DNA from: Sminthopsis crassicaudata
Taxonomy: Eukaryota
Reading direction: 5' to 3'
Assembly: GCF_048593235.1 (NCBI RefSeq)
Contig: NC_133622.1
Coordinates: forward strand, 239,289,198 to 239,353,197
DNA: 64,000 nucleotides
Positions 1 to 64,000 of this stretch are shown here, in pieces. Below the pieces are notes generated by a model. That model ran no database searches. It saw nothing but the letters and a program-made list of their open reading frames with translations, and was not told where the DNA came from. Both the position numbers and the translations under genes were made by a program. Numbering within the stretch: the stretch's first letter is position 1; the number at the start of each line of letters is the position of its first letter.

Positions 1-1
1 A

Positions 2-331
2 CCACGGAATATTCTGGCTAAGCTGCAGAATTACCACACAAAGGAGAAAATCCTGCAAGCAGCTAGAAAAAAACAATTTAAATACCAAGGTGCCACAATA
101 AGGGTCACCCAAGATCTGGCTGCCTCCACATTAAAAGATAGAAGGGCCTGGAACCTGATATTCCGTAAGGCAAAAGATCAAGGACTGCAACCAAGAATGA
201 ACTACCCAGCTAAGTTTAGCATCTTTTTCCACGGAAGAAGATGGTCATTCAATGAAACAGAGGAATTCTATATGTTTCTAAGAAAAAAACCAGACTTAAA
301 CAAAAAATTTGATCTACATCCACAAGACTGA
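2..331 (+). CDS. L1 ORF1p C-terminal part (5'-incomplete; absent from the ORF track)
   Basis: Frame 2 reads PRNILAKLQNYHTKEKILQAARKKQFKYQGATIRVTQDLAASTLKDRRAWNLIFRKAKDQGLQPRMNYPAKFSIFF...HPQD*, with TGA at 329-331. This matches the ORF1p RRM-CTD pattern. Confidence 0.9.
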   Translation, partial: PRNILAKLQNYHTKEKILQAARKKQFKYQGATIRVTQDLAASTLKDRRAWNLIFRKAKDQGLQPRMNYPAKFSIFFHGRRWSFNETEEFYMFLRKKPDLNKKFDLHPQD

Positions 332-852
332 AGAGAAACAGAAAAAGGTACACAGAACCCTTGAGAACTGTAACTCTGTTGTGGGTATATAAAAAATACT
401 CAAGGATAATTTGATTTTACTGATATAAAAGAAAAAAAGGGGGGTGTAGTAAAGGGAAGGAGGTCGGTTCAGAAAAAGGGGAAGAAGTGATAAAAAGAGG
501 GAAACTACATCCCAGGAAGAGACATAGAAAATACACCATATCTGAGGGAACTTAGTGAGGGGGAGAATCATTGTGTGAATCTTACTCTCATCAGAAGAGG
601 CTCAAAGAGTAAATAATTAACATATTTGTTTTTCAGAGAATTTTCTCTCACCTTATTAAAAGGGGGGAGAGGAAAAGGGAAAAGGAAAAGGGGAATAAGT
701 GAAGGGACTTGGAGGGAGGGGGGAGGGATCCTAAAAAAAAAAAAAAAAAAAAAGAGGGAGGGTTGTGCGTCACAAGGGGGGTCTGTAAATTAAATATCGG
801 GGAGGGGGATCAGGGGGGTCAAGGGAAAAAAGCATAATCTGGGGATAATACG

Positions 853-3800
853 ATGGCAGGAAATACAGAATTAGTAATTTTAACTGTAAATGTAAATGGG
901 ATGAACGATCCCATCAAACGGAGACGGATAGTAGATTGGATCAAAAAGCAGAACCCTACAATATGTTGCCTACAGGAAACACACTTAAAGCAGGGAGATA
1001 CATACAGAGTAAAGGTAAAAGGTTGGAACAGAGCCTATTATGCTTCAGGTAAAGCCAAAAAAGCAGGGGTAGCTATCCTTATCTCAGATCAAGCAAAAGC
1101 AGAAGTAGATCTCGTTAAAAAGATAAGGAAGGAAACTATATCCTGCTGAAAGGTAGCATAAATAATGAAGCCATATCAATACTAAACATATATGCACCAA
1201 GTGGTATAGCATCTAACTTTCTAAAGGAAAAGTTAAGATAACTGCAAGAAGAAATAGACAGTAAAACTATAATAGTGGGAGATCTCAACCTTGCACTCTC
1301 AGATTTAGACAAATCAAACCACAAAACAAACAAGAAAGAAATTAAAAAAGTAAATAGAACATTAGAAAAACTAGGTATGATAGACCTTTGGAGAAAACTG
1401 AATGGCAATAGGAAGGAATATACTTTCTTCTCAGCAGTTCATGGATCCTATACAAAAATTGACCATATACTAGGACATAAAGATCTCAAAATTAAATGTA
1501 GGAAGGCAGAAATAATAAATGCCTTCTTCTCAGATCACAATGCAATAAAAGCTACATTCAGTAAAAAGTTAGGGGTAAATAGACCAAAAAGTAATTAGAA
1601 ACTGAATAATCTCATCTTAAAGAATGACTGGGTGAAAGAGCAAATTATAGAAACAATTAACAATTTCACCCAAGATAATGATAATGATGAGACATCATAT
1701 CAAAATCTTTGGGATGCAGCTAAAGCGGTAATAAGGGGAAATTTTATATCTTTAGAGGCTTATTTGAAGAAAATTGAGAAAGAGAAGATTAACGAATTGG
1801 GCTTACAACTTAAAAGGCTAGAAAAAGACCAAATTATAAACCCCCAACCAAAAATTAAACTCGAAATACAAAAATTAAAAGGAGAAATCAATAAAATTGA
1901 AAGTAAAAAAACTATTGAATTAATAAATAAAACCAAGAGTTGGTTTTATGAAAAAGCCAATAAAATAGATAAACCTTTGGTAAATTTGATCAAAAAAAAG
2001 AAAGAGGAAAATCAAATTGATAGTCTTACAAATGAAAAGGGGGATCTTTCCACCAATGAAGAGGAAATTAGAGAAATAATAAGGAGTTACTTTGCCCAAC
2101 TTTATGCCAATAAATTTGATAACTTAAGTGAAATGGATGACTTCCTCCAAAAATATAGGCTCCCTAGATTAACAGAGGAGGAGATAAATTGCTTAAATAG
2201 TCCCATTTCAGAAAAAGAAATAGAACAAGCTATTAATCAACTCCCCAGGAAAAAATCCCCAGGGCCAGATAGATTCACATGTGAATTCTACCAAACATTT
2301 AAAGAACAATTAGCCCCAATGTTATATAAATTATTTGAAAAAATAGGGGATGAAGGAGTCCTACCAAATTCCTTTTATGACACAGACATGGTACTGATAC
2401 CTAAACCTGGTAGATCGAAAACTGAGAAAGAAAATTATAGACCAATCTCCTTAATGAATATTGATGCTAAAATCTTAAATAAGATATTAGCAAAAAGACT
2501 TCAGAAAATCATCTCCAAGATAATACACTATGATCAAGTAGGATTTATTCCAGGAATGCAGGGCTGGTTTAATATTAGGAAAACTATTAATATAATTGAC
2601 CATATTAATAATCAAATTAATAAGAACCATATGATCATCTCAATAGATGCAGAAAAAGCATTTGACAAAATCCAACATCCATTCCTACTAAAAACTCTTG
2701 AGAGTATAGGAATAAATGGATTATTCCTTAGAATAATCAGGAGTATATATTTAAGACCGTCAGTAAGCATAATATGCAATAGAAATAAACTGCAACCTTT
2801 CCCAGTAAGATCAGAAGTGAAACAAGGTTGCCCACTATCACCATTACTATTCAATATAGTACTAGAAACGCTAGCCTCGGCAATAAGAGCTGAGAAAGAG
2901 ATTCAAGGAATTAGAGTAGGAAATGAGGAAATTAAACTATCACTTTTTGCAGATGACATGATGGTATACTTAGAGAACCCCAAAGACTCTGCTAAAAAGC
3001 TACTAGAAATAATTCAAAATTTCAGCAAAGTGGCAGGATACAAAATAAATCCACATAAATCCTCGGCATTTTTATATATCACTAACAAAATGCAACAGCA
3101 AGAGATACAAAGAGAAATTCCATTCCAAACAAATGTTGATAGTATAAAATATTTGGGAATCCATCTACCAAAGAAAAGTCAGGAATTATATGAGAAAAAT
3201 TACAAAACACTTGCCACAAAAATAAAATCAGATTTAAATAATTGGAAAGACATTCAGTGCTCTTGGATAGGCCGAGCGAATATAATAAAGATGACAATAC
3301 TCCCCAAACTAATCTATTTATTTAGTGCTATACCAATCAGACTCCCAAGAAACTATTTTAATGACCTAGAAAAAATAACAACAAAATTCATATGGAAGAA
3401 TAAAAGGTCAAGAATTGCAAGGGAACTAATGAAAAAAAACTCAGAGGAAGGTGGTCTAAGTGTACCTGATCTAAAGCTATATTATATAGCAGCAGTCACC
3501 AAAACCATTTGGTATTGGCTAAGAAATAGACCGGTAGATCAGTGGAACAGATTAGATACAAAGGACAAAAAAGGGTACATCTATAGCAATCTAATCTTTG
3601 ACAAACCCAAAGATTCCAACATTAGGGATAAAAATTCATTATTCGGAAAAAACTGTTGGGAAAACTGGAAATTAGTATGGCAGAAATTAGATATGGATCC
3701 ACACTTAACACCATATACCAAGATAAGATCAAAATGGGTCCATGATTTAGGCATAAAGAGGGAGATAATAAATAGATTAGAGGAGCAGAGGATAATCTAC

Positions 3801-4684
3801 CTCTCAGACTTGTGGAGGAGGAAGGAATTTATGACCAGAGGAGAACTAGAGATCATTATTGATCACAAAATAGAAGATTTTGATTACATCAAACTGAAAA
3901 GTTTCTGTACAAATAATACTAATGCAAACAAGATTAGAAGGGAAGTAACAAATTGGGAAAATATTTTTAAAAACAAAGGTTCTGACAAAGGTCTCATTTC
4001 CAAAATATATAGAGAACTGACCATAATTTATAAGAAACCAAACCATTCTCCAATTGATAAATGGTCAAAGGATATGAACAGACAATTCTCAGAGGAAGAA
4101 ATTGAAACTATATCCACTCACATGAAAGAGTGTTCCAAATCACTACTGATCAGAGAAATGCAAATTAAGACCACTCTGAGATACCACTACACACCTGTCA
4201 GATTGGCTAAGATGACAGGAACAAATAATGACAAATGTTGGAGGGGATGTGGGGAAATTGGGACACTAATACATTGCTGGTGGAGTTGCGAAAGAATCCA
4301 GCCATTCTGGAGAGCAATCTGGAATTATGCCCAAAAAGTTATCAAACTGTGCATACCCTTTGACCCAGCAGCGCTACTACTGGGCTTATATCCCAAAGAA
4401 ATACTAAAGAGCGGAAAGAGACATATATGTGCCAAAATGTTTGTGGCAGCTCTTTTGTTGTAGCTAGAAACTGGAAGATGAATGGATGTCCATCAGTTGG
4501 AGAATGGTTGGGTAAATTGTGGTATATGAAAGTTATGGAATATTATTGCTCAGTAAGAAATGACCAGCAGGAGGAATACAGAGAGGGTTGGAGAGACTTA
4601 AATCAACTGATGCTGAGTGAAATGAGCAGAACCAGAAGATCACTGTATACTTCAACAACAATACTGTATGAGGATGTACTCTGA
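853..4684 (+). pseudogene. L1 ORF2 (APE endonuclease, reverse transcriptase, Cys-rich domain) with four lesions
   Basis: Motifs [30 protein letters not shown] and CWRGC...HCWWSC are present. Lesions: -1 frameshift in the A-run ~1117-1121, TAA at 1239-1241, TAG at 1596-1598 (W codon), -1 frameshift in the T-run ~4452-4456. Confidence 0.97.
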
Positions 4685-6499
4685 TGGAAGTGGAAATCTT
4701 CAACATAAAGAAGATCCAACTCACTTCCAGTTGATCAATGATGGACAGAGGTAGATACACCCAGAGAAGAAACACTGGGAGGGGAATGTAAATTTTTAGC
4801 ACTAATATCTGTCTGCCCAGGTTGCATGTACCTTCGGATTCTAATGTTTATTGTGCAACAAGAAAATGATATTCACACACATGTATTGTACTTAGACTAT
4901 ATTGTAACACATGTAAAATGTATGGTATTGTCTGTCGTCGGGGGGAGGGAATAAGGGAGGGGGGGTAATTTGGAAAAATGAATACAAGGGATAATATTAT
5001 AAAATATATATATATATAATAAAAAAAATTAAAAAAAAAAAAAAGTATAAGGTGGAACCTACTAACAATGTCTGGCTCAGCTCCCCATCTCCCGTAAGGG
5101 CTCTGGGCCTTCCTGAGAAGTCAAGGAGCAGCAACAACCTGTGTTGAGATTGAAGCAGAGTGATAGCAGGTGGAAGAGTGATACCAGGTGGCCACTACAT
5201 AGCAAGTTCTTTATATGATCCCATGTGCTCAGAATTGTTTTTGTTACATTATTAAAAAAAGAGAAAGCCCTTGAAATAAATGGACTCCACTTTCCCACCT
5301 TCCTCCAGAGTCCCAGCTCATCACTTCTCCACTAGGAAGGTATATTTTAATCACCCCAGTGTGGGGGCTCTCAAAAGCAATGGTATGTTTTGTCACCCCC
5401 AACTTGGGGGCCCTAGAAAGCAGGACTCAGTATTTTAATCACCCAAACTTGGGGCTCTAAAAAAAGATGATGCAATACCTATTGTTCTAAGAATTGAAAC
5501 ATCCAGGAGATTCAATGTTCTGGTGAGTAGAAGTGTCTTGTTATTTCCTCACTTTCACGTTTCCCTCTGGTTTAGTGATTGGAAACTAGAATATTCCTTT
5601 CAATAGTTCCTTAAAAGATAAAGTCAAAAAAGTGGGAAAGGGTGGAATTATCTCAGATCACCTTCATCATTATCATCATCATTCACTTTTTAGTTATGTA
5701 GGGAATTTGATATTAAGTGGTATCAATCAGAGTTATCAGAGTAAGTTTGTTGTATTCCTCCCAAAATATTTTAGTACATATGGGAAGATAACACAGATAT
5801 AGACAAAGATCAATATTAATTTCATGCAGCTAATGTTAAATGATCATTGGCAGCTACAATGAAGTCTGCAGAAACTGAGATGGCTAAAGAATGGCTGTGG
5901 GTGGGGAAGGCAGGATTTCCAGAAAAAGTTTAATTTGAGCAAACTATGAATGAAATTCTATACTTACTTAGTAGCGAACAAGAGAAAACTACCCTTTTAG
6001 GGTAATGTATGTACAAAAGCATGAAAGAAATACGTATTATCTTCAGAGATTATTGAGGAGAGCAAGTTACTAGCAACTGTGTCTTCATGAAGGAAAATTG
6101 TTGGGAGATAAACCAGAATATATATGTGGCAAAAGTAAAAAGAAACATGCATGTTGGAATTGAAAAAGAATGATAGAGAAGGATCCCAATATAGAATATA
6201 AAATAGTTGATTAGGAATAAGGAGAATCTGTCTTTATACTCTACTTGTGAAACATTCTAGCTGAAAATGGGAAAAGCAAACTATCATCTGAAGCTAAGCA
6301 TTGCAAGATTGTCTCAAGTTTATCAATGGTGATAGTTTACATACCTGTAGTTCCTTATAACTATAGAATCAAAGATTCTATGAATCAGATTCTATCAATT
6401 CTAGCTATCAAATATAATTCAAAGAGTTATCTCACTCTGACTCTAAATTATTATTATTGAAATTATAACATTAAAATGTTAATTATTTTTATGAAACAG

Positions 6500-6840
6500 G
6501 TAAATTAATACTTTCCCTCCTTTCCCCTCATTGCCTTCAACCAAGAGATGTCTATCATTAGATGCATGTATTATAAATTTATGTCTGTGTATTTGCATAT
6601 TTGCACAAATGTATACATACCAATATATGTATAAACAAATATTTATATAAATCATTTTAGAAATATTCTATTTACCAGTTCTTACTCTGGGTAAGGACAG
6701 CACCATCCTATACATGACCTTTGTAGTTAGAGTATTTTAATAGTCAGCATAATTTAGTTGTTCAAAGTTGTTCTTACAAAAATATTGCTATAATTACATA
6801 TGATGTTCTCTTGCCTTTTCTCATTTTCATTTTATCATTT
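6500..6840 (-). mobile_element. Old L1 3' UTR fragment (paralog of 30420-30770)
   Basis: Resembles the reverse complement of marsupial L1 3' ends; boundaries approximate. Confidence 0.5.
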
Positions 6841-7574
6841 CATTCACATCTACACATGGCAGAACTACAAATTTCTCAACCTCAATTATTACTCCAGAAT
6901 CAACAAAGTCCATTGGGAAGACAAAAGACAAAATAAATGGCAATGGTCTGGTATGCACCTTGGCTCAATGATAAGAATAATTTTAAAGCAATCAACATAT
7001 TTTAATAACAGTGAAATAAATAAATTTAGAAAGCATCCAATCAAAAATCCATTTAATAAAATAAAATATCCATTGATTTTAAGGAAGCTAAAGAAGAATT
7101 AACTTTTTTTTTCATAAAGGGAAGAGATTTGATAATATCTAATTTCAAGTTTTTTAGAAATCACTTAACAGAGTACTATCTTATTATAAGAGACAAATTA
7201 AAAGAAGGACAGTATCCCTCTATTGAAGTGAAGGAATTCTTCTATACTCTTGCATACTCTTGTACAAACTATATGTCTTCAGATCTGAGTTTCCTATTAT
7301 GGGAAGAATAAGTTGGAAAGAGTACAGAGAAGTGTGAAAAGACCTCTGATACATGCTTAAGGAGAATTGGTGAAAGAATTTGTTATTGGCATACTATAGA
7401 AAACATTCAAGGTTACTGATTATTGTCTTTATCGATTTGAAGGGCTAACAAGTGAAACAAGCCAACAATCATCAAGGAGCAATTATTATTTATCTATAAT
7501 GCAGCATTTTATTGTTTAGGTATTAGGTAAAAAAATAAATATTCTGTATCTTCAAAAATGTCACCATCTCTTTT

Positions 7575-7944
7575 ATGTTTTTATTGTTACTTTTTATTTA
7601 CAAGATCTATGCATGGGTAATTTTTTAGCATTGACAGTTGCAAAACCTTTTGTTCCAACTTTTCCCCTCCTTCCCCCCATCCATTCCCCCAGATGACAGG
7701 TGGACCAATACATGGTAAATATGCTAAAGTATAAGTTAAATACAATATGTGTATACATGTCCAGACAGTTGTTTTGCTGTACAAAAAGAATTGGATTTTG
7801 AAATAGTGTACAATTAGCCTGTGAAGGTAATCAAAAACGCAGGTGGACAAAAATAGAGGGATTGGGAATTCTTTGTAGTGTTTCACAGTCATCTTCAAGA
7901 GTTCTTTCGCTTGGCGTAGTTGGTTCAGTTCATCACTGCTCTAT
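7575..7944 (-). mobile_element. 5'-truncated L1 3' end with 14-bp TSD
   Basis: TCACCATCTCTTTT at 7561-7574 and 7945-7958. L1 3' UTR sequence with T-rich start. Confidence 0.9.
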
Positions 7945-8016
7945 TCACCATCTCTTTTAGAAATGTTGGAGACAACATAAATAATTGTATATCATAAACA
8001 CTAGATTGGTGAAAGA

Positions 8017-8251
8017 TGAATAATAAGTTCTTCCCTCATATTTACCCATTTTCTCATTAGATGTCTTTTTGTGGGACTTATTCACAATTTTCTCTGTGAA
8101 TATGCAGGTACTCTCTCTCTGCCTCCTGTTCAGATAGACACTTTAGTGAAATGATACTTTTCATCCTTGTTGATTTTAATGTGTTGAGCATCTTCAAACC
8201 TATTTTCACTAACTTTGTTTTAATTTTTGTCACCATCACAAAAATGAATTC
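8017..8251 (+). pseudogene. OR fragment (TM4-ECL2-TM5-ICL3), cut by a deletion
   Basis: Encodes [60 protein letters not shown] with indels. Paralog of 31940-32297. Confidence 0.88.
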
Positions 8252-9012
8252 ACATGTAGATGGATGGAGAACAGCAGAGTGCTGACTCTGCTTCCGACTA
8301 ACTATGGAACAATCTTGCCAATGTGTCCAGACTCATCTCTCATTTGGTTCCTTCTGTTGCAGTCCCCTTTCAAAAGCTATAAACAAATAGCTATTGCAAA
8401 GCAAACTTTTTTTTTAACTTATCTCCCCTTAGAAAATGACACTTAAGAGATGGAGGTTTTAGAGGTACTCCTTATGGAATTTAAAGAGTTATAATGTGCA
8501 AAAAACTAGTTATTTTTATTATTGGCACAAATAATATGGGCCAATAGTCAGAAGCTCTAAAGACAATTATGGGTACATGAAGAAACACTTTCTCCTAATA
8601 TATTTTGGTTCTCCTTTTTATGAGGCCTTAAACAAAGGTTAGACAATGACCTGCCAATGGTCATGTAAAGAGGATCCTTATTCCCTAATGCAGATTGGCT
8701 AGATAACTTCTCAAAATCCTTCCTCCTCTAAATTTAGAATAGAATCTATCTTTTGCTCTGTTTCTTTCTCTCTCTCTCTTTCTCTCTCTTTTCTCATTTT
8801 TCCTCTTCCTATTATGTTATTTTTTCTCAAAATGAAAATATCATTTATAATAATACTTATTTTAAAATTAATCCATGTTGCTTCCAAAAATGTTAATAAT
8901 ACATTTCCTCAATTCTCAATTCAGGATTTCATTTGCTGCATTGCCTAGGTAACTCATGTTATTTCATTTTTTCCTTCACAGAATCTATTTTGAATTCTTT
9001 TGAAGAGGAGCC

Positions 9013-9924
9013 ATGATTACTACTGAAAAGAATCAGAGTATTTCAGTGGTATTCATCCTTTTAGGATTCTCAGATTATCCCAATCTATAAATCTGCCTTT
9101 TTGCTGTCACTGTGGTAGGAAACTTGGGCATGATTGTGATCATCAGAAATAATCCCAAACTCCACATGCCCATGTACTTTTTTCTCAGTCACTTGTCCTT
9201 TGTGGATTTTTGTTACTCCACTGGAGTCACACCCAAACTCTTACAAAACCTGGTTGTGGAAGACAGAACTATCTTCTTCAAAAATTACAACACACAATTC
9301 TTTTTTATTGCTGCTTTTGTAGTTGCAGAGACATTCCTACTAGCAGTGATGGCTTATGACCATTTCCTGGCCATTTATAAGCCTCTGCTTTACACTGTTT
9401 CCATGTCACAGAAACTTTCTGCCCTTCTGGTGGCTGCAGCTTATTCATGGGGAATAAGTTCTTCCCTTCTATTTACCTACTCTCTCATTGTCTTGTCATT
9501 TTGTGAGACTAAAATTATTAATAATTTTCTCTGCGAGTATTCTGTCATCCTATCAGCCTCCTGCTCTGATAAACATTTTAGTGAAATAATACTTTTTATT
9601 GTTGCTAATTTTAATGCATTTGGCACTCTCATCATTATCCTTACTTCTGACAGTTGCATTTTTGTCACCATTCTAATAATGCATTCAGCAAGCGGGAGAC
9701 GTAAAGCTTTCTCCACCTGTGCCTCCCACCTCACAGCTGTTACCATCTTTTATGGGACCATCCTCTTCCTCTACTGTGTTCCTAATCCCAAAAGCTCATG
9801 GCTCATAGTTAGAGTGACTTCAGTTTTTTATACTGTGGTAATCCCTATGCTCAATCCACTAATTTATAGTCTGAGAAACAAAGATATAAAAGAAACCCTA
9901 TACATATTTCCACATTTATCATGA
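9013..9924 (+). pseudogene. OR5D-like olfactory receptor pseudogene, close paralog of 39949-40893
   Basis: ATG at 9013. CAA>TAA stop at codon 26 (9088-9090), net 21-bp deletion in TM1, TM3 Cys>Tyr (NYN), MAYDR>MAYDH, native C-terminus lost by a ~810-bp deletion at 9900. Confidence 0.95.
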
Positions 9925-10735
9925 TGCAAAAGAAAAATCAGATCAAAAAGAAAAAAATGAGAAAAAAGCAAACAAACAAAAACAAAAAGTGAAAATACTA
10001 TGTTATTATCCACATTAAGTCCTCATAGACCTCTTTCTGGCATTAGAAGTCTATTGGATTCATCCTGAATCACTTCATTATTGAAAAGAGTTATATCGAT
10101 ATGAATTGATCATCACATAATCTTATCAGTTCTGTGTACAGAATCTATATTCTCTTGGTTCTACACATCAATTCATATAACTCTCTCCATGCTTTTCTGA
10201 AATCATCCTGCTGATTTTTTCTTATAAAATAATAATATTCTGAAACTTATATATAAACCATAACTTATCCAGCCATTCCCCAAGTGATGGACATCCTCTC
10301 AATTTCTAGTTCCTTGTCACCTCAAAAAGGGCTGCTATGAACATGTTTGCACATGTGGGTCCTTTTCCTTTTTTTATGATTTCTTTGGGACATAGCTTCA
10401 ATAGAAACACTGCTGGATTAAAGAGTATACATTTTTCTAGCTCTTTGGACATAGCTTCAAATTAATCTCCAGAATGATTGGATCAGTTCACAATCACTGA
10501 CAATATATTAGTGTTCCACTTTTCCCACATCTCCTCCAATATTTATCATTATCTTTTTCTGTCACCTTAGCCAGTCTGAGGTAGCGGTTCCTCAGAGTTA
10601 TCTTAATTTGAATTTTTTAAATCAATAATGATTTAGAGCATTTTTTCATATGAGTAGAAATGGCTTTAATTTCTTCATCTCAAAATTGTCTATTCATATT
10701 CTTAGACCATTTACTAATTGAAGAATGTTCAAGCA
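9901..10735 (-). mobile_element. Older L1 fragment (ORF2 3' end and 3' UTR); paralog at 41660-42495
   Basis: Reverse complement matches L1 ORF2 C-terminal DNA (the WSKxMNx[13 protein letters not shown] and KGKGP regions). Confidence 0.85.
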
Positions 10736-11839
10736 CTTATTTTGCAATACATTATAACTTCCTGATTTATCCTCTTTTATTTCTTAAGATCTCACCAATT
10801 TAGCCTATGTTTTTAAAAAAATCACTTGAATGAATGAAAAAAGAAATAAATGAATGAAGTGTCTACTTTCTGTAAGATACTGTTCTATGGAATGGGAATA
10901 AAACAAGAGAGTAAAAAAATCTTTTAAGATAATTGTGGAAGTCATTCTATATCTTAAGCCTAGATTGTTATCCTATTTGGTACTTATGTTTACTATCTTC
11001 TTATACTGGACAGTCACCATCAAACTCCATTATGGGACAATTAATAAGTTGGATGTTTACACATAATATTTTGAATTATAGTTTCCTTCTTTTGCTTCTT
11101 TTTGGGGACATCTTCACTAATGACAGTAAAATGAGAGTTTAGTTGATTCCAAATACTATGGAAAATAATGGAAATGGAATGGAAAATAAACCTCTGATAT
11201 TAACTATCCCCTCTGATTTCAAGGAAATGCTATTCTCTAAAGGCAGAATTTCCACTTATTATTTATTTGGACTGTAGCCAAACAAAGTCATTAGTTCCTG
11301 GCATCTCTTTCATATTGTGTGTTGAGATATATGTAAAGCTAGCAGCATCCATGCAGAATCAGGTGATTTGCACAATAGGAAGATGTGTTTCTCACTCTGA
11401 GTTTTGCTGCATCAATAGACTTTGTCTTATAGCAGTCAGTTCAAAAAGGAATTTAATTTTCCATTTTCATAGATTATCCGAAAGCCCATTACTGTTTTAG
11501 TTCTGATTCTGATAAAATTTGAGGAAAGATAGTATTTTCTACTAATGGACACTGTTTGCTACTATTTACAAGTTCAACATTCATGGACTTAGGAATCAAC
11601 CATCTCTAGAAATTATTGTAGATATACCTCAAAAATCCCTTCTATTTTCTGCTCCCAAGACTGATAATACAAAATTTCTGCAAATCTGTTGATTTGAAAA
11701 CAACTGCCAGGTAAAGAAGGTGGGTACTGTTCTTACATCATCATTTTCACTATCATCATTACACATGGATAGCTATTGTTCTGAGAGTTCTCTGCTAAGC
11801 CCCAAGGATGCTAGGAAGCATTAGTCTCTCAATTCAATA

Positions 11840-11840
<1 letters not shown>

Positions 11841-11870
<30 letters not shown>
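11841..11870 (+). repeat. (CA)15 microsatellite
   Basis: Read directly from the sequence. Confidence 0.97.
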
Positions 11871-11871
<1 letters not shown>

Positions 11872-13535
11872 CCTATCAATTCAGATGTTGGAGACCAAAA
11901 ACTAAATGTGCATTAAATCTTGTAGATAACTTGGGTAATTAATTTTAATAAAAGTGTAGTCATTAAGGCTAGATACTGAGAAAACATTTCTTAAAGGTCA
12001 AAAAGGAACAAATTCTGAAAGAAATAGAATAAGAAAATGGAGGGACTTTCAGGTAGGGTCAATTGTACAAGTAAAATCAGGAAGAATCAGGGTTTTATGA
12101 TCAGTATACTTTGACTGAAAAAAGCGTCATTATTAATTAGAACATTATAGAAATCAGGCTGTGCAATTGGGTATTTCCCACTTAAAAACAAGACTTGAAT
12201 TTTCTACCAATGGACTTGACGATTTTCTTTAGCTTTCTAGATGCTCTGTACCAAGAATGATCCAGATGATAACAAAGACTTTTCTTCCATCAAGTATAAG
12301 ATGAAGGTACCAGGAGTCAACTTTCTATTCAGAATCTTCTGCTGTTCCAAATTAGCATTTTCCCCAATCTCTACTCATTTTTATTTATATTTATCTCTGC
12401 TCTATTATTATAGAGACAAGGAATGAGCCGAATTCCTTGTTTGTCCTCATGAAATGAAAATAAGTCTTAAATCTATTACTGTAAATGTCACATTTGAAAA
12501 GCAAAAATAAAACTAGCAGGCAAAATGGGTTTTTGCAGGTAGTTAACATTTCACCTTCTACATTTCTGACAATACCCTGTCTAACACTACAGACAGAGGA
12601 AGGTTTTTGAATATTAAGGTTTTTCCTATAAGATTAGAAATCACAATTTTAGAGAAATAAGAATGGTAACTAATGGTTGGGAAGATTTTAAATAGATTAC
12701 CCTAAATGATAGCGGACATAATTTCTGGATTGTGTTTTACTTTTAAAAAATTATTCAACTATTTGTATTTTTAGATTAGATAATTAACAAGCATAGTTTT
12801 ATTAGGTAAGAGCATGTTGTGTTCTCCATTCTCTATAGCTTTGGATTTTGTATTTGGACATTGCTTCGATTAGCTTCATTTCATATTGATGACGTTGTAT
12901 TTTCTGGTATTATTCTCAGAACCATGACAATCCTATTACTCACCCCTAATTCTACTCCCTCTTCAGATGCAAACATAATATCTCCTCTAAATTCTAATTT
13001 TCTTATTTGGTGTCCTCTAAATTATGAGTACATCTTATTACATCCTTTTCTCATCTATCCTTTATGAATTTTTCACAAAACCAAATTTGATTTGGGTTTT
13101 TAGTGAATACTAATTTCAAAAGTGAATTGGTATTAATTAATTTACAAATTAATTTAATTTATAAATATATAATGTCATTGGTATGAATAGATTTCTTTGT
13201 GAATTCAACCTTTCCTAATCAGACTGAAATCTGACCTGCCACTTGGGGTATCAGTGAGTTGTTGAGACTACTGAGAAGTTAAGTATTTTTGCCAGAAGAT
13301 CAGGTTAATTTTATGGTAGAATCAAAGGTTAGTATTAGTCAGAGAATATAAGAACCTTTCTGAGTTCGATATTGATGTTTAATCAACTAGGGAAACTTGC
13401 CATTCATATCAGACACATATAATTTTTTAAATGTCCTCTGTCTTCATTTCTTGAGATATACCACTTGTCTATGCCTCTCTCATTGTACTATTCTTCTTTT
13501 CAGGATATATCTTAAAATTCCTTTCACCTTTAGCC

Positions 13536-14471
13536 ATGCTGATCTCTGGTAGAAATCACAGTGCTGCTCCAGTTATTCTCATTCTCTTGGGATTCTCTGA
13601 CTCTCCAGAATTTCAGATTCTTCTCTTTCTGATATTTTTGACCATCTATGTGATCACTGTGATAGGAAATGTTGGTATGATTGCAATCATTATTATGAAT
13701 CCCAAATTGCACACTCCAATGTATTTTTTCCTAAAACATCTGTCCTTTGTGGATTTCTGTTACTCTACTGCAGTTGTACCAAAGCTGCTGGAAAATTTAA
13801 TGGCCGAAGATAGGACAGTGTCTTTCTCTGCTTGTATCACACAATTCTTCTTTTTTGTTACCTGTGCTTTGACTGACAACTTCATGTTGGCAGTGATGGC
13901 ATATGACCGCTTTGTGGCCATTTGTAAACCCCTTTTGTACCTGGTCATCATGTCCCAGAAACGTTGTGTCCTGTTGATGGCTGCAGCATACATCTGGGGC
14001 ACACTCTTCACTCTGACCTTCACCTACTCTCTCCTTACATTATCTTTTTGTGGGACTAACATAATTGACAATTTTGTTTGTGAATATTCTGGCATACTCT
14101 ATGCCTCTTGCTCTGACAAACATTTCAGTGAGCTGATTCTTTTTATAGTAACTAATATTAATATGCTGAGCACACTCATGGCCATAATTTCTTCTTATAT
14201 TTTTATTTTTGTAACTGTCATGAAGATGCATTCAGTTAGGGCAAGGCACAAGGCTTTCTCTACTTGTGCTTCTCACTTGACAGCTGTTGGACTCTTTTAT
14301 GGAACAGTCATTTTCCTCTACTGTATACCCAATACTAAAAACTCCTGGTTTACTGCTAAATTGGGAACTGTTTTCTATGCAGTGCTCATCCCCATGCTGA
14401 ACCCTCTTATATACAGTCTGAGGAACAATGAAGTGAAGGAAGCACTCAAGAAGTTAGTGGTCAAAGTATGA
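13536..14471 (+). CDS. Olfactory receptor, class II, OR5D-like; intact, 311 aa
   Basis: NHS sequon, GN in TM1, [45 protein letters not shown]; good Kozak GCCATGC. Confidence 0.96.
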   Translation: MLISGRNHSAAPVILILLGFSDSPEFQILLFLIFLTIYVITVIGNVGMIAIIIMNPKLHTPMYFFLKHLSFVDFCYSTAVVPKLLENLMAEDRTVSFSACITQFFFFVTCALTDNFMLAVMAYDRFVAICKPLLYLVIMSQKRCVLLMAAAYIWGTLFTLTFTYSLLTLSFCGTNIIDNFVCEYSGILYASCSDKHFSELILFIVTNINMLSTLMAIISSYIFIFVTVMKMHSVRARHKAFSTCASHLTAVGLFYGTVIFLYCIPNTKNSWFTAKLGTVFYAVLIPMLNPLIYSLRNNEVKEALKKLVVKV

Positions 14472-17079
14472 TTTCTCAATAAATTACCACCATCATCTTC
14501 AACATCACTATGACCACCATCACTATAACAGCATCTAAATTAACAGCAAAAACTAAGCAGTATCAACCTTTGTTGTTTAAAGAATTAGCTTGAACTGATT
14601 TTCACTAAATAAAAAATAAATATATTCACTCGTTCTTATACTCATCTGGTGTGTAGCTTTATTTGCTCCTTTATTTTCAAGAGTGCTCCACTGTTTTTTA
14701 TCTACAAGAAATAAGAATGTGAGAACTTAAAAAAAAAGTAGCTGCCCAAATCCCCTTGACCTTGCATTGGTCTTCATCACATTACCTTAAATATTTTTCC
14801 CTTAATATAACAAGCAGAATGCAATCATTTTTTTTTTAAACCAGATGTTTTGTTTTATTCTGGTCTTCCCTAGTTGTTTTTAGATGTTCCTAATCTATCT
14901 CTAGGAGGTGAATTAACATGATGGACTTGGGAGAAATTGTGCTAAAAAATAAGATACTGACAGATGTGACTTGTTGATCCAAGAAGAGAGTGGGGATCAT
15001 CAAACACTCAGAAATATTATCAGGTTGATGTAATTCAATGCAATGGTAAACTACCTTATAAAAATGCATTATTTTCTGAAAATAATAGGTATATCCCTCT
15101 CTTCTTAAATTTAAATTTAAATTCATAATCTCTGCATTTAGTACTTCTAGTTTTTTTAATGATCAATTGAAGCACCAACTTCTAAAGCTGAGATATTTTC
15201 TAATGGCATGTATTCATTACCCTCAAACAGATTGTATATAGGTTTGTGCTTGCAAACATGTCCATATTTATATAAACATATATAAATATATATTTAATCA
15301 TTTACATGAATCTATACATATATTTAGAAATCTCATTGTTGTTGTAGTTAGTGATTAATAGAAGTGATTAATGTTTCTAATGATACCTGCAAGGCATTAA
15401 ACAAGAACAAATGACCTTCATGGTGATCATTGTATTGTGGCAAGTGTGGCAATTAATAAGTGCAACAGTCATAGTTTCTGGGTAATTTAATCATATAATT
15501 AATAAGACTAGCAGATAATTAATAAAGGATGATTATTTGATTGTCTCTCAGGCTAAAGATCCCTCATGGTGGTGGAGTCACAGTTTATATTCCCTCAAAG
15601 AGGAAATGTTCCTAATTTCTATCATTTAATATAATGAGAGGAGGACTATTTTTGGGCATATGATTTAGATCTCTCAAATATTGGTCAAAGACATATCAGG
15701 ATCCATATTGCCTGTCTTGATAATTAGTAGAGTCAATATTTTCCTCTAATATGTCTGAGCAAAAGCAATGAGCAGAAATACTCATTAATTTAAAATTTTG
15801 ATTTCTTTTGCTTTCTCATTATATCCTAACAAATTAATTTCTAGGAAAGAGTTCCCATATAGGTTGATTTATGGTTAAGAAAATTAAAAAGGAAAAAAAT
15901 CCTTGGTCTGAATTAATTCAATATCCACTCTGTAACTATCAGATAGAAATATTCCTTTCTCACAAAAGGTAGATTTCCCAAACATTAAGTGTTGGGGAAA
16001 ATTTATCTTGAGTTTAAGAGTTGATTCACTTCCAAATCTCAATTTAATGCATATAACACCAATATATTCTGACTGAGAACAAAAACATATGATGATAGAA
16101 TGCTACTTAGAATTCAATATTGCTTTTAAATGAATTTGAAATCTCTTAGTCCAAATATTTCTATCTATGTGAAAAATAAAGGTGTATATGTGTGAAACAA
16201 TATCTATCTTATTTCAAGTTAAATGTTTGCATAATTGTTATGATAAGTTAAATTTGATCTTTACTTTTTTGAAGCCAACAAAGATTAAAATGACAATGTA
16301 TAGTGTGAATTTGAATGTCCAATGCTTAAAAAAAAATCTTTCTTCTTCTTCTCTTTCTCCAAAAAATAACAAAACTCCTTTCCACCCATGTACAACATTT
16401 TAGAGTATGAGAACATTGCCTTTATTTCTGATTTATTGATCAAGGTGAAAAGTAAAGTGGATGAGTGCCATATGCAGCATTCTTCTCCCCCCTCTTTTTT
16501 CCAACATATTTTATTTTGGCATATTCCCCTTGAACTTGCATCATACTTATCTCTTTTACATTAGAATTATCTACATATTATGTAGTATTCCAGATTCTAA
16601 TTTTTGGGGTAAAAATCCTTTTTTTTTTAAAGGAACCTCTTAAACTGTTCTTCTAGATTAAGGAGTTACTATTGTTCAATATTTTCAACTGTGTCTGATT
16701 CCCATTTGGATCCCATTTGGGCTTTTCTTCTTTAGACTATGTCAGATATAAAGAAAATGATTCAAACATTTTTAATGATTTGCCCTGGATCACACATTTG
16801 AATTAAAATCTTTTTACTCCATACCTCCACTCTATCCTCTGAGACATCTAGATCCTAATAAACAATAATAAATTATGGCAATGATAATAGAATATCAATG
16901 ATATGGAAGAAAACATATATAATCAGTTTTTATATCTTTGCTCCAGACAATTACATGACAAATAGATATGGGTAATAGAAGGGCAATTTCATTTAAACAA
17001 TGAATATTGACTGACATGGTAAATCTAGAGTAATAAGACAAAATGACAGCCATGCTATCAGCAGAAAAGATTTGGAAAA

Positions 17080-17120
17080 CACACACACACACACAAACAC
17101 ACACACAAACACACACACAC
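17080..17120 (+). repeat. Interrupted (CA)n microsatellite
   Basis: Read directly from the sequence. Confidence 0.9.
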
Positions 17121-17859
17121 AAATGCACAGATTGAAATGATAAAGGTGGTTTATTTTTTTTTTTAGTATAGAAAGTACATGGAGCTTTTACCACTTTGTA
17201 TAATATTCACAGAATAAAATATTTCCTCATCTTTTCACATTGCAAATTGCATCTGGAATTCAGGTCTTTGGACACATGCTTTAATACTGCACAGGGATGA
17301 GAAATTTCTTACAGACATCATACATTTTGGAATATATATTTAAGAAAAAAACTTAGGAAAGTTTCAAATTTGTTGTAAATTAACTCTTGTGGAGGTCCTC
17401 CTTGGTGAGTGATACTAAGAAAGGGGCATATTTGCATTTTAATTGTCTGATCGGAAATTTTCAATGCCTTTCCTGGCTATGTGATTTAATACAGAAATTT
17501 ACTTTTGGTTTTAATACAATTACAAAACATTTGATCAGTTCCATCAATTCCAAGCTTGCCATGTGCAGATTTCAATTTTGTTACTACAAAAGGGTTTATA
17601 AATTATAAAATGTATTAAAACAAGAGTTACTCTTTTTACTACTATCTTTGAAAGTAAGCACATTAAATATAATTATCTGCTTCATTTTTCTATAACTAAA
17701 GTATCTAAATGTGTTTAACATATTCTTCTTAATTAATGGACATCTGTTTAGTTTGAACTTTTTTTATTTTTTTGTACTATTTACTATTTAAATTCTTATA
17801 TTTTTATTTTAATGTGAGCATTGGGTTCAGGTAGATTCTTGCTTTAATGAGAAAGAGAT

Positions 17860-18700
17860 TGGTACACTGATACATTGTTGGTGGAACAATTCTGGAGAGC
17901 AGTTTGGAATTATTTTCAAAAAGTTATCAAACTGTGTATACCCTTTGTTCCAACAGTGTTACTACTGGGCTTATATGCCAAAGAGATCTAAAAGGAGGGA
18001 AAGGGACCCACATGTGCAAAAATATTTGTGGCAGCCCTTTTTGTAATGGCAAGAAACTGGAAATTGAATGGATAACCATCAGATGGAGAAAGGCTGAATA
18101 AGTTATGGTATATGAATGTTATGGAATATTATTGTTCTCTAAGAAACGATCAGCAGGATGATTTCAGAGAGTCCTGGACTTCCATGAACTGATGCTGAGT
18201 GAAGTGAGCAGAACAAGATCATTATACACAGCAACAAGACTATATGATGATCAATTTTGATGTACATGGCTCTCCTCAAAAATGAGATGATTCAAATCAA
18301 TTCCAATTGTTCAGTGCCATCTATTCCCAGAGAGAGGACAATGGGAATTGAGTGTGGACCACAGCATAGCATTCCCACTTTTTCTGTGATTGTTTATTTG
18401 CATTTTGTTTTGCAAAGGAAATGATGCAAAGGAAAAGAAAATTTTCTTCTTGATCCAATTTTTCTTGTACAGCAGCATAACTATATAAAATATATACATA
18501 TATTGGATATAACATATATTTTAACATATGTAACATGTATCAGACTACTTACCATTGGGGGGAGAGGGTGAGGGGAAGGAGGAATAATTTGGAACAGAAG
18601 GTTTTGCAAGGGTCAATATTGAGAAATCATCTATGCATATGTTTTGTAAATAAAAAGCTTTAATTAAAAAATAAAAATAATATAATTGAATAAAAATAAA
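17860..18700 (+). mobile_element. L1 3' fragment (ORF2 C-terminus, 3' UTR, A-rich tail)
   Basis: Similar to 4260-4700 of the intact-like L1; AATAAA and A-rich end at ~18650-18700. Confidence 0.9.
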
Positions 18701-19312
18701 ACATAAAAGTATAAGAAAAATGTTGCATGATACCTGGAAATCTATTCACTATGATTGTATTGTATATGTACATGATTATTTTTTGTATTCTCCATTATAA
18801 TCTAAGATCTTTTGGGTCAATATTAAGTAAAGTGCTTGGATCATTCCAAATTCTTATAAAATGTTTATTAGCTTGTGGATTGATTAAAAATGTCTCCCAC
18901 TTCCCAAACTTGATTATTAAATCGACTAGGTGGCTTGAAAGGGGCAGGAGATGTTTTCTAATCTTAACAGTAGTTAGCCACTAGGGTCATTAAAAAAAAT
19001 AAACATCTAAAAATGAAATACCCAAATCATTTCATGTAGAGAACATGTCTAGTAGTGATAATAAAATTATCACCTCAGGAATGCAAGTGCCCAATGGTCA
19101 TAGGAGCAGCATCTACTGAATATAGAGTTGAGATTCTAGAGTTTGCTGAGATTAGATCACCAATCTAGAGTTATTCTATGTATCTTCTGGCTAAATAGGA
19201 GATAGAATAAGGAAGAAACCCTTCATCCTGAAGACAACTTTTTACTCAACTTTAATTGCCCTAGGTAAGGTGAAGTCAAGAAATATTTATTAAGTTCTCT
19301 CAATAAGCATTT

Positions 19313-20014
19313 TTTTTTTAATTTTTATTTCTTTCCACTTTATTTTTTTTTGTTTATTTAATTTTTATTTTATTTTATAATTATAAATATTTTTGACAGT
19401 ACATATGCATGGGTAATTTTTTACAACATTATCCCTTGCACTTGCTTCTATTCAGATTTTTTCCCTTCCTCCCCCAACCCCCTCCCCCAGATGGCAGGCA
19501 GTCTTATACATGTTAAATATATTACAGTCTATTCTAGATACAATATATGTGTGTAGAACCGAATTTCTTGTTGCACAGGAAGAATTGGATTCAGAAGGTA
19601 AAAATAACAGTTTACACTCATTTCCCAGTGTTCCTTTTCTAGATGTAGCTGATTCTGTCCATCATTAATCAATTGGAATTGGATTAGCTCTTCTCTATGT
19701 TGAAGATATCCACTTCCATCAGAATACATCCTCATACAGTATCATTGTTGAAGTGTATAATGATCTTCTGGTTCTGCTCGTTTCACTTAGCATCGGTTGA
19801 TGTAAGTCTCTCCAAGCCTCTCTGTATTTCTCCTGTTGGTCATTTCTTACAGAACAATAATATTCCATAACGTTCATATACCATAATTTACCCAACCATT
19901 CTCCAATTGATGGACATCCATTCATCTTCCAGCTTCTAGCCACTATGAAAAGAGCTGCCACAAACATTTTGGGACATACAGGTCCCTTTCCCTTCTTTAG
20001 TATTTCCTTGGGAT
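19313..20014 (-). mobile_element. 5'-truncated young L1 with 10-bp TSD
   Basis: ORF2 C-terminus YPKEILKKGKGP...LYEDVF is open. ATAAGCATTT at 19303-19312 and 20015-20024; poly(T) start. Confidence 0.95.
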
Positions 20015-20079
20015 ATAAGCATTTATTAATGTAATGTTGGCCAAGTTTTTTCCCTAAGTCCTCTGAGGGAAAGTCATTC

Positions 20080-20640
20080 AATTATGTAATAACTTCCATC
20101 TAATTCTTCACTTTAAAATATTAAGGAAAAAACTATGTTAATATTTGTGAAATAATTCTACCTGAAAATCAATTCAATTTTTAGGAGATTTCATTTTTGG
20201 CAAGTGAAACAACAGAGACATTCTTTTTTTCTTAAAATTACTTCTTTTGAGACCATATATATAAGGTCACTAGAGAGTCTATAGGGCCTAGGTCCCAAAG
20301 GATTTGGAGGCAAATAAAATTTCTTCATCAAAGTACACACACTCAGTAAAATGACCACACACTCAGTAAAATGATGTGTCTTTGAAATTGAGCTTTGTCA
20401 TAAAATAGAGATAACCAGTCTGTATACAAATTGTAATTTTCTATTAATTTCTATTAATAAAGTATAGCAGTGGATTAATTTTGAGCATGATCAATAGAAA
20501 GGGTTTAGAGAGTGATCTAATTTAGTTCCTGTGTCACAAGACACTCTTTGTGTACTGTGAGCCTGGGAAATGAAATATGCAGGAGAATCAATGTATTTGG
20601 TGAGTATATGCCTATATTTGCTAATTTTTGACCATGCACT
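20080..20640 (+). promoter_or_regulatory. Candidate OR promoter and non-coding first exon (module copy B), 5.3 kb upstream of the OR at 25879
   Basis: O/E-like TCCCAAAGGA at 20293-20302 and TG|GTGAGT donor at 20600-20605. Conserved with 28015-28580 and partly with 5495-5560. Confidence 0.45.
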
Positions 20641-21739
20641 TTCCCTCGTCTATTGAATGAAAACTGGAATATTTATTTCAAAAGTTCCTTAAAGATAAAG
20701 CAGAAAGGAACTAAAAAAAAAGTGGGATTGGATGGGATTATCTCATCACTTTCATCATTATTATCATAGTGAGCACTTTTTTAGTTGTGTAGGCAACTTA
20801 TTATTAAGCAGGTTCAGCCAGTATAATCAAAGTGATTTTGTGGTATCCTCCACAAAATCTTTTCAGTACATGTATTAAAATAATACAGATATGTATAAAG
20901 ACCAATATTAATGCCATGTAGCTATCATTAAAGGTCCACTGGTAGTTACACTCAAGGTTGCAGAAAACAAGAGACTGAGGAATGTATGGGGAAGACAGGA
21001 CTCTTAGGCAAAGCTTAACTTAAGCAAATTATATATGAAAGACTAGACATAAGTCAATAAGGATCAAGAGGGTTAATTTAATGGTAGATTAAGAATCTAG
21101 ATACAATCCAGGTTTGCATTCTGCCTGTAAAAAATTCTAGCTGAGTGAAAATGGGGGGAAATGTTAATGTCTGTAAACCAAAATAATTATCTAAAACTAG
21201 CCATTTTAAGATGTCTAAGCTGTATCAGTGGAGACTGTTTTCATTTCTGAAGCTCCTTATAACATTGGAAGCAAAGATACAGACGGTAATCACACTCTTT
21301 GACTCTAAATTATTATGGAGATTTTCTCGATAAACTGAAAATTATTTTTAGAATTATTTTCTAAAGTGTTCAGAAAAAAAGCAATTGTAACAAAAACAAA
21401 TCTGCAGTCAACTTAAAACTTTGACAATAAAAATAGTTTATTTGCCGTAAATTAATATGTTTGACAACTATAATGCTACCATAGTTGACAAGTATGAAAT
21501 GTAAAATAAAACCTGAAAAGAGACCTGTGTGTAAAGTGGACAAGCATGACAGTCTTCAGTAGAGTAGCATAGAGCCTCAAGTAGTGGGATGGAAACTAAG
21601 AAGAAAAAGAAAATAACTTTCATGTTAGGCAGATCTTCTGAATAGTTAAGATGTAGCAAATACATTTCCTGACATTAATGGCTCAAAATTCCTTCTAGTA
21701 AAGTGGATACCTGCACACAAAGATAGATATTAATATTAA

Positions 21740-22090
21740 AACACACGAATGCCTTTTGTATCTTACAAAATTTTCCTATAGATTTGAGAGGAGAGAATGA
21801 GCAGAGAATGGTAAAGGAATGCTTTGAAAATTGAGAAATATGCTTGAAAGTTAAGCAAAAATTTAAATTTTCTACAATTAGAAAAGTTTAAAGGGGTCAC
21901 TGAGGCAAGGAGTGTGGTGAGAACAAAGATGTGGAAGCAAAAATATATATTGTGTTGATGGTATAGAGAATGTATACTTTGAATGGGAACTACTGCTAGC
22001 CATACAAATATAATTGGGATGGTAAATCCTAGTACATGACTATAAAGTTAAGGAAAGACTTGAATGTCAGGATAAGAATTCGAGACTGGT
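21740..22090 (-). mobile_element. Degraded L2-like remnant
   Basis: Purine-rich sequence including GGAAAGACTTGAATGTCAGGATAAG, typical of L2 antisense remnants. Confidence 0.4.
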
Positions 22091-22722
22091 TTTGAATAAA
22101 ATCTGAAACAGAAGTATCTCCATTTTTAAAGATGAGAGAGAGGGTAGTGTAAGAGAGGTGGAACTGGAACCATATCAGGATCGCAGCTCTGCTGTTTGAT
22201 GCCTATGTAATCCTGAACAAATATCCGATATGGACAAGATTGAAAAAGTAATAAAAAATCTAGAAAGATAAACAGGTTTGTGGAAAGATTTTTTTTAATT
22301 TACTTTTTGTTTCTTGTTGTGCTACTTACTGTTTTATTTTTGATTGTTAACTTTTTAATTATCCTGCAGATGGTTGAGTTTATCCATATGCAAACAATGT
22401 GCAATACACACATGCATCTTTGTGTATGTTTATGTGTGAATATATGTACATATAAAATACACACATATGTATAATTATATATACAATCCCATAAACACAC
22501 ACAAAGGTAAACACTGGTCATGCACACATGATACAAATCCAAAAGAAAAAAAATTAGTCAACTGTATGAAGAGTGAAAGAACTAGAAGGGAGCTCTTTAT
22601 TCTAGCTCCATCTTTGAAGAATTTAGTATAGAGGGTCTGGATTAAAAGACATTGAGCAAGTCATTTGACTACCTTTTGTGCCACAGGAATGAAAATGTGA
22701 GGAAAAAAAATTGAATGATCAA

Positions 22723-22937
22723 AGAGCAATTGGGTGGTTCAGTGGATAGAACATGGCTCTGGAGTCAGTGAGTTCATATCTGGAATCAGACATTCATAGT
22801 TGGGTGACAAAGACAAATAATAATCCTCTTTGCCTCGATTTCCTCAATTGTAAAATGAGTTGGGAAAGGAAATGGCAAATAAGGAAAACCCCAAATAGAT
22901 TCAGAAACAATGGGACATGATTGAAAAAGAAACAAAA
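22723..22937 (+). mobile_element. Mar1-like CORE-SINE
   Basis: tRNA-like head (GGTGGTTCAGTGGATAGA, GAGTTCA), CORE (TTTCCTCAATTGTAAAATGAG), RTE-type tail (GAAAGGAAATGGCAAA). Confidence 0.75.
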
Positions 22938-24194
22938 GTCTCAGGTAACTCTGTAATTGCATGTTATAAATAGTTCTCACCAGCATTTCTTTACATATAT
23001 ACTATGTAATAACTGATTGTATAGATTATATAGATGAGAATTATATAGATTATATAGAATATATAGATGAGAATTTGGGAGAGACATTTAAAATGGAATA
23101 ATGACTATAAGTTCCAGATGTCCTTCATAGAAGCTCAGGAATCATATAAATATTTTGGGGGAAAATGAAAGCTCATTAGAATTTAAGAACTTAAGAAATT
23201 TCAACTATTGGCCACAGCATTACAACAGAAACATAGTTAAGGGGAAAATATCCCAGGAGAGAAACTTTTGTTCACGAGAGATAAGAATAATTGAAAGGAA
23301 AATCCTGGAATTTGTACATTTAAAGAAGGAATTTGCGGGTTATAGAAGCCTTGGAAGCTACATGTAGAAAAATGTTAAAGTGGTAAAGACTGGAGTGAAA
23401 CTTAATAGTATTAATGTTGAATGAAATGTGATATTGGAATAATATACACAGCTACACTTACTAGGTAGCACATTCTCTTACAAAAGTCCATTGATTAAAG
23501 ACAGCTAGGGAAGTTGGAGAATAATCTTCTGTTAGGCTTCCATAAAAAGAGAAGTCCAAATTTAAATGTTGACTCCTGGCTCATCTTCATGACCCATTTC
23601 ATAATCCTCATGTCATGTATCTTACTTCTCATTAAATTAAACCTCCACCATCTTTGGTTCATTTCTTTATGTCTCTGTCCTCTGTCTCTGTGTCTCTCTT
23701 GTGTCTTTGTCTTTTTCCTGTCTTTGTGTTTCTCTCAGTGTCTCGTCTCTATAGCTAGCAAGCTAGTCATTTATTTGTTTTTATTTTCTGTTTTGTCTTT
23801 TTAAATTGTTTTCTAGTCAAAAGATAATCACTACATTGTGCTATTTTTTAAAGAGATATACTTGATCACTTTCTATAAAGAAAGATAAGTTACTAGATCT
23901 CTAAAAAACCCCTCTTTTAGGCTTTCTCTAATTTTTCCTAGTAACTTCATGTTGACTTGTTTTCCACCAACTATATAGAAACCATTTGAGATGGTTGAAT
24001 CTAGGGTTCAACAAATAGGGAACTACCTTGTCCATCTAGAGACAATTTTCATAACATTTACAAAAAATAAAAAGGACCCTAAGATTTAAGGCACAAATTT
24101 GGAAATGATGTTAAAACATTGAATATATACTGTGATATCTGGGATTCAAATTTAAATATTGTCTAGTGTAACCTCATATTTTATAGAGCAATAA

Positions 24195-24415
24195 CTAGAA
24201 ATCTGCCTCTGAAGTCAGGAGAACCTGAAGTCAAATCCAAACTCAAGATGCTAGCTGTGAACATACATCTGGGTAAGTCTTTTAACCTTTGTCAGCATCA
24301 GTTTCCCAATTTATAAAAATTAAATAATAAAGCAATTTACCTCTCCAGGATATTTTTGAAGATCATTTTCATAATAATCACAAAGTACTTAGCACCATAC
24401 CTGGCACAAAGAATA
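24195..24415 (+). mobile_element. MIR-like SINE
   Basis: GAAGTCAGGAGAACCTGAAGTCAAATCC head, CORE-like CAGTTTCCCAATTTATAAAA, tail CTTAGCACCATACCTGGCAC. Confidence 0.65.
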
Positions 24416-24544
24416 GTTAGTTTTTATTGTTAGTATAAATCTTAGGAAAATAGGTGAAATGATTGATTAATAATTACACAATCATTAAGGCTCATGAACT
24501 ATATTGAAATTGTTCTAACTTTAATAGGGCTCTATGTTCTGGGT

Positions 24545-24705
24545 ATTAACTTTAACACTTTTCAAACATCATCCCATTTGGTCTTCACAACGACTCAAGG
24601 GAGTGTTTTCTCCATTTGAAAAACGAGGAAATTGAGGTAAATAGTGGCTAAATAAATTTTTAGAGTCACATAAGTATCTGAGCTTAGATATGAACTTAGA
24701 GTACT
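24545..24705 (-). mobile_element. MIR-like SINE
   Basis: Antisense CORE (CCATTT...GAGGAAATTGAGG) and CTTCACAAC. Confidence 0.55.
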
Positions 24706-25066
24706 GTGTGGAATCAGTAAAACCTATCACTTAGCTACCTCTACAGCAAAATATTGCCATATGTAAATTTTTATGTTAAAGAACACATTATCTGAATTTT
24801 ATTGCCATACTCATTTACTGAAACATGGTGTATGTAAAAATTCCTCAACAGATTCTACCTGCTGAAATTTGTCCAAATAATAGCTCCAACTTGTGCTATC
24901 GTAGCATAACTATAAAAAAAATTTACAATATATATATATATATATATTCTCCTCCTTTACCATCTATTAATTCAAGACAAAATTAGGAAATGTCTTATAT
25001 TTTTAGTGCTCAAAACATGCCTGTACATGCACATATATAGTATATATGTATGAATGACACTGTGGG

Positions 25067-25070
<4 letters not shown>

Positions 25071-25138
<68 letters not shown>
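25071..25138 (+). repeat. (TA)34 microsatellite
   Basis: Read directly from the sequence. Confidence 0.97.
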
Positions 25139-25148
<10 letters not shown>

Positions 25149-25237
25149 CATGCCTATATACACACATATGTGCACATATACACATTCATATACACATTAC
25201 TGTGTGATGTATGTATATGACTTAGTGAGTTTATATA

Positions 25238-25376
25238 NNNNNNNNNNNNNNNNNNNNNNNNNNNNNNNNNNNNNNNNNNNNNNNNNNNNNNNNNNNNNNN
25301 NNNNNNNNNNNNNNNNNNNNNNNNNNNNNNNNNNNNNNNNNNNNNNNNNNNNNNNNNNNNNNNNNNNNNNNNNNNN
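25238..25376. other. Assembly gap (139 N)
   Basis: N run. Confidence 1.
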
Positions 25377-25878
25377 GATAGTGTGTTAGAGTTTTGACAT
25401 CTTTTTCTGTCTTCCAGAAAAGTGAATTATATCAAATGGGTAGAATGTCATACACAGGATGATGCAATGAACACCAAAACGGAAGGTGAGATTAAGGACC
25501 TTTGTCCTTTCACTTTAATGTATAAAGAAATGAGGTAGACTGCCTTATGAGTTAAGGGGCTCCTACATTTAAGAGTTCTAAATGAGCTTCACTTTTTAGA
25601 ATGGACATTTCATGAAGTAGAAATTTTACCAATTCAGTGAATTTTTACCCATCTATATAATCAAATTATTATCTTTCTCACTGTACCTTTGGCTCTCAGA
25701 ACAAATGTATAGGATTGAAAGTGATACTTACTTTGAAATTAATCCTATTACTATTTTCATAATTATAATAATAATTTGTAATTCACATTTTATATCCCAC
25801 ACCCTTAGCTACAGTTCCACAATTTTGCTCATGTTTTACTCCTCCTAACCATTTCTCTCCATTCTCTCCAACAGAAAC

Positions 25879-26823
25879 ATGATAACCACTGACAAAAATC
25901 AGAGTGCAACAGTCATGTTCATCCTCTTAGGATTCTCAGAGAATCCAGAGCTCCAGGTGCCCCTCTTTCTACTGTTCCTCACCATCTATTCAGTCACTGT
26001 GGTGGGAAACTTGGGCATGATTGTGATCATCAAGATCAACCCCAAACTCCACACCCCCATGTACTTTTTCCTCAAGCACTTGTCTTTTGTGGATTTCTGT
26101 TACTCCACTATAGTTACACCAAAATTGCTAGAAATTTTAGTTGTAGAAGATAGAAGCATTTCCATCAAGTCCTGCATCTCACAGTTTTCCGCTGCTGTCA
26201 CCTGTGTGGTGACAGAGATGGTGGTGTTGTCCGTGATGGCCTATGACCGCTTTGTTGCCATATGCTATCCTTTGATCTATCCAATTTCCATGTCTCCGAA
26301 GTTCTGTGCTGGGCTAGTGACTGTTGCATATGCATGGGGCATAATTTCTTCTATTATATTCACTTATTCACTTCTTATAGTGTCATTTTGTGTGACCAAA
26401 ATCATTAATAATTTTGTATGTGAATACTCTGTCATCCTCTCTGCTTCCTGCTCTGATAAACACTTCAGTGAGACAATATTTCTTATCTTTGCAAATCTCA
26501 ATACATTATCTACCTTGGTCATTATTCTTACATCCTATCTTTTTATTTTTGTCACTATCCTCAAAATGAATTCAGCCAGTGGGAGATATAAAGCTTTCTC
26601 CACTTGTGCCTCCCATCTGACAGCTATTACTATCTTCTATGGGACCATTCTTTTGCTTTATTGTATTCCCAACTCTCAAAACTCATGGCTTTTTGTCAAA
26701 GTAGGATCTGTTTTTTATATTGTGGTTATTCCCATGTTAAATCCCTTAATATATAGCCTAAGGAACAATGATGTAAAGGAAACCTTCAAGAAATTAATGC
26801 ATCTCAAAATTATTTCTCAGTAA
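25879..26823 (+). CDS. Olfactory receptor, class II, OR5D-like; intact, 314 aa
   Basis: NQS sequon, [41 protein letters not shown]. Upstream splice acceptor CAG at 25872-25874. Confidence 0.96.
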
Positions 26824-28014
26824 CATTACTGATATGAATTATGTTATTACTTGCTAAACTGATTATAATGGAATGTATGGTGATATTTATTTAATTCTGA
26901 ATTCTATTAGTTCTCTTCTCTGGTGTTTACATGCACAATTTTTAAAAATGTCTGAAGAAATGTCACAGAAAGCCTTAGGTAAATGAAGAGAGAATATTTG
27001 AAATGAGAAAAAGCACTGGAGTAAAATCATTACAATGTGTTCCATAATGTAACATCAACCTCGGAAACTTATTAACGCTTCTTGAAAATTTATTATGAAA
27101 ATATATCTATCGCTTCTACAATATTTGAAGCTTGGTTTCTATATTTCATTCTTTATATTTCCATTATTTCATAGGAGAAAAAAACACCAAAAATGTAAGT
27201 AAAACATTAGTTAGATAAGCTTGTAATTTGGGTTTGTTTTTTTGTTTATTTGTTTGTTTGTTCTTTTGTCTGCCAGAAACAAATATTTTGCTGAATGAGA
27301 TTATTTGACGTTCATAGGGGACAATGATCCTGGATGAAGTCAAAGAATTAATAGAATTCTTAAAAAGTAAATGTTTGTCCTACAAAGTGATTAGTACCAT
27401 TTTTGGAAAATAATGAATGTTTAGTATCTGTTGGTTGATTGATTCATTTGTACAATGGAGAGAGATTCCTGGCTCTGCCCTCATTAACATGAGCAACTCA
27501 TCTTAGAAATTATTTTTGTTTATTTTTTTCTTTGATGAATGGAATGAAAGAAGCCTTTCCAATAAAAAATGAAAGATAATTGTACATAAAATTCAAATCT
27601 GTTGTATATAAATGCTATCAAGGTCTGAATTAAATACATTGTTCATGTAGGAAGGAATTGTAGATGTTAGAGACATCAAATTAAATGCCTATTAATTCTT
27701 ATACATAAATTGTGTAGTGGGTTTTAAGAGAAAGTGCAGTTGTTAAAGGACAGGTACTGAGAAAAAGAGTTTGTAAAAGAGCAAATTGGAACTAACACTG
27801 AAGGAAGTAGGTCATGAAGTAAATTAATTTTATGTCTCTACTGGCTTAACAGAAGATAGAATAGGAAGAAATACTTCATCCTGAAGCCATTTAAAAAAAA
27901 AAAAGTTTTAATTATCCTGGGCAAAGTGAAGTCCAAAAAAAATCATTAAATTATTTCATGAAACATTTTTTTAAGGGACCATTAGCCAAGTGATACTCTA
28001 TGTCATCTGAGAGT

Positions 28015-28580
28015 AAATCATTCAATTATGTGATAATTTGCATCTAACTATCTTATAATCTTAGGGAAAATATGCTAATAGTTGTGAAGGAATTCTAATT
28101 GCAAGATCATAGTAATTTCTACTAGATTCCATTTTTGGAAAGTGAAATGGCAAAGACTTTTTTTTGGAATTATTTCTTTTGAGACCATACATATAGGGTC
28201 AGTAAAGGGTCTCTAGGGCCTGAGTCCCAAGAGACTTGAAGACAAATGTAGAATCCTCATCAAAGTGCCACACTCAGGTTTCAGATAAAATAAAATGGCA
28301 TGTCTTTTACATTGAGCTTGGTTGTGAAATGTCAGGAACCACGTCCTCTTTGTCCTGTCAAGTAAACAAGACTGTGATTTTATTTTCCTTTTGAAATGTT
28401 TAGCAGTGGATTAATTCTGAGCTTGATCACAAGGATGGGGTCAGGGAGTGATCAAATCATGAAACTACCATGTCAAAGCTTAGTTTGTGTGTAGTATCGA
28501 TTTAGGAAAAGAAACATCCAGGAGGTTGGATGTTCTGGTGAGTAGAAGTATCTGAATATTTCCTCACATGCACTTTTCCT
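28015..28580 (+). promoter_or_regulatory. Candidate OR promoter and non-coding first exon (module copy C)
   Basis: TAATTG at 28096-28101, O/E-like TCCCAAGAGA at 28225-28234, CTG|GTGAGT at 28538-28543. Confidence 0.45.
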
Positions 28581-29644
28581 ACTGGCCTATTGACTGGAAA
28601 CTAGAATACTCCTTTCAATAGTTCCCTGAAAAATAAAGCATAAAGAAACTGTCCAAAAATGGGAGTGGGTAGAAAAATTTCAGATCACTTTCATCATTAT
28701 TCATTTTTAGTTGTCCATGGAATTTAATATTAAAAGGTATCAACCAGAGTAATCAGAATAATTTTGTTGTATTTTCAACATGTTTTTTGCAAGAAATGTG
28801 GGAAGATAATACTGGTACCTACAAAGACCATTATTAATCTCATGTATGTAGTGTTAAAGATTCACTGATAGAACAGTTAAAAATGAAAAAACTGAAAGGA
28901 CTGAAGAACTTGTGGGTGGAGAAGATAGGATTGTCAACAAAATCTTAACTTGAGCAATTATGTAAAACTAAGCACTGAAAGATATCTGAAGCTTTATAAA
29001 TGGAGGTGATTTCCCAGTCTGAAGCTCCTTATAATTATGCAAAAGAAGCAAGTAGTAATTATACTCTTGGAATCTAAATAATTATTATTGTAATTAACTT
29101 CTTAAAATAATGAGTTTAGAACTTTCTTTTTAAAATCATTCAGAAAGAGCAATTATTAATCTAAATAAACACATATTCATTAAACTTTAAAAATTGACAA
29201 TAAAGTAATAGTTTGATTGTTTGATATACCTTAAGTCACTGGACAGCTATAATGTCACCAAAGTTGACAAGTATGAAACATACAATACAACCTGAAAAGA
29301 GACCTGAAGGGGACAATCATGAATGTCTTGAATAGAGTAGTGCAGAGTCCAAAGAAGTGGAGCAAAAGCTACAAAAATGGAAAATCTCAGTTCATGAGAG
29401 CAAAGTTATGGAAGTATTGATTGCTAGGTTAAGAATCCTAACATTCTATTTGATATTGAATATATTTCCATTTTTCAATAGACAAGTTTTATGCATAAAG
29501 ACAAGTTTAGTCCTATAATGAGCTTAATACAATTCTTGAAACATAATGAAAACTAAGTAAGTGTTGGTTGATGGATTCATTACTTACATACAAAAATCCC
29601 TGGCTCTCCTCTCATTCAACATGAGCAATTCTACCTTAAAAATG

Positions 29645-30770
29645 GCATTTTTTTTAAACTTTAGTTTATATTAAATAATCAAATAAAATAAACTTTTCCA
29701 TAAAATATTATAATAAAATAAAAGATGATTATATGTAACTGCATATCTATTATGTATAACTTGTTATTCCTTTTTAAAAGCACTTAAATATTTTATAGAA
29801 TAAAATATGGTTTGCCAAAACAGAGTACAATAAAAAGATTGTGTATTAGTTTGCCCTTTTTTTCTTCCTTTCCCTCCCACTGCCCTAGAGATGGCTACTA
29901 TCAGACCAGCATGGCTATGTCTGTTGTATGTCTATCTGTCTATCTATATTTCCATTCATGCATCCATCTATCTGCACTCATTATGTATTTTTATTTGCAC
30001 ACATGTAGAGATAGATAGATAAAAATTAAATAACCATGTGTATATAAAATCATTCTAAATTCTTTCTCTGGTTACATGTACCATTATTCTTCACATGGTC
30101 TTTATTGTTAATTTATGATGTATAATAGCAAAGTAATTTATGTGCTTATAATTTATACATTAACATATACCATTTCATTCTTAAAACAATATTGCTGTTC
30201 TGTTTATGGTGTTCTCTTGCTTCTACTCAATCTGTTGATTATTTCAAGCAACTCTTCATGCTTCCGCTAATAAAATAAGTATTTCTTATAACGTAGTATT
30301 CCATCAAAATCATGTAACATAACTTGTCAAGATATTCTTTGTAAATGTATACTAAATCAAATATACAATTTAAATATGTTGTACTTTTAATTATTTAGTA
30401 AACATTTAGTAAATATTTAGTAAATTGATACCTTTTCCCCTTTCCCCTCACTTCCTCCAACCTAGAGATGTCTATTATTAGATGCATGTATTATAAATTT
30501 ATGTATGTGTGTTTGTATATTTGCATGAATGTATTCATACCAATATATGTATAAACAAATATTTATATAAATCATTTTAGAAATATTCTATTTACCAGTT
30601 CTTACTCTGGGTAAGTACAGCACCATTCTATATGTGACCTTTGTAGTTAGAGTATTTTAATAGTAAGCAGGATTTAGTTGTTCCAAGTTGTTCTTACAAC
30701 AATATTGCTATAATTACATATGATGCTCTCTTGCCTTTTCTCATTTTCTTTTTATCATTTCATTCACATC
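29645..30770 (-). mobile_element. Two adjacent old L1 3' UTR fragments
   Basis: Two related antisense segments (CCCTAGAGATGGCTACTATCAGAC and CCTAGAGATGTCTATTATTAGA); boundaries approximate. Confidence 0.5.
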
Positions 30771-31510
30771 TACACATGGCAGAACTACAAATTTTTCAAC
30801 CTTAATTATTACTCCAGAATCAACAAAGTCCATTGGGAAGACAAAAGACAAAATAAATGGCAAAGGTCTGGTATGCACCTTGGCACAATGATAAGTATAA
30901 TTTTAAAGCAATCAATATCTTTTTAATAACAGTAAAATAAATAAATTTAGAAAGCATTCAAACAAAAGTCCATTTAATAAAATAAAATATTATTTGATTT
31001 CAAGGAAGCTAAAGAAGAATTAACTTTTTTTTTCATTAAGGGAAGAGATTTGATAATATCTAATTTCAAGTTTTATTAGACATCACTTAACAGAGCACTA
31101 TATTACTATATAAGAGATAAATTAAAAGAAGCACAGTATCCCTCTATTTAAATGAAGGAATTCTTCTACACTCTTGTATACTCTTGTATAAACTATATTC
31201 TTCAGATCTGTTTCCTATTATGGGAAGAATAAGTTGGAAAGAGTATAGAGCAGTGTGATTTTTTTAAAGAAAGACCTCTGATACATGCTTAAGGAGAATT
31301 GGTGAAAGAATTTGTTATTGGCATACTATAGAAAAGACTCAAGGTCACTGATTATTGTCTTCATCGATTTGAAGGGCTAACAAGTCAATCAAGCCAACAA
31401 TCATCAACAAGCAATTATTATTTATCTATAATGCAGCATTTTCTTGTTCAGGTATTAAGTAAAAAAAAAATTAAACATTCTGTATCTTCAAAAATGTCAC
31501 CATCTCTTTT

Positions 31511-31868
31511 ATTTTTTTTATTGTTACTTTTTATTTACAAGATATATGCATGAGTAATTTTTCAGCATTGACAGTTGCAAAACCTTTTGTTCCAACTTTT
31601 CCCCTCCTTCCCCCCACCCATTCCCCCAGATGACAGGTGGACCAATACATGGTAAATATGTTAAAGTATAAGTTAAATACAATATATGTATACATGTCCA
31701 AACAGTCATTTTGCTGTACAAAAAGAATCGGATTTTGAAATAGTGTACAATTAGCCTGTGAAGGAAATCAAAAATGCAGGTGGACAAAAATAGAGGGATT
31801 GGGAATTCATAGTCATCTCCCAGAGTTCTTTTGCTGGGTGTAGCTGGTTCAGTTCATCACTGCACTAT
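31511..31868 (-). mobile_element. L1 3' end, same insertion as 7575-7944 (predates the duplication)
   Basis: Left TSD intact at 31497-31510; right TSD diverged at 31869-31882. Confidence 0.88.
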
Positions 31869-31939
31869 TAACTATTACTTTTAGAAATATTGGAGACAAC
31901 ACAATAATTGTATATCACAAACACTATATTGGTGAAAGA

Positions 31940-32297
31940 TGGATAATAAGTTCTTCTCTCATATTTACCCATTTTCTCATTAGATGTCTTTTTGTGGGAC
32001 TTATTCACAATTTTCTCTGTGAATATGCAGGTATTCTCTCTGCCTCCTGTTCAGATAGACACTTTAGTGAAATGATACTTTTCATCCTTGCTGATTTTAA
32101 TGTGTTGAGCATCTTCAAACCTATTTTCATTTCCTTCGTTTTAATTTTTGTCACCATCACAAAAATGAATCCAGTCAGGGGAGACATAAAATCTTTTCCA
32201 CGTACACATCCAAAGAGTCTTCTCTTTTATACAACCCTTCTCTTTTTCTTTTTTTGTCCATAATTCTAAAAATGTCTGGCTCATAGTCAAAGTGACA
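31940..32297 (+). pseudogene. OR fragment (TM4 to start of TM7)
   Basis: W..ISSSLIFT...[36 protein letters not shown]...FVTITKMNPVRG...WLIVKVT with indels. Confidence 0.9.
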
Positions 32298-32337
32298 AAG
32301 TGTGTATGTGTGTGTGCTTGTGTTTGTATGCACATAT

Positions 32338-32620
32338 GAGGCAAGTAGGTGATACAAGGCAGAGAGTGATGGTCCTGGAGTCATGGGCTTTCATCTTTCT
32401 GAGTTCGCATCTGGCCTCAAATAATTACAGCTATGTGAGTCTGGACCAGGCATTTAACTCTGTCTCAGTTTCCTCATATGTAACATGAGCTGAGAAAGGA
32501 AATGGCAAATCACTCCATTGTATTTGTTAAAAAAAAACAAAACAAAACAAAATAAAACAAAAAACAAAACAAATAGTGTAAGGAAGTATTGGGCATGAGA
32601 GAAATGACTAAATAATAAAA
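32338..32620 (+). mobile_element. Mar1-like CORE-SINE
   Basis: Head, CORE (CTCAGTTTCCTCATATGTAACATGAG) and tail (GAGAAAGGAAATGGCAAATCACTCCA). Confidence 0.8.
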
Positions 32621-32659
32621 CACACACATACCTATTATAGTATAGAAATACTAATTGAT

Positions 32660-34370
32660 GATAACTGTCAGGAAAAATGGAAACTATTTTGGCAAGAATT
32701 GGGCATTGACCAACATCTCATATTATGCCAAAATAAAGTTGAAATGGGTCCATGATTTAGACACAGTGATACCATAAGCAAATTAGGAGAACAAGGAATA
32801 TTTTACCTATCAGAAAGGAAAAAATATGACCAAACAGGAGATAGAAAACATAATTAAATGAAAGATGGATAATTTAGATTACAATAAATTTTTAAAAGTT
32901 CCATACAAAAAATGTCCAATGAAGCCAGAATTATAAGCAAAGCAAAAAGTTGGTAAATACGTTTTCCAACTAGTGTTGCTAAAACAGGCCTAATTTCTGA
33001 AATATATAGAATATTTATAAGAATAACACTCTCAAATTTATAAGAATAACAGTCATTCCCCAATTGATAAATGTTGACCATTTGACAGGATATAAAAAGG
33101 CAATTTTCAGTTGAAGAAATTAAATTTATCTATAATCATATGAAAAAAAATCTCAAATCACTATTGTTTAGAGAAATGCATATTAAACTTACTTTGAGAT
33201 AAAATGTCACAACTATAAGATTGGCTAATATTACACAAAAGGAAAGTGATATATGCTGGAGAGGATGTGGGGAAATTGGAACACTAATGCATTATTCAGA
33301 GAGTTGTGAATTGATCCAGTCATTCTATAGAGCAATTTAGAATTATGCCTAAAAGGCTATGAAACTGTTAATATCCTTTGATCCAACAATACTACTCTCA
33401 AAGAAACCATAAAAAATGGAAAAGGGCTTATATGTACAAAAATGTTTATATCAGTCCTCTTTGTGGTGGCAAATAATTAGAAATCAAGGGATACCTATCA
33501 ATTGAGGAATGGTTGAAAAATATTGTGATAACTAAATGTAATAGAATACAATTTTCCATAAGAAAAGATGAGAAGCTGGATTTCAGAAAAATCTGGAATT
33601 ACATGATTATTGATGTTGAGTGAAGTCAGCAGAACCAGCAGGACATTATTTATAAAAACAGCAACACTAGACAGATAGTCAACTTTGATAAGCATTGCTC
33701 TTTTTTGCAATACAATAATCTAATACAATCTAAAAATGTCATGATACAAAATGATATTCACATCTTAAAAGAACCGTGAAGTTTGAATATAGATCAGAAC
33801 ATTATTTTTACTTTGTTGCTTTTTTTTTTCTTTCTCATGGTTTCCCCCTTTGTGCCAATTCTTCCTTCACAAGATAACTAATGCAATAATATGTTTAAGA
33901 AGATTTTACATGTAATTCAAGATTGATTTACTTCTTGGGAACAGAGGAGAAAGAATTGAGGGGGAAAAAAGGGAAATCGAAGTCTTAGAAAAGTGAACAT
34001 TTTTCTAATTTATACGACTTTATTGCAGACCTATTACATTCAAGGGACAGCTAAGTAGCACAGTAAATACAGTGTCAAGCCCAGAGTCATTAACATTCAT
34101 CCTCCTGAATTCAAATCTAGTCTCTGATGCTTACCAGCTCTGCAAACCTAGTTAAGTCACTTAACCTTGTTTACCTCAATTTCCTCATCTGTTAAATGAG
34201 TAAGAGAAGGAAATGGAAAACCATGCCACCATCGTAGTCAAGAAAATTGCAATTTGTTCACAAAGAATCAGATATGACAAAATGACTAAATAACAAAAGA
34301 AAAAGTGCTAAATGTGTTAGAAGCTAAATATATATATTAAAATTAAAAAGTGAAATAAATGTTGCCTTAA
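32660..34370 (+). mobile_element. Older L1 3' portion (ORF2 C-terminal third and 3' UTR), interrupted by a SINE
   Basis: Decayed matches to ORF2 (NWKxx[21 protein letters not shown], DPxxLL). Confidence 0.88.
34044..34298 (+). mobile_element. Mar1-like CORE-SINE nested in the L1 3' UTR
   Basis: GGGACAGCTAAGTAGCACAGT head, CORE, GAGAAGGAAATGGAAAACC tail. Confidence 0.8.
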
Positions 34371-35062
34371 GAAATTTGCTAATGAAATAACATATACATG
34401 CATATGTGTATGTAATGTATAAGCCTTAAAAGTTACATAATTAAGGCAATCACTACCATCTCTTTCCACACAAACATGTCATAAAATAGATGTTAAGGAG
34501 TCTGTATCTTAGTGATTATGAAGCATTAATGAGATAACTTACATTAATCAATTTAGAACTTTCAAAAAGCAATATAAAAAGCCATTACTATAAGCAAGGC
34601 TTTCTGCACATGGTAGATAAACATTCAATTAAACTAAAGATCAATTATTAGTCATGTGATCAACTTCTCAGCTATCATATTTTCCCATCTCATCTCTGCA
34701 AATTCAGTGATGGAGATCTTCAAGCTCACTCTGCCCCACCTCTAGAGATGATTTCTGCTAATTCTTTCCATCACAATAATAAGAGTATTATGATTTTAGT
34801 AATTTTAAAACCTAGGTACTAAAGCTTCCATAAAATTGTGAAACACTGTTATTTTTGAAAATAAAATTGCTTGAGTTTCTTCTTTGAATCATAGTTTAAT
34901 TCAGGACAATTTGTCTTACACATTTCATTTCAATGTCATTGATTCTTCACACAAAAATTTGAAACTTGTAACTGATATAAAAAAGTCAATTTATCCAATG
35001 AAAAGAAGGTAAAATGGTTTCCAGGAAAGAAATGCAGATATTCTATAAAAAGAATAGTTGAT

Positions 35063-35247
35063 GTTTGGTCATGTATACATATATTGTATTTAATTTATAC
35101 TCTAACATATTTAACATGTATTGGTCAACCTGCTATCTGGGGGGAGGGGGAAGGAGGGGAAAAATTGGAACAAAAGTTTTCTCAGTTGTCAACGTTGTAA
35201 AATTACCCATAGTATCTGGTAAATAAAAACTATTATTATTAAAAAAA
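35063..35247 (+). mobile_element. Short L1 3' terminus with TSD
   Basis: AATAGTTGAT at 35053-35062 and 35248-35257; G-tract and A tail. Confidence 0.85.
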
Positions 35248-37366
35248 AATAGTTGATAAGAGGAATTGCAGTTTTAATTTGGACTTCCTAGACTGAATTA
35301 AAAAATAAATAAAGAAAAACAGCATGTCCAAATCAGAGCTCTAATTCTTAGATTTCCTGATTCCAGTATTACCAAATAGAAGTTTGTGATATAAAATGAG
35401 AACATATAATAAGGAGCCTTATTGTAATATATTCATGATTGGCTGAGTGGTTGATTGGTGATAGTGATGTAGAAATTATCTATTAGATCACAGACTGACA
35501 GAGCATTCCTCCTACCATCTAGTAATTATGATGTTTTCCTCATCTTGGGGAAGAAACATAAGGACCAGCTTCTGGGCTGACCCCTGTTTGGGCATATCAA
35601 TCATTCAGATTCTGATTTTAATATTTTTTTTTTGTTATTGCAATATCTTAGCATAGCTTTGCATTTATATATTCTAAAGAAATTTTAACTTGCATTGCAA
35701 AGTTTCTATTGTACTTATTATCTGTAATGAAAAAAAATCTATAAAAGGAACACTGGAGACTTGGACTCCCCTGTAATGATGTGCTGTGTGATTCACAGAG
35801 AAGCGGTCAGTTGAGATTGTCTACATGTTAGGTCCCAAAGGTCCTGATGGAGAATAAATAATCCACTACATTCTCCTCAGCTCAAACTTCCTGATATAAT
35901 AACAAACTTTCTTAAATTCTGTCCACATTATGAATTAGCCTGGAATGATTGTCTCTGTAGTATCAAAGTACTGTGATGTTCTATATTAATGTACTATATG
36001 CTCCATTGCTAGCCTATCTAGTACTGTTTTTTTTTTCACAGTTTAAAACAATGGAAGTAGAATCTTGAAATTATAGCACCATATTATCACAGGTCTGAAA
36101 GGGATTTTCCCTATTCTGAATTCCTCATTTCATGAATGAACTAATGGAAGAATAAGGAACTTTCTTAAAGCAAATAGGTGATTGTTCTGAAATGATAGAT
36201 AGCTTATGTTTTTTGGCTCCCAGTTTACTTCTCTTTTCACTACATCTTGCCATTTTCTACTTTGGCATGAGACTCAATCACAACACAACAGATCTAAGTA
36301 TAATTTGGCACAAGGAGTCAAATCTCTGGTGAGTAAATGTACTTTGAATTGGACTTCTTCCTCTTGTCAGGACCTAGATTAAAAGGGAAAGATGTCCCTA
36401 TGTCTCACTCTGATTCCCCCACCTACTTCTCACAAGGCATCTATAATTTAAAGCAGAAAACAAACAGAGGACAAAATTGCCAAGGTAATTTTCCCCTCCT
36501 CTTTCTTTCTTCTTATGAAATTTCTTTCTAATCATCTTCTTCCTCCTGATTATCCTTTTCCTTCTACTTATTAGTCATTTTTCTGTCACCTATGGGTAAA
36601 AATGAGATATGAACAGACTCTGAAAACATGGGGGTCTGACAATCTAATGATTAGACAGAACAGCAAAATTAAATATTTAAATTCTTAAATTCTAATATTA
36701 TTAAATACTTAAATTCTCTTTTAGATACTAATCATATACAGTATATTTACACTGAGTGTCTCTCACACACAAAACAGTCTTCAGGTTTTGAGAAGAGAGA
36801 TGGAGGACTCAATTAACAGGGAGCAGTACTGGATGGTTTGGTAACCAGGAGGCATCTGAGCATTCCTGGCAAAAGGGTTAAGACATAGATAAACATGGTG
36901 GGGGGGAGGGGGATTAAGTTGTTAAGGCAAGAAGCATGGAGAAAGCAAAAGGTGGCAATTTATGGCATTATAAAATCATGGCTTTAGCCCTTGAAGCCTT
37001 AAAGTCACCAAAAATGAAAAGAGTAGGAAACACTAAAAATATTAATAAACAAGGATTAAAAATGAACTAGCTACCATCTCACATCCCTTTAATTCTTTAT
37101 CTGTCTACTGTTCTGTGTATTTGTAAGAAAACAGAAATAAGTGATTAGGTATAGCGAAGAAAGTCATATTTAGAATCTGGGTTGAAATTCTACCTCTGAA
37201 GCATTTAATGAGGAACCTAGATAAAGTCAATTAGTGAAGGAACACTGAAGCAGTTCTCTAAGTCTCCATGTTATATACTTCCAAATAATATCATGGAGAA
37301 AGTCTCTATATCCACAAATTAACCTATTATAAAGTGATCACATCCCTTAGAATTTTAAAAGAATAT

Positions 37367-37560
37367 TGGTATTTACACACATATATTGTATCTAGGTTTT
37401 ACTGTAACACATGTAAAATGTATGGGATTGCCTGTCATCGGGGGGAGGGAATGGAGAGAAGGGGGGGATAATTTGGAAAAATGAATACAAGGGATAATAT
37501 TATTTTTAAAAATTACTCATGCATATATACTGTGAAAAAAATTCCAAATTAAAAAAAAAA
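37367..37560 (+). mobile_element. Short young L1 3' terminus (similar to the 3' end of 1-5044) with 18-bp TSD
   Basis: AGAATTTTAAAAGAATAT at 37349-37366 and 37561-37578, preceded by TT (endonuclease-type site). Confidence 0.92.
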
Positions 37561-39655
37561 AGAATTTTAAAAGAATATAATATCAGGTGGGTTGCTGAAA
37601 AGATTCTGGTGGAAGCTTAAGAAAACATAGAAAAGTTGAGAAGTAAATAAATCCAAGTTAAAAAGTATTTTTATTGCCTTAGCATTATGGTAAGAATAAG
37701 GGAGTAATGTAGAAATGTTCTTAACATTTAGTTATTTTAAGAAAATAAGGATGCACTCTTTGATACAAGGTTATTACTTTTTGTATGATTTAAAGGATTC
37801 AACATATATGATTTTAACAGGGAAGGAAAAATACTCAGATCAGAATCCAAGTACCCCATAAGGAAAACTTCATTGAAATTGTTGTTTTGTTTTCTTGTTT
37901 CTTTCTAATGCCTTTGTGATTATTTCCTCCCACTGTTATTAGTAGATATAAAGAAACAATTTCAAATAGTGTGATCTGGGATTTTTTTCTGTTTCTGTTG
38001 GTGGTTTTTTTCAGTATTTTTAAAGAGTTGAAATAATAGTATTGCGTAACATACATCCAGAAGGGAACTTTTAGAACACAGACAATAAAATAACAGAACT
38101 GGAAGGGAACTGAAGTATTTTCTAATTTAACTTGTTTTTCAAATAAAGAAAATAATGGCAAACAAAGTTCAATGACTAGTCTATGGGTCACATAGGTAGT
38201 AAAATGAATACTTGGGAAATAATCATGCACTTTCTAACTTCAAATTTTGTATTTTGTATACACAACAGAAGTCCTAGAAATGTTTACAATCTCTCTTTCT
38301 TTTCGGACCCTATTCTGTTCTACTCCTTTCATTAAATCTTCTATTCCTAATATTTTCAGTATTGCTAGGCATCAATGGTATAATATTTAGGTATCCACTC
38401 ACTAATGCTACTATCTTGCTAAATCATTTTTAAATAGATTGGAGACACCTTGGTCAACTTAAGAAAAATTACTATGAAAAGATGGCACAAAATATCAAGA
38501 AGGGAGAAACTACATGGATTTGGGACAGGGTATCAAGATAGTCATTGTCTTGTTACAATTTTGCTGTTTGTATTTTTCTCATGGATTTATCCTTTATTGT
38601 TCATCATATTAAGGATATAAACATGAATGAAATTTTTTTAATGTGTATTCTCTTTGTCATGTGTCACTATGCTAATTCAAATAAATATCCACTGAGGATA
38701 AATTTTAAAAGCAAAAAAAAAAATTGGGGGTCTTTAGGCTGTTGAAGTTATTTTTCTAATAATAATAAACATTTCAAAATGTGGTGGGCAAGTAGGAGTA
38801 CTTCAAAGTGGGAAGGCATAGAATAGATCTATAGAGCAATTGATTGATATGAACTTTCTGGGAATGATAGTGTTTGCTTATTGTTGCCAAATATAGAGGT
38901 GTGTAGGGGGAGTAGGTGAATTAAAAGATAATAACATAACATGTAGATGGATGGAGAGCAGCAGAGTGCTGACTCTGCTTCCGACTAACTATGGAACAAT
39001 CTTGCCAATGTGTCCAGACTCAAATCTGTCATTTGGTTCCTTCTGTTGCAGTCCCCTTTCAAAAGCTATAAACAAATAGCTATTGCAAAGCAAATATTTT
39101 TTTCAACTTATCTCCCCTTAGAAAATGACACTTTAGAGATAGAGGTTTTGGAGGTACTCCTTAAGGAATTTAAAGAGTTATAATATGCAGAAAACTAGTT
39201 CTTTTTGTTATTGGCACAAATAATATGGCCAATGATCAGAAGCTCTAAAGACAATTATGGGTACATGAAGAAACACTTTCTCCTAATGTATTTTTTGGTT
39301 CATATTTTTGAATTCATCTTATATAGAGATGTCTGTAGAGGAGTTTGATCCTTCTAACAAACTCTGCTATAGTTTGGCCTTAGAGTGTTGTGTGAAGCAC
39401 TGAGAAAGTAAATTATTATTCATTCATTTGTAAAGCTAGTACTCATTAGATTCATAACCCATGATTTCGTAACACTGCATGATTGATAATGAAAACTTGA
39501 CAAACAAAAGAGGAAATAATGATTACTCCTTTTTTTTTTGAGGCCTTAAACAAAGGTTAGACAATGACCTGCCAATGGTCATGGAAAGGGGATCCTTATT
39601 CCCTAATGGAGATTGGCTAGATAACTTCTCAAAATCCTTCCTCCTCTGAATTTAG

Positions 39656-39658
<3 letters not shown>

Positions 39659-39710
<52 letters not shown>
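39659..39710 (+). repeat. (CT)26 microsatellite ~240 bp upstream of the OR ATG; short in paralog at ~8765-8790
   Basis: Read directly from the sequence. Confidence 0.95.
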
Positions 39711-39714
<4 letters not shown>

Positions 39715-39948
39715 TTCTTTCTCTTTTCTCATTTTTTTCCTATTATGTTAATTTTTTTTCTCAAAATGAAAGTATCATTTATAATAATACTTATTTTAAA
39801 ATTAATCCATGTTGCTTCCAAAAAATGTTAATAATACATTTCCTCAATTCTCAATTCAGGATTTCATTTGCTGCATTGCCTAGGTAACTCATGTTATTTC
39901 ATTTTTTTCCTTCTCAGAATCTATTTTGAATTCTTTTGAAGAGGAGCC

Positions 39949-52101: not shown

Positions 52102-53749
52102 TATGTGTGATATATATGTATGCATATATATATATGTATGTATATATATATATGTACATCTACACATATGAATCTTTATATACATTAGTACACAGAAAAA
52201 TACATATGTATGTAAACATATGTATATTATATGCATATTGTGTATATGTTTTTCTTCTAATAAAATATAAATTTTGTGACCACAGACTATATAATGTTTG
52301 TCTTCATATTCCCCTTGCCTAGTATACTCTTTTGTATATAGTAGGAGTTAATACATACTTATTGATGAATTGACTCTATGGATAGATACTGTTAATTTAA
52401 CTAATTCTATAAAGGATGAGTATCCATAATATTTTCATGTTGATGAAGGATGATTCTCTTCCCCTAAACATTTTAACCCATGGAGTTAGAAAGAGTACAA
52501 AAACGGTGTTGTTAGAATCCTTGATATAGAAACTAGAACTCTTCACTCCCATTACTGCACTTTAAAATTTGTGGAGATGAACTTTGGAGTTAATCCAAAA
52601 GAAGACCTGAAACATTGCCAATAAAGATGTATCAGTAAAATTAACAAACTCAACACAAGTGAATGACAAGTTTAGATGTTAAAACTTGTCAGAATGAAGA
52701 CTGAATCACTGACTTTGGTATGTCTGACTAATTCTATACACTGTGGGTTGATTTCATCATTTTTGCATGGAGTTTTTAAGAAACAAGGCAGTTCCTTTTA
52801 GAAGTTTCATTTTATCTCAAGGTCACTGAATAAATGGATAAAGATTTTGTGAACAAAGCCAATGGAGGAGAAGAAGAAATTAATCTATAAGAAGAAATAA
52901 TTGAGAAAGGATAAAAAAGTTAATAAGTAAAGGCTATTGGAAATGGAAGAGACTTTGTCCATTGCCTAATCCACTCCTTTATTTTGTGGCTGGAGAGAGA
53001 GGAGAGAGTCTATGGTCCAAAATAATGAAATAATGTGACTAAAAGCAAGAGCTATTGAATGGCAGTTTCTCTGAATTCAGGTACAATATCCTTTCATCAT
53101 GTTTTCTCAATTATACATTTATATGCCAAAGAATGGCACAAGAACTTTAGCATTTGCAATACCACTCACATCAATCTGCAGACAATACCAACCTGACATC
53201 CACAACTCAAAATCACCATTCTTGTTTTTAAGAAGCCAACCTTTCCCATAAACTGCCATTCATAGGGAAGGAAGGCTGACCTATTTAATGTAGGAAGACA
53301 TTGTAATATAGAGAGAAAAGACACAGTACTGGTCAGTCAAAGTGAAACTCTGCTTCAACTTTTATTGCTATCTCCACCCAGATTCTAATACAGACAGCTT
53401 AGGATTCTGAATTGAAAAGTTTTAAAAATAGCAGTGCCCCTCATCGCCTCCTACCCCCCCCCCATCACAAGACCTACTTCTAGCCCAGCCCAGCCCAGGT
53501 AGGCCTTGCCCCTTCTATACAATTCTATACAAAATTACTAGTTTGGTATTAATGTTAAACAAAACAAAACAAAAAAAAAAAAAAACAGACATGAAATAGC
53601 TTTGTATGTTGAATAAAAAATGTGAATGTCAACTTTTAAACTTTTCCTTTTAAAAAAAATTACAAAAATAAACAACAAACACAAACATTGTGATATACAA
53701 AAAATGATTAAAAATAGAGTTAAATATAAAACTGAATTTCTCTCCTTTC

Positions 53750-53888
53750 CTTTAGTCGTGCTTCCAGTCCTTGTGGTATCTATCAGTCCAGGGCTATTTC
53801 TGAGGCTGTTTTATCTAATTGGTTGTGAGGGAGTAAGGACGTTCACAGAGTTGTGTGTTTCTTCTCTGCCATCTTGGCTCCGCCCCCC
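53750..53888 (-). mobile_element. Isolated L1 5' terminus (~140 nt of 5' UTR)
   Basis: Reverse complement begins GGGGGGCGGAGCCAAGATGGCAGAG, the canonical L1 5' start. Absent from the paralog at 63763-63768. Confidence 0.8.
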
Positions 53889-54137
53889 AATAGATTCTAG
53901 ATTCATAAAATTTGAATAATTATTTGCTCAGATATAATTTCAAGAAAATCTCATTCAGTAACAATGACACAGGAGATAGAAGATTATCTTTAATTATCTC
54001 TTTTGTGGGCCATAATGAAGGAAATAGAGAAAGTAGAAAATGCCATAGAGATTCTTAGTAGCCTGACTGGCTAAGGTGATGAGGACAGATAAAAGCTTCC
54101 AAGCATTGTTATAAAACTCAGTTTCTTGATACAGGAA

Positions 54138-54358
54138 AAGTGGCCATCACTATTTATCATGAGACAATTCTTTTCCTTTATTGTGGGCCTAGGAGTCAAA
54201 ACTTAAAGGAGGAGATGAAAGTAGCTTCTGTCTTTTATACTGTGATAAACCCTATGCTGAATCCCCTGATCTATAGTCTGAGAAACAAAGATATGAAGGA
54301 AACTGTTAGCAATTTAAAGATTGTCAAAATCTTACCTCAATTAATTCATTGTCATTAA
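54138..54358 (+). pseudogene. OR fragment (TM6-ECL3-TM7-C-terminus)
   Basis: [17 protein letters not shown]...[28 protein letters not shown]. Weak OR-like similarity may extend to ~53990. Confidence 0.92.
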
Positions 54359-54689
54359 TTCTTTGTCCTCATAGCCTAATTGTACATTGAACCCCCTCCG
54401 TGATTCAACAATATTAACCTTTGTTCTGTTCATTACATACAGTACATTTTCCCTCTTAGTGTTTTGTTCTTGTCCTGTCCCTTGGAAAATAAAAATGAAT
54501 TTCCTCCTTATCTCCTGTAATTTTGCTCTTATTTATGGACACAGTTAAAACACCACCTTTTACACAATGATTCTCCTGATTGCTTCGCCTAGCCCCCAAC
54601 TGTTACTTCTTTCATCCCTCTTTTCCTAGTTATGTTCCAATACTCTTTTTTTCTAAGGAAATTTGTTGCTTCTGCTCTAATTTTTTTTT

Positions 54690-54900
54690 TTTTGCTGTTG
54701 TTTAGACATCCTAATCATGCTTGACTCTTCATAACACTATTTGGGTTATTCTTGGAAAAGATTCTGGAGAAATTTTCCATTCCTTCCACAATTTATTTTA
54801 CAGATGAGGAACTGAGGCAAGCAGGATTGTGTGCTCAAAATCACAGAGTTAATGACATATGAAGTTAAATTTGAATTCAGGCCTTTCTGCTACACTGTGA
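54690..54900 (-). mobile_element. Mar1-like CORE-SINE
   Basis: Antisense tail (TTCTTGGAAAAGATTCTGGAG...TTCCATTCCTTC) and CORE (TTTTACAGATGAGGAACTGAGGC). Confidence 0.8.
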
Positions 54901-55169
54901 AACCAAGCTTCCCATAAAGATTATTTTATTCTTTGTAGTTGTAATCCAAGATCCTAGGACGATAGTAGGTATTTAGCAGGCATTTAGTAAGTTCTTATTT
55001 ATTTAATGAATCCTTCAAATTACTGTACTACTTCTTAGGTCAGAGTTGAGCCAAAATTTCCCTGCTGCTTTTCCATAAATATACTGCTTCTATCTCTTCT
55101 TCATACTTTCTGGTGTTATTCAAGTAATTTCATTGCCACTTAAGTGAATGAATAATATTGATGAAATGA

Positions 55170-55450
55170 GCACTCCCTCCAATTGTCCCACCTTCTCCAG
55201 CTGGGAAATTCTTACTCATGTTTTGTACCCCACTAAAGAAGTTCTACTAAATGCCTTCTGATGGATCTGTCTGACTTAAATTTTTCCCCACTTCAATCTA
55301 TACTTCATTCAGCCATGAAAATAATCTTTCTAAGTTAGATCTGACCACATTGACCACCCTCCTCCAGCAAATTCCAGTGACCCCTTTTCATTTTTAAGAT
55401 CAAGTTCAAAATCATTTCTCTAGCATCCAAAGCCCTTCATACCATATGCC
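55170..55450 (+). mobile_element. L2 remnant
   Basis: CTTTCTAAGTTAGATCTGACCAC...TTCCAGTGACCCC...CAAAGCCCTTCATA, typical of L2 3' regions. Confidence 0.6.
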
Positions 55451-57882
55451 AGAACTTCTTAAACTTTTTTTTTGTATTTTCTTTTATGTCTAACAAATTT
55501 TTATGAAACCCTGGGTATATAAGTATATAAAATTTGCATACAAATCAAACATTTACAGATAAAAAATCATGCTCTAGCAAAACCCAATTCAGTTATGTGA
55601 CTTCATATGGTATTACAATTCATAATTGAAAAAAATATTGCCACTGTTTCAACCTTTCCAGACTTTTAAATCTTACTTGCCACCACATACTCTGATATAG
55701 TAATTGATGTTCTTGCCAGTCCTCAAAGAAGACTCTGTTTACTGGCTTATCTGTTTTTTTTTTTTTCCCCTTCCTTGGAATGATCCCCCCCCCTTTTTTT
55801 TATAATTTATTTTCCTTTTTACGGCCTTTTTATATCCCAACTAAAATTGTATTTTGTCCAAAGAAGTCATTACAAATTTTTCTGAATTCTACTGCTTTCC
55901 TTTTGTTATTTATTTATTATTTATTCTGTATATAGAACCTATGAAAATATTTTCTTGCTTTGGAGGACTCTTGCAATTTTCCCCAATAATTCATATTATA
56001 CAAAATTAATTGTTCTTTAAGTGGTAGGAAGGAGTCTCTTATGAATCTTTATAGACCGATAATTTTTTTCTTTCTTATGGAGCTTATTTATGATTGGTTC
56101 ATTTATCCCATTGGGCAAGAAGTATTCTATTTCTCTTAATCTGGACAAGTTATTGGTCACAATTGCTGGTGGAATTGTCTGTCATGCAACTGACACCAAG
56201 TTGCCTCTTTCTCAATGGATTCCTGCAAGTAATGTTCTTTCATAGTGTAACTGAAGCTACTATTGCTGTTGTTCCTTTTATTTTGGGAAATGTGACATGA
56301 AATTTTGTATGGGCAATGTAACAGAGTCCTGAATCCAGTGCCAGAAAAAAAAGTTCTTTGCAATCTCTTTCTTCCCAGTTCTTTGACGCCACCACTGTTC
56401 TTGGATGGAGAACTTATTGCTGCCCATGTGACTACTTCCATGGGCCACCACTAGTGCTGAGATGGGACTTGCCAGTCTTAACTGGGCTGCAGGGTGAACA
56501 CCCTGAACCCGAGACAGACCTATTTTGCAGACCTCCTAATTGTCTTGGATTAGAAGTCATTTCAACTGAACTTTTATCAATTCTACAATCCTAGCATGTT
56601 ACTAGACATGGTATTTTAGAGTTGTTAGGAAGAGAATTTTTGAAATATTCATCTCTCTGAAGATCATTAAGGACAAATATTATGTATTGTTCATTCTTAT
56701 ATCTTGCAGAACATGTGATAAAATTATATATACATTCAGTGGTACAATAGAGTAGACCAGAACAGAACAGAGATCAAGATACTTTATGAGGTAATTTTAA
56801 CTAGAATAGATGAATATTTTTCTCATTTGTCTATATGTTGAGTATTCAATTATTAATAAATGCTTTCCTAATCATATCAAATTCAATGCAATTAAATTAT
56901 CCTTTTGACACCTCAAAATTATATTTCTTTTGACACTGGGTTTGTTTCTTATAAAGTTGCTGAAATATCTATTGGTAGACACAGCCAGGGAGAAGTCCCA
57001 AATGATCTTGGTACAGTTTGGGGACACTCCTTTTTCATATTGATTTTCCCAGCATAATTTCCTGGGAAGATCCCTGACATTGCATCCCAATTTACCTTGC
57101 AGATGATTTGGGGGATAAATTTATAATTAAAAAAGACTCCAGTATTGTAACAATCTACTTTATTTTTACCAACTCTATTTAGACATATTAACTATCTTTG
57201 CATGATGCTACAATTATTGTAAAGTTAAAGTGATAGGAATATCCATATGTTCTATTTTATTCTAAATCTAAAGAAATGACAAGACCAATCTTTTCATTGC
57301 TAAAGATGAAGATATAAAGTCTATGATTCTTTAAAATTTCTTTAAAAAGCCTATCTCTAGACCTTCCTTTGGAATATTTTCTACTTAATTAGCAACAATC
57401 ATTCAAGTTTAATGACTCATTATATTCTTTTCATTATATCTGGTAAAATACTTTACATATAGTAACTCTTTTGAAAAAAATACTTCTTGATTTATATACA
57501 AATGGCAAATAAATCATTGTTTTTTTTTTTTCCTTTTAAACAAGGAAAACAATATACATAGCTACCATTCATCTATCCTATGTTTATAACCACAATTTAA
57601 TTTTTCAACAATCCTGTAAGGTGAGTTTTAAGAGTCTTGTGATGACTATTTTTACAGATTAAGAAACTATGGATCTTAGACATTAAGAAAAATACATTTT
57701 TTTTTTTTTTTTACAGACTACAAATATTGGAGTTGGTTATTTGAAGCTGTCTCCATGATGTTAAGGCAAGCACTGGAATCATTACATAACAGAGCATTTA
57801 TATTTAAATAATGGGGCTATAAAATTTGGTCTCAGGATTCCTCACTTGCCAATTTGATATACTCAGTATTATAAAACTATTC

Positions 57883-58004
57883 CTGGGCAGCTAGTTGGTA
57901 TAGTGGAGAGAACCCAGAAGTCAGGAGGACTGGACAATTAACACTTCCTTAGCTGTGTGACCCTGGGCAAGTCACTTAACCCCAATTGCCTCAGGGGAAA
58001 AGCA
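57883..58004 (+). mobile_element. WSINE1-like SINE with internal deletions and 12-bp TSD
   Basis: GGGCAGCTAG...AGCTGTGTGACCCTGGGCAAGTCACTTAACCCCAATTGCCTCAG. ATAAAACTATTC at 57871-57882 and 58005-58016. Confidence 0.88.
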
Positions 58005-58734
58005 ATAAAACTATTCTTTTTGAAGGACAATTCTAGAAAGATGGAATTAACCATCAGGAATTTTCAAGCTCTCCGGATTTCCCTCATAAACAGAAGAAAT
58101 CTGAACTTCAGAGTGAACTGGGACTGGGGAAGAATCAAGAAGAGTTAGGGCAGAAAAGGGATCCTCCTGGTACAATCCAAGAAAAGCCAAAGAAAGAACC
58201 CAGGCCATGTTATAGTGGCTTAATAAGCATTTGTTAAATTGAAGTATCTAAATGATTTTAATCCCTTGTCTACTACACCTAAACTCTGTGCATAGTAATT
58301 TTTTTGTTATGGTTCTTTTAAAATCCAGGCACTGACCTGACTCTCTGAACTTGAATTTATTTTATTTGTATTGAATTGAACTGAATATTACTGGGCTGAT
58401 TTTTGTTGAATGCTACAGATAAGAAACCAAATAATTAAGGAATTTCTAATGTTACCCATACACATTTTTTTCTGTATGCTTTCTCTACCATTAAGGATAT
58501 TTGGAAACCAACTGACAGAATTACCAGGGGAAATAATGGAATTGAACAGTTTTGTTTTTCTGTACAGTGGTTTACTATTTTATCATCCAAATGCATATTT
58601 CAATAAAGTTTAGGAAGGATATTAGAATCAGTGAGAAATAAGAAAATTGAGAAACAGTTCTCTAGAGGGACATATCCTTTGTGTTTTCAAGGGCATCTCA
58701 TTTTATAAAGACAACACATGAGATATGGCAGTAT

Positions 58735-59260
58735 ATCTAATCATTTGTTTTTAGGCCCATGGGAAGGGCAGAAAAACACAGTAACATCAAACTTTAATAA
58801 TAGATTCCCTTGGGGCTGGGTCTCCAAAGTCTTAGAAATAGATTTAAGATGCATAGCATTGCCTCCATTTTTGCCTCCATTTCAGTAAGGTGGCTCATCT
58901 TTGTCCTTAGGTCTTAAACTTAGGTATGAAATAGTGTGGATTTTGTTTTGTGCACTCAATGAAGATAGTTACGCTTTTCTGTGGGAATACCTTACATGTT
59001 CACTACTGATCTCAGGCTGAGCACAGTCTCTCTGGATGCTTATTCATCATGGAAGTGTTTTAAGAGCAGTCTCATTTGTGAGAGAACTAGGGAGGTAGGG
59101 ATTATATACTCTATGGGAGCACACAGACTGGGCATTCAGCATACTTGGGCTTTTCTTCTTCTTCCTTAGTCCGGGATGCCTTTCTTTCATAACTGTGGCA
59201 CATAAAATGTCAAAAAACTGGGAACCTAAGGCACATTTCCTCTAAGCAAGGTAACAATTT
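58735..59260 (+). promoter_or_regulatory. Candidate promoter and non-coding exon for the OR at 61296
   Basis: CCCATGGGA at 58756-58764, TCCCTTGGGG at 58806-58815, donors at 58924 and 59251. Confidence 0.5.
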
Positions 59261-61295
59261 ATTTACAATGATGTGTATAGGTTAAACTGGTCCCTTCAGT
59301 TAAGTAGTGACGCAATTGGGAGAGAATTAGAAAAGTTGGAAAGTCTTATAATTTGAAGCAGCTGAAAAACTAAGTAGACAATCAGTTATGGCTGGTTATG
59401 CTCCTCTCTGATATTAAGGAATGTTAATTGCTTTATGCATCTCAACTGCTTCCAATAATCTTGGCTAGAAACCCAGAGTCACCCCAATCAAAACTTCCCC
59501 TTGTCCTGGTTTTGCAAGGAGAAACAATGTCAGAAGAAAAGTCCCTTATAGAAGATCTGAGTCTAAATTGGTTTTGTTTACTGGAAACAAAATAAAGGTC
59601 TCAGATTAAAATAGTTGGAAAGTAAATGTAGTCAGAATAGGAGGGGATGGCATAAAGGCATTTGGAGTGATCACATCATTCACTCACATTTAATTCAGAT
59701 TTGGAGAGACCATGGCTTTGAACTTAACAGAGAAATTGGGTTTGACAAAATGGGGAATAGCATAAATGAGTTTAAATGATAAAGCATAATTTTAATTTCC
59801 TCATGACATCTAAAAATGAGAAACTTCAGGGGAAAATTGTAGTTGTTGAATTAAAATATTAAGTGTCATCAACATGCATTTATTTAATACTTTTTAAGAA
59901 TAACATACTATAAAGCTGTGAATCATTAAATATAATTCCTGTGTTCAAGGGATTCAAAGCTTTTTTGGAGGTAAAAGACATACTGTTTTTGTGCTTGACC
60001 AATCTCAAATTGTACTGCAATATGGATCACAAATCTTTAAAAGAAGATTTCTCTCAAAGACTTAATTATGACCAAAAATTATACCATGTCATAACCATTA
60101 AACAATAAGCTTATTTACAGAATATTTGGTTCTGAGAAAACAAATTTCTTGTCTTCCTTTTTTTGTACTTTGATCCCTCCCAACTTAAAAGGCTTTGCCA
60201 GATTTTGACCTCTGTTGGCCTAATTTTCTGAAACTCAGATAAGGAGTTGGTAGATGGATAGAAATAAGGCTGCTTTATCTATCTGTCTATCTTCTATCTA
60301 TCAATCATTGTTCTAATCTATCTTTATATATATACACATATATACCAATATTTTGTTATAGATATGTTATTTTACACATTAAGAATATTATGCTAAATAT
60401 AATTTGTTGAAAAAGTGTTTAATATATATTGTTATATCTATATATCTATGTTTTTATATGCTTATATATGTGTATGTATATATTGTATATGTCATCCTTA
60501 ATAATATGAAAGACAACTTGGTATACCATATAGAAAGTTAGCTTCAGTATTAGGAAGACCAAGTTCTAAGTTCTTCCTTTGCTATATACTAAATTTATGA
60601 GTGCTGGCAAATCACTGAACATCCTAGAGCTACTCTGAGCAAGTATTTAAGACTTTAAAGGGATAAAAAAGAAAATAGTGTACATAAGCACAGAGATTGT
60701 CTTTATGTGAGTGCTTCACATACCAAAGAAGTCATATATCTAGCTCCTATTCCTATTAATAATATAAACCAAAATATACAGAATTGAAAGTGAATATTGA
60801 AGGTAATAAGTACTCCATGTATTGAAAGAGGGGCATAGTCACTGGGAGCTATAAGAGGTCATGGAAAGGGGAGCAATGGGAAGAAATCTAATAGATTTCT
60901 TAATTTTCATGAAAAGTTTGGTATTCAGAATCTTAAGAATTGTCATCTTTATCATCTATATATACATATAATATACTTACAAATTCCATTATACTGCATA
61001 AAAATGTTAAAATCTAAAAAAGGACAAACTTTTAAGTTTAAGCTGCATTATTAACATTGTATACATCCCTTTCTTAGATTCAGACAGTCTACTATGCAAT
61101 AAGTTCTGACTTGTGACTTTTGCTAATTTCCAAGTCGTTATTGCTCACATGAAAATTTATCAACTGGCTGTCTTAAGCCTATAATAGAAGCTAGAATTTA
61201 ACAATGTCAAACTACTCACCCTTCAAACATTGCTTCCACTATTTTTAATGCTTTGTTTTTAAAAATACACTTTCTACTTCTTTCCAGCAGGCGCC

Positions 61296-62240
61296 ATGTT
61301 GAATGCGGACAAAAATCAGACTGTTGAAGCTACATTCATACTCATAGGATTTTCTGATTACCCAGATCTTCAAGTCCCTCTCTTCCTTCTGTTTTTGACC
61401 ATTTATGTGATAACTGTTATGGGAAATCTGGGCATGATTGTAGTCATCAAGATCAACCCCAAATTGCACACTCCCATGTACTTCTTCCTTAGTCACTTGT
61501 CCTTTGTGGATCTCTGTTTTTCTACAATAGTTACCCCCAAACTATTAGAGAATTTACTTGTGGAAGATAGAACGATCTCTATCTCAGCTTGCATCACACA
61601 GTTCTTTTTTGCTGTAACAGCCGTGATAACAGAAACATTCATGTTGGCAGTGATGGCCTATGACCGCTTTGCGGCCATTTGTAATCCTCTTCTCTACACA
61701 GTTGCCATGTCTCAAAAGCTTTGTACTTTGCTGGTCACTGGGGTATATTCATGGGGAATAATATCTTCCCTGATATTCACATATTCTCTCCTGGTATTGT
61801 CTTTTTGTGGGACTAATATGATCAATAACTTCCTTTGTGAGTACTATGTCATCCTCACTGCTTCCTGCTCAGATAGGCATTTTAGTGAAATTATACTTGC
61901 TATCTTTGCCAATTTCAATGAATTAAGCACCCTTATAATCATTATCATGTCTTATTTTTTAATTTTTGTCACTGTCATGAAAATGCGTTCTGCCAGTGGG
62001 AGGCGTAAAACATTCTCCACTTGTGCCTCCCATCTAACAGCGATCACCATCTTTCATGGGACACTTCTCTTTCTCTACTGTGTACCCACTTCAAAAAAGC
62101 TCATGGCTCATAGTCAAAGTGGGTTCTGTTTTTTATGCAGTAGTGATCCCCATGCTGAATCCCATAATATACAGTTTGAGGAACAAAGAGATGAAGGAAA
62201 CTCTCAGGAAATTAGTAGGCAACACATATTTTCTAGTTGA
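61296..62240 (+). pseudogene. OR5D-like receptor with a +1 frameshift before TM7 (pseudogene or homopolymer error); paralog of 51157
   Basis: A6 at 62093-62098 versus A5 in the paralog. TM7 ([19 protein letters not shown]) lies in the other frame (ORF 62056-62253). Confidence 0.88.
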
Positions 62241-63032
62241 TATATGTGTTTGATATCTATCTATATTTACATACTTACATATACACACATGCATATGCGT
62301 ACACAGAAATACACATATGTATATATACATACATATATGCTTATTGTGTATATGTTTTTCTTCTAATAAAATATAAATTTTGTGACCACAGACTATTTAA
62401 TGTTTGTTTTCATATTCCCATTGCCTAATATAATCTTTTTTATGTAGTAGGAGTTAATAAATACTTATTGATGAGTAAATTCTGTGGGTAGATAATATTA
62501 ATTTAGCCAATGCTATAAAGGATGAGTATCCCTAGTATTTTCATGTTGATACGGGATGATTCTGTTCCCCTAAACATTCTAGCCCATGGAGTTAGAAAGA
62601 GTATAAAAACAGTGTTGTGGGAATCCTTGATATAAAAACTGGAACTCATCATTCCCATTATTGTACTTTAAAATTTGTGGACATAAACTTTGGAGTTAAT
62701 CCAAATAGAGATGTATCAATAAAATTAATAAAACTCTTAACAGAACACTAGTAGATGACAAATTTAGAGGTTAAAACATGACAGAATGAGAATGGAATCA
62801 CTGACTTTGGTATATCTGACTTCTTTACACTGTGGGTTGATTTTGGCATTTTTATATGGATTTTTTTTTAAGAAACAAGGCAGTTCCTTTTAGAAGTCTC
62901 ATTTTATCTCAAGGTCACTGAGTAAATGGAGAAAGATTTTGTGACCAAAGCTAATGGATGGGAAGGAGAAATTAATCTATAAGAAGAAATAATTTAGAAA
63001 TGACAAAAAAGTTAATAAGAAAAAGCTACTGG

Positions 63033-63132
63033 AGGGGCAGCTAGGAGAACCCGAGTTCAAATTTAGTCTCAGAAGCTTAACACCTCCTAGCTGTATGACC
63101 CTGGGCAAGTCACTTAACCCCAGCCTCAGGAA

Positions 63133-63177
<45 letters not shown>
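63033..63177 (+). mobile_element. Young WSINE1-like SINE lacking the A-box region, long poly(A), 16-bp TSD
   Basis: AAGAAAAAGCTACTGG at 63017-63032 and 63178-63193. Absent from the paralog at ~52925-52945. Confidence 0.92.
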
Positions 63178-63179
<2 letters not shown>

Positions 63180-64000
63180 GAAAAAGCTACTGGCCATTGC
63201 CCAGATTACTCCTTCATTTTGTGTCTAGAGAGAGAGGAGAGAGTCTATGATCCAAAATATTGAAATAATGAGACCAAAGGCAAGAACTATTGAATGGTAG
63301 TGTCTCTGAATTCAGGGACAATATTCTTTCATCATGATGTATCAATTATACATTTATTTGCCAAAGAATGAAACTATCATCACCATCCAGATTCTGATAT
63401 AGAGAGCTTAGGACTATGAATTCAAAAGTTTTAGGAATAGCAATTCCCCCCTCCAAAAAAAAAAAAAAAAAAAAAAAATTCCTACTTCTAGCTCAGCCCA
63501 GGTAGGCCTTGCTAAAGATAGAAATAATGTATACAAGGGCCTAATTCCTTCTATACAATCCCATATAAAATAAATGGATTGGTATCATTTTTTTTAAGAA
63601 AAGAACAGACTTGAAATAGTTTCATATGTTGAAGAAAAAATGTGAATGTCAATTTTTTAACTTTTCCTTTTTTAAAAAATTACAAAAATAAAGAACAAAC
63701 ACAAACATTGTGATGTACAAAAGTCTAAAAGTAGAGTTAAATATAAAATTCAATTTCTCTCCTTTTAATAGATTCTAGATTTATAAAATTTGAATAATAT
63801 AATTATTAGCTCAGATATGATTTTAAGAAAATCTCATTCAGTAACAATGACACAGGAGATAGAAGATTATCTTTAATTATCTCTTTTGTGGGCCATGATG
63901 AGGGAAATAGAGAAAGTAGACAATACCATACAGATTCTTAGCAGTCTGACTCCCTAAAGTGTTGAGGACAGATAAAAGCTTCCAAGCATTGTTACAAAAC

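Follow-up and report, generated by a model that had tools for sequence, protein, structure and literature searches.

[quoted passage not shown] The window analysed here, a stretch of 64,000 nucleotides from assembly GCA_048593235.1, contains a tandem array of class II OR genes. The ORF in question, as assembled, spans 61296..62240 on the plus strand and codes for 314 aa (ORF listing and Pfam 7tm_4). It is that of an OR5D18-like class II OR up to TM6, and continues from there as an out-of-frame tail. Beyond this ORF, the window holds five other OR copies, and intact OR ORFs of 311 to 314 aa start at 13536, 25879, 39949 and 51157. The last of these (51157..52101, plus strand, 314 aa, P0006) is the intact sister paralog used as reference copy, and belongs to the upstream tandem unit. 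The two units are spaced by about 10.1 kb, with about 91% identity in the flanks (aligned bases) and 93.9% in the coding region. The intronless CDS, the position in a tandem OR cluster and the close orthologs establish the descent of the 61296 copy from ORs. A decayed copy, about 94% identical to the OR at 39949, is found at 8756-9896; it has lost 21 bp in TM1, contains an in-frame TAA in its N-terminal part and has diverged at the 3' end, and is a genuine pseudogene within the cluster. Upstream of the array, a 943-aa ORF (1632-4463), similar to LINE-1 ORF2 (reverse transcriptase), appears to belong to a relatively young L1.

With regard to what the as-assembled ORF encodes, the signature motifs MAYDRF and KTFSTCASH are both present. 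In the latter, the replacement A239T is private to the 61296 copy and affects a site of KAFSTC that is invariant in 88 homologs. The Pfam 7tm_4 profile (PF13853) matches residues 34-263, corresponding to profile positions 2-231 of 280, which falls short of a full TM1-TM7 match, whereas in paralog 51157 the match extends to residue 307 (profile 2-277 of 280). Profile positions 239-277 are supplied by a piece of the +1 frame, at 62047-62250. In place of TM7, NPxxY and helix 8, the ORF carries a polar tail of 47 residues. The PMLNPxIYSLRN motif (NPxxY) is absent from the 314-aa ORF and is present unchanged one base on: TM7, PMLNP..IYSLRN and helix 8 lie in the original family frame at 62098..62253 (plus strand), ending with TGA at 62251-62253, as seen in translations and with Pfam. 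The original prediction, made from the sequence alone, had described a 314-aa ORF with a polar tail of about 47 residues lacking NPxxY and helix 8 and, should the A6 be an error, an intact gene ending at 62253. The ORF listing and the end of the Pfam match at residue 263 bear out the former description, and the position of the TGA agrees with the end given in the latter.

The tail itself is acidic and polar. The topology check suggested with the original prediction detects no membrane-helix-like stretch in it, the maximum Kyte-Doolittle(19) hydropathy being 0.34 versus 1.81 for TM7 of the paralog. In a word search of 5.8 billion sequences with tail-only and 90-aa junction queries, no protein shares the 47-residue tail. 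The full-coverage matches P0127, P0143 and P0146, considered as candidate tail-bearing proteins, are ordinary in-frame ORs and were rejected. Whole-ORF, tail and junction queries of the protein collection likewise returned no near-identical fragments of the 61296 locus from sequencing runs.

The origin of the tail was traced in an alignment of nine family members, comprising three dunnart, three Tasmanian devil, one koala and one Dromiciops sequences, and the distant copy of the window as outgroup. At 62093..62098 (plus strand), the 61296 copy has a run of A6, one base more than all its relatives, and the shifted frame starts at codon 268. An extra A relative to the paralog, shifting the frame after TM6, had been predicted, and the comparison is in fact broader, all eight relatives having either A5 or CA4. 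The second predicted difference, near 62224, is a 1-bp deletion (62223..62225, plus strand, from the alignments). One A of CAACAACAT is lost, giving a clean change from CAACAACAT to CAACACAT compared with the third dunnart paralog (L002), and downstream of the deletion the as-assembled ORF is again read in the family frame, for its final four codons and stop. Of the nine family members, which represent four marsupials, the 61296 copy alone carries either indel, and both are therefore derived. The locus thus carries a compensating pair, with +1 at 62093-62098, -1 at about 62224, 42 open codons between them and the frame regained. The eight relatives all share a length of 314 aa, and restoring both bases gives 314 aa for the 61296 copy as well. 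Compared with two sister units, the 61296 unit has private 1-bp insertions at 60064, 60657, 61195 and 62093, all four of which add an A beside an A. For the three in the non-coding flank (60064, 60657, 61195), the run that is lengthened has only one or two bases. The all-A pattern may be due to a bias of mutation, to an artefact of the consensus or to chance.

The original prediction had ascribed the intact appearance of the gene to this compensation. The two indels do cancel each other, but the intact look does not depend on it, as the +1 alone would give an ORF of 313 aa. Without the second indel, the shifted frame ends at a TAG (62234..62236, plus strand), which is also the stop of that frame in relatives and lies four bases ahead of the normal stop. 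The second indel moves the stop from this TAG to TGA 62238-62240, and thereby restores four residues only. In five of seven close relatives, the frame entered after a +1 has no stop before the TAG. A synonymous TAC to TAT change closes it in the remaining two, and in the distant ORs of the window it closes early. Paralog 51157 has the same frame stop-free for 47 codons, in agreement with the prediction that the alternative frame is open there. The normal length of the 61296 ORF is therefore due to a stop-free alternative frame that the subfamily has inherited, and its intact look came by chance with the inherited sequence of the subfamily, not through compensation. Dual coding in the tail frame was considered and rejected. 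At synonymous sites, the tail region has diverged to an ordinary extent (pS 0.151 versus 0.188 for the remaining gene), and hence there is no signal of dual coding or overlapping constraint.

Whether the copy has evolved as a functional gene was assessed from its substitutions and indels. A maximum-likelihood tree groups the 61296 copy with 51157 as its sister (support 83/87) and gives the former the longest tip branch (0.039 versus 0.027 and 0.014). Counting private states along the branches gives 19 non-synonymous and 7 synonymous changes for this copy, with an omega of about 0.8. The ratio of 19:7 differs from the 56:59 pooled over seven relatives (Fisher p = 0.03), but not significantly from those of the nearest relatives (p = 0.25-0.34). 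Moreover, the flank of the 61296 unit has itself evolved faster than that of its sister (66 versus 50 private substitutions), and 4 of 113 highly conserved positions are altered in the copy, a value in the upper fifth but within the range of intact homologs. The signal of relaxed constraint in the 61296 copy is weak. Across the 40 codons spanning TM7, this copy shows no private substitution, and beyond the frameshift indels its 945-bp CDS contains no other disabling lesion or stop. Two private indels are present in the CDS, versus about 10.8 expected under neutrality from the flank rate of the lineage (13 events per 1134 aligned bases). The unchanged TM7 and the deficit of indels therefore indicate that constraint on the gene as a receptor lasted over almost the entire branch, and it follows that the frameshift is either very recent or not real.

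Public annotation already records the frameshift. Searching with the whole ORF retrieved P0001, a 318-aa RefSeq/Gnomon entry named 'LOW QUALITY PROTEIN: olfactory receptor 5D18-like [Sminthopsis crassicaudata]'. This entry is the 61296 locus itself: its first 272 residues equal those of the as-assembled ORF, and the part encoded from 62113 to 62250 equals the +1 frame. The model skips base 62112, which is not an A of the run, hence the reading KLMAH where relatives read SSWLI, and it is neutral as to error or mutation. The locus is thus already treated as frameshifted in public annotation, and is ordinary. As for the assembly, GCA_048593235.1 is called near-T2T in the literature, where the sequencing platform is not given; judging by its date and description, the ONT-only T2T assembly of PMC13408496 appears to be a different one. 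A search for other dunnart assemblies by means of the paralog protein found it recorded on a single contig only. The third dunnart copy, P0005, is located on chromosome CM109186.1 of GCA_048593235.1.

Two explanations of the extra A carry most of the weight, and each draws on observations that count against the other. We see about an even chance that the extra A is real and that the 61296 locus is a young pseudogene or null allele. A one-base expansion from A5 to A6 at codon 267 would then put TM7, NPxxY and helix 8 out of frame; it would represent a very young inactivating mutation, and the null allele may still segregate. The predicted product is a TM1-TM6 fragment followed by the 47-residue acidic, polar tail. 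TM7 and NPxxY are required for the folding and signalling of class A GPCRs, and a fragment deprived of the seventh helix and of the G-protein-coupling face would be non-signalling. The 1-bp deletion in the last codons would most simply be an earlier, harmless change of the C-terminus rather than a selected compensation. Somewhat short of an even chance is the alternative that the assembly consensus is wrong and the true run is A5. The gene would then end at 62253 and encode an intact 7-TM receptor, of 318 aa, or of 314 aa if the A at about 62224 is restored as well. The nature of the lesion speaks for such an error, as a single +1 in a homopolymer is a classic consensus-error type, and so do TM7, NPxxY and helix 8, which are perfectly preserved when read in their own frame, 40 codons being free of private substitutions. 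The same holds for the scarcity of CDS indels, for the 945 bp devoid of other disabling lesions, and for the length common to all eight relatives that is recovered when both bases are restored. The RefSeq model, too, handles the locus as a correctable frameshift instead of calling a pseudogene.

Other features of the run and its surroundings argue against an error and for a real pseudogene or null allele. A6 is a short run, the two indels are opposite in sign, and the second does not sit in a homopolymer longer than 2. An error-rich local patch was considered and is unsupported: the 61296 unit has 24 private indel events versus 21 and 24 in the sister units, so there is no local excess, and the 800 bp of upstream CDS without any indel leave no room for a dense patch of errors. 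The three +A insertions of the flank, in runs of one or two bases, would be atypical as long-read errors. Over 21 kb of the orthologous cluster, the devil assembly GCA_048593225.1, of adjacent accession, departs from mSarHar1.11 by 4 SNPs and otherwise only in long T runs and TA repeats, with no discrepancy in short homopolymers. In favour of a pseudogene are also the derived state of both indels, private among the nine members, and the true decay seen in the same cluster with the copy at 8756-9896. The longest tip branch, the excess of private non-synonymous changes over the pooled relatives and A239T point in the same direction. These substitution data are tempered by the non-significant comparison with the nearest relatives, by the faster flank, by the number of conserved-site deviations, which intact relatives also reach, and by the untouched TM7 and low indel count discussed above.

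Two further readings accept the extra A and nonetheless assign the locus a function; both are improbable. The original prediction had proposed, if the A6 is real, a six-TM receptor with a novel tail. A real, expressed receptor-derived protein of this kind, with the new acidic tail kept open by selection, can draw on an ORF open to normal length, on the second indel that restores the family stop, and on the presence of a putative splice acceptor, an ATG and an AATAAA (62365-62370) at the locus. Yet the open alternative frame was inherited and not acquired, as indicated by the relatives in which it is open and by the two in which TAC to TAT closes it, and a 313-aa product would be obtained even without the second indel. 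The absence of a tail-sharing protein from the searches, the ordinary synonymous divergence of the tail region and the lack of any hydrophobic segment in the tail also count against the proposal. Furthermore, the loss of TM7 and NPxxY removes elements of class A GPCRs needed for folding and signalling. We therefore regard selection for such a protein as very unlikely, and it is just as hard to credit that both indels are real and fixed and that a TM1-TM6 protein with an acidic tail is made in olfactory neurons. Were this true, the non-signalling fragment could still engage receptor-choice or ER-stress feedback, or have another acquired role.

The other reading, by which TM7 would be restored from an A6 gene by recoding at the A run, through either ribosomal frameshifting or slippage in transcription, is the least likely of all. 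Its attraction is the sequence A_AAA_AAG at 62093-62099, a dnaX-type slippery heptamer in phase with the as-assembled frame. Rescue by a programmed -1 frameshift was nevertheless rejected: the heptamer is in phase, but a -1 slip reads the four codons AHGS and then a stop, which gives a product of 272 aa. Only a +1 shift would bring TM7 back, and with AAG as the next codon the A site offers no slow codon that could promote it. As for transcription, appreciable slippage is known from runs longer than A6.

Returning to the preferred reading of a young pseudogene or null allele, nothing in the 61296 case falls outside recognised categories. The copy resembles the marsupial OR5D18/OR5D13-like class II ORs, of which the nearest are P0003, P0007 and P0040 from Sarcophilus, and P0005 and P0006 from the dunnart. 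It has 89-92% amino-acid identity with such ORs over TM1-TM6, and shares the single coding exon, the 314-aa architecture, the tandem cluster, MAYDRF and (K)xFSTCASH, with TM7/NPxxY intact in the adjacent frame. It differs from them by its out-of-frame TM7, by the 1-bp deletion in the last codons, and by private replacements, including A239T. Compensating frameshifts by which broken genes appear intact are a known problem of comparative annotation: TOGA1 masked such pairs, whereas TOGA2 counts the stretch between them as lost (10.64898/2026.06.30.735536). Like the compensating frameshifts handled by CESAR/TOGA, the 61296 pair is of the +1/-1 type, without a stop between the indels, and combines an intact look with an out-of-frame stretch; unlike typical cases, this stretch reaches nearly to the stop, only four residues being restored. 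The CORP classifier (PMC1599758) addresses intact-looking non-functional ORs on the basis of missense changes at conserved positions. As in CORP-type cases, and in young OR pseudogenes that carry a single lesion or still segregate, the 61296 frame passes a length test and lacks functional features, but in this copy a frameshift has led to the replacement of an entire helix, a type of change that homology-based pipelines detect.

The biological weight of the locus is small, young OR pseudogenes and null alleles being common and this one already flagged in RefSeq. It nevertheless calls for caution, because a +1 anywhere after TM6 in the OR5D18-like subfamily yields an ORF of normal length, and filters based on ORF length alone would therefore miscount. 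The claim that length filters would count the locus as functional is accordingly valid for naive ORF-length filters. It does not extend to the NCBI annotation, which flags a LOW QUALITY PROTEIN, nor to mining by motif and homology; in standard OR mining, intact genes are those with conserved motifs and homology and without frameshifts (PMC3308321). Tools that mask compensating frameshifts could call the 61296 copy intact. With regard to the dunnart assembly, the locus represents one candidate for a one-base homopolymer frameshift.

Several minor observations concern the surroundings of the coding region and a related devil gene. Immediately 5' of its ATG, the 61296 copy carries TTTCCAG followed by CAGGCGCC (61281-61298), with an acceptor-like AG, where the paralog has TTTCCATTAGGGACG (51142-51159); the 5' exon junction may thus differ between the two units. 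The sequencing runs found for the same organism comprise six of DNA and three small ones guessed to be RNA (X7-X9). The latter three contain 20-38% of the sampled words of 61000-62400, which, should they really be RNA, would point to transcription at the 61296 locus. Directly 3' of the stop, every member of this OR subfamily has a TA/CA-rich, microsatellite-like sequence (62240-62340, and homologous positions in L001-L007), which aligns poorly between units and is where most indels sit. Finally, the devil gene P0040 (L005, GCA_048593225.1) is annotated from an internal Met, giving 273 aa, and its usual start codon is ATA (Ile), which may represent the loss of a start codon in an otherwise intact OR.
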